A program made the translations under genes and the position numbers. Positions 1-64,000 of a stretch of DNA of 64,000 nt are shown one piece after another. Source of the DNA: Sphingobacteriia bacterium. GTDB lineage: Bacteria; Bacteroidota; Bacteroidia; UBA7662. The notes beneath the pieces were generated by a model, which was not told the origin of the DNA, did no database searches, and saw nothing but the letters and a program-made list of their open reading frames with translations. How positions within the stretch are numbered: position 1 is the stretch's first letter; each line of letters starts with the position of its first letter. The DNA lies in contig RFMW01000091.1 of assembly GCA_009927485.1 (NCBI GenBank), forward strand, positions 12,319 to 76,318. Direction: 5' to 3'.

Positions 1-77
1 AAAGTTAAAACATAGATAAGCCAGGAGGGTCATTCCCTTCATTCTGGAGCATCCATCGAAGGCCTTAATTCTAATAT

Positions 78-1244
78 TCATTGTAAAGATGGGGTCACTA
101 ATGTTTCTGTATGACGAGTGGTTTCACGATTCATGGGCAAGGAAGAATGGATCCAACCACCGCCCAGAACAGCATCCCCCTCGTAGAACACCGCCGATTG
201 GCCAGGGGCAATGGCTTTGACCGGAGCCATGAATTCAACCAAAACACGAGGACCATCCGCTTTGACAAAGGCCGGTGTACCCGGATCCTTGTAACGAATT
301 TTCACAACGGCATCCATGCCCTCTTCGGGCACCTTCGCGATCTTCTGCCAATTCAATTGATGGACCACCATGGTGGTGCGGTCCAAATCCTCCAAATCCC
401 CAAGCACTACCAAATTCTGCTCGGCATCAATGGAGACCACGTATTTAGGGGTCCCAAAGGCCGTCTCCAATCCTTTGCGTTGGCCGATCGTATAAAAGGG
501 ATATCCTTGATGGCGGCCAATACTATTACCCTTCGTGTCCACAAAGTCCCCCCCCATCACGCGTTGCTCCAAACCGGGCACCCTGCGTTTAAGGAAGCCT
601 CGATAATCATTGTCCGGAACAAAACATATCTCGTAGCTTTCAGGCTTGTTCACCAAACTGCGGTAACCCCGCTCCATGGCCATGGCACGAATGGCATTCT
701 TGGTATAATCCCCCATAGGAAACAGGGTTTTCTTCAAAGCGTCTTGGCTCAATCCCCAAAGGACATAGGACTGGTCTTTGTTCAAATCATCCCCGCATAA
801 CACATAACGCCTTCCATCATCGCCGGTGGCCAAACGGGCATAATGTCCGGTGGCCAAATGCTCGCAGTCCAATTGTTCGGCCCTCTGAAGCAGCGCATCC
901 CATTTGATATGGGTATTGCACATGACGCAAGGGTTGGGCGTTCGACCAGCCAAATATTCTTCCACAAAATAATCAATCACGGAATCCCCAAAATTCTCCC
1001 GAATATCCAAGATAAAATGGGGAAAGCCCAGCGAAACGGCAACCTCCCTGGCATCGTTGATAGAATCCAAGCTGCAACATCCGGTTTCTTTGCGGTTACC
1101 CCCGGATGCTGCATAATCCCAGGTCTTCATGGTTAGGCCAACGACCTGATGTCCCTGCTCATGCAGCAAAGCGGCCGTCATGGTCGAGTCCAAACCACCG
1201 CTCATGGCCACAAGCACCCTTGAAGAGGGTTTATTTATCAACAT
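78..1244 (-). CDS. mnmA: tRNA 2-thiouridine(34) synthase MnmA
   Basis: N-terminal PP-loop SGGLDSTMTAALL. Conserved CxxC and catalytic Cys regions (MKTWDY..., PNPCVMCN). Length 388 aa is typical for the family. Confidence 0.9.
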   Translation of the reverse strand: MLINKPSSRVLVAMSGGLDSTMTAALLHEQGHQVVGLTMKTWDYAASGGNRKETGCCSLDSINDAREVAVSLGFPHFILDIRENFGDSVIDYFVEEYLAGRTPNPCVMCNTHIKWDALLQRAEQLDCEHLATGHYARLATGDDGRRYVLCGDDLNKDQSYVLWGLSQDALKKTLFPMGDYTKNAIRAMAMERGYRSLVNKPESYEICFVPDNDYRGFLKRRVPGLEQRVMGGDFVDTKGNSIGRHQGYPFYTIGQRKGLETAFGTPKYVVSIDAEQNLVVLGDLEDLDRTTMVVHQLNWQKIAKVPEEGMDAVVKIRYKDPGTPAFVKADGPRVLVEFMAPVKAIAPGQSAVFYEGDAVLGGGWIHSSLPMNRETTRHTETLVTPSLQ

Positions 1245-1297
1245 GAGGCAAATCTACGGGCACAAGCAGAGTCTTCATTTCGTATTGACCCCTAATT

Positions 1298-1591
1298 TTG
1301 GAATTCACTATGAGCCAACCCTCCGCCAAGGAAGCCGCCTTAATCCAACGACTCAAGGGTCTGGAACAAGAATTCAAAGATTCCGGTCTTCGAATTCGTT
1401 ATGAAAAAGGAAATTTTCAGTCCGGTTATTGCCTTTTTGAACAGCAAGGGGTGGTCATTGTGAACAAGTTCTTTTCCATTGCGGCCAAAATTGAAACGCT
1501 TGAAGAAATCAAGCGATTTATCGAGGAAAGAGGCGCCGGGCTGGAGGCGGAACCTGCCGAAATTCAGGTTTCCGAAACGGCAGGAGCTTAG
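1298..1591 (+). CDS. hypothetical small protein (97 aa)
   Basis: Intact ORF divergent from mnmA that fills the gap before the MBL hydrolase. No recognisable motif. Confidence 0.4.
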   Translation: MEFTMSQPSAKEAALIQRLKGLEQEFKDSGLRIRYEKGNFQSGYCLFEQQGVVIVNKFFSIAAKIETLEEIKRFIEERGAGLEAEPAEIQVSETAGA

Positions 1592-1606
1592 CAAGGATTT
1601 CGCAAC

Positions 1607-2389
1607 ATGGGCAAGCTTACGATTGAGTTTTTGGGAACAGGAACCTCCCAAGGGGTTCCCCTCATTGCCTGCGATTGCGATGTATGCCATTCCGATGATC
1701 CCAAGGATAGCCGCCTACGCTCTTCGGTTTGGGTTCAGCACCCCAAAGCTTCCGTAGTTATTGATTCGGGTCCAGACTTTCGGCAACAAATGTTACGTTC
1801 CAGGGTAAAAAACTTGGATGCCTTGCTGTTCACCCATGCTCATAAAGATCATATTGCCGGAACTGACGACGTTAGGGCATACAATTACCGGCAACAGAAG
1901 CCCATGCCCATTTATGCGGACCTCAGGGTGCAAGAGGCCTTGCGAAGAGAATTTTACTATGCCTTTGAGGGCACTCGATATCCCGGAATTCCGGAATTGC
2001 ATCTCATCGAAATTGACGATCAGCCTTTTGATTTGAACGGTATGCCGGTGATTCCCTTGCCCGTCATGCACATGAATCTTCCCGTCAAGGGTTTTCGAGT
2101 GGGGCCCTTTGCCTACATCACGGATGCCAATGCCATTCCCGACTCCACGGTCCATCGGATGGAAGGTTGCGAAGTCCTTGTTCTGAATGCCTTAAGGCAT
2201 ACCGCCCATCCCTCCCATTTCACCTTGGAGCAGGCCGTGGAGCAGGCCCAAAGGATAGGGGCTCCCCTCACCTACCTCACCCATATTTCTCATCAGATGG
2301 GTCTTCATGAAGCCGTCCAAAAATCACTGCCTCCTGGAGTTTCCCTTGCCTACGATGGACTGCAATTATCCTTTGACATTCCTGATTAA
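1607..2389 (+). CDS. MBL-fold metallo-hydrolase
   Basis: HxHxDH zinc motif (THAHKDHIAG). The N-terminal FLGTGTSQGVP is typical of beta-lactamase-fold hydrolases. Confidence 0.8.
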   Translation: MGKLTIEFLGTGTSQGVPLIACDCDVCHSDDPKDSRLRSSVWVQHPKASVVIDSGPDFRQQMLRSRVKNLDALLFTHAHKDHIAGTDDVRAYNYRQQKPMPIYADLRVQEALRREFYYAFEGTRYPGIPELHLIEIDDQPFDLNGMPVIPLPVMHMNLPVKGFRVGPFAYITDANAIPDSTVHRMEGCEVLVLNALRHTAHPSHFTLEQAVEQAQRIGAPLTYLTHISHQMGLHEAVQKSLPPGVSLAYDGLQLSFDIPD

Positions 2390-2413
2390 TTTTCGAACAA
2401 AATTTAGAACCCT

Positions 2414-2944
2414 ATGGAACTCGGCACCAAATTACCTTATTTCGAACTTCGCGGCTGCGATAATCAAATCCATTCCCTCATGGATGTCAGCGATAAATCC
2501 TGCATCCTGATCCTGTTCATTTGCAACCATTGTCCTTATGTGGTAGCGTATTTGGACCGCATTGCCAAATTAATTGAGCATTATTACGAGGATAACCTTG
2601 GGGTTCTTCTCATCAATTCCAACGACCCCACCAAATACCCCATCGATTCCTTTGAAGGCATGCAAACATTGGCCAAACAATACGGCTGGGAATCCATCTA
2701 CCTGCATGACGAGGATCAATCGGTGGCAAGATTGTTCGGCGCCCAGCGGACGCCTGAAGCCTTTCTGTTCAATTCCAACCGCGAATTGGTCTATCACGGC
2801 GCAATCGACGACAGCTGGGAGCAGCCCAATTTGGTGACCAGGGTTTACCTGGAGGATGCCGTGGAATATACCCTAGACGGTTTGGAAGTGGATATACCGC
2901 ATGTGGATCCAGTTGGTTGTACCATCAAGTGGAAAGCCAATTAA
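2414..2944 (+). CDS. thioredoxin-family (redoxin-like) protein
   Basis: CxxC active site (CNHCPYV) in a thioredoxin-fold context. 176 aa. Confidence 0.7.
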   Translation: MELGTKLPYFELRGCDNQIHSLMDVSDKSCILILFICNHCPYVVAYLDRIAKLIEHYYEDNLGVLLINSNDPTKYPIDSFEGMQTLAKQYGWESIYLHDEDQSVARLFGAQRTPEAFLFNSNRELVYHGAIDDSWEQPNLVTRVYLEDAVEYTLDGLEVDIPHVDPVGCTIKWKAN

Positions 2945-2954
2945 TTCAAACAAC

Positions 2955-3806
2955 ATGACCCACGAATTTCCCTGGAACAACGAACGTTGGAAGGCGGCTC
3001 AGTCTTTGATCGAAGCAGCGTGGGCCTCGCCAGATCAACGCTCCAATCCTGAGGTCCTACGAGCAGTGGAGGATACCATGGCAGCGCTGGATCAGGGGAT
3101 TTTGAGAACCGCATCCCCGGGTGTCCACGGAGAATGGGAGGTCCTTGAATGGGTTAAAATGGCGGTTCTCTTGTACTTTCCTGCGCATTCATCCCTTGTT
3201 TTGGAGGCCGGTGATTTGGCCTTCTACGATAAGGTGCCCATCAAAACCTCCTTCGCCTCCTTGGGCATCCGTGTGGTTCCTCCTGCGGTTATTCGATACA
3301 GTGCCTATGTGGAAAAAGACTGCATTGTGATGCCCTCGTTCATTAATGTGGGGGCTCGGGTTGGATCAGGCACGATGGTTGATACCTGGGCAACCGTTGG
3401 TTCTTGTGCGCAGATTGGTCGAAGGGTACACCTCAGTGGAGGAGTTGGTATCGGGGGTGTATTGGAACCTGTACAAGCCAAACCGGTCATCGTGGAGGAC
3501 GATTGCTTTGTCGGCTCACGCTGTATTGTGGTGGAAGGTGTACACCTTGAACAAGGTGTGGTCCTGGGCGCAGGGGTTACGCTGACAGGGTCCTCCCCCA
3601 TACTCGATGTAAGCGGATCCGAAACGCGCATGCTCAAAGGGAGGGTACCTGCAAGATCCGTCGTCATCCCCGGCAGCATGACCAAAAACTTTCCTTCAGG
3701 TCCCGCTCAAGTGGCATGTGCCCTCATTATAGGACAACGCCATGCGGGTACTGATCTCAAAACATCCCTGAACGACGCTCTAAGAGAATTTGAGGTAACC
3801 GTCTAG
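2955..3806 (+). CDS. dapD: 2,3,4,5-tetrahydropyridine-2,6-dicarboxylate N-succinyltransferase
   Basis: Left-handed beta-helix hexapeptide repeats (VGSGTMVD, VGSCAQIG, LSGGVGIGGV, VGSRCIVVEGV). Start set at the internal ATG (MTHEFPWN) to avoid overlapping the upstream gene. Confidence 0.75.
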   Translation: MTHEFPWNNERWKAAQSLIEAAWASPDQRSNPEVLRAVEDTMAALDQGILRTASPGVHGEWEVLEWVKMAVLLYFPAHSSLVLEAGDLAFYDKVPIKTSFASLGIRVVPPAVIRYSAYVEKDCIVMPSFINVGARVGSGTMVDTWATVGSCAQIGRRVHLSGGVGIGGVLEPVQAKPVIVEDDCFVGSRCIVVEGVHLEQGVVLGAGVTLTGSSPILDVSGSETRMLKGRVPARSVVIPGSMTKNFPSGPAQVACALIIGQRHAGTDLKTSLNDALREFEVTV

Positions 3807-3827
3807 GTTTACCACTGCCTTGCTCGC

Positions 3828-4478
3828 CTATTTCTTGCGAAACTGGGCGTAGCGCTTCTGGAATTTTTCGACCTTGGGCCGAACCACCATGCGGCAATAC
3901 GGTTCTTCGCCATGAAGCCTGAAATATTCTTGGTGGTAATTCTCTGCCACATAAAACTCCGTTGCGGGCTTAACCTCGGTAACGATGGGGTCTTGGTAAA
4001 TCTTTTCTGCTTGCAAACTTTGAATGAGTTCTTGGGCGATACGGGCCTGTTCCTCCTCGTAATAAAAAATAGCGGATCGGTACTGGGTTCCGACGTCTGC
4101 TCCCTGCCTGTTCAGGGTTGTGGGGTCATGGGTTCCAAAAAATATCTCCAACAGATCACGCAGAGCAATAACCTTGGGCTGGTATTCCAGGTCCACTACT
4201 TCGGCGTGCCCTGTTTTACCGGTGCAAACTTCACGGTAGCCGGGGTTTCGAAGGGTACCACCCATATACCCTGAGCGAACATTCCGAATGCCTTCCACTT
4301 GCTCAAAAATGGCTTCTACACACCAAAAACATCCGGCACCCAGGGTGATTCTTTTCCAAGTGCCGGGGTTGTCCATGGCAGAATCTTCGTTAGGAGCAGG
4401 AGCGAAATGGTGGAGGTTCTCTGCGGTGGATAGGGTCATAGGAAAAAGGAGCATCAAAGCCCGCAGCCAATTTTTCAA
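3828..4478 (-). CDS. msrA: peptide-methionine (S)-S-oxide reductase MsrA, secreted
   Basis: Active-site GCFWC motif (LGAGCFWCVEAIF). N-terminal signal peptide. C-terminal ENYHQEYF. Confidence 0.85.
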   Translation of the reverse strand: MKNWLRALMLLFPMTLSTAENLHHFAPAPNEDSAMDNPGTWKRITLGAGCFWCVEAIFEQVEGIRNVRSGYMGGTLRNPGYREVCTGKTGHAEVVDLEYQPKVIALRDLLEIFFGTHDPTTLNRQGADVGTQYRSAIFYYEEEQARIAQELIQSLQAEKIYQDPIVTEVKPATEFYVAENYHQEYFRLHGEEPYCRMVVRPKVEKFQKRYAQFRKK

Positions 4479-4978
4479 GACGAAGGTGCTTGGTATTTGT
4501 CCAAGATTCTCCGCAGGTCGGCTTGGCGGTAGGCGATGGATTTCATGGTTTTACGATCGGTCTCTCTGTACACCATGTACAAGTCACCCACTTGTTCGAT
4601 TATGCAGGTTTCACCTTTGGTTTGCTTGTAATGCTCAGCGGTCTGTTCGGCTAAAGCCAAGGTTGCGCATGCTTTGCTCATGTTGGAGTCGTGAACTTCC
4701 GCGAACAATTCCGCAAAGATGGGGCCAAGACCAAGTTCATGAATGGCACCGCTTAACACATACTGAAGGTCGCACAAAGCGTCAGCAGCTTCCACCAAAT
4801 CCTTTTGCTTGAGGGCTTGGGTGAACTCCTGCAATTCTTCGGCCAACAGATTGATTCGCAGGTTACAGCGATCCTCAGAAGGGATACGCGGGCTGTGATG
4901 CACCGGGTGTTGAAACAAATGATGAAATTCTCCGACTTGATTCAGGGATTCAGCTTCGGGAAATTCGTGACCCTCCAT
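4475..4978 (-). CDS. MazG-like nucleoside triphosphate pyrophosphohydrolase family protein
   Basis: All-alpha acidic EExxE/D motifs (LLAEELQEFTQAL...DLVEAADALCDLQY) that resemble the MazG / PRA-PH fold. Weak assignment. Confidence 0.45.
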   Translation of the reverse strand: MEGHEFPEAESLNQVGEFHHLFQHPVHHSPRIPSEDRCNLRINLLAEELQEFTQALKQKDLVEAADALCDLQYVLSGAIHELGLGPIFAELFAEVHDSNMSKACATLALAEQTAEHYKQTKGETCIIEQVGDLYMVYRETDRKTMKSIAYRQADLRRILDKYQAPSS

Positions 4979-4990
4979 GAGGAATCGAAA

Positions 4991-5314
4991 TTAATAGGCT
5001 GTAGGAGGGGTATCGTCATCCCCACGGTCTTGACGATCGTAATCATAATCCGGCATTAGCTCGGTTTTGACGTAATCGATGGCTTCCTGAAGGCCGCTTA
5101 GGAATTTGTTGAAGTCCTCCTTGTAGAGAAAAATTTTGTGCTTGACGTACTGGCCATCATCAAAACCCTTCTTGCTCTCGGTCAAGATGAGGTAATAATC
5201 ATTACCCCGGGTCGATTTCACGTCAAAGAAATAAGTTCTTTTGCCAGCCCTTACTCGTTTGCTGAACACTTCCTCGCGATCTCTGTGGCGCTCGCCTCCG
5301 TAAAAATCATCCAT
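4991..5314 (-). CDS. DUF3276 / PUR-alpha-like nucleic-acid-binding protein
   Basis: Motif FSKRVRAGKRTYFFDVKSTRGNDYYLILTESKK, characteristic of the Bacteroidetes PUR-alpha/beta/gamma-like DUF3276 family. Acidic C-terminal tail. Confidence 0.7.
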   Translation of the reverse strand: MDDFYGGERHRDREEVFSKRVRAGKRTYFFDVKSTRGNDYYLILTESKKGFDDGQYVKHKIFLYKEDFNKFLSGLQEAIDYVKTELMPDYDYDRQDRGDDDTPPTAY

Positions 5315-5317
5315 AAA

Positions 5318-7078
5318 TTAAATTTGTGCTTCAAAAATAGGCAAGGCAAGGGTATTTGAGCCGCTTCCATCGACTTGCATACGGTGCAATTGGGCGTAGA
5401 GAGCGCAATTCGTTAACAGTTCTTGGTGTTTGCCTTGGGCCAAGAGTTCCCCTTGGTGCATGACATAGATTCGATCGGCTTGGATCAAGGGCTTAATCTT
5501 CAGGGAAATAAGAATTATACCTCGCTGCCCCTGGTCACCCAAAAGCTTGGACATCAAAGTCTCTTCGGTGCCGCTATCCAAGGCTGAAAGGGCATCGTCC
5601 AAAATCACCCATTCCGGGTCTCTGATCCATGCTCTGGCCAAAGCAAGCCGCTGTTTCTGCCCCCCGGACAGCTGAACCCCCCGTTCCCCAATTACGGTTT
5701 CCAACCCATTCGGCAAGGCGCTAACCCAAGGTCCGAGTTCGACCAATTCCAAGACTTCCATGCATCGTTGCCTATCCGCTGAAGGAGCGCCCAGCCTCAG
5801 GTTCGCGAGAAGGGTATCGTTGAAAAAATAATTTTCCTGAGGGACCCATGCGGTATGCGTGTAAACCACCGACTCGTTCCAGTCACCAAGGGCACGATCC
5901 CCCAAAAGTAGCGAACCCTTTTGGGGGGTTAGTTGACCGGCAAGCAATTGCCATAAGGTGCTTTTCCCACTGCCTATGGTCCCGGTGATCCCAATAAACT
6001 GGCCTGGAAGGGCCTCGAAATCTGAAATATGCAAGGAGAAATTCCGGTTAGGGTATGCAAAATGGACGGCCTTCAACGACCAAGCCCAGGGCAACGGTTG
6101 CGACCATCCCTGAACCCTGTTGGGTCTGGGAGATGCCTTCAGCAAAGGTTCGATTCGGGATAGGGCCGCTTTGGATTGTTGGTAGATCGAGGCAACCCAG
6201 CCCAAAGAAGTCACAGGCCAGGTAAGCATGTTGATGTAGATGATGAATTCCGCAATATTGCCCAAGGTTATGGCTCCTTGAACCAATAGGTGACCCCCTA
6301 CCCATACCGTCAACAGGGTACTAAGGCCCACCAAGGCCAAGGCCAATGGGAAAAACAAAGCATCCGCTCGAGCAAAGGCCAAATTCTTGGATTTGTACCC
6401 TTGAAGCTCCAGGTCAAAAGCTCCACGAAAACCGGGTTCTGCCCCAAAGGCTTGGATGAGCTTCATCCCTACCAAACTTTCTTGAACAAACGCGGTCATT
6501 CGACCCAGGTGGGCCTGTATGGCTGCCGATCTCGACAGAATTTTGAGATTGAGCAGGTAGATGCCCAGGACCAAAAAGGGTAACGGAGTCAAAACCCAAA
6601 GGGTTAATTGAGGACTTACGCGGAGCATGACGCCGATAACCATGATAAACAAGACCAAGAGATTAAGGCTGTACATTAAACCCGGCCCCAAAAACATCCG
6701 AATTTTGCCCACATCTTCGGTCATTCTCGAAATGAGGTCCCCGCTTGCATATTCCTTGACTTGGGATGGGGACATGGCCAAAATTTGAGCAAAGAGCCTG
6801 TCCTTCATGGTCTGTTCACAACGCCTGGACATGACAATCAGGGTTTGCCTCATCCAATACATGGTGATACCACGGGCCAGCGTTGCGCCCAACAAAGCCA
6901 ACAATAGCATACCCAAACCGGATCCGGGCGTGTTACCCACCGCATCCATCAATTGACGAATAATTTGAGGCGGCAATACCCCAAAAACATTGGTCAAAAG
7001 GAGGCAAAACAGGCCAGGAAGGACCCATTTTTCGTGGCCACGCAATTGACTCAGAAGGGCCGACATTGATTTCACCAT
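5318..7078 (-). CDS. ABC transporter ATP-binding/permease (MsbA-like exporter)
   Basis: Six-TM N-terminal domain plus NBD with Walker A GTIGSGKST, signature LSGGQKQRLALARA and Walker B ILDDALSALD. Start placed at the internal ATG (MVKSMSALL) so it does not overlap the divergent leucine dehydrogenase. The ORF could extend to 7204. Confidence 0.85.
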   Translation of the reverse strand: MVKSMSALLSQLRGHEKWVLPGLFCLLLTNVFGVLPPQIIRQLMDAVGNTPGSGLGMLLLALLGATLARGITMYWMRQTLIVMSRRCEQTMKDRLFAQILAMSPSQVKEYASGDLISRMTEDVGKIRMFLGPGLMYSLNLLVLFIMVIGVMLRVSPQLTLWVLTPLPFLVLGIYLLNLKILSRSAAIQAHLGRMTAFVQESLVGMKLIQAFGAEPGFRGAFDLELQGYKSKNLAFARADALFFPLALALVGLSTLLTVWVGGHLLVQGAITLGNIAEFIIYINMLTWPVTSLGWVASIYQQSKAALSRIEPLLKASPRPNRVQGWSQPLPWAWSLKAVHFAYPNRNFSLHISDFEALPGQFIGITGTIGSGKSTLWQLLAGQLTPQKGSLLLGDRALGDWNESVVYTHTAWVPQENYFFNDTLLANLRLGAPSADRQRCMEVLELVELGPWVSALPNGLETVIGERGVQLSGGQKQRLALARAWIRDPEWVILDDALSALDSGTEETLMSKLLGDQGQRGIILISLKIKPLIQADRIYVMHQGELLAQGKHQELLTNCALYAQLHRMQVDGSGSNTLALPIFEAQI

Positions 7079-7154
7079 GCAAAATAAGGTCATACCACGA
7101 GCCTTTGGGTTATTTTTGCCCCACAAGTCTACCCAGATCCCCAACCCCCGACCC

Positions 7155-8234
7155 ATGATCGAAACCTTATCGACCACAACCCCCGTAGGCACCATGGCCA
7201 CCATGCAAGAAATGGGCCATGAACAATTGGTTTATTGCCACGATGAGGCGTCCGGATTGAAAGCCATGATCGGCATTCATTCGACCGTCTTGGGTCCAGC
7301 CCTGGGGGGAACCCGTATGTGGAACTACAAAAACGAAGACGAGGCTGTTCGTGATGTGTTACGTCTTTCACAAGGCATGACCTACAAGGCTGCCGTCGCA
7401 GGACTCAACCTCGGCGGGGGCAAAGCCGTCATCATTGGTAATTCTCGGACGGACAAATCCGAAGCAATGTTCAAAGCCTACGGACGTTTTGTGAATTCAC
7501 TTTCCGGCAAATACATCACCGCCGAAGATGTAGGAACCTCCAAAACCGATATGGCTTGGATCGCTTCGGAGACAGCCCACGTCAGCGGTTTACCTGAAAG
7601 CATGGGAGGTTCAGGGGACCCATCACCCGTGACGGCCTACGGCGTATATATGGGCATGAAAGCCGGTGCCCAAGCGGTATTTGGTACCAACGATCTTGCA
7701 GGTCGCCGTGTTTTGGTTCAAGGAATCGGTAACGTAGGCAGCTATTTAATCGATCATTTGATTTCGGAAGGCGCAAAGGTTTATATCTCCGACATCTACG
7801 ATCCAGCTATCGAATCCTTAATGAAGAAGTATCAAGGCCTTAGCGTGGTCAATCCTTCCTTGGTGGCTGAGGCCGATGTGGATATTTATGCCCCATGCGC
7901 TTTGGGCGGAACCTTGAACAGCGAATCCATCCCCTTGTTGCGCTGCAGCCTTGTTGCCGGTGGAGCCAACAACCAATTGGCTGAAGAATCGGATATGCAA
8001 AGGCTTATGGACCGCAGTATTGCCTATGCCCCCGATTTTGTAATCAATGCCGGAGGTCTCATCAATGTCTATGCCGAAATCAAAGGTTTCAACCGGGATT
8101 GGGCCATGGAGCAAACTCGTAACATTTATCAACAAACCCTCGCGATTTTTGAACAGGCCAGCAACGATCAATTAAGCACCAACAAGGCCGCCATCCAATT
8201 GGCCCAAAAACGCTTGTCCTCTGCTTTATCATGA
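7155..8234 (+). CDS. Glu/Leu/Phe/Val dehydrogenase (leucine dehydrogenase-like)
   Basis: GHEQLVYCHD...GLKAMIGIHSTVLGPALGGTRMW and catalytic Lys region GLNLGGGKAVIIGN. Rossmann motif GIGNVGSY. Start is uncertain (7155 or 7197). Confidence 0.85.
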   Translation: MIETLSTTTPVGTMATMQEMGHEQLVYCHDEASGLKAMIGIHSTVLGPALGGTRMWNYKNEDEAVRDVLRLSQGMTYKAAVAGLNLGGGKAVIIGNSRTDKSEAMFKAYGRFVNSLSGKYITAEDVGTSKTDMAWIASETAHVSGLPESMGGSGDPSPVTAYGVYMGMKAGAQAVFGTNDLAGRRVLVQGIGNVGSYLIDHLISEGAKVYISDIYDPAIESLMKKYQGLSVVNPSLVAEADVDIYAPCALGGTLNSESIPLLRCSLVAGGANNQLAEESDMQRLMDRSIAYAPDFVINAGGLINVYAEIKGFNRDWAMEQTRNIYQQTLAIFEQASNDQLSTNKAAIQLAQKRLSSALS

Positions 8235-9172
8235 TCAACCGACATCATCTGCGCGTCAAACTTCTGCAATGGATTTTTGCGAGCAGACAACAGGGGCAGG
8301 ACGATTACACTTTGGTCACTCAACAATTTCAGAATTCTGCCACCCTTTCCCTACGATCTCTGGTCATGGCCTTCGTTCTCTTGGAACGTTTGATGCAATA
8401 CGCCAACCTTCGTGACGAGGAACGCTCCGGCAAACTCCTCGAAAGAAATCGTCAAACCGGCCCGGGGCATGCCTTGGCGCATCATCCTTTAGCCGAACTG
8501 CTCGAGAATGATCCACTGTACCGCAAGGCTTTACAATTGTGTGCTGTAGAGCATTTGGAAGTAACATCGGATATGTTACGTGCTCTATTTGATCACATCA
8601 ACGAAGGCAAATGCGCAGGGAACAAAATTGGATTCGAGGAGCTCCGCGAAATCACAGGCATCAAATTAATTTTTGAGAAATGCATTGCTTCCGGTGACTG
8701 GTACAGTCCTTGGCAATCGGAACACAATTTGTATTGGGATTCGGATCGTTATCTAATCGATCGCCAAGTCCTCCAAATTTTGATGAAGTTGTCGGAGGGT
8801 GAAGGCTTCCCCGATGCTCAGGGAATCCTCAAGGCATGGCAAAGCGACGATCGTTTGGTAAGCACCATGTTCAAAGAATTGCTTCAGGATTCGTCCGCCT
8901 ATCAAGCCATCATCGAAGCGCATACAGGCCAATGGGATCCCGAAAGGCTGGCTCGCGTTGATTTTTTGATTCTGCAAATGGCCTGTGTGGAATTGAGCCT
9001 TTTCCCGGAGATCCCCGTCAAGGTGACCATCAATGAGTACATCGAATTAGCCAAAGTTTATTCGACTCCACAGTCGGCGGCCTTTGTGAACGGTTTGTTG
9101 GATAAAATCAAAGCCGATATGCAGCAAAAGGGCTTGATTACGAAAAGCGGCCGTGGCTTGGTGGAGTCGTGA
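8231..9172 (+). CDS. nusB: transcription antitermination factor NusB (long Bacteroidetes form)
   Basis: N-terminal MINRHHLRVKLLQ. C-terminal NusB core (VKVTINEYIELAKVYSTPQSAAFVNGLLDKI). The N-terminal extension is typical for Bacteroidetes NusB. Confidence 0.8.
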   Translation: MINRHHLRVKLLQWIFASRQQGQDDYTLVTQQFQNSATLSLRSLVMAFVLLERLMQYANLRDEERSGKLLERNRQTGPGHALAHHPLAELLENDPLYRKALQLCAVEHLEVTSDMLRALFDHINEGKCAGNKIGFEELREITGIKLIFEKCIASGDWYSPWQSEHNLYWDSDRYLIDRQVLQILMKLSEGEGFPDAQGILKAWQSDDRLVSTMFKELLQDSSAYQAIIEAHTGQWDPERLARVDFLILQMACVELSLFPEIPVKVTINEYIELAKVYSTPQSAAFVNGLLDKIKADMQQKGLITKSGRGLVES

Positions 9173-9198
9173 ACTTGAGGCCCATAATCATCTATAAA

Positions 9199-9690
9199 AT
9201 GTTGAACCAAATTTCTCCAATGTTCAAGATTCCTCGCTTGGTGAATCTTGGACTGGCCTTGTGGATCTCGTGTGGTTTACTGGGCACAGCTTGTCAAAAC
9301 CAAGGCGAGACCGGAAAGCTCGACGCGGAAGATGTGGAGTTGCCGGTTGATTCCGATGGGCAGGCAGATCAAAAGTCCTTACCCGTTATGGCTTTCGACA
9401 AAACGATTCACGATTTTGGAGAAATTCAAGCCGGGGAAAAGGTCTCGTATTCTTTCCGTTTTGTCAATCGTGGCCGTCGTGATTTGGTCATTCAAAACGC
9501 AAGCGGTTCCTGCGGTTGCACCGTACCGGACTTTCCCAAGGAACCCATTCCCCCCGGAAGGGAAGGTTTTATCAGGGTTCTTTTTAATTCTGAAGGCAAA
9601 AACGGAGTTCAAGAAAAACAAGTCACCGTGCTTGCCAACACCTTACCCAACACCAACGAAATACGAATCAAGGCCAGTATTATTCCTTAG
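9199..9690 (+). CDS. DUF1573 domain-containing protein
   Basis: Signal peptide followed by the DUF1573 core (FDKTIHDFGEIQAGEKVSYSFRFVNRGRRDLVIQNASGSCGCTVP). Confidence 0.7.
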   Translation: MLNQISPMFKIPRLVNLGLALWISCGLLGTACQNQGETGKLDAEDVELPVDSDGQADQKSLPVMAFDKTIHDFGEIQAGEKVSYSFRFVNRGRRDLVIQNASGSCGCTVPDFPKEPIPPGREGFIRVLFNSEGKNGVQEKQVTVLANTLPNTNEIRIKASIIP

Positions 9691-9725
9691 AAATCTGAAT
9701 CTTTCCATTTACATAAACTTTTAAC

Positions 9726-10064
9726 ATGAACCTCTATACGCTTTTCTTGATGTCCCCTCCCCCTTCCGGTGCTGGCGCTCCTGCTCCGTGGATGCAGTTG
9801 TTGCCATGGGCTGCCATTTTTGTGGTGTTCTATTTCTTTATGATTCGCCCTCAATCGGTCAAGGCCAAAGAGGAGAGGAAGTTTCGAGATAATCTCCAAA
9901 AGGGGGACCGTGTCGTGACCATCGGAGGAATGCACGGTAAAATAGCCGAGACTTCCACCGAATGGATCATCCTTGAATCCGAATCACAAGCCAGGTTCAA
10001 GGTAGAGCGTTCTGCCATCTCCAAGGAAACGACCTTGAGCGCCTATCCTCCAACCAATAAGTGA
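9726..10064 (+). CDS. yajC: preprotein translocase subunit YajC
   Basis: Single TM segment followed by FMIRPQSVKAKEERKFRDNLQKGDRVVTIGGMHGKI. The start could instead be the internal ATG at 9792. Confidence 0.8.
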   Translation: MNLYTLFLMSPPPSGAGAPAPWMQLLPWAAIFVVFYFFMIRPQSVKAKEERKFRDNLQKGDRVVTIGGMHGKIAETSTEWIILESESQARFKVERSAISKETTLSAYPPTNK

Positions 10065-10657
10065 ACAAGAGGGTTGGCCTGACCGGGAATATGGGGTCGG
10101 GCAAAACGTTGGTTGCGGGAATTTTCACCCATTGTGGTATCCCTGTTTACAACGCTGATGAACGGGCTCGAGCCCTCATGAGCGAGCCTGGCTCACTCCA
10201 AAACGCAATCGTCAACCTCCTGGGATCCGGAGCCTACCGGGACGACGGAACCCTTGATCGAACTTACATTGCCAAGCGTGTTTTTCAGGACACGGCCCTG
10301 CTGACTGCCTTGAACAAATTGGTTCATCCGGCCGTCGCTGCCGATTCTGAGCAATGGGATGCCTTGCAAAGTGCACCTTATACCTTGCATGAAGCCGCAC
10401 TTTTGGTGCAAAGTGGTTCCTCCATGCAGATGCGTTGCAATATCCTGGTCACTGCCCCGGAACTGTTGCGCATGGACCGGGTCCGCCAACGCAACGGGTG
10501 GTCGGATTCGGAAATCTTGGATCGACTCAAGCATCAATGGAGCGAAGAACGACTAAGGCCCCATTGCCAATACAGCATCATCAACGACGGCACCCACTCC
10601 TTAATCGAGCAGGTAATCGGTATTCATCGCTTGATCCTTCTGGATTTGGGGAAATAG
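10061..10657 (+). CDS. coaE: dephospho-CoA kinase
   Basis: P-loop GLTGNMGSGKT at the N-terminus. 198 aa. 4-bp overlap with yajC. Confidence 0.85.
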   Translation: MNKRVGLTGNMGSGKTLVAGIFTHCGIPVYNADERARALMSEPGSLQNAIVNLLGSGAYRDDGTLDRTYIAKRVFQDTALLTALNKLVHPAVAADSEQWDALQSAPYTLHEAALLVQSGSSMQMRCNILVTAPELLRMDRVRQRNGWSDSEILDRLKHQWSEERLRPHCQYSIINDGTHSLIEQVIGIHRLILLDLGK

Positions 10658-11982
10658 TTGGTGACCCTCACCCCATTCTTGTGCATCCAGCCCAATCCCA
10701 ACCCTTGGTAAGTCATAAGGTTCCATCCGTCACGCAAGTCCCCCATTTGCAGCGGCTGGCCCTGTAGGTACCAGCTGACCAGCGGGTCTTCCAAGGGGAT
10801 TTCATGCCAATCGAATCCCTCCGCATCAAGTTGGGACTGTAAAGCTGACGTTCGACGCCTACCCAAGGCGTGAGCGAGATCTTGGCTGGGAACACCTTCT
10901 TTGGACCATAGCGATAAGCGGTCTCGCAGAATCTTCACCTGCTTGGGCCAATGTGCTTCAAGGAATGCGGTTCTTTCTTCCACCGACGAAATAGATTGGT
11001 GGCTCAAGCCAACCGCCGACTCGTAAGATGAATCGGCCTTCCCTTGGGCCTTTCTCATCACAGCGCAGAAAAAACCTTCCCCTGCAACCTTCCCCGGTAG
11101 GGCCCACCAAGCGGAACTCTTCACAGGCCAATCCTTGTCGATGGCCGAAGCCGGGATAAATCCCCATTCATCAGGGATTTGCAGGTCCATTAGCTCCATA
11201 ACACCGCTTGTGATCCAAGGTCGTATCATCGCTGTATTTTCGGAGAAACCAAAGGTGCACGTGCAGTAAATCATCCAACCACCTGGTCTTAAGCTTTGAA
11301 TTAAAGAGGCCAAAATAGGCTGTTGAATTTGCGAACAAGCCTCGCATTTGCCCAAGGACCAGTCCTTGATGGCATCCTGGTTTTTGCGAAACATTCCTTC
11401 TCCGCTGCAGGGAATATCCACCAAAATTCCATCCCATAGGTTGGGAACCTCTGCCCACACGGTGGCATCCGCATTGGTGACGATTACTTGAGATGAACCG
11501 GTCCTTGAAACTGTTTCCAGCAAGGTTTCCAAGCGGTCTTGTTGAGGTTCCGATGCGACCAGCAAGCCTTCCGGAGCTAGGTGTTCAAGCAATGTGAGGG
11601 TCTTGCCACCGGGAGCGGCACAAGCATCCATGATCAGGTTCATTGGCAAACCTGATGAACGAAATTTTGATAAAAGAAAATCCAACACAAGCCCCGAGGC
11701 CTCTTGCACATGCCAGGCCCCTGCTTGATATCCGGGATGAAAATGAATGGGTTGCGTGTCGCCTTCACGTTTTCGATGGAACCACTGCGCCGTTGGGCAC
11801 CATGGAACGACCCCAATGCTTTCCAAACCCCTAATTTCTCGGGGGTCGATTTCTTCCAAAACCCTAAGTGTCCTGGGAGCAGGCTCGGTAGAATAAAGTT
11901 CGTTAATCAGATCTTCTGCTGCTGGGCCAAATTCGACCCGCAGTCTTTCAAGAAATGGACGAGGTAAATTTCGAGAGAACAC
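10624..11982 (-). CDS. RsmB/NOP-family 16S rRNA (cytosine-C5) methyltransferase
   Basis: SAM-binding motif DACAAPGGKT. Catalytic PCSGEG and TCT motifs. 452 aa. Confidence 0.85.
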   Translation of the reverse strand: MFSRNLPRPFLERLRVEFGPAAEDLINELYSTEPAPRTLRVLEEIDPREIRGLESIGVVPWCPTAQWFHRKREGDTQPIHFHPGYQAGAWHVQEASGLVLDFLLSKFRSSGLPMNLIMDACAAPGGKTLTLLEHLAPEGLLVASEPQQDRLETLLETVSRTGSSQVIVTNADATVWAEVPNLWDGILVDIPCSGEGMFRKNQDAIKDWSLGKCEACSQIQQPILASLIQSLRPGGWMIYCTCTFGFSENTAMIRPWITSGVMELMDLQIPDEWGFIPASAIDKDWPVKSSAWWALPGKVAGEGFFCAVMRKAQGKADSSYESAVGLSHQSISSVEERTAFLEAHWPKQVKILRDRLSLWSKEGVPSQDLAHALGRRRTSALQSQLDAEGFDWHEIPLEDPLVSWYLQGQPLQMGDLRDGWNLMTYQGLGLGWMHKNGVRVTNYFPKSRRIKR

Positions 11983-11999
11983 CCTCCAAGACTGGAAAA

Positions 12000-13145
12000 C
12001 TATGGCTTGGTCCCTTGCATCTTGGCACCTTCCCGCTTCTTTTTCATTTCCAACATCTTGTCGTTCATTTTGAGACGAGCATACAATTGTTGAAGCGAAA
12101 TCATGGTGTTGTTATCGTCAGGTTGCAATTCGTGTGCCTTTTCGAGAACAGGCTGGGCTTTTTCGAAGGCGGCTTTGGCTTTGGCATCAGCGGCTTCGAA
12201 TTCTTTTTGTTTGGAAAAGGGGATCTTATCCGCTTGGTTGGCGAGTTCCGCCGCGGCATTGAAGTACATGGCCCCTAGATTGTAGTAGGGGTCAAAATAA
12301 TCAGCTTTGAGCTCGATCGCTTTTTTGTAATCGGCTTCTGCGAGATCTGATTTTTTGGTGTTATCATAAGCCGTACCTCGAGCGAAATACAAATTAACAT
12401 TGGAGGGATCCAGAGCGATTGCCGCAGTTAATTTCTCGATCGCCATTTCTTGTTTGCCTTGAATCAAATAGATGTTCAATTCATCAATCACCAATCCAAT
12501 ATCGTTCGGGTGGGCAGAACGGCCCTGTTGCAAATAGGTCAAAGCGGCTGCGGTATCCCCGGCGATTTTGGATAGTCTTGCCAATTCAACGAATACACCG
12601 GGTTTATTGTAGCCGTTGGTGAGCAATGCCTGCCAATATTGCATAGCCTTGGCGTTATCGTTCATTTTACCGCAGGTTAATGCTGCATTGAACAAAACCG
12701 AGGTGTCCTGTGGACTTACGCTCAGAAGTTGTTCGAAACGACGTTTTGCTTCAGGATAATTCTTTTTGACGTAGGCGTCCACACCTTCGTTGTAAAACCC
12801 TGCTTGTATGTTGAGAACCTTCTTGGATGCATCATCGCGGTGGTCATTTTTGGTGTCCAATTCGATACATCGACGATAGGATTCCCAAGCTATATCCAAT
12901 GCTTCAGGAAATTTGGGAGACCATGCGGTATCCCCGTAGATCCCCAAGTGCACCTCACCCCTGTAGAACCACGCTTTGGCAGAATTTTGAGTTTTGGGAT
13001 GCATGATGGCTTCATCAATGGACTGTTTGGCCTTATCAAATTCACCATAGCGAATGTAGATAATGGCACTTTGGACCTTGTTGGGTTGGGCCATAGCGGT
13101 CATCAAGGAACAAACCATGGCAAGGGCGAGAAGGATGGCTTTCAT
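12000..13145 (-). CDS. secreted tetratricopeptide-repeat protein
   Basis: Signal peptide (MKAILLALAMVCSLMTAMA). Multiple TPR-like W/Y/A-rich repeats. Conserved position upstream of gyrA. Confidence 0.7.
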   Translation of the reverse strand: MKAILLALAMVCSLMTAMAQPNKVQSAIIYIRYGEFDKAKQSIDEAIMHPKTQNSAKAWFYRGEVHLGIYGDTAWSPKFPEALDIAWESYRRCIELDTKNDHRDDASKKVLNIQAGFYNEGVDAYVKKNYPEAKRRFEQLLSVSPQDTSVLFNAALTCGKMNDNAKAMQYWQALLTNGYNKPGVFVELARLSKIAGDTAAALTYLQQGRSAHPNDIGLVIDELNIYLIQGKQEMAIEKLTAAIALDPSNVNLYFARGTAYDNTKKSDLAEADYKKAIELKADYFDPYYNLGAMYFNAAAELANQADKIPFSKQKEFEAADAKAKAAFEKAQPVLEKAHELQPDDNNTMISLQQLYARLKMNDKMLEMKKKREGAKMQGTKP

Positions 13146-13214
13146 TGGATTGGAATTGGATGATACAGACGGGGTTAATTTAAGAGTGTATTAAATTGGG
13201 TTTGAAAGGTTTTG

Positions 13215-15731
13215 TTATCCTTGATCCTCGGAGTTTCCGGGGGCTGTTCCCTCTTGATTTGAAGGTTCGTTGCTTTCGGGTTCAGTGGATTCGTCTTTTT
13301 CGACCCGGGCAACAGAGGCAATTTGGTCATTACCATCCAGGCGAATCAAGCGCACGCCCTGGGTAGCACGACCCATGACCCTCAAGGATTCAACGCCGAT
13401 ACGAATAGCGACACCGCTTTTGTTGATGATCATCAAATCGTCGCTGTCCTCCACCGCTTGCAAGGCGACGAGTTTACCGGTTTTGTCGGTAATGTTGAGG
13501 GTCCGGACTCCTTTGCCACCGCGGTTGGTCACCCGATAGTCCTCCATTTCAGAGCGTTTGCCGTAGCCATTTTCAGATACCACCAGCAAGGTTGTGGAGG
13601 CCTGTTGAACGCAGACCATCCCGATTACTTCTTCGATGGATTCATCGCAAGTAATCCCCTTCACGCCGGTAGCATTTCGGCCCATGGGTCTAACCTTGGA
13701 CTCCGGAAAACGAATGGCTCGACCAGAACTTACAGCCATGATGATTTCAGACTGCCCATCGGTTAACCTAGCCTCCAGGAGTTGGTCCCCTTCGTTAACG
13801 GAGATTGCGTTGATTCCGTTGGCTCTGGGACGACTGTAGGCCTCCAAAGTCGTTTTCTTGATGATTCCGCTTCGGGTGCAGAAGACTATAAAATTATTTT
13901 CGAGATAGGCTCGGTCATCCAAACTCCGAACCGTGATATAGGCCCGGATTTTGTCATCCGAGGGGATTTGCAACAGATTTTGGACGGCTCTGCCTTTGGT
14001 GTTTTTGGCGCCTTCTGGAATTTCGTAAACTTTCATCCAAAAACATCGACCACGTTCTGTGAACAACAACATGTAATGGTGGGTAGAGGCCACGACCATA
14101 TGCTCGATGAAATCTTCATCACGGGTAGCGCCGCCCATTGCCCCACGGCCTCCACGATGTTGGACACGGTATTCTGCAACAGGGGTGCGCTTGATATACC
14201 CCATATGGGAAACGGTGACTACGACATCCTCTTCTTCGATCATGTCTTCCATCCGAAAATCCCCGGCAGCATAGACGATTTCGGAGCGGCGGGCGTCTCC
14301 GAATTTATCCTTGATTTCCGTGAGCTCGTCCTTGATAATTTGCATGCGCAGTCCTTCGTCGGAGATGATGGCTTTGAGCCTGGCAATCAGGGCCATAATC
14401 TCCGCGTATTCTTGGCGGATTTTGTCACGCTCCATTCCGGTAAGTCGCTGCAAGCGCAATTCGAGAATAGCCTTGGCCTGGATTTCACTCAAACCAAATT
14501 GCGATACAAGCCCTTCCTTCGCAATATCGGGGGTTGAAGACGCCCGAATCAAGGCGATAATTTCATCCAAATGATCCAACGCGATGAGGTAACCCTCCAG
14601 GATATGTGCTTTTCGTTCCGCTTCGGCCAATTCATAGCGCGTTCTTCGCAGGACAACTTCGTGCCGATGATCCACGAAATGCCGGATCATATCCAAAAGG
14701 TTTAAGGCCTGAGGCCTGCCTTTGACCAAGGCAATGTTGTTGACCGAAAAGGAACTCTGCAGAGAGGTGTATTTGTACAGGTGGTTGAGGACCACAGAGG
14801 CCATCGCGTCTTTGCGTATTTCGTAAACGATGCGCATGCCGTCGCGGTCCGATTCATCGCGGATTTCGGAGATGCCTTCTAATTTCTTTTCGTTGACCAG
14901 ATCACCGGTCTTCTGCAGCATATCCGCCTTGTTCACCAAATACGGGATTTCGGTGACGATAATTCGTTCACGACCGTTATCCAGGACCTCGATGGAGGCT
15001 TTGGCCCGAATCACGACCCTTCCCCTTCCGGTCAGCAGCGCTTCCCGGATCCCTTCGTAACCGTACAGGATACCTCCTGTTGGAAAGTCCGGGGCTTTGA
15101 CATATTGCAATAGGGCATCGCAAGCAATATCTCGGTTGTCGATGTAGGCATGGATGCCATCGATAATCTCGGACAGATTGTGTGGTGCCATGTTGGTGGC
15201 CATCCCCACAGCAATACCTGCAGAACCGTTCATGAGCAAATTGGGGAACTTGCAGGGCATGACCGTGGGTTCCTCCAATGAATCATCGAAATTGAGTTGA
15301 AAATCAACGGTTTCTTTCTCAATGTCTGCCAGCATTTCTTCGGCGAGTCTGGTCAAACGAGCCTCCGTATAACGCATTGCCGCAGGGCTATCTCCATCCA
15401 CCGATCCGAAATTACCTTGGCCATCCACCAAAGGATAGCGCATGGACCAGGGTTGGGCCATGCGGACCATGGTATCGTACACAGAAGAATCGCCGTGGGG
15501 ATGGTATTTACCCAGAACCTCACCGACAATACGAGCAGATTTCTTGTAGGGTTTGTTGTACGAAAGCCCCAATTCATTCATCCCAAACAGCACCCTACGG
15601 TGAACAGGTTTCAACCCATCGCGCACATCGGGTAGAGCTCTGGAAACGATAACCGACATCGAATAATCGATGTAAGCGGATTTCATTTCTTCCTCAATGA
15701 GAATGGGTATAATTTTCGACGTTTCGGACAT
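13215..15731 (-). CDS. gyrA: DNA gyrase subunit A
   Basis: AMRYTEARL active-site-Tyr motif. GyrA box region. 838 aa with C-terminal beta-pinwheel repeats and an acidic tail. Confidence 0.95.
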
Positions 15732-15948
15732 GGATGGGCTTTGACTTTATCGCTACAAAATACGGCATTTCAGCTACATTTAGGCCTGTTTTGGGTCTCA
15801 AAATATCCAAATTTTGAGAAGAAATTCGATTGTGAGGTTCAATCGAACCCTTAATCCACGACTCGAACATTTTTGAACTAATTTGGCGTTGAATTACCTG
15901 GGTGATCCCCCGATTTTTCTTTCCCAATCCAAATCCGACTCTTCGTCT

Positions 15949-16641
15949 ATGAACTACGCTTTTATGTTAAACCTGCCCCTGAGGCTTCAAATGGAAACCC
16001 CTACCCCTCCTGCATCCCTCAACGTGCTGGACCTGGCCTTCAAAGGGGGTCCATTCATGATCCCGCTTTTGGCCTTTTCCATCTTAACGGTATACCTTAT
16101 GGTGGAGCGCTCTATCACCCTCAAACGTTATCGCCGGGGTTTGGATGCTTTGCACCGGGATATCCAAGTCTATATCAAAGCCGGTCAGGCCGCTCAAGCC
16201 ATCGAAACCTGCAAAAGATCTGATTTACCCCTGGCTAGATTGTACCTACAATTGTTCGAGAAAAGGCCGACTCTTTCCATGGAATCAATGCGGGAACACA
16301 TGGATTACTACGGCAAAAAAGAATCGGTGCATTATGAAAAAAACCTCGCGATGATGGCCACCGTATCCGGTGCCGCCCCCATGGTTGGATTCTTGGGTAC
16401 CGTAACGGGAATGATCCGCGCCTTTTATCAGATGTCCATATCAGGAGCATCCATTGATCCGTCCAAATTATCGGGCGGTATTTACGAAGCTATGGTCACG
16501 ACGGCTGCAGGTTTGATGGTCGGAATCCTTGCCTATTTGGCCTATAACTACTTCACTGTCAAGGTAGAAAGGCAGCTCACGGAATTGGAATTTATGGTTG
16601 GTGATACCCTTGAACTTACCGAGAAATATCCCGTCGCATGA
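15949..16641 (+). CDS. exbB: MotA/TolQ/ExbB proton-channel family protein
   Basis: Three-TM topology with the conserved C-terminal MotA/TolQ region (GAAPMVGFLGTVTGMIRAF). Confidence 0.8.
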   Translation: MNYAFMLNLPLRLQMETPTPPASLNVLDLAFKGGPFMIPLLAFSILTVYLMVERSITLKRYRRGLDALHRDIQVYIKAGQAAQAIETCKRSDLPLARLYLQLFEKRPTLSMESMREHMDYYGKKESVHYEKNLAMMATVSGAAPMVGFLGTVTGMIRAFYQMSISGASIDPSKLSGGIYEAMVTTAAGLMVGILAYLAYNYFTVKVERQLTELEFMVGDTLELTEKYPVA

Positions 16642-17030
16642 ATTTTCGTAAAGCATCCAAAGTCAAAGCCGATTTTAGCATGGCTTCCATGACGGATATC
16701 GTCTTTCTTCTGCTAATTTTTTTCTTGCTTACCTCGACGTTGGTGGCTCCGCAAGCCCTCAAGTTGCTTTTGCCCAAAGGCAAAGGCCAAACCGTGCAGA
16801 AGCAAGCCATTCGGATTAGCATTGATAGCCTATCGCAGTACTACCTCGACAACCAAAAGGTCAACAAAGAATCCCTGAAAGGAAGACTCCTTTCCCTTGC
16901 AGCAGCGGATACCAGCCAAACTTTGATGTTACAGAGTCATCGGTTGGTTCCTGTTCAAGAGGTGGTCGATGTGATGCAATGGGCCCAGGAGGCCCGCCTC
17001 AAAATGGTTTTGGCAACCGATCCAAGGTGA
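16638..17030 (+). CDS. exbD: biopolymer transporter ExbD/TolR
   Basis: N-terminal MTDIVFLLLIFFLLTSTL TM helix. 130 aa. 4-bp overlap with exbB. Confidence 0.8.
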   Translation: MNFRKASKVKADFSMASMTDIVFLLLIFFLLTSTLVAPQALKLLLPKGKGQTVQKQAIRISIDSLSQYYLDNQKVNKESLKGRLLSLAAADTSQTLMLQSHRLVPVQEVVDVMQWAQEARLKMVLATDPR

Positions 17031-17779
17031 AAGGAACTGACCGTTCACAGGCCAAGGCCTGGGCTTTTAGTCTGCTTCTTCACCTGATTTTGGTGTTGAT
17101 CCTTGGACTTTTGACCTTGGGAATACCCCAAAATGATCCTGCCGAGAACAAAGCCGGGGGCATGGCTTTGGCCCTGGGCGTCCCGGATGGTTTAGCGGAA
17201 GCGGATCCCTCCGTAAGCTCTTCTTCGGAGCAAAGCGCTGAAACCGCTCTTCCAGAGCCCAGACCTGAACCTGCATACCCCAAATCCCCCCCTTTTGCAA
17301 CGCAAGATTTGGAAGAAGCCCCTGTGGTGAACACCAAAACCAGTACTCCAATAGAAACCAAACCCATGGATCCTCGTTTGCAGCGTTTGCTCAACCGCAA
17401 AAATTCCGCAAACCAAAGCAGCATGCAAAGCCCTTCTCAAGGAGTGGAAGATGGATCCCCTGAATCCAAAGGTCAAAACAACGGGAGCGGTGGCTTTTCG
17501 GCCAGTGGTGATGGCCTAGAAAACAGAGGTTTTGCGCAGGACCCCGATCCGGAGGAATTTAGAATTCTTGATGCTCAAGTGGATATTCCCATTGAAGTGG
17601 ATCGTGAAGGACGAGTGCGTGTTATCGGAACGCCCAAAAGCACCAAACCCCTAACGGCTCAACAACGAAGAGCCTTGGTGGAGGCCACACAGAATGCTCG
17701 ATTCAAACGTTCGGTCAACGGCAAAGAAATTCAACGAGGAATTTTACAATTTGAATTAAAGGTTCGGAGTAAATCGTAA
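17027..17779 (+). CDS. TonB-like energy transducer (proline-rich), GTG start
   Basis: N-terminal TM helix (AWAFSLLLHLILVLILGLLTL), long Pro/Ser-rich spacer and a small C-terminal domain. The GTG start overlaps the exbD stop (GTGA). The only ATG in frame is 48 nt upstream, inside exbD. Confidence 0.6.
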   Translation: MKGTDRSQAKAWAFSLLLHLILVLILGLLTLGIPQNDPAENKAGGMALALGVPDGLAEADPSVSSSSEQSAETALPEPRPEPAYPKSPPFATQDLEEAPVVNTKTSTPIETKPMDPRLQRLLNRKNSANQSSMQSPSQGVEDGSPESKGQNNGSGGFSASGDGLENRGFAQDPDPEEFRILDAQVDIPIEVDREGRVRVIGTPKSTKPLTAQQRRALVEATQNARFKRSVNGKEIQRGILQFELKVRSKS

Positions 17780-17833
17780 ACCACTCCTATGGAAAACTCC
17801 GTAGAAGGATCAATTGAAATCTCTATATCCACT

Positions 17834-19186
17834 ATGCCAAACAAACGCATTCCGACCTATAAAGAAACCTTAGGGTGGCTACTGGAGCAGTTGCCCATGT
17901 TTCATCGGGTCGGACCTGCAGCTTATCGCCAAGGATTGGATGGCATACAAACCCTGTGCCGTTTCATCCATCACCCCGAACGTCGTTTGGGCAAAGTGAT
18001 CCATGTTGCAGGAACAAACGGCAAGGGTTCTGTCTCCCATATGTTGGCTGCAATCTTGCAAGCTCATGGATACCGCACGGGATTGTTCACCTCGCCCCAT
18101 CTGCGAGACTTTAGGGAGAGAATCCGGGTAAACGGTCAACCCATTGAAGAAGAACGTGTTGTGCATTGGGTCTCCCGCTTGCAACAATGTCCGGATTACC
18201 CTCAGCCATCCTTTTTTGAGTTTACCACGGCCATGGCCTTTGCCCATTTCGCTGAGTCTGAGCTTGATTTTGTTGTCATTGAAACCGGTCTGGGCGGTAG
18301 GCTGGATTCTACCAATATCGTACAGCCTGTATTAACATTAATTACCCATATTGACTGGGACCATATGAATTTGCTTGGAAATACCTTGCCTATGATTGCT
18401 GCGGAGAAGGCAGGCATTATGAAGCGCGGAGTTCCCCTAATTCTTGGGAGAACGCAAGTTGAAGAAGTCCAGAGCATTTTTGAGAACAAGGCCCATGAAT
18501 TAAGGTGCCTGCTCTACAATGCAGATCAATGTTATCGATTAAAGAAGGTTCCCCTCGAAGATTCCTATGCATGGCGCGTGGAACGAAACGGAAAGCCAGG
18601 GAGTCATCTTCTGCACTGTGATTTGTTGGGGGATTATCAAGCAGAAAATTTAGGACAGGCCTTAATGGCCGTGGACGTTTTGCGACATATGGGAGAAGAT
18701 TTGGAGGATGAAAAGGTTTTGCAGGGACTAAGCAACGTATCGGGTCTTACCGGTTTGCAAGGACGCTGGCAAATTTGGGGGCATCACCCCCTGCGTATAA
18801 CGGATGTAGCTCACAATCAAGAAGGTATACGAGCCATCCTGGACCAGATCCAATCCACCTTGATTCGCTTGAGCCAAGAAGAAGAGGGTGATCAGCCCCA
18901 AGCGCATTGGGTATTGGGTATGGTCAGCGATAAAGATCATGATGCGGTTTTGGCTTTGTTGCCCAAGGCAGGTCATTATTATTTCTGTGCCCCCAACATA
19001 CCCCGTGCCCTGCCTGCAGAGGTTCTTTCCGAAAAAGCAAAGTCCTATCACCTGACCGGCTCCGTATGGCCCTCGGTGGACCATGCCTGGAGGGCAGCAG
19101 TCTCGGCTGCTGGCAAATTTGATTTGGTGATCGCCACCGGTTCTTTCTTTGTAGTCGCGGAAATCAACCACTGTGGTCAAAACTAA
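17834..19186 (+). CDS. folC: bifunctional folylpolyglutamate synthase / dihydrofolate synthase
   Basis: Mur-ligase P-loop HVAGTNGKGSV. FTSPHL motif. 450-465 aa. Alternative start at 17789. Confidence 0.85.
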   Translation: MPNKRIPTYKETLGWLLEQLPMFHRVGPAAYRQGLDGIQTLCRFIHHPERRLGKVIHVAGTNGKGSVSHMLAAILQAHGYRTGLFTSPHLRDFRERIRVNGQPIEEERVVHWVSRLQQCPDYPQPSFFEFTTAMAFAHFAESELDFVVIETGLGGRLDSTNIVQPVLTLITHIDWDHMNLLGNTLPMIAAEKAGIMKRGVPLILGRTQVEEVQSIFENKAHELRCLLYNADQCYRLKKVPLEDSYAWRVERNGKPGSHLLHCDLLGDYQAENLGQALMAVDVLRHMGEDLEDEKVLQGLSNVSGLTGLQGRWQIWGHHPLRITDVAHNQEGIRAILDQIQSTLIRLSQEEEGDQPQAHWVLGMVSDKDHDAVLALLPKAGHYYFCAPNIPRALPAEVLSEKAKSYHLTGSVWPSVDHAWRAAVSAAGKFDLVIATGSFFVVAEINHCGQN

Positions 19187-19194
19187 ACGAGTCC

Positions 19195-19668
19195 TTGGCT
19201 AACATTACTATTTATACCGATGGATCGGCTTTGGGCAACCCGGGTCCCGGGGGTTATGGGGCCATACTCCTCAGCGGAACTCATCGCAAAGAAATTAGCG
19301 GTGGATTCCGGCTTACCACCAACAACAGGATGGAACTCATGGCGGCCATCGCCGCCCTGCAGGAAATTAAAGGAACATCGCATGATATTGTGTTGATCTC
19401 GGATTCAAAATACCTGGTAGACGCTTTCAATGCCCATTGGACCCAAGGTTGGGTCAAGAGGAATTGGAAAAATGTAAAAAACCCTGACCTCTGGAAGGCT
19501 TTGATCGCCCTGGCAGAACATCATCGTATGCAATGGACATGGATTAAAGGCCATACCATGCATCCTGAAAATGAACGGTGCGATTTCTTGGCCAAAGAAG
19601 CAGCCTCAAAGACCGAATTACCTGAAGACCAAGGCTATATAGCAATCAAAGAAGCCAACATCGATTGA
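19195..19668 (+). CDS. rnhA: ribonuclease HI
   Basis: IYTDGSALGNPGPGGYGAIL plus conserved catalytic D/E/D residues. 157 aa. Confidence 0.9.
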   Translation: MANITIYTDGSALGNPGPGGYGAILLSGTHRKEISGGFRLTTNNRMELMAAIAALQEIKGTSHDIVLISDSKYLVDAFNAHWTQGWVKRNWKNVKNPDLWKALIALAEHHRMQWTWIKGHTMHPENERCDFLAKEAASKTELPEDQGYIAIKEANID

Positions 19669-20234
19669 ACAGCGGCCGCACGATGAGAAATTTCATTCTT
19701 CTTGGCAGGGTCAATTTCGGCTAAACTACGTCCGGGGATTTCTTGGGCTTCAAAAACCGGGTCGTAGCCAAATCCGTGGTAACCACGAGGGTACTCCAGA
19801 ATCTTACCCTCAACCCGGCCTTCCCAATAGGTGGCCTCCTTTCCATTCCATAAACACAGCACACAGACAAAGCGTGCCCTGCGATTGACTTGATTGGTCA
19901 AGCGTTTCAAAAGCAACTGGACATTTTCTACATCCGTGGCCTTGGGTCCAGCAAAGCGCGCCGAATGCACCCCGGGCAAGCCGTTCAAGGCCTCAACTTC
20001 CAGGCCGGAATCATCCGCCAAGGCCGGAAGGTTCGAAGCCGCATAGGCAGCTTGAGCCTTGATGAGTGCATTTTCTCGAAAAGTATTTCCTGTTTCATCT
20101 GGGACCTCCGTGATTTGGAGTTGCGCCAGGGTCATCAGTTCCACGCGGTATGGGCCCAACATTTGGCGTAATTCCTCGGCCTTGTGGAGGTTATGGCTGG
20201 CCAAAATCCAACGTTGCAGGACTTGCTCACGCAT
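19635..20234 (-). CDS. rdgB: non-canonical purine NTP pyrophosphatase (RdgB/HAM1)
   Basis: ILASHNLHKAEEL...FRENALIKA...DDSGLEVEALNGLPGVHSARF...GFGYDPVF. Start set at the internal ATG (MREQV) so that the upstream ORF ends 4 nt before it. Confidence 0.85.
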   Translation of the reverse strand: MREQVLQRWILASHNLHKAEELRQMLGPYRVELMTLAQLQITEVPDETGNTFRENALIKAQAAYAASNLPALADDSGLEVEALNGLPGVHSARFAGPKATDVENVQLLLKRLTNQVNRRARFVCVLCLWNGKEATYWEGRVEGKILEYPRGYHGFGYDPVFEAQEIPGRSLAEIDPAKKNEISHRAAAVQSMLASLIAI

Positions 20235-20709
20235 CCCGCCAACCTTTGATTTGGCCCCAAAGCGATTTTCTCGCATTTTCGTCGCTGCTTAATGTATTCA
20301 AATCGGGGGCTTGCGCCCAATATCCGTGGGGTTCAAGGGGAAGTTCCGGCATGGAGATCCCAAGAGCGAGTACTCTTCGCGTTAACCAGGATTGCGACGA
20401 CCACCAAACTCTCAATTGGTCAAGATCCATAGATGCCATCACCACAATTTGCAATTCAGCAGGGACGTAACCTATGGATGCAGCTATTTTGAGTAACAGA
20501 GGCCTGCTCTGCGCTTGAGGTTCTTCGGGGACCAAAATCCATAATTCCCTTGGAGGCCCCGTTGATGGTACAGGAACGGCATGGGGCTCTTCGAGGAGAT
20601 GGAGGATTTCATCTTCCAATACCCATTCCTCCCACAAGGGGTCTCCTATCGTGGACCCTGCCCAGAAGGCCTTAGCCCCTTCCTCTTCCTTGGTTTTGAC
20701 CGCCATTAC
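20227..20709 (-). CDS. hypothetical protein (161 aa)
   Basis: The 3' part of the long minus-strand ORF 20227..21465 does not overlap ilvE. Leaving it unannotated would create a 470-bp non-coding gap in an otherwise dense region. Stop lies 4 nt before the rdgB start. No motif recognised. Confidence 0.4.
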   Translation of the reverse strand, partial: VMAVKTKEEEGAKAFWAGSTIGDPLWEEWVLEDEILHLLEEPHAVPVPSTGPPRELWILVPEEPQAQSRPLLLKIAASIGYVPAELQIVVMASMDLDQLRVWWSSQSWLTRRVLALGISMPELPLEPHGYWAQAPDLNTLSSDENARKSLWGQIKGWRDA

Positions 20710-20748
20710 GTTGCAAATTAAGGGCCTCTTTCCTAACTTCGGCGCGTC

Positions 20749-21813
20749 ATGCCCCATCCCATTTTTCCTACGACCCGAATCGAAAATTCCCGCTTGCCGC
20801 AGGTTGATTTCGATCATCTGCCCTTCGGCAAAGTCTTTGCAGATCACATGTTTGTTGCCGAATTCCAGGATGGGCAATGGCAAAACGCCCGCATTGTGCC
20901 CTACGGCGAGATTCCTACCAATCCAGCAATTTCTGCCTTGCATTACGGGCAATCCATTTTTGAGGGTCTCAAAGCCTACAGGGACCAGAAAGGTAAGGTC
21001 CAGGTTTTCCGCCCTTACGATAACATGAGTCGCATGATTCGCTCGGCAGGGAGGTTGTGCATGCCTGCCATCACCGAGGAAATTTTCATCGGTGGCCTCA
21101 AAGCCCTCTTGGAATTGGATCAGGAATGGGTTCCCCGTCAGCCCGGGTACTCCCTTTACATACGTCCCTTCATGTATGCCATCGATGAATATGTGGGGAT
21201 ACGGCCATCTGATTCCTACCGTTTCATCATTTTCAATTGCCCAGTAGGGAATTATTACACGGCGCCTTTGCATGTGAAGGTCTCGGATCGGTATGTGAGG
21301 GCCTTCCCCATGGGTACCGGCTTTGCCAAAGTTGCCGGTAATTATGCGGCAGGCATGTTGCCGTTGAAGCATGCCCGGGAAGCGGGCTACGACCAATTGG
21401 TATGGTTGGACGGAAAGGAAATGAAATACATCGAAGAATCCGGGACCATGAATTTGTTTTTTCAAATTGGTGACACCCTGGTAACCCCCATTGCCGATGG
21501 AACGATTTTGGAAGGAATAACCCGCGACAGTATTCTAGGATTGGCCATCGAAGCCGGCCTTCCTGTCGAAGTTCGCAAAATCAGCATCGATGAAGTCGTC
21601 GCAGCCTACGACCGAAACGAGCTCAAAGACGCTTTTGGAACAGGAACCGCCGCAACCGTGGCCCAAATTTCCAGCATCACCGTGCAGGATCGCCGCTTGG
21701 AATTACCGGCCCTTGAGACCCGAACCTACTCCAACATGCTGGGCCGTATGCTGGACGATATCAAAACCAGCAAAATCCAAGACACGCGGGGCTGGATTAT
21801 GAAATTGAATTAA
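20749..21813 (+). CDS. ilvE: branched-chain amino acid aminotransferase
   Basis: Fold-type IV PLP enzyme: LPFGKVFADHMFV. Catalytic Lys region (NYAAGMLPLKHAREAGYDQ). GTGTAA motif. 354 aa. Confidence 0.9.
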   Translation: MPHPIFPTTRIENSRLPQVDFDHLPFGKVFADHMFVAEFQDGQWQNARIVPYGEIPTNPAISALHYGQSIFEGLKAYRDQKGKVQVFRPYDNMSRMIRSAGRLCMPAITEEIFIGGLKALLELDQEWVPRQPGYSLYIRPFMYAIDEYVGIRPSDSYRFIIFNCPVGNYYTAPLHVKVSDRYVRAFPMGTGFAKVAGNYAAGMLPLKHAREAGYDQLVWLDGKEMKYIEESGTMNLFFQIGDTLVTPIADGTILEGITRDSILGLAIEAGLPVEVRKISIDEVVAAYDRNELKDAFGTGTAATVAQISSITVQDRRLELPALETRTYSNMLGRMLDDIKTSKIQDTRGWIMKLN

Positions 21814-21875
21814 TCCATCCTCATCCAACGAAGCCTTAATTCTTAGACCATTTATTCCCCAACCAAATTCTTCCA

Positions 21876-23225
21876 ATGATCAATTACCTCCACACCTCAA
21901 CCTACAGGCCCAAAATTTCTGGGTTGGTTCTTGCAATTCTCTTATTCGCCATGCAGCAAGGTATCGCGCAAGTCATTGAATTCGAGAAATACCAACTTGC
22001 CAACGGCCTCAAAGTCATCCTCCATCAAGACAGCTCAACCCCTATTGTGGCCGTTACTGTTTCCTACAAAGTTGGGAGTAAAAACGAAGACCCGGCCCGA
22101 ACAGGCTTTGCCCACTTTTTTGAGCATTTGCTTTTTGAAGGAAGCGAAAATATCGGGCGGGGAGAGTACATGAAATTGGTCAAGACCAACGGCGGAGTCC
22201 TTAATGCCAACACATTTTACGATCGAACATTCTACTTTGAGATCTTGCCATCCAATCAATTGGAGTTGGGTCTATGGATGGAGAGTGAGCGCATGCTTCA
22301 TGCCAAAATCGAAGACCAAGGCATTGAAACCCAAAGGGAGGTGGTCAAAGAAGAACGACGTCAGCGCTACGACAATACGCCTTATGGCGGACTGCTGGAT
22401 CAAACCATGCGACGCACTTTTCTGCAGCACCCCTACGGCCGTTCAGTCATTGGCTCCATGGATCACCTGAACTCTGCCAAGCGCGAAGAGTTTATGGACT
22501 TCTACCGCACCTTCTATGTTCCGGACAACGCCGTGCTCTCTATCGCCGGAGACTTTCGTACCGAACAGGTCAAGGCCTGGGTTAACCGCTATTTTGGGAC
22601 CATTCCAACGTCAACGCGCCCTATTCCCAGGCCCAATCCCGCAGAACCCGCTCAGACTGCAGAGCGTATTGACACCGTTTACGATAACATTCAATTGCCT
22701 GCAATAGTCCATTCCTTCAAGATGCCTGCCCAAGGAACCCCTGACTTTTATCCCATGAGCATGCTAACCAGTTTGCTATCGCAGGGTGCATCCTCTCGTT
22801 TTCAGAAATCCATCGCAGATCGTCAGCAGAAAGCGGTTGCCGTTGGGGCATTCCCGCTGGGAATGGTGGATCATGGGGTCGCCATCATGTACGGCATTGT
22901 CAACATGGGCGTTTCAGCGGATTCCTTGAACCTGGCCATGAAGGAAGAATACCGGCAGATTCGGGAGGAAACCGTGCAACAGTCCGAACTGAACAAATTG
23001 CTTACCCAACTCGAAAGCGATCGGGTTGCCCAGTTGGGAACCGTTCAGGGAATTGCCGAGCAGTTGAGCGACTATGAACTTTTTTATGGGGATGCCAACC
23101 TGATCAACACGGAATTTGAACGTTTTCGGAAGGTTACCCCGGAGGATATTCGCCGCGTGGCCAATACCTATTTGGTTCCCAGCAACCAAGTGACCTTGTA
23201 CTATATGCCCAAGCCTAAACCTTGA
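21876..23225 (+). CDS. M16-family zinc peptidase (active subunit), secreted
   Basis: Inverted zinc motif HxxEH (HFFEHLLFEGS). Signal peptide. 449 aa. Confidence 0.85.
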   Translation: MINYLHTSTYRPKISGLVLAILLFAMQQGIAQVIEFEKYQLANGLKVILHQDSSTPIVAVTVSYKVGSKNEDPARTGFAHFFEHLLFEGSENIGRGEYMKLVKTNGGVLNANTFYDRTFYFEILPSNQLELGLWMESERMLHAKIEDQGIETQREVVKEERRQRYDNTPYGGLLDQTMRRTFLQHPYGRSVIGSMDHLNSAKREEFMDFYRTFYVPDNAVLSIAGDFRTEQVKAWVNRYFGTIPTSTRPIPRPNPAEPAQTAERIDTVYDNIQLPAIVHSFKMPAQGTPDFYPMSMLTSLLSQGASSRFQKSIADRQQKAVAVGAFPLGMVDHGVAIMYGIVNMGVSADSLNLAMKEEYRQIREETVQQSELNKLLTQLESDRVAQLGTVQGIAEQLSDYELFYGDANLINTEFERFRKVTPEDIRRVANTYLVPSNQVTLYYMPKPKP

Positions 23226-23299
23226 GCTTCCTGGTCTTTTCCTTACTACTTGGTCTTTTCCTTCACATTGTACATTCCATTCGATCCATACCCCTTGTT

Positions 23300-25510
23300 A
23301 TGAAATTCAAAACTTTTTTCCTGGTTTTTCTCGCCTTTCTCTACGGCAACTCCTCCAATCCTTCGACGGTCCTATCTACTGCCCATGCGCAGACCAAAGC
23401 TAAGTCCGTAAAAGCTTCGCCTTCAAAATCCTATCACAGGAAAATCGTAGCCCCCACCCCCCCCATTGTGGTGGAAACACCCCTAGATCGTAGCGTTAAA
23501 CCCCTTCCTCAACCAGCCCCTGAAATTCGATGGGCCGAAGCCGAACGCTGGGAATTGGACAACGGCCTCAAAGTGTTTTTGGTCCCCAATCGCAAGCTCC
23601 CCCGCATAAGTTTGTCCCTGGTTTGGGACTACGATCCCGTGCTTGAAGGCTCCAAAGCCGGTTTATCCAATATCACCGGGGATCTTATCAAATGCGGGAC
23701 TGCCAACAAAACCAAAGAAGAATTTGACGAAGCCGTGGACCGGCTGGGCCTGACGCTCTCCTCCTCCGCCACCTCCGTTTACGCTTCGGCCCTTAGTCGT
23801 AACATGGAACCTGTCTTTGCTCTGGTTGGTGAAATGCTCACCCAACCCCTGTATCGGCAAAGTGAATTGGAACGTTTGGTCAAGCAAAGCCTTTCCAATC
23901 TAGAAACCGAGAAAAGCAGTGCCGAATCCATCGCCGAACGAGTTTTGTCCAAACTTTTGTACGGTGCGAACCACCCGTACGGTGAGATCATGACCTCCGC
24001 TGGACTGGAGTCCATTCAATTAACTGATTGTGAACAGTTTAGAGATCAGTACCTGAGGCCCAATTGCGCTTATTTGGCCATTGTTGGGGATATCGATAGG
24101 GCATCTGCTGAGCGCCTAACTCGGCATTACTTGGGAAATTGGTCCAAAAACCCAGTCCCAGTTCACAAACATGCTTTACCCAAGGCCCAACAAGGCGTTC
24201 GTGTGGTGGTAGTGGATCGTCCCGAGGCCGTTCAGTCGGTGATTCGAATTGCGAACACGGTACAGCTCTACCCTGGTTCTCCCGAAGTCATCCCTTCATC
24301 GGTGATGAATACCATCCTGGGGGCTAGCGATGCCCGACTCTTTGACAACCTTCGCGAAACCCACGGTTATACCTACGGTGCCTATTCTTCCCTTAGCCGG
24401 AATCCTTTGATTGGACAATTCCGTGCCTATGCCCAAGTACGTAATGCGGTCACCGACAGTGCCGTGCGTGAATTCTTCTTCGAACTCAACCGTATCCGAG
24501 ATACCTTGGTTCCTAACGAAGAATTACAGGGCGTGCTCAACTATCTCAACGGAACCTTTTCGATCTCTCTGCAGAATCCTCAAACCATCGCAGGATTTTA
24601 CATCGATCAGGAGCGTTACAAGATGTCGACCTCGTATTACCGGAATTATTTGCAAGAATTAGCAGGCGTTGATGCAGCCAAAGTCCAAGACATGGCTCGC
24701 AAAATGATACAACCTCAAAACTGCCTCGTGATCTGCGTGGGCAAAGGTTCAGAAATAGGCCCAAAGCTCAAGGCTTTGGACAGTGACGGCAAAATCGAAT
24801 GGGTGGATTGGAACGGTGACATCACCGAAGACCCCACCGCCATCAAATTACCGGCCAACGTGACTTTGGAATCCGTATTGAATCAGTACATCCAAGCCAC
24901 CGGCGGCGCCAAAGCATGGTCCAAAGTCAAAGGCATGCGCACTGTCATGTCAGCCACCCTGCAAGGCATGAATCTGGATTTAATCGAGATCAAACAAAGC
25001 AAACCCTTGGCTTCCTTGACCACGGTCAAATTGAACGGCTCCATGGTGATGACCTCCGATTTGTACAAAGACGGAAAGCTATCCCGCAAGAGCATGCAAG
25101 GAGATCGGCCTGCAGACGCCGAAGAAACCGCTCAGCAAGCCCTCGACGCCCTACCTTGCCCGGAGATCGAGTGGCTAGCTCAATCCAACGGTAAATTGAA
25201 GTTGGGAGGAGCGGCCATTCTCAACAAAGAGGTCTGCGCAAGACTGGATTGGACATACCTGAATGGGAATACCGAAAGTCATTTCTACAACCTTCGTACA
25301 GGGCTCAAAGTGCAAACAGTGCGCAGCTCCAAAGGCCCTGATGGTAAAGAGGCTTCCAACACAAGTTCCTTTGCCGACTACAGGGATATAGGCAAAGGGC
25401 TTTTGATTCCCCATAAAGTCAATATCAGCATGGGCCCTCAACAAATTGAATTTCAAGTCAAAGAGGGTAGCCTAAATCCCAAACTTAAAGACAGCGATTT
25501 CGCGCATTGA
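23300..25510 (+). CDS. M16-family peptidase-like protein (non-catalytic partner with C-terminal extension)
   Basis: M16 fold without the HxxEH motif. Signal peptide (MKFKTFFLVFLAFLYG). 4-bp overlap and coupling with the upstream active M16 subunit. Extra C-terminal domain of about 250 aa. Confidence 0.7.
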   Translation: MKFKTFFLVFLAFLYGNSSNPSTVLSTAHAQTKAKSVKASPSKSYHRKIVAPTPPIVVETPLDRSVKPLPQPAPEIRWAEAERWELDNGLKVFLVPNRKLPRISLSLVWDYDPVLEGSKAGLSNITGDLIKCGTANKTKEEFDEAVDRLGLTLSSSATSVYASALSRNMEPVFALVGEMLTQPLYRQSELERLVKQSLSNLETEKSSAESIAERVLSKLLYGANHPYGEIMTSAGLESIQLTDCEQFRDQYLRPNCAYLAIVGDIDRASAERLTRHYLGNWSKNPVPVHKHALPKAQQGVRVVVVDRPEAVQSVIRIANTVQLYPGSPEVIPSSVMNTILGASDARLFDNLRETHGYTYGAYSSLSRNPLIGQFRAYAQVRNAVTDSAVREFFFELNRIRDTLVPNEELQGVLNYLNGTFSISLQNPQTIAGFYIDQERYKMSTSYYRNYLQELAGVDAAKVQDMARKMIQPQNCLVICVGKGSEIGPKLKALDSDGKIEWVDWNGDITEDPTAIKLPANVTLESVLNQYIQATGGAKAWSKVKGMRTVMSATLQGMNLDLIEIKQSKPLASLTTVKLNGSMVMTSDLYKDGKLSRKSMQGDRPADAEETAQQALDALPCPEIEWLAQSNGKLKLGGAAILNKEVCARLDWTYLNGNTESHFYNLRTGLKVQTVRSSKGPDGKEASNTSSFADYRDIGKGLLIPHKVNISMGPQQIEFQVKEGSLNPKLKDSDFAH

Positions 25511-25527
25511 TCTCTATATCGCCCCCT
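25511..25527. terminator. putative bidirectional hairpin between convergent genes
   Basis: GCCCCC-TTCGA-GGGGC inverted repeat immediately after the M16 partner stop and before the thioesterase stop. Confidence 0.35.
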
Positions 25528-25577
25528 TCGAGGGGCCTTAATCCAGTCCCGCCAAGGTCGAGGGTTTAGGCCGGGTT

Positions 25578-26108
25578 CTATTCGAAAATGGAGCGTAACT
25601 CGTTGGCTTCGTGGGGCTTCATTCGACCTCCCAAAACCAGCCTAAGTTGCCGCCTGCGCAAGGCTCCTGCAAAGTGAATTTGATCTTCCTCTGATTCAGG
25701 AACCAGTTCAGGAACCGGGGTTGGCATACCGCCGTCATCCACCGCGACAAAGGTGAAGTAGGCCTTGTTGCACAAATGACGGATTCCTTGAGGAATGTTT
25801 TCGCACCAAACCTCCAGGTGAACCTCCATGGAAGTTTGAAAGGCCCGGGTTACCCTGGCGGTTAAACTTACCAAATTCCCAAGTCGAATTGCACGATTGA
25901 AGCTCACATTGTCCACGGATGCGGTAACCACAATGCGGTTGGCATGCTTCTGGGCTGCAATCGCTGCACAAATATCCATCCAATGCAAGAGCCGCCCCCC
26001 CATCAAATTGTTTAACGTATTGGTATCGTTGGGCAGGACCAATTCGTTCATCACCGTTAGGGACTGCGATGGATTCTTGGGCATGGTGTTCGAAGACATA
26101 GGAGGCAA
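25578..26108 (-). CDS. acyl-CoA thioesterase (hotdog fold, YciA-like)
   Basis: LVLPNDTNTLNNLMGGRLLHWMDICAAIAA...VTASVDNVSF, typical of the 4HBT/acyl-CoA thioester hydrolase family. Confidence 0.8.
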   Translation of the reverse strand: MPPMSSNTMPKNPSQSLTVMNELVLPNDTNTLNNLMGGRLLHWMDICAAIAAQKHANRIVVTASVDNVSFNRAIRLGNLVSLTARVTRAFQTSMEVHLEVWCENIPQGIRHLCNKAYFTFVAVDDGGMPTPVPELVPESEEDQIHFAGALRRRQLRLVLGGRMKPHEANELRSIFE

Positions 26109-26109
26109 T

Positions 26110-27990
26110 TTATTGAACGAGAATTTTGCAAGGGTGGATGGCGCCGTTAAAGTCCTTTAATAACAACAGATAAATACCCGGCGTCAATGCCCTGGACGGG
26201 ATTTCAAAGGCATAAGACCCTTCCGATTCTTGTTCAGTTTCGTAAGAAATTTGACCCATCAAGACCCCTGCCGTATTCCATAGTTGGGCGGAGCTCAATT
26301 GACCAGGGCCTTTAAAGTAAATAACCGGATTAGAGGCCTGCACAGGATTCGGAACCACAGACCATTGGGTAGGTAGGGTATTTTCATCGGAGCGGATGCT
26401 TGCCGGATAACGAAAAGGTCCCCCCATGACCGGTCGGATCATCCAAGAACCAGCAATGGAGGATTCCTCCCAAATCCCTTGGGTATTGTACCAACGGTTG
26501 TATCGGACCAAGGTATCGTTGCGATCCAGTCCGATATTGATAAGCCCTGGAGTTTCTTGTTGCCAACCTATATAGAATGAATCCTGCACCAATAAAGGGG
26601 GATTGATGGCAAAGTATTGAAAATGCCCAATGCTATCTCCGTAACGTGGACGGTAAGGGATAGGCGATCGAAAAATTTCGGTAGCGGCTCTGCCCCCTTC
26701 TTGGATTTGCGACCAAACCTTGAGGACAAACAATTCGTTGGAGGCATTGGCCGCAGCTTGGGTGAAGTACATCCAAACACCCCTCAGGGTATCGGGTTTG
26801 GATAACCAAAATTTATTCGCACAAGAACCGGCAACCACGTTAATTCCGTAGCCGGTTTCGGCGGTTCCATCATCGTAAGCAAACTCATTCCACAGCTTGA
26901 CGCTCTCGTTCAAGGTATCGTTACGAGGTAGGTTGTCAACAGTGGCCTGCACCACGTATTCAATTCGCAGGGTCAGGCTATCCGCACTGCTTGTTGGAAC
27001 GGCAAACCGTTGAAAAATCAACCCCGAACTGCTCAACGTCCCCAGGGTTAACGAAGGCAAGGGACTGCTGTTGATCAACGGAACGGTAGCGTTTTGGGCA
27101 AAGACCCGGTAAGAACGATCGTAGGTTACTGAACTCCCGTTGTTCACCACCGATACACCGTGGGTTGGGTTCAAGAACCTGGAGGTATCCTCCATAAATT
27201 GATTGAGCGGCATGCTGCGGTAAGGTCGCAAATACGTTGCGTTGGTTTGCACCAAAGCAAGATCATCAAAGAGGGTATCCGAACTTGACCTGCCGGCGTC
27301 GAGGAACACGTAATCCAAATGCCAGCAATCCACCAAACCCGTAAGTGACCCGTAATTGACCCATCGCATACGCATGCCATCGTAGAGGTACTGCGGATCG
27401 CTTAGGCCAATCACCGCAAATCGAAAGGGTTGAACCGAGGAACCGTTGGCATGCCAAACCTTGTTCCAAGACCCGCTGTTGGACTGAAATTCCAAAATCA
27501 ACGAGTCGGTGGGCTCAGGGCTTTCGGACCAACCGGCCGGTTGATACGCAAAAGTCAAAAACAACGAATCAACCGAGGAATATCCTCCAAGACGAAGAGG
27601 CCTCGAGGTCAAATAATCCGCTCGACCCGATGCGGACAAGGCGCTGTTATCGTAAGGCCTGCCCGTAGAATCCAAACCATCAAAGGTCACAAATCCTTGA
27701 CCAGGAGGTCGAATCGCCATATCGTTGTTACGAAAAACATGACGATCAGCCCAGCGCTGAGGGTCCGGAAAATAACCTGAATAGGAGAAGTCATCCACGA
27801 AGGGCAAAGCCAACGTATCGGTGGATCGCTGAGTCCTTGCATGAAGGCTTGCTGCACTCGGGGCAGGATGGTCACGAAGAATGGAGTTATGCCGAATAGG
27901 GTAAATACCCTCCTGGGCCATAACCTTGACCCAACTTGCCAACGACAAGAGCCCAACAAGTCCAAGACAGCGAATCAATCGGCCAACCAT
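26110..27990 (-). CDS. secreted protein with T9SS type-A C-terminal sorting domain
   Basis: Signal peptide. C-terminal approx 80 aa (WSVVPNPVQASNPVIYF...TPGIYLLLLKDFNGAIHPCKILVQ) matches the Por/T9SS CTD-A pattern. Confidence 0.75.
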   Translation of the reverse strand: MVGRLIRCLGLVGLLSLASWVKVMAQEGIYPIRHNSILRDHPAPSAASLHARTQRSTDTLALPFVDDFSYSGYFPDPQRWADRHVFRNNDMAIRPPGQGFVTFDGLDSTGRPYDNSALSASGRADYLTSRPLRLGGYSSVDSLFLTFAYQPAGWSESPEPTDSLILEFQSNSGSWNKVWHANGSSVQPFRFAVIGLSDPQYLYDGMRMRWVNYGSLTGLVDCWHLDYVFLDAGRSSSDTLFDDLALVQTNATYLRPYRSMPLNQFMEDTSRFLNPTHGVSVVNNGSSVTYDRSYRVFAQNATVPLINSSPLPSLTLGTLSSSGLIFQRFAVPTSSADSLTLRIEYVVQATVDNLPRNDTLNESVKLWNEFAYDDGTAETGYGINVVAGSCANKFWLSKPDTLRGVWMYFTQAAANASNELFVLKVWSQIQEGGRAATEIFRSPIPYRPRYGDSIGHFQYFAINPPLLVQDSFYIGWQQETPGLINIGLDRNDTLVRYNRWYNTQGIWEESSIAGSWMIRPVMGGPFRYPASIRSDENTLPTQWSVVPNPVQASNPVIYFKGPGQLSSAQLWNTAGVLMGQISYETEQESEGSYAFEIPSRALTPGIYLLLLKDFNGAIHPCKILVQ

Positions 27991-28715
27991 AAGTCCACAA
28001 ATTCCAACGCCTTGACCATCCCCTTATTGCCACCGGGCATGGGACGTTGGCGAACGATGAGGGCCTTGGAGCTGTCGGATACCTCACCCAAGTAGTTAAC
28101 GGAACCCAAGGACAAGGCCGACTCAGCAAGAAAAATTCGGGCTTCGTCCAAGGTAAGTCCGGTCAGGGAAGGAACCTCCACCAAAGAATCCATATTGCCC
28201 ATGCCAATAACCAAATCAATGGCAGTTCCACGAGCTAGCGGGGTGCCGGCAGCCACGCTAAGGCCATTGCGTCTACCCTCCAGCACGACATTGTGCGCTA
28301 TATCGGGCTGATACAGCAGTTGCCCAACCTTGAATCCTTTGTTTTGCAAATCAAGCGTGGCTTTACGCAAGGACAAATCCGTCAACTGGGGAAGTGCCAC
28401 CATGGGCAAGTCTGCCAAATTGAGGGTCAGATACACCCTCCTGCCTTTTTTGACCAAAAGTCCGGACGAAGGGTCTGTCGCAACCACGGCTGAAGGATCG
28501 AAACCTTCGGTAAATTGGGAATCTGTTACCACAGCTTCCAAGTCCAAGGCCCTTAGAAGTGATTCTGCTTCTTCCTGCGATTTACCCAACAAAGTTGGAA
28601 CCTCTATTTCCTCACCGTGGGAGGTGTACATGTTCAATGCCGCTAGGATGCCAAGGACCAACAACAAGTTGAGGCCCAGGAATTGTATCCAAAATTTGCG
28701 AACAGGCGACATCAT
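27975..28715 (-). CDS. PASTA domain-containing protein
   Basis: N-terminal TM anchor followed by three PASTA-like repeats (VPTLLGKSQEEAESLL..., LPQLTDLSLRKATLDLQNKGFKV..., VPSLTGLTLDEARIFL...). Conserved position downstream of ddl in Bacteroidetes. Confidence 0.75.
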   Translation of the reverse strand: MMSPVRKFWIQFLGLNLLLVLGILAALNMYTSHGEEIEVPTLLGKSQEEAESLLRALDLEAVVTDSQFTEGFDPSAVVATDPSSGLLVKKGRRVYLTLNLADLPMVALPQLTDLSLRKATLDLQNKGFKVGQLLYQPDIAHNVVLEGRRNGLSVAAGTPLARGTAIDLVIGMGNMDSLVEVPSLTGLTLDEARIFLAESALSLGSVNYLGEVSDSSKALIVRQRPMPGGNKGMVKALEFVDLWLAD

Positions 28716-31459
28716 GGGTTTCGTTTTCTTTCAAATCCTAACGCGATAATACGCTCAATAAATTGATGGGGGGTATACCCTGCGAGTGCCGCCTGATGGT
28801 AAATGCAAGTGGCCGGTGTCATGCCCGGCAAGGAGTTGATCTCGATGATCACCACGCGAATATCTCCTACTTTGGGAATTCCTACAAAGGCGTCGATCCT
28901 GCAGTAGCCTTCCACACCGGCTACTTCCGCCGCTTTACGAAGCGTCTCCTGCACCCTACCCATGATCCTTTGTTGTACTGAAGGATCCAACGCGAAGCGA
29001 GCCGGGGTGATGTTGGTGCCTTGTCCTGCCAGAAACTTTTCTTCGAGGCTAAGGATTCCCTCGCCGGCAATGCTTTCGGAAGGCTCAAAGACTTCGTAAT
29101 CCCGATGACCTCCAGGTTTGGATGCAACCAACATGGCGCCGGTGATTTCCAAGAAATACTCGTTTTCCCGTCCCGATATAAACTCCTCGAGCAAGAATGC
29201 CTTCGAACGGTTAAACCCATCCGATCCGGGAACCTTCAGCAAGGTAGCCGCTTCTACGGGCCACTGATCGTCTTCGCGGAAAGTCAATTGCGCATAGGCA
29301 TCCAATTCTTCCCGGCAGGTCAACCGATAGACCGCGGTGGAACAGCCATCGTCTAGCGGTTTGGCAATCATGGGCCAAATTCCTTCTCCCACGAGCAAAG
29401 AATTGTTGATTCCCTTTTGCCAATCATCCGATGTTATTCGGCGCTGTTCGGCAACTTGCAGACCGGATGCACGAAGCGCTTGACCGGTTAAATACTTATC
29501 GATGGTGAGCGAACTGCTTTGGACCCCCGATCCGTTGTAGGGTAATCCGAGGGTGTCCAATCGTTCTTGCAAGGCCCCGTCTTCGCCAGGTCGACCGTGC
29601 AAAGCAATAAATACAAAATCAACTTGATTCGCCAAATCCTCCCATGCCACAGGTCTCGCGTACTCCAAGGCATTGGGGGCGAAGGTCTCCAGAATTTCCT
29701 TTAAATCGTTGCGGATTTGCCCTATCACCCTTGGCCTAGAAACCTCACGAATACCAGCCAAAATATCGTCTGCATTATCCTTCAGATGAAGATGCATGGG
29801 CAATTCATGGAGATCCCATTGCTGGGCGTTACCGCTCAGAAACAGGGATATGGGTTCGTAACCCTCGGTAGAAGAAATTTTTTCGTAGATATTCCGCCCT
29901 GACTCCACCGAAATATGCCTTTCTGAGGAGTATCCCCCCATGAGTACCCCGATTCGTTTGCGATTTCCCTGCCCTTGCATCGCCTGATGAAGAGATTCAC
30001 GAAGCTGTTCGGCGAGTTTACCGCAGCGTATCGAAGATGGATTCGCCTTGAGCCTTGCGTTAAGGGAGGCACTGATAATGTAGGTAAGAAAAGCGGAAGG
30101 GCTTAGGCCAATTTCCGCCGCCTGCTGAAAAAAGAAGGAGGAAGGCATCATCCCCGATGTAGTATTGGGATCGTTCAAATAGATCTGCCCAGCGGTGGTC
30201 ACAAAACCGTCAATGCGCGCATAGACCGAGAAATCAAAGGCTTTGAACAAATGCTCACAGGCCCTACGGATCAGGTGAATTTGTTCATCCGGCAAATCAA
30301 TCGGCGTTTTTTTGCGTGCAAGACCGGGAAGATATTTGGAACGGTAATCGTAAAATTCTTGGGAAGAGGTGATTTCTGTGGGCGGCAAGGCAGACACTGT
30401 TGCGTCTGATTTTTCCAAAACAATGCAGGAAAATTCTTTGCCAACAATGATTTCCTCAATCAAAACATCGGTTTCTGAATCCAAGGATTCCAAATCGCAA
30501 ACATCACCGGTGAATTCATGGAGAAACCAATATTCCCAAGCGGTGGGCGAAAACCAAACCGTCCCCGAGGTTCTGTCCCTCAGTGGGAATCCGATACCTG
30601 TACGAAAATCGGCCAAACGATCCAAGGCCGTTTCTCCAGCCTCCTGATATTCCGCCTTTCGGATCTTGGCCGTGAAAAAGGCTTTGTCGACAGCCTCTTC
30701 AAGGGCCAAGGCATCCACGTTTCGCAACATGGTCAGACCGATACTGCTCCCTTGGTTGGCCGCCTTGACCACGCAACCGTTCGGAAATTGTGATATGATC
30801 TTCCCAATCCACTGTTCCCTCGCGGATGCACTCTCCCCCACCCAATCTGCCCTGGATATGGCCAAAAATCTTGGAACATCCCAACCTGCAACCTGCATAT
30901 CGTGACGCTGTGCGACTTTGTTCATGGCCCATGCAGCCGCTCGAGGCCCACAGCCCGTGTAGGGTATTCCCCAAAAATCCAGCATCGATTGCACCCTACC
31001 GTCTTCACCGTTCTTTCCATGCAAGGCCATAAAGACCAAATCAACTCGATGGGATAAGTCCTCCCAGGCCAAAGGTTTCCCGATGGCCTTTCTCCAACTT
31101 TCTGCATGAAGGTGAGCCTCTTCGTGCTGTTCGGCATAGGGCATCCAGGCCCTGGATGACCCTTCCTTGGATGATTCAACGAGCTTGGATGATTCAACGA
31201 GCAAAGCCCTGGGCTGGTGGTGGATCGCAAGGCTGGATGGATAAAAGTCGCGAATACTACCTTTGTACAGGAAGGGCCAGTCCAATTCCACCAATTGCCC
31301 GAAGGAATCCACAAAAATTGGTACCGCTTCAAATATGCTTTTGTTCAGCAAGTCATAAACCGTCCGCCCTCCCGCAAAAGAAACTTCCCTTTCGCGGGAA
31401 TTTCCACCGAATAGAATCCCAACTTTAATTTTTGGAGACCGTGAAGAAACTTGATTCAA
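28712..31459 (-). CDS. ddl: tandem double D-alanine--D-alanine ligase-like ATP-grasp protein (915 aa)
   Basis: Two complete Ddl-like units in one ORF. Unit 1 motifs: KVGILFGGNSREREVSFAGG, HGKNGEDGRVQSMLDFWGIPYTG, VVKAANQGSSIG. Unit 2 motifs: KRIGVLMGGYSSERHISVESG, HGRPGEDGALQERLDTLGLPYNG, EINSLPGMTPATCIYHQAALAG. Confidence 0.8.
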   Translation of the reverse strand: MNQVSSRSPKIKVGILFGGNSREREVSFAGGRTVYDLLNKSIFEAVPIFVDSFGQLVELDWPFLYKGSIRDFYPSSLAIHHQPRALLVESSKLVESSKEGSSRAWMPYAEQHEEAHLHAESWRKAIGKPLAWEDLSHRVDLVFMALHGKNGEDGRVQSMLDFWGIPYTGCGPRAAAWAMNKVAQRHDMQVAGWDVPRFLAISRADWVGESASAREQWIGKIISQFPNGCVVKAANQGSSIGLTMLRNVDALALEEAVDKAFFTAKIRKAEYQEAGETALDRLADFRTGIGFPLRDRTSGTVWFSPTAWEYWFLHEFTGDVCDLESLDSETDVLIEEIIVGKEFSCIVLEKSDATVSALPPTEITSSQEFYDYRSKYLPGLARKKTPIDLPDEQIHLIRRACEHLFKAFDFSVYARIDGFVTTAGQIYLNDPNTTSGMMPSSFFFQQAAEIGLSPSAFLTYIISASLNARLKANPSSIRCGKLAEQLRESLHQAMQGQGNRKRIGVLMGGYSSERHISVESGRNIYEKISSTEGYEPISLFLSGNAQQWDLHELPMHLHLKDNADDILAGIREVSRPRVIGQIRNDLKEILETFAPNALEYARPVAWEDLANQVDFVFIALHGRPGEDGALQERLDTLGLPYNGSGVQSSSLTIDKYLTGQALRASGLQVAEQRRITSDDWQKGINNSLLVGEGIWPMIAKPLDDGCSTAVYRLTCREELDAYAQLTFREDDQWPVEAATLLKVPGSDGFNRSKAFLLEEFISGRENEYFLEITGAMLVASKPGGHRDYEVFEPSESIAGEGILSLEEKFLAGQGTNITPARFALDPSVQQRIMGRVQETLRKAAEVAGVEGYCRIDAFVGIPKVGDIRVVIIEINSLPGMTPATCIYHQAALAGYTPHQFIERIIALGFERKRNP

Positions 31460-31502
31460 GGCGATGGAAAAATTTCAGAGGATAGACAAATGAAATTCAG
31501 TG

Positions 31503-31853
31503 TTATGATCCGTGAAGGTATTCCTTCCTTTCCAGCAAGGTGGCCCTGGATTCCACGTGATCGGGGTCAGGTACACAGCAATCGACCGGGCATACTGCTG
31601 CACATTGAGGCTCTTCATGAAAACCCTCGCATTCGGTGCACTTGTCGGGTACGATAAAATAGACATCATCGCTCACAGGAGTCATGGGATCTTGGGCATG
31701 CACCAAGGACCCGTCTGCTCGCTGAACCAGCTCACGAAGTTGGGTACCCTCTGCATATTTCCACGAGATACCGCCCTCGTAGATGGCGTTGTTGGGACAT
31801 TCCGGTTCGCATGCACCGCAATTGATGCATTGGTCGGTAATCATGATGGCCAT
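31503..31853 (-). CDS. 4Fe-4S ferredoxin
   Basis: [12 protein letters not shown] and CTECEGF...CAAVCP cluster motifs. 116 aa. Confidence 0.85.
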
Positions 31854-31896
31854 TCAATCCTATTTTGCGGGTCAAATTTACAACAAAGACCCTCCT

Positions 31897-32997
31897 ATGC
31901 CGTCAAACCCCAGCGCCGCGAGTCTCGTCCATCTGCTGCATCGGTGGGGTCAATGGATGGGTTCGACCTCCAATCGCGATGATTGGTCGGAATGGTCCTC
32001 GTCGGTGTCCGTACAAAACCCCTGGTTCGAGCCCGAAATGCTGAAGCAAGCCCTGAAGGCATGGTCCATGGCCTTGGAGCTCCGTTCACTGGAACGGTGG
32101 CTTGCCCAAGACGAGGATGCACTCCTCCTCCAAAGGTCGCCTCGAAATGTTGGGCTCATCCTCCCCGGCAATTTTCCTTTCGCAGGTTTGCATGATGTCC
32201 TCTGCACCTTGATCGCAGGACATACGGCCCTTGTCAAACCCTCGTCCGATGATGCAGGACTCGTATCCTGGGCGATTCAAGGGCTGCTGGCCTTGCAACC
32301 TGAATGGAAAAATCGCTTCGCGATTGTGGAAAAACTCAACCGCGTGGATGCCATGATCGCTACGGGTTCAGCTTCTTCCCTACCTTATTTTGAGCAGTAT
32401 TTTGGACAAATTCCACACCTGTTTCGATCCCACCGAAATTCCATCGCCATCCTGGATGGCAAGGAAAAGACAGAAGATTGGATCGGTTTGGGGCAGGATA
32501 TTTTTCTCTATTACGGCAAAGGTTGCCGAAACGTATCCAAGGTATTGGTCCCGGAGGGCATGTCACCGCAACAACTGTTGGACGGATTGCAACAGTACCC
32601 TTGGGAGGGCCGCAACCATCGTTATCGAAACAATTTAGACTATCAGCTGGCCTTGCATATGCTGAATCGAAAGCCATTCACCCACAACGGATCGGTTATC
32701 TTGGTGGAAAGCTCAAAGATCTCGTCTCCCCTTGCCGTATTGCACTTTGAATATTACCAATCGGAACAAGAATTGGCCCGCCTGATCCTGGAGGCAATGC
32801 CCGTAACGCAATGCTGGTCAGGCAATCAACTCGTTGTTCAGTGGGGACAACGGGCTTCCTTCAAGAATCAATTTGATGAAGCGCAATGGAACAACTGGTG
32901 TTACCATGCGGTCGAGTTTGGTCAATGCCAATTCCCTGAAATTGACCGGTATGCGGATGCTGTGGATACCTTGGCTTTTCTACGAAGCGTACAGTAG
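31897..32997 (+). CDS. acyl-CoA reductase (LuxC family)
   Basis: LuxC-like architecture with GxGC catalytic-Cys region (YYGKGCRNVSKV). Conserved next to ferredoxin in Bacteroidetes. Start chosen downstream of the ferredoxin start. The ORF extends back to 31783. Confidence 0.55.
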   Translation: MPSNPSAASLVHLLHRWGQWMGSTSNRDDWSEWSSSVSVQNPWFEPEMLKQALKAWSMALELRSLERWLAQDEDALLLQRSPRNVGLILPGNFPFAGLHDVLCTLIAGHTALVKPSSDDAGLVSWAIQGLLALQPEWKNRFAIVEKLNRVDAMIATGSASSLPYFEQYFGQIPHLFRSHRNSIAILDGKEKTEDWIGLGQDIFLYYGKGCRNVSKVLVPEGMSPQQLLDGLQQYPWEGRNHRYRNNLDYQLALHMLNRKPFTHNGSVILVESSKISSPLAVLHFEYYQSEQELARLILEAMPVTQCWSGNQLVVQWGQRASFKNQFDEAQWNNWCYHAVEFGQCQFPEIDRYADAVDTLAFLRSVQ

Positions 32998-34141
32998 AAT
33001 TTTACGCAAAACGTGAAGGGTACGATCGATTTCTTCTTCGGTGTTGTGAGAACCCAGCGAAAATCGGACCGCCGTACGATCGTTCGGCATGCCAATTCCG
33101 TTGAGCACATGGGATCTCGACTCCGCACCTGAGCTGCAAGCACTTCCCCCCGATGCACAAATCCCTTCGATATCCAAATGAAAGAGCAACATTTCTCCTT
33201 TGGGATGGGGCGGAAACGACACGCTTAACACCTGGTACATGGTGGGTCCGTCGATATTGCCGTTGAAGGTTACCCCCGGGGATAGCCTCCAGGATTCCCT
33301 GCTTGAGCCTATTCTTCAATCTCGCAATGCGTTCACGCCGTTGATCCATGCTCGATACCGACAATTCCAAGGCCAAACTCATGCCTGCGATTCCCGGTAA
33401 ATTTTCGGTACCACCACGCATATTTCTTTCTTGAGATCCGCCTGCCAACATAGCGCCCAACGATAGCCCACCGCGGATATAGATAAACCCTACCCCTTTG
33501 GGTCCATAAAATTTATGAGCAGATCCGCTGGCCATATCCAAACCCATCTCCGTGAAATTCAATGGATAATGGCCAACGGTTTGGACCATATCGGAATGAA
33601 AAAGTGCGTTATGATCTTTACAAAGGGCAGCGACCTTCTCGATTTCCAGCATATTACCGATTTCGTTGTTACCGTGCATCAGGGTGACCAAAGTTGGAAT
33701 ATTCAAATCCCTTGACTCCTTCAACCATCGCTGGAGTTGGTTCAAATCCAAAATGCCTTGGGCGTCGTTGGGCAACCAACAAATTTCGGTGCCATGTACT
33801 TTATGTAGCTGTTCCAAGACATGGGTAATGGCATGATGCTCCAACGATGAAGATATGATACGACGAATGCCTAAATTTTCGACCGCACAACGGCAAGCCA
33901 TGTTATCCGACTCGGTTCCACCAGAGGTAAAGAAAATCTCCGAAGGCGAACAGCCTAACGCTTGGGCCATGCTTTTGCGAGCCTTTTCGATGATGATGCG
34001 TGATTCTCTTCCCAGGAAATGTATGGAGGAGGGATTTCCGTAACATCGAACCAAGAGCTCGGACATGGCCGAAGCCACCTCCGGGTGTATCGGGGTGGTG
34101 GCAGAATTATCCAAATAAATGCGGGGGAGGTCGTTGGTCAT
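32980..34141 (-). pseudogene. cysteine desulfurase (NifS/IscS family) with +1 frameshift at about 33275
   Basis: N-terminal 290 aa (IYLDNSATTPIHPEV..., PLP Lys SAHKFYGPKGVG) in one frame. The true C-terminus (GSACSSG active-site Cys, FSLGSHNTEEEID) is in another frame (ORF 32980..33240). They join at a C5/G4 homopolymer at 33273-33281. Confidence 0.8.
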
Positions 34142-35513
34142 GAACCTAGGATTTGACGGGCTTGGGAGGCGAGTTCAGCGGCAGCGTGCGCATGATTAGC
34201 CTCGGAATAAATACGCAATATGGGTTCGGTATTGGATTTTCGGACATGCAACCAACCCTCCTCCAAATCAAGTTTGAGTCCATCGGACCAATTCTTTACC
34301 GCATTCGGAAAGGCATCGGCCAAACGTTGCAAGAGCAATTCAGGGTCTGCTTGAGGATCAAAGGTTACCTTTTCTTTGGCCATGGCGTAGGCCGGGTAGG
34401 TGGACCTCCATTGGCTCATGGTCAGACCTTGTTCCACATAATGCGTGAGAAACAAGGCAATCCCCACCAAAGCGTCCCTTCCATAATGCAGATCGGGTAG
34501 GATAATGCCTCCATTCCCTTCCCCGCCAATCACAGCACCGGATGCTCGCATCGCCTTGACGACATGCACCTCGCCAACAGGAGAGGCATGGTAAGGCTGT
34601 TCGTACCGAGCGCAAACATCGCTTAAGGCCCTGGACGAGCTCAAATTCGAAACCGCAGGTCCAGGTTTTTGACTCATGACATAGTCCGCCACGGCAACTA
34701 GGGTATATTCCTCCCCAAACAATTCCCCGTTCTCCATAACGAAGGCGAGCCGATCCACATCGGGGTCCACCACGATGCCCATGTGGGCTTGACGGGATAC
34801 CACCTCCGTGCAAATTTCATCCAAATGCTCCCGAAGCGGCTCCGGGTTATGCGCAAAACGACCGTTGGGCTCGTCATTCAATACCTCAATTCGATGGACC
34901 CCTAATTGGGTCAAAGGGCGGGAACCGCCACGGCCCCCGACGAATTGATTCCATCCACCACCACGTGCAATCCTGCGGCGGCAATGGCTTGTCGATTCAC
35001 CAAGGGTAATGCCAAAATGTCTTGAATATGAGCCTCCAACGCGGAATCATCCTGATGGTATTGCCCCAAATTGTGCACGGTGGCGTAAGGTATGGGTTCC
35101 CCTTTTTGGACCTTTTGGAGTAGAGCGGCACCCTGTTCGGAACCAATGAAGCAACCATGATGATCCAATAATTTCAAGGCATTCCACTCCTCAGGGTTAT
35201 GGGAGGCCGTCAAAACAATACCACCCGCAGCCCCCACTCGAGGCACCTGCATCTCGAGGGTTGGTGTGGTGGTCAACCCTAAATCAATCACGTCCAAACC
35301 GCAAGCCATCAAAGTACCGCAGACCAAGCGGCTCACCATATCACCCGAAATGCGAGCGTCTCGACCAACCACCACGGTGCGACCATGCCCCTGTTCCAGC
35401 AACAAGGCCGCATAGGCATTGACGAAGGATACCACATCATGAGGCGTCAAATTCGAACCGGGTTGACCCCCTATGGTGCCGCGAATTCCCGAAACAGATG
35501 CTATTAAAGTCAT
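34138..35513 (-). pseudogene. glmM: phosphoglucosamine mutase GlmM, split by a -1 frameshift at about 34915
   Basis: N-terminal part (MTLIASVSGIRGTIGG, active-site TASHNPEEWN) ends at TGA 34911. The rest (LTQLGVHRIEVLNDEPNGRFAHNPEP...DPDVDRL) continues in another frame from TTG 34914. Orthologue alignment gives ...VPALLTQLGV..., implying one missing A/T in a short A-run. Confidence 0.8.
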
Positions 35514-35572
35514 GGTTTGTATTGAATCGATTGCTTTGGTCTTGGAATTTTGGATTACCCATGAAAATTAAC

Positions 35573-36460
35573 TCACCAAAGGTAGGTTTTGCCGGTATAT
35601 CCCATCCAAAGGCCTTTGAAGGCACAAGATGCTGGACCTATAAGTTGAATTTGCTGCATGGAACCGGTCGAATCAACATGGGCACTTACGGTCATCGGTC
35701 CTCCACGGAATTGCAAATTTATTTCTGCTAAAGTGTCCATGAAATCGGCTAAATTTTGTTGCACATGCAATATGGCGCAGGCCACTGCCCCCGTTCCACA
35801 ACTCAGCGTCTCGGCTTCAACGCCACGTTCATAAGTCCTAATTTTCAGATGATTAAGGTCTATTACCTCCATGAAATTAACATTGGTACCCCCGGGTAAG
35901 AAAAGGGAATGCTCCCGAAGGGCCCTGCCCTCACGTTCCACAGGATAGTTCACCAAATCCCGAACCGGCACCACCAAATGCGGAGAACCCGTGTTGATAA
36001 AGGTCCCCAATTCCAAGACCCTCCTATCCTTCGGCGCTTGCATTCCCAAGGCAATCGAACCATCCTCCATCTGAACCACCTGATGCACACCATCGCTGGC
36101 GGTAAAGGTTCCGCTATTGCCCTCAAAATACCCTTTGCGAAAGGCATGAGCAGCGGCACATCGCGAACCGTTGCCGCACAAGGAGCCCTCTTTGCCATCC
36201 GCATTTAGGTAATGAAGATGAAAGGCCGCTTTGGAATCCACGCCTGGGTTAGCGGTAGCTGACGATTCAGCGGGCAATATTATCAAAATCCCATCCGCGC
36301 CTATTCCAAATCTTCGGTCGCAGCATAAGCGCATGGCGGTTTCATTTTGCCAAAACCGTGAATCAGTGGCTTGGCTCGCCCAGTTAGAGGATGGAGAGCG
36401 CAAATCCACCAACACAAAATCATTACCGCAGGCTTGGTATTTATAGAATTCAAATTGCAT
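35573..36460 (-). CDS. dapF: diaminopimelate epimerase
   Basis: FYKYQACGNDFVLVD N-terminal motif and second catalytic Cys region (ETLSCGTGAVA). 295 aa. Confidence 0.85.
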   Translation of the reverse strand: MQFEFYKYQACGNDFVLVDLRSPSSNWASQATDSRFWQNETAMRLCCDRRFGIGADGILIILPAESSATANPGVDSKAAFHLHYLNADGKEGSLCGNGSRCAAAHAFRKGYFEGNSGTFTASDGVHQVVQMEDGSIALGMQAPKDRRVLELGTFINTGSPHLVVPVRDLVNYPVEREGRALREHSLFLPGGTNVNFMEVIDLNHLKIRTYERGVEAETLSCGTGAVACAILHVQQNLADFMDTLAEINLQFRGGPMTVSAHVDSTGSMQQIQLIGPASCAFKGLWMGYTGKTYLW

Positions 36461-36596
36461 ATCGATTCAACCGTGATGTCTCCGCATTGGCAAACATACT
36501 AACGGAGCCAAGGGAACGTTCAATCAGCGATTCCCAGTTTTTGGCACGATTTTTGAACATTCATTGGGTAATTCGGTTAAATCAAAAACTCTTCCT

Positions 36597-38063
36597 ATGT
36601 CAAAATTTCGCCAATACGGAGCTACGGTGCTCATCGCATTTTTGGGAAGCCTGCTAGGGGCTTGGATCGTGTACGGTCTCCAAAAAAGACCTGCCTTGCA
36701 TCCAGCCAATTGGGGCTCTGCACCTGTCACTTTGACGGCCTTCCCGGAGCATATTGTGGAACACCCCAATTTTGTAACCACGGCGGCCATGGTGACTCCC
36801 TGTGTCGTGCATATCAAAACCAAGGGCAGTGCTCAAGGAGCTTTCAGAGGCGATATACCTCCGGGTATGGATATGTTTCGTGACTTTTTCAACGGACCGG
36901 ACATGATGCCGAGGGGACCTCAAATGGGCTCCGGTTCCGGTGTAATTCTCAGCGCAGATGGGTACATCGTCACCAACAACCATGTCATCAAAGAAGCGGA
37001 TGAAATCGAAGTCATCCTGAACGACAAACGGAGTTTCAACGGCAAGGTGATAGGTCAGGACCCAAGTTCCGACTTGGCCGTCGTCAAAATTGAAGCCAAC
37101 GATTTACCCTTTGTCAAAATAGGGAATTCCGATAAACTCCAGATCGGTGAATGGGTTTTGGCTGTTGGCAACCCATTTAATTTGAATTCCACAGTCACCG
37201 CAGGGATTGTTTCGGCCAAAGCCCGTAACATTAACATTTTGGGTGGAGGCACCAGCCTGGAGGCGTTCATCCAAACGGATGCCGCGGTCAATCCGGGAAA
37301 CAGCGGCGGTGCGTTGGTCAATGTCCAAGGGGAATTGGTCGGGATCAACACGGCCATCGCATCCAGCAACGGAGCTTACCAAGGGTATGCCTTTGCGATT
37401 CCTGCCAATTTGGTGACCAAAGTGGTGGAAGACCTCAAGGTCCACGGAACCGTGCAGCGTGGTTTCCTGGGCATCCAAATCAGGGATGTGGATGCAGCCT
37501 TGGTTGAAAGCGAAGGTCTCGAGGTCATCGCCGGAGCCTACGTGGCCGATTTCATGCCGAATTCGGCTGCCGAAGAAGCGGGTATCCTCAAAGGCGACGT
37601 GATCACCAAGGTCGAAGGGCAAAGCATCAAATCCACCCCTGAACTCATGGAAATCGTAGGCCGCAAAAGACCGGGGGAAAAAGTAGCTTTGGAAATCAAC
37701 CGCAAGGGGAAATCACAAATCTTTGAAGTCAAATTACGAAATGCAGACGGTAAAGCGGAATTGGTCAAAGCTGCTCCCAAAGAAGAGGAAAGCGATTGGC
37801 TGGGCGCCAAACTGGAGCGTGCCTCCCGCAAAGAACTCGAGAGCCTCAAACTGGAATCAGGAATCAAAATCAGCAAACTTGGAAGCGGTAAATTGAAAGA
37901 AAGCGGAATCCGAGAGGGTTTCATTATCACCAAGGTGGACAAAACTGAGGTCAACAGCCCCAAGGCCTTGCGAGAACTGGTACGCGGCAAAAAAGGCGGT
38001 CTGCTCATCGAAGGCCTGTACCCCAATGGTACCAAAGGCTTTTACGGGATCGAGATCCCGTAA
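36597..38063 (+). CDS. Do/DegP/HtrA-family serine endoprotease with two PDZ domains
   Basis: Catalytic triad context (TNNHVI...D...GNSGGALVN), trypsin-like domain, two C-terminal PDZ regions. Signal/TM at the N-terminus. Confidence 0.85.
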   Translation: MSKFRQYGATVLIAFLGSLLGAWIVYGLQKRPALHPANWGSAPVTLTAFPEHIVEHPNFVTTAAMVTPCVVHIKTKGSAQGAFRGDIPPGMDMFRDFFNGPDMMPRGPQMGSGSGVILSADGYIVTNNHVIKEADEIEVILNDKRSFNGKVIGQDPSSDLAVVKIEANDLPFVKIGNSDKLQIGEWVLAVGNPFNLNSTVTAGIVSAKARNINILGGGTSLEAFIQTDAAVNPGNSGGALVNVQGELVGINTAIASSNGAYQGYAFAIPANLVTKVVEDLKVHGTVQRGFLGIQIRDVDAALVESEGLEVIAGAYVADFMPNSAAEEAGILKGDVITKVEGQSIKSTPELMEIVGRKRPGEKVALEINRKGKSQIFEVKLRNADGKAELVKAAPKEEESDWLGAKLERASRKELESLKLESGIKISKLGSGKLKESGIREGFIITKVDKTEVNSPKALRELVRGKKGGLLIEGLYPNGTKGFYGIEIP

Positions 38064-38078
38064 TTTCTTTGGTAAGAA

Positions 38079-38981
38079 TTACAGCGTCCGCAGGAAGGCC
38101 AGCAAAGCCTGTTTTTCCTCTGGATTAAGGTGGATTCGCCCTGCTTCACCCGCTCCATCGGTATAGTGTTGCAACACAGTTTCTAAGTTTGCTGCAGAGC
38201 CGTTGTGAAAGTAAGGAGCGGTCTTGGAAAGGTGCACCAGTGGCGGTGTTCGAAATCGCCCTCGGTCCTCTTCCAACAAACTAATGGCAGCCCTACCGGG
38301 ATCCGAGGAATCCACACCCAAATTATAGAAACGTCCATCGGTCCACGAGGGACCGTGATGACAACGAATGCAGGCCGCTTTGCCTCTGAACAAAGCCAAA
38401 CCTTGTTCAATATTCCGATGAGTGGGCTTGGGCGCGCTTTTTATCGAGTGTTCGGTGGTTGGATCCCCACTCTTCGAAAGGAGTCCTATCTTTTTTACAT
38501 AATCCCGGATAGCCAATAGATAGCCTGCCGCCAACGGTTGACCCGGATACAATCTATTTAAAATCAGTTTGTACCGGGTAAAATGCTGCAATTTCCTCTC
38601 CAGATCAACAGGGTTCATATCCTGGTCTCGATGCGCGGTCAACGCTGCCAAAATTCCTTGACTACCGTGACGTAACGGGGTTACTCCCCCATCCCACATC
38701 AACGGAATATCCCAGGGGAGACCAACCAAGGTAGGTGTATTGCGTAGAGTCTGCCTACCCCAAACCCCTCTTGAAAAGGCTACGTTGTCCGCAAAGGCAT
38801 GTTCGGCCTTGTGGCATGATGCACATGAAACTCGACCATCGCTGGAAAATCGGGGATCCTCAAAGAGGGCTTGCCCAATTGCTGAACTCGTAGTTCTTAG
38901 GGCAATGGAATCGCTGTTCTGATCTGCACAAGACGTCAAGATCAAAATCCACCAACAACATCCGCTGAAACAAGACCTCAA
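38079..38981 (-). CDS. di-haem cytochrome c peroxidase (MauG/MbnH-like), paralog 2
   Basis: Two CxxCH haem sites (CASCH, CIRCH). Signal peptide. 4-bp overlap with the upstream paralog. Confidence 0.8.
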   Translation of the reverse strand: MRSCFSGCCWWILILTSCADQNSDSIALRTTSSAIGQALFEDPRFSSDGRVSCASCHKAEHAFADNVAFSRGVWGRQTLRNTPTLVGLPWDIPLMWDGGVTPLRHGSQGILAALTAHRDQDMNPVDLERKLQHFTRYKLILNRLYPGQPLAAGYLLAIRDYVKKIGLLSKSGDPTTEHSIKSAPKPTHRNIEQGLALFRGKAACIRCHHGPSWTDGRFYNLGVDSSDPGRAAISLLEEDRGRFRTPPLVHLSKTAPYFHNGSAANLETVLQHYTDGAGEAGRIHLNPEEKQALLAFLRTL

Positions 38982-40051
38982 GGCTCGGCGTAGGCAGGGT
39001 TGGATGCCAAAGTGCTGTCGGTCAGGGTATGAAGAAAGGAAATAAGGTCCGCCTTGTCTTGAGCACTCAACCTCAGACCACCGGTTTGAACCCTGAGGTT
39101 GGCGTTCAAGGTGCTGCTCTGCACGACGCCATGGTCATAATGATCGATGACTTCTTCCAAGGTGGCCAAGCGACCATCGTGCATGTACGGTGCGGTGAGG
39201 CCTACGTTGCGAAGGGAAGGCACTTTGAATTTACCTCGATCGCCCGCCAGTCCGGTAACCACCTGGTAGCCAGTTTGGAGGACCGAATCCAATCCGTTGT
39301 TCTCAAACAAACGATTGGTAAACAGCGCACCCCCGTGGCAATGGAAACAATCTGCTCCCGTCGGACGACCGGAACCCGGGGCTGTGTATTCCCGCATAAA
39401 CAAATCAAAGCCGCGTTGCTCGGCAGGAGAAAAGGTGACCTGACCCATACGGACCTTATCAAATTTGGAACGCCAGGAAGTCATGGACAAAAGAAATTGC
39501 TCCAGGGCTTTTTGGAAACGCTCCACATTCACGGTTTCGTCGCCAAAGGCCCTACCAAACCGCTCTCGGTACGACGCATCACCTCGAAGCCTGGAGAGGG
39601 CCTCTTCCAAGGGCAAATGCATCTCCAAAGGATCCTGAACAGGCTGAACCACCTGGTCCCTGAGGTTGGGAGAACGCCCATCCCAGAAGAGGCGATTTGC
39701 CCATAACAAATTGAAAACAGGCATGGCATTGCGAGTTCCGAGCGTACCGTTGACACCGCGTGAATACACCAAGGTATCCGTGAAGGCATGATTGGGCAAA
39801 TGGCATGAGGCACAGGCCACAGTCCGATCCAAGCTCAACGCTTTGTCATAAAAAAGTTGACGGCCCAAGGCCACCCCCTCCACCGTAGCGGGATTATCCG
39901 AGGGCCATGGCAACGATGGAAAACCCAGACCGGGTGGCGGCATATCCACAGGGAAGGCTGTGGGCGCAGGGAAAACCTTGGGCTGATCGGACTCACAACC
40001 CATCAACAACAGGACTGGAAACAGCATCCAGGAAAATCGAGGGGAGACCAT
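38978..40051 (-). CDS. di-haem cytochrome c peroxidase (MauG/MbnH-like), paralog 1
   Basis: Two CxxCH haem sites (CASCH, CFHCH). Signal peptide. Immediately downstream of the putative MbnP-like lipoprotein. Confidence 0.8.
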   Translation of the reverse strand: MVSPRFSWMLFPVLLLMGCESDQPKVFPAPTAFPVDMPPPGLGFPSLPWPSDNPATVEGVALGRQLFYDKALSLDRTVACASCHLPNHAFTDTLVYSRGVNGTLGTRNAMPVFNLLWANRLFWDGRSPNLRDQVVQPVQDPLEMHLPLEEALSRLRGDASYRERFGRAFGDETVNVERFQKALEQFLLSMTSWRSKFDKVRMGQVTFSPAEQRGFDLFMREYTAPGSGRPTGADCFHCHGGALFTNRLFENNGLDSVLQTGYQVVTGLAGDRGKFKVPSLRNVGLTAPYMHDGRLATLEEVIDHYDHGVVQSSTLNANLRVQTGGLRLSAQDKADLISFLHTLTDSTLASNPAYAEP

Positions 40052-40063
40052 TTGCTCTACAGT

Positions 40064-40861
40064 TTAAGGATTGTTGATTATAATTCCTTTCCACGCAAAA
40101 GCCCCGGCAAGGTTGGAGGCTAATTTCTCGGCAACCCGGTCACCCAGGGAGGCATGAGAAAAGGAAGAAGAATCGGTGATCCAATGGGTATGACCGCCGT
40201 CAAAAAACTGACGCATACGCAATTCAACCATCATGGTTTCCGCTACTTTGTTCAAGGTGGTGGGGGGAAAGCGCAAGGTCACAGGGCGATAATAGGTATC
40301 CCCACCCAAGTGGTAGGAAAAGCCTCCGTTCAAGGGCGGATCCGTCCGTTGATACTGTCCTTCCAATTTGAAGAAGATATAACCTGTGTTCCAATTCCAA
40401 TGCATATGGGCGCTGTTAAGCAAAGAAAGTGGATTGGATACCGGCCATAACGCAGGGTCGCTGTGATTTCGCAGGGAATCAATCCCCACGGCCAGTCGAA
40501 AAGCGATAAATGTTCCGGAAGGGGCTGTATCCGAAATTTTCCAAGAATATTGTAATTGACGCTCCAAATCCGCATAGGCTACCGCATCGGGAAATTCCAG
40601 CCAGGAACTGTCCGAACGCTGCAAAGCAAAACCAGTTAAGTAATATTGACAATGGTTGATCTCGATTTGATTCAAGGTGGTTGGTAACCAACTTTGGTTA
40701 AGAACCAACGGAACAGCGGCGCCTGGAGGTGGTCCCATTTCGTAAACATGACCTAACTGCAAGAACAGACCGGTGGTGGCTGGCGGCTCAGGGCTGTTGG
40801 ACTGGCATCCTAACATCAAAAACAGGAAAATGCCAAGGCCTAAACTTTGGATTTTGTTCAT
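40064..40861 (-). CDS. W-rich lipoprotein, putative MbnP-family (copper-binding) partner of di-haem peroxidase
   Basis: Lipoprotein signal (MNKIQSLGLGIFLFLMLGCQS). About 265 aa, Trp-rich. First gene of an operon with two MauG/MbnH-like peroxidases. The family call is based on context and size, not on a recognised motif. Confidence 0.4.
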   Translation of the reverse strand: MNKIQSLGLGIFLFLMLGCQSNSPEPPATTGLFLQLGHVYEMGPPPGAAVPLVLNQSWLPTTLNQIEINHCQYYLTGFALQRSDSSWLEFPDAVAYADLERQLQYSWKISDTAPSGTFIAFRLAVGIDSLRNHSDPALWPVSNPLSLLNSAHMHWNWNTGYIFFKLEGQYQRTDPPLNGGFSYHLGGDTYYRPVTLRFPPTTLNKVAETMMVELRMRQFFDGGHTHWITDSSSFSHASLGDRVAEKLASNLAGAFAWKGIIINNP

Positions 40862-40904
40862 GGCGAGGCTATTCATGGCAAGCAAATTAAAAGTGGCCAT
40901 TCCA

Positions 40905-41363
40905 TTAAAGAACATCTTGAATTTGTGGGGTATGGAACAAATCCTCCTCCTCATTGGACCATAGCAATTGCAAAGCTTCCCCATCAAAGAGCATGAAACG
41001 CAAGGGTGCAGGTACCAAAACCAATTTGGCCCTCCTTGCAGGTTGTCCCGCTAATTCCCAATCCACCAGGATGCCTTCATCCATGGGCAACTCATAGGAT
41101 CCCTCTTCGATGACAGATTCGTTGTATCCTGAAGCCATGTAAGCAGTGGGTAACAATACTTCTTGGCCTGGAAAATGAGCTTCATGGATCTTCTGAAGTT
41201 TGGCTTCCAAATAGGACCCATGTTCTTGGTTAAAGGCATCCTCGGCATCGGTCATTGCGTCTTCTACTTCATCGTAGGTCGGGTCCGAATAATTCAATCC
41301 AACCAATTGATTTCGCAATGCGATTAGGGCCAAAAAGTCTTGGTCCAAGCTGTCTTTTTTCAT
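40905..41363 (-). CDS. hypothetical acidic cytoplasmic protein
   Basis: Intact ORF of about 150 aa with no signal peptide and no recognised motif. Confidence 0.4.
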   Translation of the reverse strand: MKKDSLDQDFLALIALRNQLVGLNYSDPTYDEVEDAMTDAEDAFNQEHGSYLEAKLQKIHEAHFPGQEVLLPTAYMASGYNESVIEEGSYELPMDEGILVDWELAGQPARRAKLVLVPAPLRFMLFDGEALQLLWSNEEEDLFHTPQIQDVL

Positions 41364-41466
41364 GGAAAAATGCTTAATTCCCTGCAAAAGTACTAAGATA
41401 TGGGCCTACCAAGCACTAAGTTGAGCCATGGCCCGGGCATCGGGTCCTGTAAATTATCTTTGGGGC

Positions 41467-42870
41467 ATGAAAATTAAATTTGGAACTGATGGATGGCGGG
41501 CCATTATTGCTCGTGAATTCACCGTTGATCAGGTAGCCCGGGTTGCTCAGGGTACGGCGTCATGGCTTCTTGCGCATCATTCGCATCCTACGGTTGTTTT
41601 AGGCTCGGATTGCCGCTTTGGTGGGCGCATGTTTGCCGAGGTGGTAGCCACCGTTCTGGCCCAAAATGGGGTCAAAGTTCTGTGGGACCAAAACGATTTT
41701 GTTTCGACACCTATGGTTTCCTTAGGCACCTTTCAAAAGGGTGCCCAAGCGGGCATCATCCTCACGGCCAGCCATAATCCACCGGCTTACAACGGATTCA
41801 AAATCAAAGCCCATTACGGAGGTCCTGCCATTCCTTCCATGATCAGTGAGGTCGAGGCCCTGATTCCGGAGGAGGTTCCCACCCTGACTCATGCGGTGGA
41901 TCATTGGATTTCGCAAGGAATGGTCCAGAAACTGGACTTAATGCAGGCTTATCTTGATAAAATTCGTTCGAATTTTGATTTGGACGCTATTGCAGGGATT
42001 TCCCATGGCCTCGCCTTCGATGCCATGTACGGTGCGGGGCAACGCGTGATTCCGACCTTGTTTCCCAAGGCCCATTTACTGCATTGCCAACACAATCCCG
42101 GTTTCAACGGTCAGGCCCCTGAGCCCATAGCTCGCAATCTCCATGAGCTTTCCACGACCATGGCGAATCAATCCCACTTGAAAATTGGACTGGCCGTGGA
42201 CGGTGATGCCGACCGCATAGGGCTTGTGGATGCTTCGGGGAATTTTGTGGATTCGCATCATATTTTGATGTTATTGGTGGCTTATTTGGCTGGTGTCCAA
42301 GAACGTAAAGGCCGCGTAGTCGTTTCCTTTTCGGTAAGTCCCCGAATTGCCAAAGTATGCGAACATTATGGCCTGGAACTTGAGGTAACCCCTATTGGCT
42401 TCAAATACATCTGCGAAATCATGTGCCATGGGGGTGTTTTGGTGGGCGGCGAAGAGTCAGGTGGCATTGCCATTGACGGTTATATCCCCGAAAGGGATGG
42501 GATATGGATCGGTTTGACCCTGATGGAATACATGGCCAAATCGGGCAAAACCTTGGAAGAACTTATCCAGGAAGTTTATGCCATTTCAGGGACCTTTTGC
42601 TACGACCGTTGGGACTTGCACATCGAAGATTCTCACAAGGCAGAAGTTATGAGCAAATTGGCTAAAGGGGCATATACCCACTTCGGACCCTATACCGTTC
42701 AACGAACCGAATCGACCGATGGGTACAAATGCTGGCTCAACGAGAACGACTGGGTAATGTTTCGCGCCTCGGGCACCGAACCTGTTTTGAGAATTTACGC
42801 CGAATCCAATACCCGCGAAGAAACCGAGGCCATCCTCAAGGCCGCCCAAAGTACCCTCTACGGAGCGTAA
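41467..42870 (+). CDS. phosphoglucomutase/phosphomannomutase-family phosphohexomutase
   Basis: MKIKFGTDGWRAII start. Active-site Ser loop TASHNPPAYNGFK. Metal-binding DGDADR. 468 aa. Confidence 0.85.
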   Translation: MKIKFGTDGWRAIIAREFTVDQVARVAQGTASWLLAHHSHPTVVLGSDCRFGGRMFAEVVATVLAQNGVKVLWDQNDFVSTPMVSLGTFQKGAQAGIILTASHNPPAYNGFKIKAHYGGPAIPSMISEVEALIPEEVPTLTHAVDHWISQGMVQKLDLMQAYLDKIRSNFDLDAIAGISHGLAFDAMYGAGQRVIPTLFPKAHLLHCQHNPGFNGQAPEPIARNLHELSTTMANQSHLKIGLAVDGDADRIGLVDASGNFVDSHHILMLLVAYLAGVQERKGRVVVSFSVSPRIAKVCEHYGLELEVTPIGFKYICEIMCHGGVLVGGEESGGIAIDGYIPERDGIWIGLTLMEYMAKSGKTLEELIQEVYAISGTFCYDRWDLHIEDSHKAEVMSKLAKGAYTHFGPYTVQRTESTDGYKCWLNENDWVMFRASGTEPVLRIYAESNTREETEAILKAAQSTLYGA

Positions 42871-42874
42871 CTTC

Positions 42875-43193
42875 GTTGCGGTTGCGCGTTCCGCCGCTGG
42901 CACTTCGGTGCTGGAGGAAAGTCCGGACAACGCAGAGCGCCAGGCTTTGGAAACAAAGGCCGGGGTAACCCGGTAGAAAGTGCCACAGAAAAGAACCGAC
43001 CGCAAGGTCAAGGGTGAAAACGTGAGGTAAGAGCTCACGCGCTCCGATGGTGACATCGGTTTGGGGTAAACCTCCTGGGTTGCAAGGCCGTGTATACCGG
43101 GGCAGCGCTGCTCGCGCGTTCCCGGGGGGTAGGCCGCTTAGATAAATGGTGGAAATGCCGCAAGGCATACAGAATCTGGCTTATAGCGCAACC
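42875..43193 (+). ncRNA. rnpB: RNase P RNA, bacterial type A
   Basis: P4 5' strand GGAGGAAAGTCCGGAC. AGGGTGAAAACGTGAGGTAAGAGCTCACGC (P10-12 region). ACAGAATCTGGCTTAT P4 3' strand. P1 pairing GGTTGCGC...GCGCAACC. Followed by a T6 run. Confidence 0.85.
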
Positions 43194-43274
43194 TTTTTTG
43201 TTAAATTCTACCCATTTTCACTTGATAATTTCAGTTTTAAACAAATTCTCTAACTTTGTATAGTAAATTAGACA

Positions 43275-44669
43275 ATGCTTATGAGGATTCTTGTTGTTGA
43301 CGACGAGGCCACCATCAGGGATAGCCTCAAGGATATCCTTGAGGGCGAGGGTTTTGACGTAGAATTGGCCGGCGACGGGATACAGGCTCTTCAAATCCTT
43401 GGAGACCGTGAATTCGACTTGGTCCTGTCCGATATCAAAATGCCTCGTATGGATGGCATTGAATTGCTTTCCCATTGTGCGAGGCATTACGCTCAAATGC
43501 CGATCATCATGATATCAGCCCATGGGAATGTGCAGACCGCTGTCGAAGCCACCAAACTTGGGGCCTTCGATTTCATCACCAAACCCTTGGATTTGGACAG
43601 GCTGCTGATTACCATTCGGAATGCCCTTCAAATTCGTGCACTTAAGCAAGAAGCCATCACGTGGACCCAGGATGATCTGGATCCTGTAGAACTTCAAGGA
43701 CAATCCCCTGCCCTCCTTAGTCTCAAAGAAACCTTGCAAAGGGTAGCCCCAACCGATGTTCGTATCTTAATAAGTGGGCAAGCCGGTACCGGCAAAGAAT
43801 GGATTGCCCGATTCATCCATCGCCTTAGCCCCCGAAATCACGGCCCCTTCGTTTCCTTGAACTGTGCTACGATCCCGGCGGATAATTTAGAACTAAAGCT
43901 ATTTGGCCATAGCGATTCTTCGGGAGATGCCCTCTTGCCCAAAGGCTATTATAACCAAGCCTTGGGAGGAACCTTGTTCCTGGATGAAATTGCGGATTTG
44001 CCTGGCCCTGCACAATTGACCTTGGTTCGCCTGTTGGAATCCTCCAAGAACCAAGGATCTTCAGGCCGTCACGGGGTTCGAATCCTGGCAGGTAGTCAAA
44101 AGGACCTCGTTCAGCTCATCGACGAAGGTAAATTCAGGTTGGATTTGTACCACCTCCTCAGCGTAATCCTCGTTCATTTGCCTTCTCTTCAACAGCGCCG
44201 CGAAGATATCCCCATGCTCGCGGGCATTTATCTCAACCGAATTTGCAAACAATACCAGCTTCCGTCCCTGCAATTTGAACCGGACGCCCTCCGCGCTTTG
44301 CAGGCCCTACCGTGGACAGGTAATTTGCGTGAACTCAAAAATGCCGTTGAGCGCCTTGCCATCCTTGCTGGCCCCAACATTACCCGAAAAGATATTCAAC
44401 AATTGATACAACCCATCGTGTTGGAAGGCAACCAAGTGGATTTGATCGATCACAATAAAGAAGCTGAACATCAGTCCATTATTTCTACCTTGGAGGAAGA
44501 GAATTTTCAACGATTCAAAGAACTCACCGAGAAGATTTTCGTGGAGCTTAAACTCAAAGAACATCAGTGGAACATCGCCAAAACCGCTGAAAGCATCGGC
44601 ATTCAACGCTCACACCTTTACAACAAAATTGAACGCTACCAACTTTCCAAACCCAAAGGCAAATTCTAA
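43275..44669 (+). CDS. sigma-54-interaction-domain response regulator (NtrC family) with degenerate GAFTGA
   Basis: Receiver domain (ILVVDDE...D54 context LVLSDIKMP). AAA+ Walker A GQAGTGKE. GNLRELKN arginine-finger region. C-terminal Fis-type HTH. Where GAFTGA is expected the sequence reads FGHSDSSGDALLPKG. Confidence 0.8.
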   Translation: MLMRILVVDDEATIRDSLKDILEGEGFDVELAGDGIQALQILGDREFDLVLSDIKMPRMDGIELLSHCARHYAQMPIIMISAHGNVQTAVEATKLGAFDFITKPLDLDRLLITIRNALQIRALKQEAITWTQDDLDPVELQGQSPALLSLKETLQRVAPTDVRILISGQAGTGKEWIARFIHRLSPRNHGPFVSLNCATIPADNLELKLFGHSDSSGDALLPKGYYNQALGGTLFLDEIADLPGPAQLTLVRLLESSKNQGSSGRHGVRILAGSQKDLVQLIDEGKFRLDLYHLLSVILVHLPSLQQRREDIPMLAGIYLNRICKQYQLPSLQFEPDALRALQALPWTGNLRELKNAVERLAILAGPNITRKDIQQLIQPIVLEGNQVDLIDHNKEAEHQSIISTLEEENFQRFKELTEKIFVELKLKEHQWNIAKTAESIGIQRSHLYNKIERYQLSKPKGKF

Positions 44670-44678
44670 GGTAATTTT

Positions 44679-46799
44679 CTAACGAATAACGCGAATAGTC
44701 CCCGAGTACGAAACGTCGTTACCATCATCATTTACCTTGAGTAAATAATAATAATTCCCAGCTTCAAGGCCCGGTGCATCCCAATCGTTTTGGTAATCAT
44801 CGGAATGGAAAACCGTTTGACCCCATCGATTAAACAAGGTAAACCGTGAACCCGGGTACAGGTACAGGTATTTGATCTTAACCTTGTCGTTGATATCATC
44901 ACCGTTGGGCGTAATAACATTGGGTACTACCACTTCCCGATACGGTACACCGAACTCCAAAACATTGGAATACGACCGGAAAACAGCGTCGGGTCGCTCC
45001 GTGTACAATCGGAGTTTGTACTGGCCTTTCTTGCGGGGTTTTCGATACGACAGCAGGGTATCCGTCCAATTGGCTGTATCAACCACCCAACCCAGTTCAG
45101 GTCGCTTAAGGTCCAATCGCTCGATTTGATATTTGGCCGTGTCCCATCCCAAATATCCGTTCCAACGCAAAGACATCACCGAATCATCGATCGATGTTTC
45201 AGGCTCATTCACGAGACGAATGGTCGATAACGTGCGAGACCGTATATTCCGAATACCGTTGATGAGGTTGAGGTCTACGTTGTAGCTTATGGGCTCGTCT
45301 TTGGGCAATACCGGGGCGTAAACATCCCGGTGTCGAAGAGAATCTACGGACGGTTCAATCCAAAAACGATTGGTCAAACGAATGGGATTTTCCCCCGGTC
45401 GGTAACGGTATAGGTTGTACCCGTTAAACCAAGCGCGATTCAATGTATCGTTGTTCGGGTCAATTCTCCAATTCAGGATGACTGCATTTTCGTTGACGGT
45501 GTCGAGCGTCACGTTCTCCATTAACAAGGGCGCTCGATAATCCGGGCAATTGCTCACGTTAATGATCAACGTATCAAACTCGTTCATAAACAAATCGCAA
45601 CGATTTCCGAAGGTGTTGTTATCGGTCCCTTTGCGACTAACCAAATAATAACGACCATTTTTTTCAAAACCTCTGGTCAATCGCACCCAAATATTACGGG
45701 TACGACCATCGCTGATGCAGGTATCGGGCCTGGCTTCCTGGATTTGGACCAGATCCCCGTCAGGGTCATATAGTCTAAATTCCGAGCCATTTCGAGCAAT
45801 GGAATTGCAAGCCACCAAGGAGTTGAGTTCAACTTTGAAGGCGGTATCGGTGGTGCACTGCACAGCCGTCGAGTCAAACTTGAAGGCAGGACGAATATTA
45901 TCGCAATAACGACCAATGCCCAAGATGACTTGAACATCGACCTTTACATAACCTACCAAGACGCCGTTGCGGTATTCGTCAACTTTCAGGACAAAAATTG
46001 AGGTTTGTTGCGTGTTGGAGAAAAAGCTGATATTACCGTTGCTGGGATTAATCGCGATTTGATTTCCGACTACATTGGCTGGAACCTGGGGGGTTCTGGG
46101 TGCCAAATAATTGGCATTCACATTCCACCCCGTCAAAGCAGAAGTTAAAGAGTAAACCACAGAGTCTCCTTGAGGTTCAGAAACATCAAAGACTACCGTT
46201 ACCGGCTCCTGTATGCAATACGCCGGGACCTGAAACGAGTTGAAGCGAGCAGAGGTATTGCCTGCAGGGATGTTGTTGTTGAGGTAAGAATCGATAAAAA
46301 AATTCTGTTGTCCAGGAGCGGGCCCGAGGGTATTGTTCGTATTTCGGCAGCACCAACCGGCATTGACGCTTGTTCCCCAAACAAAATACCAATCGTTGCA
46401 GGTAGGGGTTGTGGCCGAGAAAGGCAAGGTCACCGTCCCGGTCCACTTGTATTCCTGCAATCCATAACGCGTTCCACCGTTGCAAGTGCTGGGGTCTATG
46501 GTACAGGCCGTAACAACCTCAATCCCCGTACCAGGAACCCAGGTGACGGGCAACGTATAGGTTTGACCGCAACCGTTCCGGTAGTACATGTTCATGTTGG
46601 ACGTCGAGAACGGTCCCTGCATGATCGAATTGCAATCCCGGTAGATGGTCAAGGTAATTTGATATTCGTTGGGGTTGGCCAATTTGGTGTACGTAATGTT
46701 GCCACCGGCAATATGGGTCGCATGGGCGCTTCCGTGGATGAAGAGGAAGGAAGTGAGCAGAGTCAAAACCTTTGGGAGGTACGTCAGATAAGTTCTCAT
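44679..46799 (-). CDS. secreted protein with T9SS type-B (gliding-motility CHU_C) C-terminal domain
   Basis: Signal peptide. C-terminal NVITPNGDDINDK...FNRWGQTVFHSDDYQNDWDAPGLEAGNYYYLLKV...GTIRVIR matches the CTD-B pattern. Confidence 0.8.
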   Translation of the reverse strand: MRTYLTYLPKVLTLLTSFLFIHGSAHATHIAGGNITYTKLANPNEYQITLTIYRDCNSIMQGPFSTSNMNMYYRNGCGQTYTLPVTWVPGTGIEVVTACTIDPSTCNGGTRYGLQEYKWTGTVTLPFSATTPTCNDWYFVWGTSVNAGWCCRNTNNTLGPAPGQQNFFIDSYLNNNIPAGNTSARFNSFQVPAYCIQEPVTVVFDVSEPQGDSVVYSLTSALTGWNVNANYLAPRTPQVPANVVGNQIAINPSNGNISFFSNTQQTSIFVLKVDEYRNGVLVGYVKVDVQVILGIGRYCDNIRPAFKFDSTAVQCTTDTAFKVELNSLVACNSIARNGSEFRLYDPDGDLVQIQEARPDTCISDGRTRNIWVRLTRGFEKNGRYYLVSRKGTDNNTFGNRCDLFMNEFDTLIINVSNCPDYRAPLLMENVTLDTVNENAVILNWRIDPNNDTLNRAWFNGYNLYRYRPGENPIRLTNRFWIEPSVDSLRHRDVYAPVLPKDEPISYNVDLNLINGIRNIRSRTLSTIRLVNEPETSIDDSVMSLRWNGYLGWDTAKYQIERLDLKRPELGWVVDTANWTDTLLSYRKPRKKGQYKLRLYTERPDAVFRSYSNVLEFGVPYREVVVPNVITPNGDDINDKVKIKYLYLYPGSRFTLFNRWGQTVFHSDDYQNDWDAPGLEAGNYYYLLKVNDDGNDVSYSGTIRVIR

Positions 46800-48806
46800 T
46801 TATTTGATAATTTGAAGGGGGCCGTAAACCGGATCTTTGTCGATCACCCTCACGGTGTAATAGTAATTTCCTGCCGGCAGATTGGTAGGCGACCAATCGT
46901 TACGATAGTCCTCGCTGCTAAATACCAACTGGTTCCAACGATCAAAGATGGCGACTTTGGTTCCGGGGAAATAATCAATATCCTTGATCGTGAAATTATC
47001 ATTTGCCCCATCCCCGTTGGGCGTAATCACGTTGAAAACAATCACGGGGCGATCGATGATATCAAAGAAAATACGGTTTGAGTGTGCCACCAAAGAACTG
47101 TCGTCGTTCACCGCTTGAACCCAAAGCCGGTACCTCCCTAGTTTGGTTCCTTTCTGAATTCCGAAGGTAGTATCGGTGGTGGAGCCAACCCATAATCCCA
47201 CTGTATCATTGACTGCAGTGACAAAGACATTGTACTTCGAATTAGGCCAACCTTTGTAAGCCGGCCAACGAATTAGTCCTACTCCCCTGTTCCCGTTGTT
47301 AAGGGTCGTATCTCCTGCCTGCAGAAAAATATTATTGACCGAATCCCCAAAATCGGTTTGCCCGTAGTATTTCATTTCCAAAACGGCTAAAAAATCACGA
47401 GGCCCTTCGGTGGGGTCTTGAACGGTGGTGGTCAAGACGGTGTCTTGGAGGTTAGCCACCGAAGCAAACCGGTACCAGCGAGACGAGTTTAGGCTGTCGT
47501 TTTTGTAAAGAATGTAACGCTTAAAAAACGTGGTGTCAAAATTTTCTGGGGTCGACCAGGTGAGCACAATATCCCGGTTGTTGGGCTGAACGTCCACATT
47601 GCGCATGCGGATTGGGGTATTGTACTCGTAACAGGTGTTCAATCGAACAATTATCGTGTCAAATTCCTGAGTCCCGGAACCACAATCTCCCAACAGCGTG
47701 TTGTTATCCAAACCCCTTCGGATCACCAAATGGTGGTCGCCATTGACCAGAAAATCAATCGCGGACTCCACCGTGATCGAATCCACGCGGTTACCGTTGC
47801 ATGTAAAGGACACCTTCCGGATTTGCATCAACTGCCCCGCAGGATCGTACAGCCGGAAGTCTGTTCCGTTGGTATCAATGCTGCTGCATATGAGCGCACC
47901 GGATTTGGCCTTGAGGCCAATGAGCTTGGAATAGCATGGAGGATTGACCACCGGCCAGCGAGAAGTGGTATCGATGGATTTAAAACCACCAAAATAAATA
48001 CCTTGGCATTGCCCAATGGGCGAGAACAACCATCCTTCGCTCTGAGAAGAATTAGGGTAGGTTAAGCCTGGCGTCGTAGGAGAAACCACCCATTGGGTGG
48101 AATTGCGGGACCATGCTGGTAGCGGTGCGCCGATATTGGCACTGTTCACCACATAGGCTACCGTGCCTGTTGCATTATGGAGCCCCAGGACCGCGGTGCC
48201 GCCTGCCCACGTTGTGCAATTGGGTTTGTTGTCGATATGAATTTCAATGGTGTTGTTGCATTCGTTCAAAACTATTTGAAAGGTCCCTTGCAATGAGGTG
48301 CACTGGAACATGGGCAATTGAAGGTAGGAAACCACCAATTTGCGGTTGGGATAAGAACCTACCGTTTGGTACGAAATCGTGCCATTTCCATTCAGGTTGG
48401 ACCACCAATCTTGCCATGGACCCATGACACAATTCTTGGGCACGGTGGCACCGGTGCTCGGAATGGACGCTGAGGTGTACGTCGTCGGCTGACCGGGAGA
48501 GAAGCTAATCCAGCCGTTGGTCCCTACCCAAAACTGGGTGTAGTTGTTCCCGAAATAACAGAACGAGAATCCGATTTGGTAAGGACCAGCGACTCCATCA
48601 TCGGCGCTGCTGAATTCCCCGGTCAAAGCAGCACCCGCATAGGGCATGGGCGAAAAAGGAATTGTACTGATGGCATAGGTTTGAGCCGTGACGTTTCCAC
48701 CAGACAAGGTAAGCAGGGCCATGCACATCAAACCCCGAAATCCAGGGAAGAATGCAGGCACCTTGATGCGTTGAAAAATAGATTTCAAGGAATGACTTTT
48801 AGACAA
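46800..48806 (-). CDS. secreted protein with T9SS type-B (CHU_C) C-terminal domain, paralog
   Basis: C-terminal FNVITPNGDGANDNFTIKDIDYFPGTKVAIFDRWNQLVFSSEDYRNDW...AGNYYYTVRVIDKD. The start could be the internal ATG near 48728 (MALLTLSGG signal). Confidence 0.75.
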   Translation of the reverse strand: MSKSHSLKSIFQRIKVPAFFPGFRGLMCMALLTLSGGNVTAQTYAISTIPFSPMPYAGAALTGEFSSADDGVAGPYQIGFSFCYFGNNYTQFWVGTNGWISFSPGQPTTYTSASIPSTGATVPKNCVMGPWQDWWSNLNGNGTISYQTVGSYPNRKLVVSYLQLPMFQCTSLQGTFQIVLNECNNTIEIHIDNKPNCTTWAGGTAVLGLHNATGTVAYVVNSANIGAPLPAWSRNSTQWVVSPTTPGLTYPNSSQSEGWLFSPIGQCQGIYFGGFKSIDTTSRWPVVNPPCYSKLIGLKAKSGALICSSIDTNGTDFRLYDPAGQLMQIRKVSFTCNGNRVDSITVESAIDFLVNGDHHLVIRRGLDNNTLLGDCGSGTQEFDTIIVRLNTCYEYNTPIRMRNVDVQPNNRDIVLTWSTPENFDTTFFKRYILYKNDSLNSSRWYRFASVANLQDTVLTTTVQDPTEGPRDFLAVLEMKYYGQTDFGDSVNNIFLQAGDTTLNNGNRGVGLIRWPAYKGWPNSKYNVFVTAVNDTVGLWVGSTTDTTFGIQKGTKLGRYRLWVQAVNDDSSLVAHSNRIFFDIIDRPVIVFNVITPNGDGANDNFTIKDIDYFPGTKVAIFDRWNQLVFSSEDYRNDWSPTNLPAGNYYYTVRVIDKDPVYGPLQIIK

Positions 48807-48920
48807 ACCGAAAATTAAGACCGTTTAGGGCTAAAAAAGTATTTTCAGAGCTCCAAAGGAAGGTTTAATCTGCTTTTAAAATACCCCTTTGGCGGAGATA
48901 TTAAGTACTTTTGTGGCCGA

Positions 48921-50708
48921 ATGAAGCATATCCGGAATTTTTGTATTATCGCCCATATTGACCACGGGAAAAGCACCCTGGCTGATCGTTTACTCCAAAT
49001 CACCCACACGGTGGAGGACAGGGATCTTCAAGCCCAGACCCTCGACGACATGGATTTGGAACGTGAACGGGGTATCACCATCAAAAGCCATGCGATCCAA
49101 ATGAATTATAGGCTTGATAATCAAGACTATATTTTGAATTTGATTGATACTCCCGGCCACGTGGATTTCTCCTACGAGGTCTCCAGAGCCATCGCATCCT
49201 GCGAGGGCGCCTTGCTCATTGTGGATGCCTCTCAAGGCATCGAAGCGCAAACCATATCCAACCTTTATCTTGCCTTGGAGCATGATTTGGAAATTATTCC
49301 AGTCCTGAACAAGATGGACTTACCTTCCGCCTCTCCCGAGGAGGTCAAAGACCAAATTGTCGAGCTCATCGGTTGCCAACGAGAAGATATTCTCCCTGCA
49401 AGTGGTAAAACCGGCCTTGGTGTGGACAAAGTCCTCGAGGCCATCGTCCAAAGAATCCCTCCTCCCCAAGGAGACCCTTCTGCGCCCTTGCAGGCCTTGA
49501 TTTTTGACTCCATGTACAACAATTATCGAGGGGTGGTCGCCTATTTCAGGGTATTTAACGGAAGAATCCGTAGCGGCGAAAAGGTGAAGTTCTTCAATTC
49601 CGGGAAGGAATACGGGGCGGATGAGATCGGAATCCTCAAAATGAAGCCCCAACCCCGAGAGTACGTCGAAACTGGCGATGTGGGCTACATCATTTCGGGG
49701 ATCAAACAAGCCAAAGAAGTCCAGGTGGGCGATACCATCACCAGTCTTGAACGACCCTGCGAAGAAGGAATCAAAGGTTTTGAAGAGGTTAAACCCATGG
49801 TTTTTGCTGGAATTTACCCTGTAGATACCGAAGATTATGAGGAACTTAGGGACTCCATGGAAAAGCTTCAATTGAACGATGCTTCCTTGGTCTTTGAGCC
49901 CGAATCTTCGGCGGCATTGGGCTTTGGGTTCCGATGCGGATTCCTGGGGATGTTGCATATGGAAATCATCCAAGAGCGATTGGAGCGGGAATTCAACATG
50001 ACCGTCATCACCACCGTTCCCAACGTATCGTATTTCTGCATGACCACCAAGGGGGAAATGCTCACCGTCAACAACCCTTCCGATCTACCCGATCCAAGCC
50101 ATATTGACTTTATTGAAGAACCCTATATTCACGCCCAGGTCATCACCAAGGCGGACTATATAGGGCCCGTTATCGCCCTGTGCATGCACAAACGTGGCGT
50201 GATCACCAACCAGACCTACCTCAGCAGTGACCGAGTCGAGATCACCTTTGATATGCCGCTTGGGGAAATCGTCTTTGACTTCTACGATAAACTCAAGACC
50301 ATATCCCGCGGTTATGCCTCCTTCGATTACCATTTGATCGGATACCGCCAATCCAAATTGGTGCGCATGGATATACGGCTCAACAGCGAGCCGGTGGATG
50401 CCCTGTCCGCCCTGATTCATGCCGACAAAGCCTATGATCTGGGCAAGAAAATGTGTGAAAAACTACGGGAACTCCTCACCCGTCAGCAGTTTGAAGTCGC
50501 TATCCAAGCCTCCATTGGCGCCAAAATCATCGCTCGAGAAACCCTCAAAGCCCTGCGCAAAGATGTAACGGCCAAATGTTACGGAGGAGACATTTCCCGT
50601 AAGCGCAAGCTTCTCGAAAAACAGAAAAAGGGCAAAAAACGCATGCGCCAAGTAGGCAATGTCGAAATACCCCAAAGTGCTTTTTTGGCGGTGCTCAAAT
50701 TGGATTAA
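48921..50708 (+). CDS. lepA: translation elongation factor 4
   Basis: [23 protein letters not shown]1 motif. DTPGHVDF. LepA-specific C-terminal domain. 595 aa. Confidence 0.95.
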
Positions 50709-50731
50709 AACGTTAGTCAACCATCTTACAA

Positions 50732-51613
50732 ATGTCTTCCCCCCTACTTCTTGACGGCAAAGGCACTGCCGCACAAATTCGAGAAGAATTGAAGGTGGCC
50801 AACACCCAGCGCAGGGCGGCAGGCCATCGACCCCCTTTGTTGGCAGCCGTTTTGGTGGGGAACGATGGTGGTAGTGAATCGTACGTCGCGCACAAAATCA
50901 AGGCCTGTGCCGAGGTAGGCTTCGAGTCCAGGCTGCTACGGTTCGCATCCGATATCAGTCAAGAGGAACTCCTGTCGGTGGTGAATGGACTCAACCACGA
51001 TGACCGAGTGGATGGATTCATCGTACAACTCCCTTTGCCTCCCCACATCGATGCCCAAGTCATCAACCTGGCCATTGATCCCACCAAAGATGTGGACGGT
51101 TTTCACCCCGTCAATGTCGGGCGCATGGCCTTAGGCCTCCCTGCCTTTTTGCCGGCCACCCCTTCGGGGATTTGTGAATTGTTACGAAGAAACGGTATCG
51201 TCACCGGCGGGATGCATGCCGTGATCCTTGGTCGGAGCGCCATCGTGGGTTCTCCCCTGGCGCAGCTGTTGGCGAGGCCCGGAGAACCAGGCAATTGCAC
51301 GGTTACCCTCTGCCATTCGAAAACCCAAGATCTCAAGGAGCATTGCTTGAGAGCGGATTTGTTGGTGGCGGCCATGGGGAAACCAGGCTTTGTCACGGCC
51401 GACATGGTCAAACCCAGTGCAGTCGTGGTGGATGTGGGGACTACCCGGGTTGAAGACCGCCACAGACCGTCAGGCTTTGTCCTTCGTGGGGATGTGGCCT
51501 TCGACGAAGTTGCTCCCCTGTGCAGGGCAATCACCCCTGTTCCCGGTGGCGTAGGCCCTATGACCATCGCGAGCCTCTTGACCAATACCTGGCAAGCCGC
51601 AAACGCCTCTTAA
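50732..51613 (+). CDS. folD: bifunctional methylenetetrahydrofolate dehydrogenase / methenyl-THF cyclohydrolase
   Basis: YVAHKIKAC...GRSAIVGSPLAQLL...PVPGGVGPMTIA motifs. 293 aa. Confidence 0.9.
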   Translation: MSSPLLLDGKGTAAQIREELKVANTQRRAAGHRPPLLAAVLVGNDGGSESYVAHKIKACAEVGFESRLLRFASDISQEELLSVVNGLNHDDRVDGFIVQLPLPPHIDAQVINLAIDPTKDVDGFHPVNVGRMALGLPAFLPATPSGICELLRRNGIVTGGMHAVILGRSAIVGSPLAQLLARPGEPGNCTVTLCHSKTQDLKEHCLRADLLVAAMGKPGFVTADMVKPSAVVVDVGTTRVEDRHRPSGFVLRGDVAFDEVAPLCRAITPVPGGVGPMTIASLLTNTWQAANAS

Positions 51614-51634
51614 ACTCCCTTTCCCACCCCCAAA

Positions 51635-52267
51635 ATGGCGGCCCAAGTCGCAAAACCCAGCCCGCAATCGGTTCAGTTACCGATCATGGAGCAGTTTCTT
51701 AGTTTGCAAGGGGAAGGAAGAAATACCGGTCAAGTCGCCTATTTCATTCGCCTTGCGGGTTGCGATGTAGGATGTGTTTGGTGCGATGTCAAAGCCTCTT
51801 GGGATGCCGAGAAACACCCGTTGCGAAGCGTGGACGAATTGGTCCATGATGCCCTTCGTTCGGGTTCTCCTAACATTGTTATTACAGGAGGTGAACCCTC
51901 CCTCTATGACCTTACGGAATTAAGCAAGCAACTGCGGGCTGCAGGGCTGCAGGTATGGCTGGAAACTGCCGGGGTCCACCCCCTTCGTGGTGAATTTGAC
52001 TGGATCTGTCTCTCCCCCAAAAAGTTCAAAGCTCCCCTACCGGAGTGCTTATCCGTTGCTAATGAATTCAAAGTCGTCGTTTATCATCCCTCCGATATGC
52101 CATGGGCCTTAGGTTTTTTGGACCAACTCCATCAAGATTGCCTTCTGTATGTACAGCCGGAATGGGACAAGAGGCTTAGCATGACCCCGCATCTTCTGCA
52201 ATTTCTTCAGGAGAACCCCCGGTGGACCTTGTCCTTGCAAACACATAAATATCTTGACATTCCCTAA
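51635..52267 (+). CDS. queE: 7-carboxy-7-deazaguanine synthase (radical SAM)
   Basis: FLSLQGEGRNTGQVAYFIRLAGCDVGCVWCD. The Cx14CxxC radical-SAM variant is typical of QueE. 210 aa. Confidence 0.85.
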   Translation: MAAQVAKPSPQSVQLPIMEQFLSLQGEGRNTGQVAYFIRLAGCDVGCVWCDVKASWDAEKHPLRSVDELVHDALRSGSPNIVITGGEPSLYDLTELSKQLRAAGLQVWLETAGVHPLRGEFDWICLSPKKFKAPLPECLSVANEFKVVVYHPSDMPWALGFLDQLHQDCLLYVQPEWDKRLSMTPHLLQFLQENPRWTLSLQTHKYLDIP

Positions 52268-54143
52268 TATTTCTTGGAACAGGGACGCTTTGAGAAAGGC
52301 CCTTTTGAGGAGCCCTGTGGGGATCCTGGGGTTAGGATGGCTCCTTGTCTTGGGTTTGGGATCGTGGGCCTACGCACAAAATGACGATTTGATTTTCGTC
52401 GATCAACGCAAAGCGGAAGCTTCTTTGGCCAAGGCCGTTGAGCCGGCCGCATTGGGCGAATACGCCAAGGCCTCGGGCAGGGTTGAGGCCGTTTGCCAAC
52501 AATACCCGGACTATGCCCCTGCTTGGCTGACCCTGGGCGAGCTTCGCTTGAAATTGCAAGAATGGGAGCCTGCGGTCAAGGCCTTCGAAAATTCCATTCG
52601 ACGACACCAAAGGCTTTCGATCAAGGCATACCACGGTTTGGCCCAAGCCGCAATGCAAATGGGCGATTATGAAAGCGTGCTGAAGCACTGTGTGGAGGTA
52701 CCTACCTTCCGATTGGCCTCCGAAGGTCAATTGAGAGATCTAGCCTTGTGGCGAAAACAAGCCCAATGGGCCATGGAGGCCATGAAGCGTCCTGAACCTT
52801 TCGACCTTCAAGCAGCGCCTTCATCATTGTTGGGCGATGGCGCCAGCTACCTTCCTTGTTTATGCCGCAACGGAACCCAAATTGTCTTTACGCGAAGGGG
52901 AACCGAAGGAGAAGATTTCTATGAGAGTCAATTGATCGACAGCAGTTGGCAGCAGGCCCATGCCTTGGAAAGCCCGCTCAATTCAGACCTGGATGAAGGA
53001 GGGTGTTGGCTGAGCCCTGATGGAAAAATGATTTGGTTTACAGGATGTTACAGGGATGGAGGCTTGGGTTCATGTGATTTGTATTACAGTATTCGAAAAG
53101 ACGGACGCTGGCAAAATGCCGTATGGGCCGGTTCGGTCATCAACTCCACCGGATGGGATGCGCAACCCACCTTGAGCAGCGATGGTTTGACCTTGTATTT
53201 TGCGAGCACACGCCAAGGCGGTTTGGGCGGCAGTGATTTGTGGGTTAGTTATGGGAAAGTAGATTCCACCGATTGGCCCCTGGACACCTTGGGAAACCCC
53301 GAGCCCATGCCCTGGTGGCAGTGGAAGGCCATGGAACCGGATAAACTCCTTTGGACCGAACCTGTACCCCTGGGGCCGGCATTGAACACCGCTTACAACG
53401 AGAACAGTCCCTACCTGCATCCTAACGGACGGGACCTGTACTTTGCTTCTGCCGGGAGGGAAGGCATGGGCAACATGGATTTATACAGGGCTCGAAAAAA
53501 AACAGGCCCTGTGGCGTCGGATACGATCGGGTGGTCAGCGGACTTTCTACGGCTCCGCAACCTGGGGGTACCCGTGGTCCTTTGGCACGAACCGGTCAAT
53601 TTGGGCTACCCCTTGAACACCCATGCAGACGAGATGGGATTCGTCTTGGAAGCGAACGGGAATTCCGCATGGATGAGCAGGCCGTACCAAGGACGCATCG
53701 CCTTGCATCGCCTTGGATTGACCAAATCTGCCTTGCCCTTAATGGATCCTGAAGTCCCAGTTTTGGCCCAAATTCCGGACACAATCGCTGGTCCCAAAGT
53801 TGATCGAGAATGGATCTTGCGCGATATTTATTTTGAGGTGAATGCCTCTACCCCGTTGCCCGATTCCAGGGAATCCTTGCTTCAATTGGCGGCCTGGATC
53901 AAGAAGAATCCGGAGCTACGCATCGAGATTCAGGGCCATACGGACAATACCGGTAACCTCGAAAAAAATCGAATGCTTTCGCAACAACGAGCAGACGCTG
54001 TGCTTCGCTCGCTGCTTGGTCAAGGTTGCGCAGCAGGCCAATTAAGCGCTGTGGGGTACGGCTCCTCACGTCCCATCGCCGGCAACAACAGCGCCGAAGG
54101 ACGAGCCCTCAATCGCCGTACGCAAATCAAGATTCTTCCTTAG
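52254..54143 (+). CDS. OmpA-family protein with N-terminal TPR and TolB-like beta-propeller repeats
   Basis: Signal peptide. TPR region. Repeated WD40-like/PD40 units (GGSDLWVS, GMGNMDLYRA). C-terminal OmpA domain (IQGHTDNTGNLEKNRMLSQQRADAV...GYGSSRPIA). Confidence 0.8.
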   Translation: MTFPNISWNRDALRKALLRSPVGILGLGWLLVLGLGSWAYAQNDDLIFVDQRKAEASLAKAVEPAALGEYAKASGRVEAVCQQYPDYAPAWLTLGELRLKLQEWEPAVKAFENSIRRHQRLSIKAYHGLAQAAMQMGDYESVLKHCVEVPTFRLASEGQLRDLALWRKQAQWAMEAMKRPEPFDLQAAPSSLLGDGASYLPCLCRNGTQIVFTRRGTEGEDFYESQLIDSSWQQAHALESPLNSDLDEGGCWLSPDGKMIWFTGCYRDGGLGSCDLYYSIRKDGRWQNAVWAGSVINSTGWDAQPTLSSDGLTLYFASTRQGGLGGSDLWVSYGKVDSTDWPLDTLGNPEPMPWWQWKAMEPDKLLWTEPVPLGPALNTAYNENSPYLHPNGRDLYFASAGREGMGNMDLYRARKKTGPVASDTIGWSADFLRLRNLGVPVVLWHEPVNLGYPLNTHADEMGFVLEANGNSAWMSRPYQGRIALHRLGLTKSALPLMDPEVPVLAQIPDTIAGPKVDREWILRDIYFEVNASTPLPDSRESLLQLAAWIKKNPELRIEIQGHTDNTGNLEKNRMLSQQRADAVLRSLLGQGCAAGQLSAVGYGSSRPIAGNNSAEGRALNRRTQIKILP

Positions 54144-54969
54144 CGAAGGAACGAACCGTTTGGTCCAAGGCCAATAACCGGTCCAACAAACGAGGTAATT
54201 GTGGAAGGGGTAACATATTGGCCCCATCGGATAAGGCAAGGGACGGATTAGGGTGGGTTTCCAAAAAAATGCCTTGGGCACCGCAGGCAATGGCAGCCTT
54301 GCCGATGGTCTCGATATATTCCGGAGTTCCCGCGGTCACTCCGCTTTCTTGATTGGGCTGCTGCAGGGAATGGGTGATGTCCACCACCACCGGATAGCCA
54401 AGATTCTGCATGCGCGGTATGGACCGAAAATCTACAATTAAATCATGATAACCAAATTGGGTTCCCCTTTCGGTAAGCCAAATCCGAGGATTGCCAAGGC
54501 GTGTTACCTTTTCGGCAGCGAATTTCATCGAGGAAGCGGACATGAATTGACCCTTCTTGATGTTAATCCAACGGCCTGTGCGGGCCGCAGCCTCCAATAA
54601 ATCGGTTTGCCGGGCGAGAAATGCCGGTATTTGCAGGACATCCACATGGTTCGCGGCCATGGAGGCCTCCTGCGCATCGTGAATATCGGTCAAAACCGGC
54701 AAGCGGTATCGCTCCCGAATGCGGCCAAGTACGGCCAAGGCTTCATGGTCACCGATGCCTGTAAAAGAGTTCGCCGATGAGCGATTGGCTTTGCGGTACG
54801 ATGCTTTGAAGATGTAAGGTAGATTGCGTTCCTTGCAAAGACCTTGTACCCTCTCGGCAACTTCTTGGCAGAGGTCTTCTGATTCCACAACGCATGGACC
54901 GGCGATCAAAAACATTCCGGAGTGACCGGCCTCCTTCAAGAAATCATCGTAAGCATCCAGCGAGGGCAT
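54127..54969 (-). CDS. kdsA: 3-deoxy-8-phosphooctulonate synthase
   Basis: FLIAGPCVVES...PYIFKASYRKANRSS. 280 aa. Convergent 17-bp overlap with the OmpA-family gene. Confidence 0.85.
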   Translation of the reverse strand: MPSLDAYDDFLKEAGHSGMFLIAGPCVVESEDLCQEVAERVQGLCKERNLPYIFKASYRKANRSSANSFTGIGDHEALAVLGRIRERYRLPVLTDIHDAQEASMAANHVDVLQIPAFLARQTDLLEAAARTGRWINIKKGQFMSASSMKFAAEKVTRLGNPRIWLTERGTQFGYHDLIVDFRSIPRMQNLGYPVVVDITHSLQQPNQESGVTAGTPEYIETIGKAAIACGAQGIFLETHPNPSLALSDGANMLPLPQLPRLLDRLLALDQTVRSFAKEES

Positions 54970-54975
54970 CTGTTT

Positions 54976-55719
54976 TTAATTGTTATAGGCTTTGCGCATT
55001 CCCCATATAGCCCACCACCTCAATTTAATCACCCCCCAAACCGCTTCTTTGATAATCCCCTTGGAAATCTTGCTGCTTCCCAAGGTCCGATCGGTGAAAA
55101 TGATGGGGACTTCTTTGATTTTGAAGCCAGCCATCCAAGCCTTGAACTTCATTTCAATTTGAAAGGCATACCCTACAAAGCGGATTTGCCGAAGATTGAT
55201 TTTCTCAAGGACAGGTCGGGTGTAGCATTTGAATCCGGCTGTGGCATCATGGATGGGCAGTCCCGTAATAAACTGAACATAACGGGAAGCAAAATAGGAC
55301 ATCATCACACGGCTCATGGGCCAATTCACCACATTAACCCCCGTAACATAGCGTGATCCAACGGCCATGTCGCAGTCTTCTTCGCGGCATGCCTCGTGCA
55401 ATCGCAGTAAATCGTCCGGGTTATGGGAAAAATCCGCATCGATCTCAAAGAAATATTGGTAATCCCGCTGCAAACCCCACTGAAAACCGGCGATGTAAGC
55501 GGTTCCCAAGCCCATTTTGCCCGACCGTGGCAGAAGGTGCACCCTCCCCGGGTTTTGGTGCATGACCTCACGGACCAAGTCCTGGGTGCCGTCCGGTGAC
55601 CCATCATCCACAACTAGGATTTCGAAGGGGTATGCCAGGCCAAGGACCTTGTTCAGAAAGGCCGTAATGTTCTCTTTCTCGTTGTAGGTGGGCACAATTA
55701 CCAGCGCGTCCGATGCCAT
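54976..55719 (-). CDS. GT2 polyprenol-phosphate mannosyltransferase (dolichol-phosphate mannose synthase-like)
   Basis: [13 protein letters not shown]...[10 protein letters not shown]...DADFSH (DXD) motifs of GT2 Dpm1-like enzymes. Confidence 0.8.
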
Positions 55720-55789
55720 AGCCTGCAATTTACTTCAGAATTCCTCACCTTCCAATGCAAGGGCTGACCGCAGGGCCGTAAATTTGAAC

Positions 55790-56818
55790 ATGCGCAATCC
55801 CCATCTTGATGCCGAGGGTTTGGAATCCGTTCAGCCTGAACAGGAACAGGAAATTCAGCTGAGGCCCAAGACCTTTGGGGATTTTGCCGGGCAAGACAAG
55901 GTCATGGACAACCTCAAAGTCTTTGTGGCCGCGGCCTTGGGTCGGGGCGAGGCCTTGGACCATGTCTTGTTGCACGGACCTCCCGGATTGGGGAAAACCA
56001 CCTTGGCCCACCTCATTGCCAACGAGATGAAGGCGCAGATCAGGATCACCAGTGGTCCTGTTCTGGAAAAGCCAGGGGACTTGGCGGGCCTGTTAACCGG
56101 ACTGCAGGCAGGCGATGTGCTTTTCATCGACGAAATACACCGCCTCAGCCCGGTGGTGGAGGAATACCTTTATTCGGCCATGGAAGATTTCCGGATTGAT
56201 ATCATGATCGATAGCGGCCCCAATGCCCGTTCGGTGCAAATCGGTCTGCAACCCTTCACCTTGGTTGGAGCCACCACAAGGTCCGGTTTATTGACGGCAC
56301 CGCTTAGGGCACGGTTCGGCATCAATGCCCGATTGGAATACTACGATGCGGACTTGCTCGCCAAAATCATCGCACGTTCCTCGGCCATCCTGGGTGTCCC
56401 CATCGAAGGTCCAGGCGCCGAAGAACTCGCCCGGCGCAGCCGTGGCACCCCGCGAATCGCCAATGCATTGTTACGAAGAACCAGGGATTTTGCCCAAATC
56501 AAGGGACAAGGAATTATTAGCCAAGATATTGCCTCCATGGCCTTGGACGCATTGCAAGTGGATCATCACGGGTTGGACGAAATGGATAACCGTATTTTGA
56601 TGACCATTCACGAAAAATTCTCCGGGGGACCGGTCGGCCTCAACACCATCGCCACTGCAGTGAGTGAAGAAGCCGGGACCATTGAAGAAGTGTACGAACC
56701 TTTTTTGATTCAAGAAGGATACCTCAAAAGAACACCGCGGGGCCGAGAGCTCACCGAACGGGCCTACCGACACCTCGGCAAAATACCCCCTGCCCGGACG
56801 CCAAATTTGTTTGGCTAA
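55790..56818 (+). CDS. ruvB: Holliday junction branch migration helicase RuvB
   Basis: Walker [15 protein letters not shown]. Walker [10 protein letters not shown]. Sensor and winged-helix C-terminus. Start at the internal ATG (MRNPH) gives 342 aa. Confidence 0.9.
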
Positions 56819-57549
56819 TTACGGGAATCCACCCCAGAGGATGCATAATAATCATCCACGCTGAAAAACCCTTTGCGTTGCTTCAGCCATTCGGCGGCAA
56901 GCACGGCCCCTACCCCGAAGGCGCGACGATGATGCGCCTGGTGTTCCAAAGAAATTTGCTCAAAAGCGCTTGAGGCCCGCAGCGTATGCGTTCCTACCTC
57001 CCCTTCCTTGCGATGGCTGATGACCGGCAAAATGTGGGGGTTGTCGGACAATTCCGGGGACCATTGCTGATAGCGGGTCGATAGGGACAGCAAATCCTGC
57101 GCTGTCTGGAGCGCAGTGCCGCTAGGGGAGTCCAATTTCTGCAAGTGATGAGCCTCGTGAAGTTCCAAATTAAATTCCGGTAACGCATCGAGCATGGCAG
57201 CAAGGCTACGACCCAACCTTCGGAAAATCTGAACACCGGGCGCAAAATTGGATGCCCATAACACGCTGCCCTCCAGTCGATCGCAAGTTTCTTGGATCTG
57301 AGGCAAACGATCGTACCAGCCCGTAGTCCCGATCACAACCGGCAAACCCTGTTCCAAGGCTGCAAGAACATGGGCATGAACCAGGTCTGGACGACTCATT
57401 TCAAAGACCATGTCCACTTCGTGCTTGGCCAAGGGCTTTACCCAGGGATGGGCCGAATCATGAACCGCCACCAGGCGATGCCCCCGCTCTTGGGCAATTT
57501 CCATCGTGACCTGGGCCAATTTCCCGTTGCCCAAAAAGACCAGGTTCAT
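56815..57549 (-). CDS. dapB: 4-hydroxy-tetrahydrodipicolinate reductase
   Basis: [13 protein letters not shown](P)-binding start, VIGTTGW, and [16 protein letters not shown] catalytic motif. The reading frame extends upstream to 57642 but the internal start fits the family length. Confidence 0.85.
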
Positions 57550-57566
57550 GCTTCCAACAATTTGAA

Positions 57567-58154
57567 TTAAAAACGATAACGAAGACTCAAGGTGATGGGG
57601 TATCCTTTGGGAACCGCATGGGCGGTGGTGTACCCTTCCCAAGGATTCAGAGGAATCCTTGAAGGAGATGGGGCAGGAACCACGCTAAAATCCAAACGAT
57701 CAAAGGCTTTGAGATGAGCATCCACGTGGGCATCCAAAATCTGCAAGGCATAGGCCGCAAGGCTTAACAAAACGTAGGCATCGCGGCTTCTTCTTAACAA
57801 ATCTCTTTTTTGGATGAGGGAGGCTTCGGTATCCTTGCCCACAAAGGGATCCACCGTGTTGGGGTCGCCATCGGTCCGATCCCTGTAAGCGTTGCGGTAC
57901 GTAAGGTAGAGATCAGCGGTTTGAGAGGTTTGATACACCATGAAACCTATTCCGCCCCATACCACCGGAACCTTCCAATAGGCGCGGTTGGTGATTTGTC
58001 CCCAACCCGGAAGCAAGGCTGCGCGGAGTGTTACCTTGGAAGGGGATTGTACGTACAAGCTGTCCTGAGCATCCCCCGCATTGCAGGTGAATGAAAGTGC
58101 CCATACCCAGAGCCCTATGGCGAACACCTTTTTCACCCTACAGTGTCCCATCAA
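57567..58154 (-). CDS. DUF5683 domain-containing protein
   Basis: Signal peptide plus the LPGWGQITNRAYWKVPVVWGGIG motif typical of DUF5683. Conserved position between parB and dapB in Bacteroidetes. Confidence 0.65.
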   Translation of the reverse strand: MMGHCRVKKVFAIGLWVWALSFTCNAGDAQDSLYVQSPSKVTLRAALLPGWGQITNRAYWKVPVVWGGIGFMVYQTSQTADLYLTYRNAYRDRTDGDPNTVDPFVGKDTEASLIQKRDLLRRSRDAYVLLSLAAYALQILDAHVDAHLKAFDRLDFSVVPAPSPSRIPLNPWEGYTTAHAVPKGYPITLSLRYRF

Positions 58155-59037
58155 AAATTAGGTCCAACAAGCGATTCAAGTCATCGGTATCGGTGAAGGG
58201 GATGCGGATCTCGCCCTTGCCGTTGCCCTGAACCTGCACACGCGTTGGGCTTTCAAAATGCCTGCTGAGTCGGGTTTGAACCTGAAGGTAGGGACCGGTA
58301 GCTGCGGGCATTGCTCCCGCTTTGGTTGAGGGCGAGGGAGTTCTTGGAGCGGTCAAGGCTTTGGAGGCCGCTTCCAAAGTGCGTACGCTCCATTTCCCCG
58401 CCAGGCATCGTTTGGCCAAATCCATTTGAACTTCGATGTGAGCGATCCCCGCCAAAACCTTGGCATGCCCCATTTCCAAATCTCCGTTGCGTATGGACCA
58501 TTGAATATCGGGGGGCAATTTGACCATCCTCATGTAATGGCTGACGTTGGGCCTGGACATGCCCACACGCTGACCGATTTGATCCTGATTCAAATTGCAT
58601 TCTTCTTGAAGGCGGGCCAAGGCCAAACCGATTTCGATGGGGTTGAGGTCCTTCCTTTGGAGGTTTTCAACCAAGGCCATTTCGATCATGCCCTGCTGAC
58701 CTGTATCCACCACATAAGCCGGAACCTCGGTCATCTTGAGCAAGCGTGCCGCCCGCAGTCGTCGCTCACCGGAGATCAGCTGATAGGAACCGGGTCCCAC
58801 TCTGCGTACCGTCAACGGTTGAATAATCCCCAGATGTTCAATGGATTGTTTGAGCTCATCCAGCGCTTGTTGATCAAATTGATCCCTGGGCTGGAAGGGA
58901 TTGACTTTGATTTGTTCTAAGGGGATGAATCCTTCGCGGACAGCCTGTTGGAGTACTTCTTGATCCTCGGGCGACAGGAGGGCGTTCAAGCCTCTGCCTA
59001 AAGCAAGTTTTTTGGGATTTGCTGCCATATCAATCAT
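58138..59037 (-). CDS. parB: ParB/Spo0J chromosome-partitioning protein
   Basis: GRGLNALLS. ParB box (IQPLTVRRV...[15 protein letters not shown]). HTH. 299 aa. Confidence 0.9.
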
Positions 59038-59833
59038 TCAGGTACCGATCTTCCTCGGCGACCTGGGTGTAGTTGTTTTTTTGGAGTATTTCACGGGCTA
59101 AGTGCAAATAATTGGTGGCGCCTTTGCTCGCAGCATCATGATGTATAACCGACAAACCAAAACTGGGCGCTTCACTAAGTCGGGTGTTTCGGTGAATGAT
59201 GGTATCAAAAGTCATATGGCCCAAGTTATTGCGCACATCCTCGGCGACTTGGTTGGATAATCGCAACCGTCCATCGTACATGGTCAACAGGATTCCCTCG
59301 ATGCGTAATTCCGGGTTGAATCGGTTCTGCACAATTTTGATGGTGTTCAAGAGCTTGCCCAATCCTTCCAAAGCAAAATACTCGCATTGGACAGGGACGA
59401 TAACCGAATGGGCAGCCGTCAAGGCATTAATGGTGATAAGCCCAAGGGAAGGCGAGCAATCGATGATTACAAAATCGAAAGAATCGAGAATTCCCTCCAA
59501 TGCACTTTCGAGTATGCGTTCCCTCTGAGGACGGTTAATCATTTCAATTTCTGCACCCACCAAATCAATCGAAGCGGGGAGCATCCACAAACGTTCCGCT
59601 TGGGTTGGGATCAAGGTTTCTTTGACGCTGAGCCCATTGACCAAGCATTCGTAGATGCCGGCCTTGACGGTTTTGGGATCCGTGCCTAAGCCTGAGGTTG
59701 CATTGGCCTGGGGGTCTGCATCAATGATCAGGACCTTGTATTCCAGGATGGCCAAGGCAGAGGCCAGGTTAATGGCTGTGGTAGTCTTCCCAACTCCCCC
59801 TTTTTGGTTGGCAACTGCGATGATTTTACCCAT
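59030..59833 (-). CDS. parA: ParA/Soj chromosome-partitioning ATPase
   Basis: Deviant Walker [15 protein letters not shown]. 267 aa. 8-bp overlap with parB. Confidence 0.9.
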
Positions 59834-59917
59834 TGATTATCGATGTGAAGGGTGCTGGCTTCTTAGAGGTGGTTTGTTGGTCTTGGACCATGGAACAAGG
59901 GTAAATTTACCTCGTCA

Positions 59918-61591
59918 ATGATGTTCAAAGATACAACGGTGGTCCTTGCCCTGTTTCTGGGGTTTCTGGGGTTTTCGGGGCTGGCCTTTTTGGCATCCTG
60001 CCACGATGACCAACCACGAGGGATGGTATTTCACTACAACCAAGAAAGCCCCCTCTTGAGTTTGGATCCCGCTCACGCGAGGGATCAAGCTGGTAATTGG
60101 ACGGCAAAGCTGATGTACAACAGATTGGTGGAATTGAACCACGCTCAAGAACCCGTTCCCTCCTTGGCCGCCCGTTGGTCCATCGATTCCGGGGGATTGA
60201 TCTACCGGTTTACCCTGAGAGACTCGGTTTGGTTTCATCCGGATCCATGCTTCGATAAGCATAAGCGTTCAACCCGTCTTCTAAGAGCGGAAGACATTGT
60301 GTATTCCCTCAAGAGGCTCAACGATCCGGCCACCGCATCGCCAGGGGCTTGGATCTTTCGGGATCGACTAGCCCCCCGTGGAATCGTGGCCACGGATTCC
60401 TTGCATATCGAAATCCACCTGCGTTCACCTTTCCCACCAATGTTGGGTTTGCTCAGCATGGGCTATTGCTCGGTTGTAGCCCCTGAAGCGGTACGTTATT
60501 ATGCCGATAATTTTAGGTCGCATCCCGTGGGCACGGGCCCCTTTCGCTTGGCTTATTGGGAGGAGGGCGAAAGCATGGCACTGCATCGTCACCCGCATTA
60601 TTTCGAAAAAGATCACGATGGCCAAGCCATCCCCTACCTTGACGCCGTACAAATCCACTTCATTGCCGACAAAAGCACGGCGGCCATGGCCTTTCTGCAA
60701 GGTCGATTGGACGTGTATTGGGGTTGGGATGCCGCATTTCAACGTTACCTGTCGAGGTCAGCGCCTGCATTGAATCCAACTTTGGGCAAGCCTTATCAGG
60801 TTATCAAAGGGCCCTACCTTAACACAGAATACATTGGTTTCCTGATGAATCCCTTATCGCAGGCAGCGCATCCCGCCTTGCAGGATTTGCGGGTTCGCAA
60901 AGCCTTGCATCACGGAACCGACCGGCGTACCTTGGTGAGGGCCTTGCGAGGCGGAATAGGTTATCCGGCCTACGGGGGGCTGATTCCTCCGGGATTGCCC
61001 GGTTTTGATTCCAGCAATCTGGAGTCATCCCCTCTCCATCGTGATCCCTATGATCGTCAAGCAGCCCTCGGGTATTTGAAAGAGGCAGGCTACGGACCTG
61101 ATCGTCCGCTTCGCTTGTCGTTGGAAACCAATCCATCCTATGCGGATATTGCTCAATTCCTTCAAAACCAATGGGCGAGTCTTGGTGTTCAGGTCCAAAT
61201 TCGAGTCAGCCAGGGGCCTACCTTGCGCCAAATGATCAGCGGGCAAGAGGCCACCATGTTCCGGGCCAGTTGGATTGCCGATTATCCCGATGCAGAGAAT
61301 TACCTTGCCCTTGGCTACGGTCCTTATTCCGTACCCAACGGTCCTAATTATACGTGTTACAACAACTCAGTTTACGATCGCCTTTACCGCCAAGGTTTAC
61401 AAGAAAACGATCTCCAAAACCGCGTGATATTGTATCGGGAAATGGATTCCATTATGCAGCATGATCGGCCTTATTTGGCCTTGTATTACGACCAAATGCA
61501 ACATGCCCTGCAGCAGGGTTGGACCGGTTGGCAGGTTAGCCCGCTAAACCTCCCGGACTTTCGCTACCTTCGCCGCGTTCCAACCCGATAA
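59918..61591 (+). CDS. ABC transporter substrate-binding protein (family 5, peptide/nickel-type)
   Basis: Signal/lipoprotein N-terminus. SBP_bac_5-like length (557 aa) and sequence character. No permease or ATPase genes adjacent. Confidence 0.65.
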   Translation: MMFKDTTVVLALFLGFLGFSGLAFLASCHDDQPRGMVFHYNQESPLLSLDPAHARDQAGNWTAKLMYNRLVELNHAQEPVPSLAARWSIDSGGLIYRFTLRDSVWFHPDPCFDKHKRSTRLLRAEDIVYSLKRLNDPATASPGAWIFRDRLAPRGIVATDSLHIEIHLRSPFPPMLGLLSMGYCSVVAPEAVRYYADNFRSHPVGTGPFRLAYWEEGESMALHRHPHYFEKDHDGQAIPYLDAVQIHFIADKSTAAMAFLQGRLDVYWGWDAAFQRYLSRSAPALNPTLGKPYQVIKGPYLNTEYIGFLMNPLSQAAHPALQDLRVRKALHHGTDRRTLVRALRGGIGYPAYGGLIPPGLPGFDSSNLESSPLHRDPYDRQAALGYLKEAGYGPDRPLRLSLETNPSYADIAQFLQNQWASLGVQVQIRVSQGPTLRQMISGQEATMFRASWIADYPDAENYLALGYGPYSVPNGPNYTCYNNSVYDRLYRQGLQENDLQNRVILYREMDSIMQHDRPYLALYYDQMQHALQQGWTGWQVSPLNLPDFRYLRRVPTR

Positions 61592-61595
61592 GGTC

Positions 61596-62951
61596 GTGAT
61601 TCCTACCAACCGCACCCTGCTGAGGGACCATTGGGTTCTGGCTTGGCCCATCATCTTGGGGCAAATGAGCCATATGGCCCAGTCGGTGGTGGATTCGGTG
61701 ATGGTTGGTCGCCTGGGGGCCGTGCCCCTGGCCGGGGTATCGGTGGCTGTAGGGGTCTTTAACGTGCTTTTGGTTTTTGGCATCGGGTTATCCTTGGCGG
61801 TCACCACCCTAAGCGCCCATGCCCGCGGTCAAGGTGATCCCGAAGAAGGCGGCAGGGTTTTGTTGCATGGTTTTTGGGTTTGCCTTTTGGCCGGACTCTT
61901 GATGCAAGGTGTTTTGATGCTTGGCATGCCTTGGTTATCGCTGTTGAACCAAAAACCGGAGGTCGAAACGCAGATGCGGATTTACTTGCAGGCCTTGGGG
62001 TATTCCTTTTTGCCGATCATGCTTTTTCAAGCTTTTCGGCAGTTCATCGAAGGGTTGGAATGGATGAAGCCGGCGCTCATGATCGCCCTGTTGAGCATCC
62101 CCTTGAATATTGGATTGAACAGCCTATTGATTTTTGGTCGCTGGGGATTGCCGGCCCTGGGGGTTGAAGGGGCGGCCTGGGCCACGGTGATCGCCCGCTG
62201 GATGATGGCCCTGGCGATGATGGCTTATGTGCTCAATCAAAAGGAGTTAAGGATCTATTGGACGCATCGTTTCCTCCTTCGTTACGTTCGAATTCAACCG
62301 TTGTTACGTTTGATGATTTTGGGTTTGAGTTCGGCCTTTCAATTCATCTTCGAAACGTCGGCCTTTGCCGGAGCAGCGGTGGTCATTGGGTGGCTGGGGG
62401 CCGAGGCCCTGGCGGCGCATCAGGTGGCCATCAACATTGCTTCCATGAGTTTTATGGTGGCCGTTGGTATTTCCTCATCGGCATCCATTCGCATTGGGTA
62501 CGCCAGGGGCTTGGGCGATTTGGGGCTGGCCCGTCGCATTGGTTGGGTCGCCATGGGAATGACCCTGTCCTTGATGAGCCTCTGTGCCTTGGCTTTTGTG
62601 GTTTGGAACCGGGAACTTCCTGCCTTCTACGTCAACGACCCCGTCGTCCTTCGCTCGGCATCCATCCTGCTTTTGATCGCAGCGGCCTTTCAGTTGGTGG
62701 ACGGCCTGCAGGCCCTCGGGGTGGGACTCCTCCGGGGCATGGAGGATAAACGCGTCCCCACCCTCCTGGTCTTGGTGGCGTATTGGGTTGTGGCCCTTCC
62801 CCTGGGGACCTACCTGGTCCTTCACAGTTCCTATGGCTTGTATGGAATGTGGATGGCCTTGGCCGGTGGACTGCTCCTGTCGGCCATCTTCCTGATCCTG
62901 CGCTTTCTGCACCTGACCGCTGGCGCGATGTCCAAGGGGCCTCGACCTTAG
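61596..62951 (+). CDS. MATE-family efflux transporter
   Basis: 12-TM protein with NorM-like N-terminal (LAWPIILGQMSHMAQSVVDSVMVGRLG) and repeated MATE halves. 451 aa. Confidence 0.85.
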   Translation: MIPTNRTLLRDHWVLAWPIILGQMSHMAQSVVDSVMVGRLGAVPLAGVSVAVGVFNVLLVFGIGLSLAVTTLSAHARGQGDPEEGGRVLLHGFWVCLLAGLLMQGVLMLGMPWLSLLNQKPEVETQMRIYLQALGYSFLPIMLFQAFRQFIEGLEWMKPALMIALLSIPLNIGLNSLLIFGRWGLPALGVEGAAWATVIARWMMALAMMAYVLNQKELRIYWTHRFLLRYVRIQPLLRLMILGLSSAFQFIFETSAFAGAAVVIGWLGAEALAAHQVAINIASMSFMVAVGISSSASIRIGYARGLGDLGLARRIGWVAMGMTLSLMSLCALAFVVWNRELPAFYVNDPVVLRSASILLLIAAAFQLVDGLQALGVGLLRGMEDKRVPTLLVLVAYWVVALPLGTYLVLHSSYGLYGMWMALAGGLLLSAIFLILRFLHLTAGAMSKGPRP

Positions 62952-63005
62952 ACCCTGACCGACCCCCTGGAGGGTTTATAGACTCCAAAACCGCTTTTGG
63001 GTGTA

Positions 63006-63090
63006 CATTTGCGGCGGAGAGATGGCAGAGTGGTCGATTGCGGCGGTCTTGAAAACCGTTGACTGTAACAGGTCCGGGGGTTCGAATCCC
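63006..63090 (+). tRNA. tRNA-Ser (anticodon UGA), class II with long variable arm
   Basis: Acceptor GGAGAGA/TCTCTCC. Anticodon loop CT-TGA-AA. Long variable arm. T-loop GGTTCGAATCC. Discriminator G. CCA not encoded. Confidence 0.85.
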
Positions 63091-63104
63091 TCTCTCTCCG
63101 CATC

Positions 63105-63130
63105 CCAAGCCCATGCCCCCCACGGGGGCA
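63105..63130 (+). terminator. rho-independent terminator after tRNA-Ser
   Basis: GCCCCC-CAC-GGGGGC hairpin followed by TTTTTTATTT. Confidence 0.6.
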
Positions 63131-63302
63131 TTTTTTATTTGAGAATGAGCCAGGCTTGCCTGAGCGAATTCAATAAATAAAAAATGACAGGAACGAAGTT
63201 CCGGCATGGGCTGTATATGCTAGGACCTCCCCCTGGGATGTCCGAGCGCAGTGAGGACCATCCCTCTCTCTCCGCTGAGTACAGTTCGCAACTGTTCGAA
63301 AA

Positions 63303-63334
63303 GTGTGTAAGTCGTTGATTTACACACTTTTTTT
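63303..63334 (+). terminator. hairpin plus T-run (terminator-like)
   Basis: GTGTGTAA / TTACACAC 8-bp stem with 9-nt loop followed by T7. Confidence 0.4.
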
Positions 63335-63520
63335 GTTCTTTACTTTCCGAAAATGTTCGCGTTTGTACGTCGATTAGGTTTCCTTCTGGTGACCCCTTTT
63401 CAAAAATCTAAAAGGGGTACTTACAGATGCCAAAGAATATCAACACCAAAACACGCCATTTTTCCAGTTCAAACTTAGGAAAACCATAAATCCGTTATGA
63501 TGGTTTCGTTACAAACCAAA

Positions 63521-63913
63521 TTACTTAATTTGCATATCTTTTATCAAGGGCAATATCTCCAAGGACTTTTTCAAAGGAAAGAATGGAAGTGTCGTCATAA
63601 GTTGACTCACTTCGCTTTCTGTTCGATCTTTAAAAATCAATACTGCACCATTTTTGGTAGGCCTTAAATACAACTGTTCCAAAAATCCCTCCTGTTTCCA
63701 TTGCGCTACCACTTCGCGCTCATGATTAAGAATCTCTTGAAAGTTATCGGGTATGTTGTCCATGTCCAAGGTTAGAACAACTAAAATTCTGCTTTCGTTT
63801 TTTTGTACTTCGGATTGTTCCATATTATTTCTATTTGACTGGGAGTAGATATTGTATGAAGAGAACAATATCACCATTGGTAATATTATCAACACCCTGA
63901 TTGTGCTATTCAT
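63521..63913 (-). CDS. secreted muconolactone-isomerase-like / Dabb-fold family protein (low-GC gene)
   Basis: Signal peptide. Pattern ...GFLEQLYLRPTKNGAVLIF...SEVSQLMTTLPFFP resembles the MLI/YciI-like fold. Sits in an AT-rich block after tRNA-Ser. Confidence 0.35.
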   Translation of the reverse strand: MNSTIRVLIILPMVILFSSYNIYSQSNRNNMEQSEVQKNESRILVVLTLDMDNIPDNFQEILNHEREVVAQWKQEGFLEQLYLRPTKNGAVLIFKDRTESEVSQLMTTLPFFPLKKSLEILPLIKDMQIK

Positions 63914-64000
63914 TATTTATTGTTTAACAGTCTATTGCGTAATTCTGGAAAGCGAAAGATAGCGATGACAAAAAGCATAACTTGTATTATACAAGGCGCT

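What the first reader, a model, noticed from the sequence alone, without database searches (positions are those of the whole stretch)
28712..31459. Tandem double D-Ala-D-Ala-ligase-like protein (915 aa) in the canonical ddl-PASTA locus
Bacterial Ddl is normally a single 300-370 aa ATP-grasp unit. Here one uninterrupted ORF encodes two full Ddl-like units. Each has the N-terminal GGxSxEREVS motif, the central HGxxGEDGxxQ...G(I/L)PYxG motif and an ATP-grasp core. The units have diverged asymmetrically. Unit 1 keeps the KxxNQGSS ATP-binding loop but has ND-P-N where E-x-N is expected. Unit 2 keeps EINSLPGMT but has a degenerate KPLDDGCS loop. This suggests either a pseudo-dimer in which each half contributes part of the chemistry, or two ligase specificities in one chain (for example D-Ala-D-Ala together with D-Ala-D-Ser or D-Lac, or another D-amino-acid dipeptide). 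The gene sits where the single ddl normally sits, immediately upstream of the PASTA-domain protein, so it is presumably the cell's only Ddl.
Basis: partly seen in the sequence, partly recalled or inferred. Interest (0 to 1): 0.6.

Follow-up and report, generated by a model that had tools for sequence, protein, structure and literature searches.

The report
Two-unit D-Ala-D-Ala ligase with PASTA partner
This gene really does encode two different D-alanine–D-alanine-ligase units in one chain; it belongs to a large, old, uncharacterised family that databases label as ordinary Ddl, and it is coupled to (in some lineages fused with) a membrane PASTA cell-wall-binding protein.

Summary
Window 28712-31459 (-) is one intact 915-aa ORF with two complete Ddl units that are 24% identical to each other. 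It is not an assembly artefact. At least 580 species-representative genomes carry intact full-length relatives, including cultured Hymenobacter and Pontibacter, where RefSeq calls them plain "D-alanine--D-alanine ligase".

Unit 1 keeps every DdlB catalytic residue except E270→D. Unit 2 keeps all ATP, Mg and catalytic residues but has S150→C, Y216→F and Y210→L. These states are invariant in 120 family members. They are also invariant in a 33%-identical ~800-aa sister family labelled as other phyla, so the tandem is ancient. Both units evolve equally slowly.

Three new points emerged:
- The downstream PASTA membrane protein overlaps the ligase stop codon (ATGA), follows it in 36 of 71 loci, and is fused to it in ten cluster representatives.
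- Sister-family members are fused to MurF, the enzyme that consumes D-Ala-D-Ala.
- Some lineages keep only unit 1 plus a vestige of unit 2.

Most likely unit 1 makes D-Ala-D-Ala and unit 2 is a second active ligase with an altered second-substrate site. Whether this is the cell's only Ddl could not be tested. I rate it a new variant of a known kind, of moderate to high interest.

The parts
28712..31459 (-). Tandem D-Ala-D-Ala-ligase gene (915 aa plus TGA stop); no predicted membrane segment
   Evidence: ORF list; Pfam; NCBIfam Ddl subfamily models 350-354 bits against cut-offs of 243-262; hydropathy maximum 1.25
30044..31459 (-). Unit 1 (aa 1-472): Ddl unit with the canonical substrate triad (E23, S238, Y376) and the unusual D430-x-N432 metal motif
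30485..30673 (-). Insert of about 60 aa in unit 1 (aa 263-325) between the central and C-terminal domains; present in the ~900-aa Bacteroidota family, absent from E. coli DdlB and from the ~800-aa sister family
   Evidence: Alignments; the sister-family unit 1 spans the whole Ddl model in about 345 residues; modelled as a small folded subdomain with block pLDDT mostly 81-94; low sequence conservation, 35% mean pairwise identity
30170..30172 (-). Codon GAT = D430, at the position of DdlB E270 (Mg2+ ligand)
   Evidence: D in 120/120 family members, in 29/29 sister-family members, and as D-x-N in the stand-alone unit-1-type proteins
29963..30043 (-). Inter-unit linker (aa 473-499), modelled as a long helix and poorly conserved
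   Evidence: Helix 477-499 in the AF2 model; 21% mean pairwise identity
28715..29962 (-). Unit 2 (aa 500-915): second complete ATP-grasp ligase unit with a remodelled second-substrate/omega-loop site
   Evidence: E513, H621, K655, K700, S707, E758, E771, K808, R854, D856, E873, N875 and G879 are invariant; the omega-loop (798-815) has low pLDDT, as a mobile lid would
29342..29344 (-). Codon TGT = C706, at the position of DdlB S150
   Evidence: C in 120/120 and 29/29 sister-family members
29033..29035 (-). Codon TTT = F809, at the position of DdlB Y216
   Evidence: F in 120/120 and 29/29 sister-family members
27975..28715 (-). Partner gene: single-pass membrane protein (TM helix aa 9-27, YTSHGEE motif, three PASTA repeats), overlapping the ligase stop codon and probably translationally coupled to it
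   Evidence: Pfam PASTA 82 bits, 3 stretches; matches the TM+PASTA part (333-550/563) of the PknB_PASTA_kin model; ATGA overlap and TM helix; downstream on the same strand in 36/71 loci; fused to the tandem Ddl in 10 cluster representatives
26110..27990 (-). 626-aa protein with a signal-peptide-like N-terminus and a weak T9SS C-terminal sorting domain; conserved as the second gene downstream
   Evidence: Second downstream gene in about 30 of 80 loci; TIGR04183 20.5 bits, below the cut-off of 23; Por_Secre_tail (weak) on the equivalent gene in L087. Its link to the ligase is positional only

Best explanation
The gene encodes a cytoplasmic two-unit D-Ala-D-Ala ligase from an ancient, widespread, uncharacterised family.

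Shown:
- Both units are complete ATP-grasp Ddl folds.
- Both evolve under equally strong constraint.
- Each carries a fixed, different active-site signature.

Inferred:
1. Unit 1 has E15, S150, S151, K215, Y216, R255, D257, N272 and S281 intact, with only E270→D. It is the D-Ala-D-Ala synthetase that feeds MurF for peptidoglycan pentapeptide synthesis.
2. Unit 2 keeps all ATP, Mg2+ and acyl-phosphate residues. It has replaced the Ser150-Tyr216 hydrogen-bond pair that closes the lid over the second D-Ala with Cys-Phe, and Tyr210 with Leu. It is a second active ligase whose second-substrate selectivity or kinetics differ, for example D-Ala-D-X or a depsipeptide. This parallels DdlB Y216F and the natural Phe-containing D-Ala-D-Lac ligases.
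3. The two units pack as one rigid body that stands in for the usual Ddl homodimer.
4. The enzyme works with the downstream single-pass PASTA protein. That protein places peptidoglycan- or lipid II-binding PASTA repeats in the periplasm and tethers or regulates the ligase at the inner membrane.
For: Real and conserved:
- More than 120 full-length homologues.
- At least 580 species genomes, with the 80 inspected all intact.
- RefSeq entries in Pontibacter and Hymenobacter.

Active sites:
- Residue mapping to E. coli DdlB.
- Every catalytic position is invariant in 120 sequences, including D430, C706 and F809.
- The same signature appears in 29 representatives of a 33%-identical sister family.
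- Unit 1s and unit 2s form separate clades, so there was one ancient duplication.

Equal constraint: 60% against 62% mean pairwise identity; dN/dS about 0.07 for both units, with dS saturated.

Unit 1 can stand alone: proteins of about 570-634 aa keep a unit-1-type enzyme, including D-x-N, plus only a vestigial unit-2 N-domain.

Peptidoglycan role:
- Sister-family members are fused to MurF (TIGR01143 298-321 bits, cut-off 288.6).
- dapF and a glmM-like gene lie nearby.
- A canonical single ddl occupies the same position upstream of a PASTA homologue in L086.

PASTA link:
- ATGA overlap.
- PASTA lies downstream in 36/71 loci, mostly -4 to +15 nt from the ligase stop.
- Ten 1197-1285-aa representatives are tandem Ddl - linker - TM - PASTA fusions.
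- PASTA domains of Stk bind lipid II (PMC6135852).

Rigid two-unit body: AF2 pTM 0.87, mean pLDDT 84.6.
Against: - No enzymology exists for any member, so products are inferred from residues only.
- E270→D in unit 1 touches a Mg2+ ligand and could alter or lower activity, so unit 2 rather than unit 1 could be the main D-Ala-D-Ala synthetase.
- Neither unit alone reaches the curated Ddl cut-offs (212 and 156 bits against 243-262). Both are more distant from the canonical Bacteroidota-type Ddl of L086 than E. coli DdlB is.
- PASTA is absent downstream in about half of the loci, and PASTA homologues also occur without any ddl nearby.
- The unfused PASTA protein has only about 8 cytoplasmic residues with which to contact the ligase.
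- Whether a separate canonical ddl exists in these genomes could not be checked.
- The pseudo-dimer geometry was not inspected because no coordinates were available.
Confidence: 0.5

Rival explanations
1. Unit 2 is not a second enzyme. It is a nucleotide- or ligand-binding regulatory or structural partner (a pseudo-enzyme) that only supplies the dimer interface or allosteric control for unit 1.
For: - Unit 2 lacks the Ser150/Tyr216/Tyr210 set of characterised D-Ala-D-Ala ligases.
- Some lineages have reduced unit 2 to a vestigial N-domain while keeping unit 1.
- Unit 2 alone scores only 156 bits against Ddl models.
Against: - Every residue needed for ATP binding, Mg2+ coordination and acyl-phosphate chemistry is invariant in 120 family members (K97, K144, E180, E187, K215, R255, D257, E270, N272, plus E15 and H63), and nearly all are also fixed in the 29 sister-family members: E180 is Q in one and G276 is A in ten.
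- Unit 2 is as conserved as unit 1. Pseudo-enzymes normally lose such residues.
- DdlB Y216F is itself an active enzyme that has been crystallised with ADP and a phosphorylated inhibitor (PDB 1IOW, listed).
Confidence: 0.22
2. Both units simply make D-Ala-D-Ala. The protein is a covalently linked version of the normal homodimer with no division of labour.
For: - Both units have complete catalytic machinery.
- Ddl normally acts as a dimer (established knowledge).
- The Y216F mutant of DdlB still binds substrate analogues (PDB 1IOW).
Against: - A redundant duplicate would not keep a fixed, unit-specific signature (D430 only in unit 1; C706, F809 and L803 only in unit 2) through divergence down to 33% identity.
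- The units are only 24% identical to each other.
Confidence: 0.13
3. The tandem protein is not the housekeeping Ddl. It is an accessory ligase making another dipeptide or depsipeptide, while a canonical ddl elsewhere in the genome supplies D-Ala-D-Ala.
For: - Both units are highly diverged from canonical Ddl, and each alone falls below the curated cut-offs.
- NCBI labels some relatives 'family protein' or 'hypothetical protein'.
- Whole genomes could not be searched.
- Sister-family loci are not in cell-wall clusters.
Against: - It occupies the position that a canonical single ddl holds next to the PASTA gene in a related contig.
- MurF fusions in the sister family tie the architecture to the D-Ala-D-Ala-consuming step.
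- Unit 1 has the full D-Ala-D-Ala substrate triad.
- It has a housekeeping-like distribution and strong conservation across at least 580 species.
- No second ddl lies in the window or in any of the 80 loci.
Confidence: 0.15
4. Artefact: two adjacent ddl genes were joined by a sequencing error. The window does show indel-type frameshifts nearby.
For: Two neighbouring genes, a glmM-like gene and a cysteine desulfurase, are split by 1-nt frameshifts at homopolymer runs in this window.
Against: - Hundreds of independent assemblies hold the same uninterrupted ORF.
- A conserved helical linker joins the units.
Confidence: 0.01

Closest known systems
Canonical D-alanine--D-alanine ligase (E. coli DdlB, PDB 2DLN/1IOV; DdlA; EC 6.3.2.4)
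   Same: - Same Pfam domains.
- Unit 1 keeps 17 of the 18 DdlB functional residues scored; of the other two, Y210 is F in most homologues and L282 is F.
- Same genomic position next to a PASTA gene as a single ddl in L086.
   Different: - Two units in one 915-aa chain instead of a 300-370-aa homodimer subunit.
- E270→D in unit 1.
- S150→C, Y216→F, Y210→L, S281→T and L282→C in unit 2.
- Extra inserts in both N-domains, and a 60-aa insert in unit 1.
- Each unit alone scores below the curated family cut-offs.
DdlB Y216F mutant (PDB 1IOW) and natural Phe-containing D-Ala-D-Lac ligases such as Leuconostoc LmDdl2 (PDB 1EHI)
   Same: Unit 2 has Phe at the Tyr216 position. In those enzymes this change goes with depsipeptide (D-Ala-D-Lac) formation (established knowledge: Park, Lin & Walsh 1996). 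Both structures are among the fold matches.
   Different: - Unit 2 additionally has Cys for Ser150 and Leu for Tyr210.
- It scores far below the D-Ala-D-Lac and Van model cut-offs (75-102 bits against 550-775).
- No vanH/vanX-type genes are nearby.
- The host is a Gram-negative phylum, where vancomycin pressure is not expected.
Natural chimeras of peptidoglycan precursor enzymes (MurC-Ddl of Chlamydia, MurE-MurF of Bordetella)
   Same: Covalent fusion of cytoplasmic peptidoglycan-precursor enzymes. The sister family even has tandem-Ddl-MurF fusions.
   Different: - This is a fusion of two diverged copies of the same enzyme.
- The published survey of Mur chimeras lists MurE-MurF, MurC-Ddl, MurC-MurB, MurG-MurC, MurD-FtsW and MraY-MurG, but no Ddl-Ddl, Ddl-MurF or Ddl-PASTA (PMC10214165).
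- The NF011171 MurC/Ddl model scores 178 bits against a cut-off of 1015.
PASTA Ser/Thr kinases (PknB, Stk1, PrkC)
   Same: The partner protein matches the TM+PASTA portion of the PknB_PASTA_kin model. The fused versions have the same topology: a cytoplasmic catalytic module, one TM helix, then extracytoplasmic PASTA repeats. PASTA repeats of Stk bind lipid II (PMC6135852).
   Different: - There is no kinase domain. The cytoplasmic module is a dipeptide ligase.
- In the window the two are separate, overlapping genes.
- The host is a diderm phylum.
Carbamoyl-phosphate synthetase large subunit (two tandem ATP-grasp units, PDB 1A9X)
   Different: It belongs to a different ATP-grasp subfamily. No match covers both units of the model. 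Its chemistry and partners are unrelated.

Membership tests
[quoted passage not shown] | N-terminal Ddl domain followed by an ATP-grasp C-terminal domain | tested here: met
   Present twice: PF01820 in 2 stretches, PF07478 in both halves
[quoted passage not shown] | Whole-protein score above the curated cut-off of the Ddl subfamily models | tested here: met
   350-354 bits against cut-offs of 243-262. This is the sum of two units; the equivalog models are all below their cut-offs
[quoted passage not shown] | Each unit on its own reaches the curated cut-off | tested here: not met
   Unit 1 scores 206-213 bits and unit 2 scores 145-156 bits, against cut-offs of 243-262
[quoted passage not shown] | Catalytic and substrate residues of DdlB (E15, S150, K215, Y216, R255, D257, E270, N272, S281) in unit 1 | tested here: inconclusive
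   All present and invariant except E270→D430, a conservative change that is itself invariant
[quoted passage not shown] | The same residue set in unit 2 | tested here: not met
   The ATP, Mg and acyl-phosphate residues are present, but S150→C706, Y216→F809, Y210→L803, S281→T884 and L282→C885
[quoted passage not shown] | Ddl three-domain fold | tested here: met
   [not shown]
[quoted passage not shown] | Single-unit subunit of about 300-370 aa | tested here: not met
   915 aa with two units
[quoted passage not shown] | ATP-dependent synthesis of D-Ala-D-Ala; essential sole supplier for MurF | not testable with these tools
   Needs an enzyme assay, genetics and whole-genome scans. Indirect support comes from MurF fusions in the sister family and from positional equivalence with a single ddl
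Van-type D-Ala-D-Lac (VanA/B/D/F/M) and D-Ala-D-Ser (VanC/E/G/L/N) ligases | Score above the curated exception or equivalog cut-offs | tested here: not met
   Best is VanG, 235 bits against 495 for the whole protein. Unit 2 scores 102 bits against 550 for the D_ala_D_lac model
Van-type D-Ala-D-Lac (VanA/B/D/F/M) and D-Ala-D-Ser (VanC/E/G/L/N) ligases | Accompanying vanH/vanX (or vanT/vanXY) genes | tested here: not met
   The neighbours are a ferredoxin, PASTA, a secreted protein, a thioesterase, a LuxC-like gene, dapF and a glmM-like gene
Bifunctional MurC/Ddl (NF011171) | Mur ligase domains plus one Ddl unit; score at least 1015 bits | tested here: not met
   178 bits and no Mur ligase domain
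Tandem-Ddl family (uncharacterised; defined here) | Two Ddl units in one chain, with D at the E270 position of unit 1, and C and F at the S150 and Y216 positions of unit 2 | tested here: met
   Window protein D430, C706, F809. These are invariant in 120 homologues and 29 sister-family representatives
PASTA Ser/Thr kinase (PknB/Stk1; NF033483), tested for the partner gene 27975-28715 | Kinase domain plus TM helix plus PASTA repeats; score at least 450 bits | tested here: not met
   Only the TM+PASTA part matches (model 333-550 of 563; 80 bits against 450). There is no kinase domain

The most novel reading that the evidence does not exclude
The tandem ligase and its PASTA partner form a kinase-free cell-wall feedback device. 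Periplasmic PASTA repeats sense lipid II or uncross-linked stem peptides. Through the membrane tether they directly tune a two-site cytoplasmic enzyme. Its canonical site makes D-Ala-D-Ala, and its Cys/Phe site makes an alternative D-Ala-D-X terminus or a depsipeptide. The cell would therefore adjust both the amount and the chemistry of its peptidoglycan stem-peptide ends without a phosphorylation cascade.
Probability: 0.15. Interest if true: 0.85.

Novelty: new variant of a known kind. Interest (0 to 1): 0.6.

Why it matters
Ddl is a classic, heavily studied antibiotic target (D-cycloserine) and the determinant of vancomycin susceptibility. It is treated as a single-unit homodimeric enzyme.

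A large branch of Bacteroidota, and a sister group of sequences labelled as other phyla, instead carries a two-unit enzyme. Its second active site has a fixed Cys/Phe replacement of the Ser/Tyr pair that controls which second substrate is accepted. If that site is active, these bacteria may make a second dipeptide or depsipeptide for their cell wall, or they may regulate D-Ala-D-Ala supply in an unknown way.

The fusions to a PASTA membrane protein and to MurF give testable links between precursor synthesis, membrane localisation and sensing of the wall. PASTA proteins in diderm bacteria have no known function.

In practical terms, database annotation as plain "D-alanine--D-alanine ligase" hides the architecture. 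Inhibitor and resistance predictions based on DdlB may not transfer to these enzymes.

Tried and rejected
1. **Sequencing artefact.** Rejected, even though the window has two nearby homopolymer frameshifts.
2. **Recent in-situ duplication of the canonical Bacteroidota ddl.** Rejected. The single ddl of L086 is closer to E. coli DdlB (162 bits) than to either unit (89 bits, and 66+63 bits). The duplication also predates the split of the 900-aa and 800-aa families.
3. **Van-type resistance ligase.** Rejected on model scores and gene context.
4. **"Each half contributes part of one active site".** Rejected, because each unit has a full residue set.
5. **Is it the sole Ddl?** This could not be tested. 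Only the window and ±6 kb of 80 loci were checked.
6. **Pseudo-dimer geometry.** Model coordinates are not exposed. Only pTM 0.87 is available, and no PDB chain aligns across both units. The afdb50 library was unavailable.
7. **PASTA homologue search.** It reached only close relatives (37 hits). Contexts were mixed:
   - tandem Ddl-PASTA (L087)
   - single ddl-PASTA (L086)
   - PASTA-RluD (L088)
   - PASTA-rhodanese with no ddl (L082, L089)
8. **Contexts of sister-family genes** (L083, L084, L085) were uninformative.
9. **Literature.** Eight full-text searches found no description of a tandem Ddl, a Ddl-PASTA link or a Ddl-MurF fusion. One further search failed on syntax.
10. **dN/dS.** It is only indicative, because dS is saturated at 1.6-2.9 and incalculable for one pair.

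Full report
**1. The observation**

- The minus-strand ORF 28712..31459 is uninterrupted and encodes 915 aa from a TTG start.
- Pfam finds the Ddl N-terminal domain twice and the Ddl C-terminal ATP-grasp domain in both halves.
- NCBIfam's generic Ddl subfamily models score 350-354 bits against cut-offs of 243-262.
- Every PDB sequence match is a Ddl, VanA or VanG.
- The two halves (aa 1-495 and 496-915) align at 24% identity, E 2e-23.
- No other Ddl-like sequence lies in the 64-kb window.

**2. It is not an artefact, and it is not rare**

- A search of 5.8 billion proteins returned more than 120 full-length homologues of about 890-935 aa. They are 47-93% identical and cover 98-100% of the query. 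Where named, they are called "D-alanine--D-alanine ligase" or, wrongly, "UDP-N-acetylmuramate--alanine ligase".
- All 80 loci kept hold an intact 888-947-aa ORF.
- Most are Bacteroidota MAGs, but cultured Hymenobacter ruricola, H. koreensis, H. artigasi and Pontibacter cellulosilyticus are included.
- RefSeq holds WP_345223906.1 and WP_187066385.1 as "D-alanine--D-alanine ligase (family protein)".
- The window does contain two 1-nt frameshifts at G/C homopolymers in nearby genes. The assembly probably carries indel errors, but the ligase ORF is unaffected.

**3. Anatomy of the two units**

I mapped both units onto E. coli DdlB, fetched as L001.

| DdlB residue | Unit 1 | Unit 2 |
|---|---|---|
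| E15 | E23 | E513 |
| H63 | H147 | H621 |
| K97 | K181 | K655 |
| K144 | K232 | K700 |
| S150 | S238 | **C706** |
| S151 | S239 | S707 |
| E180 | E335 | E758 |
| E187 | E342 | E771 |
| Y210 | Y370 (F in 108 of 120 homologues) | **L803** |
| K215 | K375 | K808 |
| Y216 | Y376 | **F809** |
| R255 | R415 | R854 |
| D257 | D417 | D856 |
| E270 | **D430** | E873 |
| N272 | N432 | N875 |
| G276 | G436 | G879 |
| S281 | S441 | **T884** |
| L282 | **F442** | **C885** |

- In unit 1 the only substitution in the catalytic set is E270→D430; L282→F442 also differs.
- In unit 2 the whole ATP, Mg2+ and acyl-phosphate set is kept. The changes fall in the second-substrate and lid region.
- Across 120 sequences every one of these positions is invariant, including the non-canonical ones. 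The exceptions are unit 1's Y210 position, noted in the table, and one gapped sequence at E23.
- The two units are equally conserved: 60% against 62% mean pairwise identity. dN/dS is about 0.07 for both, although dS is saturated.
- The variable parts are the N-domain inserts, a 60-aa insert in unit 1 (aa 263-325) and the inter-unit linker.
- Scored alone, neither unit reaches the curated Ddl cut-offs: 212 and 156 bits.

**4. Structure**

- AlphaFold2 with a 48-sequence alignment gave mean pLDDT 84.6 and pTM 0.87.
- A pTM that high for 915 residues implies a confidently fixed arrangement of the two units rather than beads on a string.
- Low confidence is confined to the first five residues, the unit-1 N-domain insert (76-102) and the unit-2 omega-loop (798-815).

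**5. The family is older and wider than Bacteroidota**

An exhaustive HMMER scan of 1.84 billion cluster representatives found 383 proteins at E ≤ 1e-30. Besides about 50 clusters of the ~900-aa type, there are three further forms.

- **A sister family of about 780-830 aa at 31-35% identity.**
  - It has the same unit-specific signature in 29 of 29 representatives: D at E270 in unit 1; C, F and L at S150, Y216 and Y210 in unit 2.
  - In a tree of separated halves, all unit 1s group together and all unit 2s group together. The tandem therefore arose once, before the two families split.
  - Members are labelled Patescibacteria, Legionellales, Gamma- or Pseudomonadota and similar. MAG labels are not reliable.
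- **Ten representatives of 1197-1285 aa.** In these the tandem ligase continues through a low-complexity linker into a TM helix, a YTxHGES motif and PASTA repeats.
- **Proteins of about 570-634 aa.** These have a unit-1-type enzyme, including its D-x-N motif, followed by only a degenerate unit-2 N-domain.

Within the sister family some proteins carry a C-terminal MurF (TIGR01143 298-321 bits, cut-off 288.6). Others carry an N-terminal HTH_3/HigA-like domain.

**6. Neighbourhood**

- In the window the ligase stop overlaps the start of a 246-aa protein (ATGA).
  - That protein has about 8 cytoplasmic residues, one strong TM helix and three PASTA repeats.
  - It matches the TM+PASTA portion of the PknB-type PASTA-kinase model but has no kinase.
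- A homologous PASTA gene follows the tandem ligase on the same strand in 36 of 71 loci with enough flank. The gap is usually -4 to +15 nt. This includes H. koreensis, H. artigasi and Pontibacter.
- A 626-aa secreted protein with a weak T9SS tail is the next gene in about 30 loci.
- In a related metagenomic contig (L086) a canonical single 330-aa ddl sits directly upstream of a PASTA homologue. This ddl has S150, Y216 and E270 intact, and it is closer to E. coli DdlB than to either unit.
  - The tandem gene occupies the same slot without being a recent duplicate of that single gene.
- PASTA homologues also occur without any ddl nearby.
- dapF and a glmM-like gene lie 4-5 kb upstream in the window.

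**7. Interpretation**

Shown:
- It is a genuine, ancient, strongly constrained two-unit Ddl.
- Each unit has a fixed and different active-site signature.
- It has recurrent physical fusion to a PASTA membrane protein and, in the sister family, to MurF.

Inferred:
- Unit 1 is the D-Ala-D-Ala synthetase. It has the canonical substrate triad, it survives alone in some lineages, and MurF fusions tie the architecture to pentapeptide synthesis.
- Unit 2 is a second active ligase. The Ser150-Tyr216 lid pair, which in DdlB governs acceptance of the second substrate, has been replaced by Cys-Phe.
  - From established work on DdlB Y216F and on natural Phe-containing D-Ala-D-Lac ligases, this suggests relaxed or different second-substrate selectivity.
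  - The product cannot be named from sequence.
- The PASTA partner probably tethers the enzyme at the inner membrane and may couple it to periplasmic peptidoglycan or lipid II status. This is by analogy with PASTA kinases (PMC6135852).

The main uncertainties:
- which unit, if either alone, makes D-Ala-D-Ala, since the E270→D change touches a Mg2+ ligand;
- whether unit 2 is catalytic at all;
- whether a canonical ddl co-exists in these genomes;
- how an unfused PASTA protein with an 8-residue cytoplasmic tail would contact the ligase.

**8. Novelty**

- The gene family is present in databases under a routine name, so the sequence itself is not new.
- I found no description of a tandem Ddl, of its asymmetric active sites, or of Ddl-PASTA or Ddl-MurF fusions in eight full-text searches.
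- A dedicated survey of natural Mur-pathway chimeras does not list any of them (PMC10214165).
- I rate it a new variant of a known kind. It would interest cell-wall and antibiotic-target specialists, and it is directly testable with standard enzymology.

Noticed in passing
window 34138-35513 (-), junction at 34911-34914: A glmM-like phosphoglucosamine/phosphohexose mutase gene is split into two ORFs by a 1-nt frameshift next to G/C homopolymer runs. Relatives L002, L003 and L005 encode it as one continuous ORF. This is probably a sequencing indel rather than a pseudogene.
   Followed up: partly
window 32980-34141 (-), shift near 33240-33290: A class-V aminotransferase (cysteine-desulfurase-like) gene is frameshifted near a CCCCGGGGG run. 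Its true C-terminus, with the SGGSACSS motif, is the separate 86-aa ORF 32980-33240. It is the second indel-type defect within 2 kb, which suggests a homopolymer-error-prone assembly.
   Followed up: partly
P0222, P0232, P0234, P0240, P0253, P0272, P0279, P0280, P0287: Proteins of 569-634 aa consist of a unit-1-type Ddl followed by a degenerate remnant of the unit-2 N-domain with no second ATP-grasp domain. The unit-1 part keeps GSS, KY, R-x-D and the unusual D-x-N. This looks like a natural loss of unit 2.
   Followed up: partly
P0257, P0308, P0309, P0311, P0312 (L085 for P0311): Sister-family tandem Ddl proteins carry a C-terminal MurF (1259-1307 aa). This chimera of the D-Ala-D-Ala maker and its consumer is not listed in the published survey of Mur chimeras.
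   Followed up: partly
P0324, P0327, P0332, P0342, P0360 and others: Sister-family tandem Ddl proteins of about 890-927 aa carry an N-terminal HTH_3 (XRE/HigA-like) DNA-binding domain. One source names one of them 'HigA family addiction module antidote'. The meaning is unknown.
   Followed up: no
window 26110-27990 (-); L087 5783-7690; L075 9700-11574: A protein of about 625-635 aa with no Pfam family apart from a weak T9SS C-terminal sorting signal follows the PASTA gene in about 30 of 80 loci. In those loci the conserved gene order is ligase, PASTA, then this secreted protein. In L087 an RluD-like pseudouridine synthase comes next.
   Followed up: partly
L086 3174-5753: A related contig has a YggS-like PLP protein (Ala_racemase_N), a canonical single 330-aa ddl, a PASTA protein and a rhodanese in a row. 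The PASTA-Ddl linkage therefore exists with both the single and the tandem ligase.
   Followed up: yes
window 31783-32997 (+) against 31503-31853 (-): The longest ORF of the LuxC-like acyl-CoA reductase gene overlaps the YfhL-type ferredoxin gene on the opposite strand by about 70 nt. The real start is probably further downstream, because relatives align best from about residue 35-80.
   Followed up: no
window 42878-43199 (+) and 63016-63100 (+): A bacterial class A RNase P RNA (203 bits) and one tRNA. These are ordinary housekeeping RNAs.
   Followed up: no
L002, L019, L030, L034, L050, L064: Several genome records that carry the Bacteroidota-type tandem ligase are titled as Sphingomonadales, Saccharibacteria, Synechococcus, Akkermansia, Bifidobacteriaceae or Rhizobium MAGs. 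These are most likely mis-binned or mislabelled contigs, so MAG labels for this family should not be trusted.
   Followed up: no

Follow-up and report, generated by a model that had tools for sequence, protein, structure and literature searches.

A four-gene module on the minus strand

Three co-directional genes, named A, B, and C, were found on the minus strand between positions 40861 and 38079 of the window, i.e., the whole 64,000-nt stretch of DNA analyzed in this study. The operon described in the first-pass annotation was recovered with all of its boundaries: A and B are spaced by 12 nt, and B and C overlap by 4 nt (TTGA). Pfam scores well above the cut-offs, together with synteny in 19 related loci, indicated that A, B, and C are not chance open reading frames, and each protein carries a lipoprotein-type signal ending in a Cys (LMLGC in A, LLMGC in B, and LTSC in C). 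A fourth gene, U, lies upstream on the same strand and belongs to the module. It was found only alongside A-B-C, and the unit is hence the four-gene module U-A-B-C (41363..38079, minus strand) of an uncultured freshwater Bacteroidota bacterium. The genes and neighboring features are as follows.

43275..44669, plus strand: NtrC-type response regulator with receiver, sigma-54 activator, and HTH domains (Pfam)
41385..41392, minus strand: TACTTTTG, candidate Bacteroidota -7 box (TAnnTTTG), 21 nt ahead of the start codon of U
40905..41363, minus strand: gene U, first gene of the module, 152 aa, acidic, without a signal peptide
40064..40861, minus strand: gene A, predicted MbnP-family lipoprotein, ATG start, 265 aa
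38978..40051, minus strand: gene B, predicted MbnH-type di-heme lipoprotein, ATG start, 357 aa
38079..38981, minus strand: gene C, divergent di-heme lipoprotein, TTG start, 300 aa
38042..38063, no strand assigned: hairpin TTACGGGATCGAGATCCCGTAA, likely terminator, with a 9-bp stem, between the C stop codon and the end of a convergent HtrA-like gene

The module is carried by approximately 14 related species (19 loci). Among these 19 sampled loci, searched with an HMM of the U family, C and U strictly co-occurred with A-B, and U-A-B-C stayed together in relatives with different flanking genes. This co-occurrence, the retention despite changed flanks, and the tight or overlapping junctions make C and U part of the A-B unit. 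In the window neighborhood no copper-handling genes were found near the module, no mau or methylamine dehydrogenase genes were found near the operon, and the locus itself contains no methanobactin genes.

The U protein had no match in Pfam or NCBIfam. A profile search with U returned approximately 140 representatives at 50% clustering, while the matches of the U-family HMM were confined to the 19 A-B-C loci, with none in approximately 66 other MbnP loci. Its AF2 model (pLDDT 83) consists of a helical hairpin and a small beta unit, and had no significant match in the PDB. The lack of a signal peptide in U sits poorly with its tie to three exported proteins.

The octamer TACTTTTG matches TAnnTTTG, the -7 promoter consensus published for Bacteroidetes. 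It is the sole minus-strand occurrence of this pattern in 40800..41450, and a similar box was located 23-37 nt upstream of U in four of seven relatives, with none between U and A. By its match to the consensus, TACTTTTG might be a promoter box. A scan for sigma-70-type promoters, whose consensus is inapplicable to Bacteroidota, and for terminators gave counts not above those in shuffled sequence. Since terminator-like sites were no commoner than in shuffled sequence, the naming of TTACGGGATCGAGATCCCGTAA follows from its position only. The NtrC-type regulator accompanied the module in every relative. Its distance from U-A-B-C was at most two genes in the close clade, and likewise in loci L020-L022, despite differences in the other flanks. 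It is possibly the regulator of the module, the functional link being read from this proximity. Matches to a sigma-54 promoter pattern (TGGCAC-N5-TTGCW, up to three mismatches) were at chance level, with 309 observed and 302 expected.

The A-B pair and its relatives in Bacteroidota

Four features of gene A are considered below.

40805..40807, minus strand: lipobox Cys19 (lipoprotein signal)
40391..40405, minus strand: WxW motif with Met, M153-H-W155-N-W157, where W155 is the predicted kynurenine precursor
40310..40312, minus strand: H184 (motif YHLG), candidate copper-site His ligand by conservation and alignment
40154..40192, minus strand: His cluster H224-T-H226-WITD230-SSSFS-H236, specific to the A proteins of U-A-B-C loci

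The A protein matched the Pfam MbnP model PF20243 with 94.6 bits (cut-off 27) over residues 51-221. It did not reach the cut-off of the MbnP equivalog TIGR04052 in NCBIfam (35.8 bits against 140), which was also missed by other Bacteroidota members (49-54 bits), suggesting that A belongs to a separate subfamily. The protein contains eight Trp (3.0%) and only two Cys, Cys19 of the lipobox and Cys71. The four-Cys motif of the MbnP family, after which its proteobacterial members were earlier called "four-Cys motif protein," is therefore absent. A PDB search with the single A sequence returned nothing relevant, while a profile built from A and related proteins had 7L6G (MbnP) as its sole match, exactly at M-x-W-N-W. 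The significant PDB matches of the AF2 model were likewise confined to six 7L6G chains (E 5e-6 to 4e-5, TM 0.42-0.48, probability 1.0); this model is of moderate quality (pLDDT 71), with low confidence in the copper-site loop (residues 143-161).

The biochemistry of the MbnP/MbnH pair has been described (PMC11951088, PMC11892367): MbnP carries kynurenine in place of the first WxW Trp, and its copper site consists of His, Met, and kynurenine (PMC11951088). The corresponding residues were found to be conserved in A. The motif M153-H-W155-N-W157 was invariant across 18 relatives and aligned with QAMAWNWQ of the Methylocystis MbnP, which is encoded beside methanobactin genes, and with MAWNW of 7L6G; of 89 distinct MbnP-like proteins from Bacteroidota, nearly all retained a WxW with Met. 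H184 was also invariant among the 18 relatives, aligned with the His of LHLG in the Methylocystis MbnP, and was a His in 87 of the 89 family members. The alignment of A with 7L6G covers the Met and WxW region, so that H184 is a candidate for the 7L6G ligand. The Pfam match, the motif alignment, the sole fold match to 7L6G, and the conserved Met/Trp/Trp/His residues place A in the MbnP family as predicted from sequence and model, in line with the earlier assignment of the lipoprotein.

The His cluster was restricted to the module: H226 and H236 were both present in all 16 distinct A proteins encoded at U-A-B-C loci and in none of 73 other Bacteroidota MbnP-like proteins, a contrast confounded by shared ancestry.

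The key residues of B and C were read from an alignment with MauG, MbnH, and the Nitrosomonas CCP. Those of B are listed here.

39800..39814 and 39335..39349, minus strand: heme motifs CxxCH, residues 80-84 and 235-239
39683..39685, minus strand: inter-heme W123 (Trp of FWDGR)
39617..39655, minus strand: pocket QVVQPVQDPLEM with intact Gln/Pro/Glu (Q..P..E)
39137..39139, minus strand: Y305, MauG-type Tyr in the distal-ligand column

The B protein scored 174 bits against Pfam CCP_MauG (cut-off 25.6), and its best NCBIfam model was MbnH TIGR04039, at 237.8 bits and under the cut-off of 362.85. Its best PDB match was 6E1C (MbnH, 1.9e-50), with an identity of roughly 35-40% to characterized MbnH. 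B clustered with other MbnP-partner enzymes of Bacteroidota. The B clade had 100% bootstrap support, and the dN/dS of B was 0.07-0.12. The best family and PDB matches, the key residues, and the clustering with MbnP partners identify B as a predicted MbnH-type enzyme.

The locus thus resembles the MbnP/MbnH locus of Methylosinus trichosporium OB3b (7L6G, 6E1C), where the partner gene is also followed by the di-heme enzyme gene. A shares with the OB3b MbnP the predicted fold, Met-x-Trp-x-Trp, and probably the His, and B shares with the OB3b MbnH two hemes, the Tyr ligand, the inter-heme Trp, and the peroxide pocket. In contrast to the OB3b pair, A and B are Bacteroidota lipoproteins of low identity to their counterparts (16-18% between A and 7L6G), the locus lacks methanobactin genes, an MbnT-type transporter, and the four-Cys motif in A, and it contains the extra genes C and U. 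Kynurenine-bearing copper proteins of another kind are the methanotroph surface proteins MopE/SACCP and CorA (of CorA/CorB), whose gene adjoins one for a MauG-like di-heme enzyme (PMC3621798, PMC11951088). They differ from A in their fold, and no search revealed a sequence relation.

Pairs resembling MbnP/MbnH were very common in Bacteroidota, with no fewer than 550 relatives in species genomes, and the direct succession of an MbnP-like and an MbnH-like gene was the rule across 80 species. Most of these loci contain A-B without C. The usual partners are a small membrane protein (approximately 125 aa), encoded upstream in 33 loci, and a protein of approximately 305 aa that bears a CD(V/I)CGC motif and is encoded downstream in 30 loci; neither of them has a Pfam or NCBIfam model. 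This common architecture, found for example in Lacihabitans, Larkinella, and Chitinophagaceae, shares the A-B core with the window, where neither of the two partners occurs and U and C stand in their place. The PGAP names in such loci, e.g., on a Chondrinema litorale plasmid, are "MbnP family protein" and "cytochrome c peroxidase." Where other genomes encode two di-heme genes, the MbnP gene is also duplicated (A-A-B-B or A-B...A-B), unlike the window with its one MbnP and a degenerate second enzyme.

As noted in the first-pass annotation, no TonB-dependent transporter lies beside the operon; none was found among the six largest window ORFs scanned either. The annotation regarded this as unusual. 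However, such transporters accounted for only three of 101 upstream neighbor genes of Bacteroidota pairs and for none of the 25 commonest downstream families, so that the absence is normal for the phylum.

It is highly unlikely that the module is not a copper system at all, with the modified Trp serving another metal or redox cofactor and the MbnP homology being misleading. Such a role would agree with the lack of a copper gene close to the module in the window, the unmet NCBIfam equivalog cut-offs, and the low identity between A and 7L6G, as well as with the neighbors of Bacteroidota pairs, which were heterogeneous and had no dominant partner family in a Pfam tally. It is opposed by the family-wide conservation of the copper-site Met/Trp/His triad, and the Cys-rich CD(V/I)CGC partner and the SCO1/SenC and thioredoxin-like genes near the pairs in a few loci would fit a soft-metal role such as one with Cu(I).

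A remodeled second di-heme protein

The sites of gene C that correspond to those of B are as follows.

38811..38825 and 38358..38372, minus strand: heme motifs CxxCH, residues 53-57 and 204-208
38694..38696, minus strand: W96 (inter-heme Trp position)
38616..38672, minus strand: remodeled pocket RHGSQGILAALTAHRDQDM
38163..38165, minus strand: Y273 in the distal-ligand column

The C protein scored 98 bits against CCP_MauG (cut-off 25.6). Like B, it carries an export signal and two CxxCH motifs, and the ligand check placed a Tyr, not a Met, in the distal-ligand column of both proteins, which agrees with the MauG/MbnH-type assignment made earlier. With A an MbnP-family protein rather than of the imelysin type, and B and C of the Tyr-ligand type rather than canonical BCCPs, the earlier family assignment is favored. 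MauG itself has a His/Tyr heme and oxidizes a Trp of its partner, and B and C share its Tyr column. They differ from it in their scores against TIGR03791 (170 and 118 bits, respectively, against a cut-off of 443.85), in the absence of methylamine dehydrogenase genes here, and, for C, in the lack of the pocket residues and of a conserved inter-heme Trp.

In C, GSxx(I/V)LAAxTAHxD, with a three-residue insertion, takes the place of the Gln/Pro/Glu pocket. Among 28 distinct orthologs, both CxxCH motifs, D119, and H272 were invariant, as were the newly arisen motifs LAAxTAHxD and GAGEAG; H117 and Y273 were each kept in 27, and the calcium-site-like residues were invariant or nearly so. The W96 column was evenly divided between Trp (14) and Ala (14), with Trp in the C of the window. 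With a dN/dS of 0.15-0.28, C is under purifying selection, and it is evolving at approximately twice the rate of B. The invariant heme and new motifs, the dN/dS, and the variable W96 characterize it as a probably functional yet non-canonical protein. The loss of the classical pocket is no proof of lost catalysis, and the His117/Asp119 pair could be catalytic.

The origin of C was considered as well. A recent duplication, as suggested by the description of B and C as tandem paralogs, was ruled out by their 28% identity and by their union in none of 100 bootstrap trees. The ortholog set of C was small (approximately 27 clusters at 48% identity or above, with the next relatives at 41% or below). 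In a more distant clade, the positional counterpart C' still scored as MbnH (218.8 bits), with Lys or Arg at the inter-heme Trp position, and was monophyletic with C in 26 of 100 bootstrap trees; B and C' share a C-terminal extension that is absent from C. The nearest relatives of C outside its clade were other MauG-like proteins (P0047 and P0126) in unrelated contexts with beta-lactamase-like or Tricorn-like neighbors, which were uninformative as a clue to its function.

The first-pass annotation had considered that one of the paralogs could be a conventional H2O2 peroxidase of the periplasm. C would be the candidate, as a cytochrome c peroxidase that is a mere neighbor of the pair. C does share the fold and two intact CxxCH motifs with canonical di-heme peroxidases such as those of Nitrosomonas europaea (1IQC) and Pseudomonas aeruginosa (1EB7), which were among its best or near-best PDB matches, and 1IQC was the best single one (3.3e-23). 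However, canonical enzymes have a His/Met electron-transfer heme, and B, C, MauG, and MbnH all have Tyr where 1IQC has Met. In addition, C lacks the Gln/Pro/Glu pocket and a conserved inter-heme Trp, overlaps B by 4 nt, was always accompanied by A-B at the loci sampled, and has MauG-like proteins in unrelated contexts as its nearest out-of-clade relatives. The proposal is thus extremely improbable.

Canonical di-heme peroxidases are dimers, and C could instead be a catalytically dead pseudo-enzyme acting as a structural partner, e.g., in a heterodimer with B or as a docking scaffold for A. Its faster evolution relative to B and its loss of the catalytic-pocket residues and of the C-terminal extension would be consistent with such a role. 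Nevertheless, the conservation of CxxCH, Tyr, the calcium-site-like residues, and the new motifs among the 28 orthologs exceeds what a scaffold needs, leaving a purely structural C very improbable.

C may also be a second partner-modifying MauG-like enzyme: with B making the kynurenine, C would oxidize A elsewhere, e.g., at Trp157 or in the His224/His226/His236 region, creating a second or more elaborate metal site. The retained hemes and MauG-type Tyr, the conserved new His117/Asp119 pair near the first heme, the Trp between the hemes in the C of the window, and the restriction of the His cluster to A proteins accompanied by C and U all point in this direction. According to published work on MauG, however, the inter-heme Trp is needed for the MauG-type charge-resonance state, and it is Ala in half of the orthologs and Lys or Arg in C'. 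Given also that C lacks the Gln/Pro/Glu pocket and that one event in a common ancestor may account for the association of the His cluster with C and U, a second modifying enzyme appears unlikely.

Proposed roles of the module and its significance

The best explanation of U-A-B-C, and a probable one, is that B matures the copper site of A and that C is an accessory redox protein. By this account, A would be exported and lipid-anchored. B, as an MbnH-type enzyme with a His/Tyr-ligated heme, an inter-heme Trp, and an intact peroxide-activating pocket, is predicted to oxidize Trp155, the residue that opens the WxW motif of A, to kynurenine. The kynurenine would then form a Cu(I) site with Met153 and His184, by analogy with the MbnP/MbnH of Methylosinus trichosporium. 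C would go back to a second MbnH-like gene, from which it has diverged strongly while keeping its two hemes and the Tyr ligand. Because C has lost the Gln/Pro/Glu pocket and has no need of the inter-heme Trp, it is unlikely to scavenge peroxide as a peroxidase or to act as a bis-Fe(IV) oxidant in the manner of MauG. Most likely, it would serve the same pathway as an accessory redox protein, donating electrons to B or to the metal centre of A, or accepting electrons from them. Kynurenine formation, Cu(I) binding, and the roles assigned here to C and U are all inferred from sequence and analogy.

A more elaborate arrangement would make A the metal centre of a three-component envelope redox machine, in which B forms the kynurenine, His224/His226/His236 provide a second metal site, and C, having shed its peroxidase chemistry, is the dedicated electron-transfer partner of A. 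It would parallel methylamine dehydrogenase, an enzyme that MauG matures and that thereafter functions with redox partners of its own. Though decidedly doubtful, this arrangement would, if true, represent a new kynurenine-copper/heme oxidoreductase instead of a copper-handling pair.

The locus consists of a known type of pair, a copper-binding lipoprotein and its predicted maturing enzyme, plus two lineage-specific extras, C and U. The practical importance is modest, as the module belongs to uncultured freshwater bacteria and is known here from sequence alone. To our knowledge, the installation of a copper-site kynurenine by a MauG-like enzyme has to date been demonstrated for MbnP/MbnH only, and the locus is a natural variant in which a second di-heme protein keeps its hemes and Tyr and sheds the peroxide pocket and, in half of the orthologs, also the inter-heme Trp. 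C therefore offers a test of which features of MauG-type enzymes serve what. In addition, annotation by the proteobacterial models misses that such pairs are very common in Bacteroidota and have partners of their own instead of TonB-dependent transporters.

Gene layout and family assignment of A

Three consecutive open reading frames were found on the minus strand from 40861 to 38079, exactly as described in the first-pass annotation, including their boundaries, a spacing of 12 nt between A and B, and an overlap of 4 nt between B and C, in which the TTG of C lies over the TGA of B. The features of the locus are the following.

40905..41363, minus strand: gene U, directly upstream of A, encoding an acidic protein of 152 aa
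40064..40861, minus strand: gene A, MbnP-like lipoprotein, 265 aa, start ATG
38978..40051, minus strand: gene B, MbnH-type di-haem protein, 357 aa, start ATG
38079..38981, minus strand: gene C, divergent second di-haem protein, 300 aa, start TTG
38042..38063: hairpin lying between the C stop codon and the end of an HtrA-like protease gene in convergent orientation

The N-termini of A, B, and C include a short charged part and a hydrophobic part followed by a lipobox-like Cys (LMLGC, LLMGC, and LTSC, respectively), and because the signals end in such a Cys, all three are predicted to be lipoproteins and more than merely secreted. In Pfam searches, A matched MbnP with 94.6 bits (cut-off 27), while B and C matched CCP_MauG with 174 and 98 bits (cut-off 25.6). 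Species genomes and metagenome contigs also have the order A-B-C, with A proteins that share 59-97% identity with the one in the window. Judging from these scores and the conserved order, A, B, and C are genuine genes.

Elsewhere in the window, a comparison of the region 32980..35513 with a 90%-identical genome (L010) showed that one nucleotide is missing near 34915 and one is added near 33280. The deletion breaks a glmM-like phosphoglucosamine mutase gene into the ORFs 34138..34914 and 34911..35513, and the insertion frameshifts a cysteine desulfurase-like gene (33002..34141), whose true C-terminus is found in 32980..33240. Either the assembly is in error at both sites or the two neighboring genes are pseudogenes.

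The earlier description of the lipoprotein as MbnP-like was borne out by the Pfam score and by the Met, WxW, and His residues of A. Met153, Trp155, Trp157, and His184 line up with QAMAWNWQ and LHLG of a reference MbnP from Methylocystis iwaonis, which is encoded beside mbnB, mbnC, and mbnM on a plasmid, and nearly all of the 89 distinct relatives compared from Bacteroidota have the equivalent residues. As summarized in a review of the original studies (PMC11951088), copper in MbnP is coordinated by His, Met, a solvent ligand, and a kynurenine, and MbnH is required for making this kynurenine from the Trp that opens the conserved WxW motif. A search of the PDB with A as a single sequence returned no relevant match, while a profile built from A and 17 relatives matched only one entry, the Methylosinus trichosporium MbnP (7L6G), with the alignment falling exactly on the motif (M-H-W-N-W in A and M-A-W-N-W in 7L6G). 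The AlphaFold model of A had a mean pLDDT of 71 and a pTM of 0.69, with low confidence in loop 143-161. When this model was used in a fold search, the only solved structures matched were six chains of 7L6G (E-values from 5e-6 to 4e-5, TM-scores of 0.42-0.48), and all other matches had E-values above 0.06.

A scored 35.8 bits against the NCBIfam MbnP equivalog, far under its cut-off of 140 bits, and other Bacteroidota members likewise fell under this cut-off. Unlike the proteobacterial MbnP family, A does not have the four Cys behind that family's earlier name. The NCBI pipeline names such Bacteroidota proteins "MbnP family protein", and on its motif and profile matches A is assigned to the MbnP family, within a Bacteroidota subfamily. 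In addition, the A proteins of loci with the U-A-B-C architecture have in common a His cluster, H224-x-H226...D230...H236, of which the H226/H236 pair was present in 16 of 16 such proteins as compared to 0 of 73 others. The cluster could serve as an additional metal site or in docking, and its link with the U-A-B-C architecture may go back to one ancestor.

The two di-haem proteins

The top NCBIfam family for B was MbnH, at 237.8 bits and under the cut-off of 362.85, and its top PDB match was the Methylosinus MbnH, 6E1C (1.9e-50). B and C were compared in a reference alignment with a MauG encoded in a genuine mau cluster, two MbnH sequences, and the Nitrosomonas di-haem peroxidase 1IQC. B includes both CxxCH motifs, the inter-haem Trp of FWDGR, and the pocket residues Gln, Pro, and Glu (QVVQPVQDPLEM). 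Tyr305 of B and Tyr273 of C both occupy the distal haem ligand column, which holds a Tyr in MauG and MbnH and a Met in 1IQC, so that both proteins are MauG/MbnH-like in this respect. In a neighbor-joining tree, B clustered with enzymes encoded after MbnP-like genes of other Bacteroidota; the B clade had a bootstrap support of 100%. From its position in the tree and its residues, B is identified as the MbnH-type partner of A. By homology to the characterized proteobacterial pair, B would oxidize Trp155 of A to kynurenine, which together with Met153 and His184 would form a Cu(I) site. A non-copper function of the system is given only a minor share of the probability, set against the Met/Trp/His triad that is conserved across the family.

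The first-pass annotation had described the two as tandem paralogous peroxidases. Both are indeed of the MauG/MbnH type with intact haem motifs, but B and C share an identity of only 28% and were joined in 0 of 100 bootstrap replicates, which rules out C as a recent copy of B. Besides the haem motifs and Tyr273, C retains RN(T)P and T-A-P-Y, residues that resemble a calcium site, while its pocket segment is exchanged for RHGSQGILAALTAHRDQDM, which is three residues longer.

Conservation of residues of C among 28 distinct orthologues
Both haem motifs: invariant
Asp119, His272, and the C-terminal GAGEAG: invariant
His117: 27 of 28
Tyr273: 27 of 28
Trp96, at the inter-haem position: Trp in 14 of 28, Ala in 14 of 28

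The dN/dS ratios were 0.15-0.28 for C and 0.07-0.12 for B; purifying selection thus clearly acts on C, with an evolutionary rate about twice that of B. Close orthologues of C are few. Past 48% identity the matches were generic MauG-like proteins, and the two that were looked up were both in unrelated gene contexts. The same gene order is seen in a more distant clade (34-41% identity between its A proteins and that of the window), and there the gene at the place of C (C') encodes a protein of 342-350 aa that scores as MbnH (218.8 bits). A Pro and a Glu remain in the C' pocket, while the inter-haem Trp of C' is replaced by Lys or Arg. Only their position suggests that C and C' share an origin; the bootstrap support is 26%. 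In the simplest reading, an ancestral second MbnH-like gene first lost its inter-haem Trp, and the pocket and the C-terminal extension were lost later, in the clade of the window.

The conserved haem motifs, the Tyr ligand, and the new invariant motifs argue that C functions as a haem protein in association with A and B, and leave a minor probability for a pseudo-enzyme scaffold. The bis-Fe(IV) mechanism of MauG depends on the inter-haem Trp. The lost pocket and the dispensable Trp of C argue against both this mechanism and peroxide scavenging. A conventional H2O2 peroxidase, as had been proposed for one of the paralogues, would have heme motifs of the kind that C keeps, but the Tyr at its ligand column, the lost pocket, and the inter-haem Trp that is not conserved make this a minor alternative. 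The main rival, in which C would be a second modifying enzyme, is considered rather unlikely. An accessory electron-transfer role alongside A and B is favored for C because the haem features are kept while the pocket and the requirement for the inter-haem Trp are gone. The whole picture, in which B would mature A to a kynurenine/Cu(I) protein and C would serve as an accessory electron-transfer protein, is regarded as fairly probable.

Gene U and the four-gene unit

U has no signal peptide and no match in Pfam or NCBIfam, and it is conserved at least as well as A. Its family has about 140 representatives. Among the fetched loci, an HMM of the family matched only the 19 that also have A-B-C, with no match among about 66 other MbnP loci. 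In the distant clade, U-A-B-C' is intact despite different flanking genes. In the structural model of U (pLDDT 83), a helical hairpin leads into a small beta unit, and a comparison with the PDB gave no significant match. An identical copy of the U protein is on record from a "Sphingobacteriia bacterium" MAG.

The motif TAnnTTTG, which we take to be the -7 element of Bacteroidetes promoters, occurs once on the minus strand near U, 21 nt before its start codon; it was similarly placed in four of seven relatives, and no such box was found between U and A. This placement hints at a single transcript for U-A-B-C.

An NtrC-type response regulator with receiver, sigma-54 activator, and HTH domains is encoded at 43275..44669 on the plus strand, with no adjacent histidine kinase. 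It stays within one to two genes of the unit in relatives, including the distant clade with other flanks. A search for sigma-54 promoters found nothing above chance. Two tandem genes at 44679..48806 on the minus strand encode large proteins (706 and 668 aa) with CHU_C type IX secretion domains at their C-termini; the pair is syntenic with U-A-B-C in relatives and indicates a Bacteroidota origin of the window. The closest genome records (L010, L012, and L021) carry the label "Sphingomonadales bacterium". Type IX secretion domains and a Bacteroidota-type MbnP in their gene content, together with all of the other relatives, speak instead for Bacteroidota, and these MAGs are probably mislabelled.

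Comparison with other MbnP loci of Bacteroidota

At least 550 relatives of A were identified when a single genome was scanned for each species, and the best 80 of them were all from Bacteroidota. In these 80 loci, one MbnP-like gene is usually followed directly by one MbnH-like gene, with occasional duplicated pairs (A-B...A-B or A-A-B-B) or a lone MbnP-like gene. Two further proteins recur in the common form. In 33 loci, a small membrane protein (about 125 aa) is encoded upstream of the pair, and in 30 loci a downstream gene encodes a protein of about 305 aa whose signal peptide precedes CD(V/I)CGC. The former has a C..GKC motif and an FHPP-like C-terminus; examples of the two are L033:6439-6837 and L033:8809-9735, with equivalents in about 30 loci (e.g., L046, L061, L065, L081, and L083). 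Neither has a Pfam or NCBIfam model, and neither was found anywhere in the window, where U and C stand in for them as the unusual feature of the locus. The putative role of the 305-aa protein may be that of an outer-membrane soft-metal-binding partner in place of a TonB-dependent transporter.

TonB-dependent receptor domains were found in only three of 101 upstream neighbors of Bacteroidota MbnP loci and were absent from the 25 commonest families among 96 downstream neighbors. The lack of a transporter beside U-A-B-C, which had been read as a departure from the pattern, is therefore the norm in this phylum.

Several MbnP-like genes with the full Met/Trp/Trp/His motif have no di-haem enzyme gene within 7 kb (L007:8001-8780, L024, L025, L029, L045, L048, L051, L058, and L059). 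They occur, for example, in Raineya and Cytophagales MAGs, beside OmpA and MarR genes, and raise the question of which enzyme, if any, would modify their Trp. In A-A-B-B clusters (L043:2471-3304 of Larkinella sp., L053, L084, and L085), one MbnP paralogue is without the Met and His, with VSWMW for MxWxW and LLETG for YHxG, and is probably a degenerate copy that does not bind copper. A plasmid of Chondrinema litorale (L092, 5995-10330) carries a mirror-image cluster of peroxidase, MbnP, hypothetical, MbnP, and peroxidase genes, evidence that duplication of these pairs and their carriage on plasmids both occur in Bacteroidota.

Overall, the initial reading of an MbnP-like lipoprotein with an MbnH-type partner stands, while the conventional peroxidase and the unusual absence of a transporter are not supported. 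The locus belongs to a known kind of system, here with a remodelled di-haem paralogue and an uncharacterized small protein added to the MbnP/MbnH pair. Among the loci sampled, this architecture is limited to two clades of freshwater Bacteroidota that have not been cultured. Its moderate interest lies mainly in the natural experiment that it offers on what each feature of a MauG-type enzyme is needed for.

Follow-up and report, generated by a model that had tools for sequence, protein, structure and literature searches.

For integrases that use tRNA genes as targets, a sublocation rule reportedly places the crossover in the T-loop/acceptor region of the gene. NBU2 is said to be a small mobilizable transposon of Bacteroides that integrates next to tRNA-Ser. 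Tandem accretion at a shared target has also been described, together with decayed elements that keep their att sites, the CIMEs (Pavlovic et al. 2004; Bellanger et al. 2011; reviewed in PMC5704250), and a resemblance to NBU2-type insertion adjacent to tRNA-Ser is mentioned in PMC13597742. The locus reported here lies at the end of the window, which is the whole stretch of 64 kb that was analysed. Like islands that enter tRNA 3' ends by means of a tyrosine integrase, it has a direct repeat that spans T-loop to discriminator, an element-borne terminator, a deviant GC content and presence/absence polymorphism, and in its intact relatives the integrase lies approximately 270 bp from the core. Unlike such islands, the window copy has no integrase, right end or attR and is reduced to 2.6 kb, and its repeat lies 158 bp past the tRNA behind a native-looking spacer, not at the island's far end. 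The repeated tRNA 3' end very likely marks the left edge of what is left of a tRNA-Ser-targeting island, a small decayed remnant without an integrase in which lies a 2.3-kb putative stress-response cassette acquired from a relative of low GC content. The features are collected in Table 1.

Table 1. Features at the tRNA-Ser(UGA) locus, with positions counted from the first nucleotide of the window
Feature	Position	Strand	Basis or extent
MATE efflux gene, core gene of the left flank	61596..62951	+	ORF; PF01554 MatE
tRNA-Ser(UGA), apparently intact	63016..63101	+	ARAGORN; Rfam RF00005
DR1, 16-nt core ATCCCTCTCTCTCCGC inside the tRNA	63086..63101	+	T-loop end to discriminator plus 1 nt
Inter-repeat unit, 158 bp	63102..63259	.	
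Conserved 47-nt motif GCTAGGACCTCCC(n)GGGATGTCCGAGCGCAGYGAGGACMATCCCT	63219..63265	+	
DR2, second exact copy of the 16-nt core, proposed attL-type junction	63260..63275	+	
Proposed remnant of island left end, 144 bp, corresponding to the spacer from att core to integrase in intact elements	63276..63419	+	
AT-rich junction, 84 bp, near the expected start of an integrase gene	63420..63503	.	
Start of low-GC cassette, continuing to ~65826 past the window	63504..64000	-	
Gene for 130-aa MIase-like protein	63521..63913	-	ORF; Pfam PF02426
3' end of DoxX_2 gene, which runs off the window	63913..64000	-	L009 ORF 8801-9175; PF13564

ARAGORN found a single tRNA gene in the window, tRNA-Ser(UGA), which matches Rfam RF00005 with 57.9 bits (63016-63100). 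The 16-nt core spans the last 2 nt of the T-loop, the 3' strand of the acceptor stem, the discriminator and one further nucleotide. It occurs exactly twice in 64 kb, even with up to two mismatches allowed; the chance expectation is 0.01, and two copies appeared in none of 100 shuffles. An earlier note on this DNA had recognised that the 3' end of the tRNA is repeated. It had set the first copy 10 nt away from its actual place, at 63076-63091, and the spacing at 168 bp; the copies lie 174 bp apart from start to start, with 158 bp between them. The borders of the core are sharp at both DR1 and DR2, and similarity is absent on either side, which fits site-specific recombination rather than segmental duplication. 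One border of the block is marked by this direct repeat of tRNA 3' sequence. DR2 as a truncated tRNA copy was rejected, since the sequence upstream of it is unlike tRNA beyond the 16 nt.

The composition changes soon after DR2: in 200-bp windows, GC content is 0.52–0.63 over 62400-63299 versus 0.33–0.39 from 63300 to 64000, and the other 63 kb of the window is uniform at 0.47–0.54. The abrupt switch noted earlier held up, with a fall in GC content from approximately 0.55 to 0.35, as did a hairpin terminator in the AT-rich block (63298-63332, + strand) and a low-GC gene, which the note took to encode a secreted MLI/Dabb-like protein. The 130-aa product of this gene has a hydrophobic, signal-like N-terminus and a muconolactone-isomerase-like (MIase/dimeric alpha-beta barrel) domain, whose match to PF02426 is borderline (26.8 bits against a cutoff of 26.7). 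The window was extended with metagenome contigs of the same organism, fetched by exact-protein look-up. Six independent assemblies have the same junctions at approximately 99.8% identity. Locus L006 aligns collinearly over 14.4 kb, at 99.85% identity, with the window as extended by L009; it runs from the MATE gene across the tRNA, the two repeats and the low-GC block and takes in two further genes, indicating that the junctions are real and the extension valid. L006, L007 and L008 come from three different samples, and all three run from the MATE gene to the cassette at 99.8–99.85% identity. Many metagenome assemblies break at this tRNA-Ser gene, and immediately upstream of it L009–L011 deviate from the window.

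With this extension, the low-GC block measures approximately 2.6 kb (63276 to ~65900, GC 0.39 against 0.51–0.53 in the host), and GC content is back to approximately 0.55 some 2.6 kb after DR2. Its cassette consists of a minus-strand operon with MIase-like, DoxX_2 and Oxidored_FMN (OYE) genes and a divergent hxlR gene on the plus strand (Pfam); the DoxX_2 gene and the start of the 130-aa gene share the overlap ATGA. The OYE-type alkene reductase is annotated as N-ethylmaleimide reductase in relatives, and the cassette is predicted most likely to serve redox or electrophile detoxification. Following the block is an HI0933-like flavoprotein gene, convergent with the tRNA, and past it are genes for a nitroreductase, copper oxidases, a BBP2 protein and a TonB-dependent receptor.

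The gene order is that of HxlR-regulated OYE stress cassettes, in which hxlR is divergent from the Oxidored_FMN gene and small DoxX and MIase-like genes follow; the window copy differs in lying in an island remnant, at a GC content 12–15 points below that of the host. The hxlR/OYE module recurs in many freshwater Bacteroidota, among which the OYE protein has many homologs at 80–96% identity, and in all three contexts fetched (3/3) it lies in an ordinary chromosomal neighbourhood of 33–37% GC, away from tRNA-Ser. At the DNA level, 63504-65826 in extension coordinates is 90% identical over 2324 bp to two contigs (L082 and L083) that have approximately 36% GC throughout and a non-tRNA context. 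The cassette is therefore foreign and derives from a low-GC Bacteroidota lineage.

Homology to genomes with an empty site resumes at ~65903, within the last codons of the flavoprotein gene, where the C-terminus reads ...GEGSTGEPAG in the window type versus ...GEGSNG in the empty-site relative L019. The right border is thus an illegitimate, deletion-type junction and not an att site, and it carries no att repeat. No integrase was found in the window plus 9 kb, either among the called genes or by tblastn with two integrases (E > 0.5), and no other mobility gene within 9.8 kb downstream; nor did the core recur a third time, even with up to three mismatches allowed, in the 9.8 kb downstream of the window locus. 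A search across all loci fetched also found no core copy at the far border. The block thus retains only the left core. Without integrase and attR it is best described as an island remnant; excision is not expected for the same reason, and lacking attR it could not be mobilized in cis.

The earlier note had looked for the bulk of an island past position 64000, with an integrase and a third 16-mer downstream, and had named their absence as grounds for giving up the reading. The foreign block ends only ~1.9 kb beyond the window, and neither the integrase nor the third copy is present there, so that it is comparison with other genomes alone that keeps the integration reading alive. An att-type edge of acquired DNA, as the note proposed, agrees with that comparison, in which the 144 bp after DR2 are homologous to tRNA-Ser integrase spacers, three loci (L068, L027 and L070) carry an integrase at the junction, and three close relatives have the empty site that the note had suggested looking for. 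The note is thus partly supported: right in kind, a decayed att-type edge, and wrong in scale, a large island with an integrase.

The 144-bp left-end remnant contains, besides the hairpin, an inverted repeat (63392-63400 with 63410-63418). By blastn, window 63260-63419 is 94% identical to locus L069 and 92% identical to three others (L036, L038 and L041), and the remnant is 88–90% identical to six more (L029, L030, L031, L033, L034 and L059) and 75% identical to L018. These matches cover the tRNA end and the spacer towards the integrase, and all of them stop at 63419. L069 and the loci that match at 88–92% do not have the window's upstream flank. In L069, the gene upstream of the tRNA encodes an ABC transporter, not MATE, which indicates that the spacer travels with the integrase and belongs to the element, not to the host flank. 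The sequence at 63276-63419 is therefore an element-specific end, common to mobile relatives in other host contexts. In L018, the tRNA end aligns with DR2, not DR1, and the next ~140 bp, including the 63298-63332 hairpin, are homologous; a tyrosine integrase, represented by its N-terminal part (Arm-DNA-bind_5 and Phage_int_SAM_5 domains), begins 270 bp after the tRNA.

Scanning metagenomes with this L018 integrase fragment returned 57 loci, at least 19 of which have a tRNA-Ser end approximately 270–285 bp upstream of the integrase. The integrases on these contigs are 61–100% identical to the query fragment, and the adjacent isoacceptors are mostly UGA, with CGA and GGA also seen. The full-length integrases of L055 and L069 contain PF17293, PF13102 and PF00589; NCBIfam gave generic tyrosine-recombinase similarity only. 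Judged from these positions, the integrase family appears to target tRNA-Ser. Locus L068 has the window's upstream flank, the tRNA, the 158-bp unit and then DR2 (as a 2-mismatch variant), the spacer and the start of an integrase gene that runs off the contig. L027 and L070 match the window type from the unit onward and have an integrase after the junction, which is full length in L027 (412 aa). In L055, a complete 10.25-kb element follows the tRNA, and after it come ATCCGCTCTCTCCGC and a spacer 95% identical to 63263-63320, an arrangement that is a tandem array. The cargo of the intact relatives is defence-like (AbiD, a GmrSD/NsnA-type nuclease and a DpdF-like helicase), and the GC content of the cargo in this family is 0.30–0.40.

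The closest named analogues of these elements are the small Bacteroides mobilizable transposons such as NBU2. They share with NBU2 and other IMEs their occurrence in Bacteroidota, the tRNA-Ser 3' end as target, a size of approximately 10 kb and an integrase beside the att site. They differ in the defence-type cargo of the relatives and in that Pfam detected neither relaxase nor Mob domains, whether in L055, the complete element, or in the window block; membership in the NBU2 group is at most putative. The L068- and L027-type contigs end before the far ends of their elements; only L055 yielded a complete element, and only L027 an attR-type junction. A search for far-end repeats of intact islands within 10 kb (exact matches of at least 11 nt, or a 12-mer with up to one mismatch) yielded none beyond the L055 junction found by blastn, probably because intact elements are longer than the fetched flank or because contigs end.

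The locus was located in related genomes with the MATE protein (one genome per species; uncultured Bacteroidota MAGs, 87–96% identity). The interval between tRNA-Ser and the flavoprotein gene occurs in four states: the window type, empty, with a Fic insert and with an integrase. Three relatives with MATE proteins 90–96% identical (L019, L016 and L024) have an empty site without the low-GC block, a single full 16-mer, and approximately 230–340 bp of non-coding repeats between tRNA and flavoprotein gene. The block in the window thus combines atypical composition with absence from close relatives. In the more distant L017, the unit after the tRNA leads to an exact copy of the 16-mer; a second unit, diverged from the first, comes next, and then a different low-GC insert, a 1.6-kb gene (GC 0.35–0.40) for a 520-aa Fic protein that matches the PADLOC candidate PDC-S24 (E = 1e-180). 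L014 starts in the same layout as L017.

The 158 bp between the repeats hold the tRNA terminator hairpin (63113-63131, + strand), a second terminator-like hairpin on the minus strand (63202-63190) and nested inverted repeats (63108-17 with 63203-12; 63129-40 with 63175-86). The minus-strand hairpin, GGAACTTCGTTCC, stands directly after the flavoprotein stop codon in L024 and L016, and so belongs, in relatives, to the native sequence downstream of the HI0933-like gene; the island thus now parts the flavoprotein gene from its original terminator. The right part of the unit is common to the window and the empty-site relatives. In L027, the right end of another element is followed by CTCTCTCCGC and then by ATCCCAAGCCCATGCC..., which is the window's unit; the ATCCCAAGC... 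sequence of that unit is likewise placed after the attR-type core, the behaviour expected of a native flank. On sequence comparison, the unit therefore looks like a native spacer of the locus and not clearly like a decayed element, so that DR2 would not be a simple displaced tRNA end. The earlier suggestion of a decayed element accordingly stands for the island, and is not clearly borne out for the 158 bp between the copies.

At the right end of the unit lies a 47-nt motif whose last 6 nt, ATCCCT, are the first 6 nt of DR2. Nine aligned copies show strong conservation of the motif amid variable surroundings. Where the site is empty, the motif ends in ATCCCT and is followed by unrelated sequence (TGTCA... 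or CGACA...), not by CTCTCTCCGC. A dispersed REP- or MITE-like repeat was rejected, since the motif occurs once in the 64-kb window. No Rfam family corresponds to it, and at a permissive threshold over 62900-64000 the tRNA alone scored above its gathering score; matches to BTnc005 and sX4 were rejected as far below threshold.

We propose that the interval from tRNA-Ser(UGA) to the flavoprotein gene is an integration hotspot in this freshwater Bacteroidota lineage. The islands using it would carry a Bacteroidetes-type tyrosine integrase (Arm-DNA-bind_5, SAM_5 and Phage_integrase) and recombine within the tRNA-Ser 3' end. DR2 would be the attL-type junction of one such island, which would survive as its first 144 bp alone, the terminator-supplying spacer that in intact elements precedes the integrase gene. 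With the integrase, attR and any right end lost, ~2.4 kb of AT-rich DNA with the four-gene HxlR-regulated cassette from a lineage of ~36% GC would now occupy their place. The right border would be a deletion junction in the last codons of the flavoprotein gene, and this junction, with the loss of the right end, would make the block a fixed, immobile islet. What speaks against this reading is that the window genome has neither integrase, mobility gene nor third core copy, that the cassette is absent from the intact related islands recovered and lies elsewhere in ordinary chromosomal surroundings, that the contigs of the L068- and L027-type elements stop short of the far ends, and that the 158 bp between the repeats look native.

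How DR2 came to lie behind a native-looking spacer may be explained in two ways other than a displaced tRNA end. One is integration at a secondary site, which is possible although we consider it doubtful. The island would have entered not the tRNA but a pseudo-attB in the native spacer, at the motif ending ...GAGGACMATCCCT, and the CTCTCTCCGC part of DR2 would have been supplied by the attP copy of the tRNA end in the element, a detail about which we are equally hesitant; the attR expected in this case reads ...ATCCCT+TGTCAATCC. Consistent with such an event, the empty-site relatives keep the motif up to ATCCCT and then diverge, all contigs with an element or remnant after the motif have the full 16-mer (L068 in its 2-mismatch form), and the sequence is native to the left of DR2 and element-borne to its right. 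However, the attR-type junctions of L027 and L055 have only CTCTCTCCGC in common with the tRNA, which suggests that strands are exchanged within those 10 nt and not in ATCCCT; these two examples appear to weigh slightly against the secondary site. Furthermore, L017 has a full DR2 without the island spacer after it, and the reciprocal junction (element right end, ATCCCT, TGTCA...) was not observed.

A further alternative concerns the cassette, which may never have been island cargo: foreign DNA brought in later by illegitimate or homologous recombination would have overwritten the integrase of an older island along with the remainder of it. We regard this as a possible though not a favoured course of events. 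The cassette had no nucleotide match in the intact related islands recovered, elsewhere it is chromosomal and not beside a tRNA, and both of its borders (63420-63503, the former without a blastn match, and ~65827-65900) are short and without recognisable homology. On the other side, two independent events would be required at one 2.6-kb spot, the cargo of the island family falls in the same GC range (0.30–0.40), and the islands were sampled over only ~10 kb of each of a few dozen. Since no intact related island recovered carries the hxlR/OYE cassette, we can only infer that it was cargo, and what is said here about the sequence of events and about cassette function is meant in the same conditional sense.

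The second route to DR2, tandem accretion, is also possible, and only slightly less so than the secondary site. An earlier element integrated in the tRNA would have decayed to the 158 bp, with attL and attR on either side, as an extreme case of a cis-mobilizable remnant, and a second island would have entered the attR of this remnant, that is, DR2. Integration, decay to a CIME and integration at attR are the documented norm for tandem arrays (PMC5704250), tandem elements of the same family occur in L055, and the most divergent relative, L017, also has core, unit and core before a second diverged unit. As in CIME arrays, core, segment, core and element lie at one target gene, and true tandems are present in L055 and L027. 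By contrast, the 158 bp are far smaller than described CIMEs and resemble neither end of a known element; although they lie between two exact cores, they look like native spacer. In L027, the unit is placed behind another element's attR core, just where a native flank is expected, and its right part, including the flavoprotein terminator, is common to the empty-site genomes.

Two other explanations have almost no probability. That the AT-rich segment is ancestral and the 16-mer repeat a product of chance or local duplication, unlinked to mobile DNA, would suit a window genome without integrase and third repeat, but the block is absent from close relatives and 90% identical in DNA to a genome of ~36% GC, the repeat is far beyond chance, and the sequence flanking DR2 has homologs among the integrase-linked spacers of other host contexts. 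A metagenome chimera joined at a tRNA common to two genomes would agree with the frequent assembly breaks at this tRNA and with the differences of L009–L011 upstream of it, but three samples (L006, L007 and L008) are collinear with the window and its extension at the identities given above, L006 through the flavoprotein gene.

The island remnant at a variable tRNA-Ser hotspot, which we prefer, is of a known and ordinary kind and does not challenge current understanding. It explains a sharp compositional break and a short repeat by a textbook process, tRNA-targeted integration followed by decay. In practice, metagenome assemblies break at this tRNA, and the block should not be annotated as a mobile element, because everything needed for movement has been lost. 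It is conceivable, though improbable, that the 47-nt motif, with or without the full 16-mer, is a maintained secondary landing pad downstream of tRNA-Ser. If so, islands could be taken up, stacked and swapped while the tRNA gene stays intact, and this would explain why the interval cycles between defence (AbiD, GmrSD-like, DpdF-like and Fic/PDC-S24), metabolic and empty states in freshwater Bacteroidota populations. The data map a strain-variable hotspot in an uncultured lineage of freshwater Bacteroidota, a site that, depending on the population, holds phage-defence candidates, a redox/electrophile stress cassette or nothing.

The interval between tRNA-Ser(UGA) and a conserved 47-nt motif downstream of it occurs as two sequence alleles, one found in the window and the other in L019, a relative that lacks the low-GC block. 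The two alleles are unrelated in sequence but alike in architecture, each consisting of an inverted pair of terminator cassettes. In L017, a more distant relative with a Fic gene at this position, two diverged copies of the terminator-cassette unit are present, and the outer stem carries compensatory changes. The features of the locus are listed in the table below.

Features at the tRNA-Ser locus and the right island junction
Feature	Location	Structure or remark
Terminator cassettes, window-type allele	window 63102-63215	AGCCCATGCC-hairpin-CATTTTTTATTT ... AAATAAAAAATG-hairpin-GGCATGGGCT
Terminator cassettes, L019-type allele	L019 721-830	GCGAATCG-hairpin-GGTTTGGTGG ... CCACCAACC-hairpin-CGATTCGC
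47-nt motif	window 63219-63265	GCTAGGACCTCCC(n)GGGATGTCCGAGCGCAGYGAGGACMATCCCT; aligned copies
47-nt motif, other sites	L019 834-999; L016 about 5674-5725; L024 about 461-511	two copies in L019
C-terminus of HI0933-like flavoprotein	extension coordinates about 65893-65905 (L009 about 7183-7195)

The 47-nt motif, which occurs once in the 64 kb of the window, is conserved among its nine copies far above the level of the flanking intergenic DNA. A hairpin (GGAC..CCC..GGG..GTCC) is possible within it, and it matched no Rfam family. The motif could serve to bind a protein or to act as a secondary att site.

The HI0933-like flavoprotein, encoded by the right neighbor of the island, ends in ...GEGSTGEPAG in island-bearing contigs and in ...GEGSNG in empty-site contigs. 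Because the C-termini differ between these two groups, the last codons of this core gene have been rewritten by the right island junction. A second strain-variable segment lies a few kb past the island: about 1.86 kb of L009, a contig extending the window rightward, is absent from contigs L010 and L011 (extension coordinates about 67910-69774), and this region contains two copper-oxidase-domain genes. To the left of the tRNA, dapB was not called between ruvB and the DUF5683 gene in contig L001 (window about 56800-57550), where a 66-aa ORF is found instead, whereas dapB is present in L002, L006, and the other contigs. This may reflect a strain difference or a frameshift.

The tRNA-Ser of the L017 MAG (about 10090-10110) lacks the 5' acceptor strand, a single C replacing about 11 nt (TGCGGCGGAGA), and ARAGORN called no tRNA at this site. 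Either the hotspot is occupied and the tRNA gene there has become a pseudogene, or the assembly is wrong at this point. Contigs from independent assemblies end in or right beside tRNA-Ser (L001-L005, L012, L013, L015, and many of L025-L071), and the breaks affect host-side and island-side contigs alike. Such breaks are consistent with several alleles co-existing here in the lakes that were sampled.

The integrase family that targets tRNA-Ser is also represented beside tRNA-Ser(CGA) and tRNA-Ser(GGA), in L028, L032, and L033, by members sharing 76-96% identity with the query across its 270 aa. The family appears to use several serine isoacceptors, the 3' ends of which differ by a few bases.
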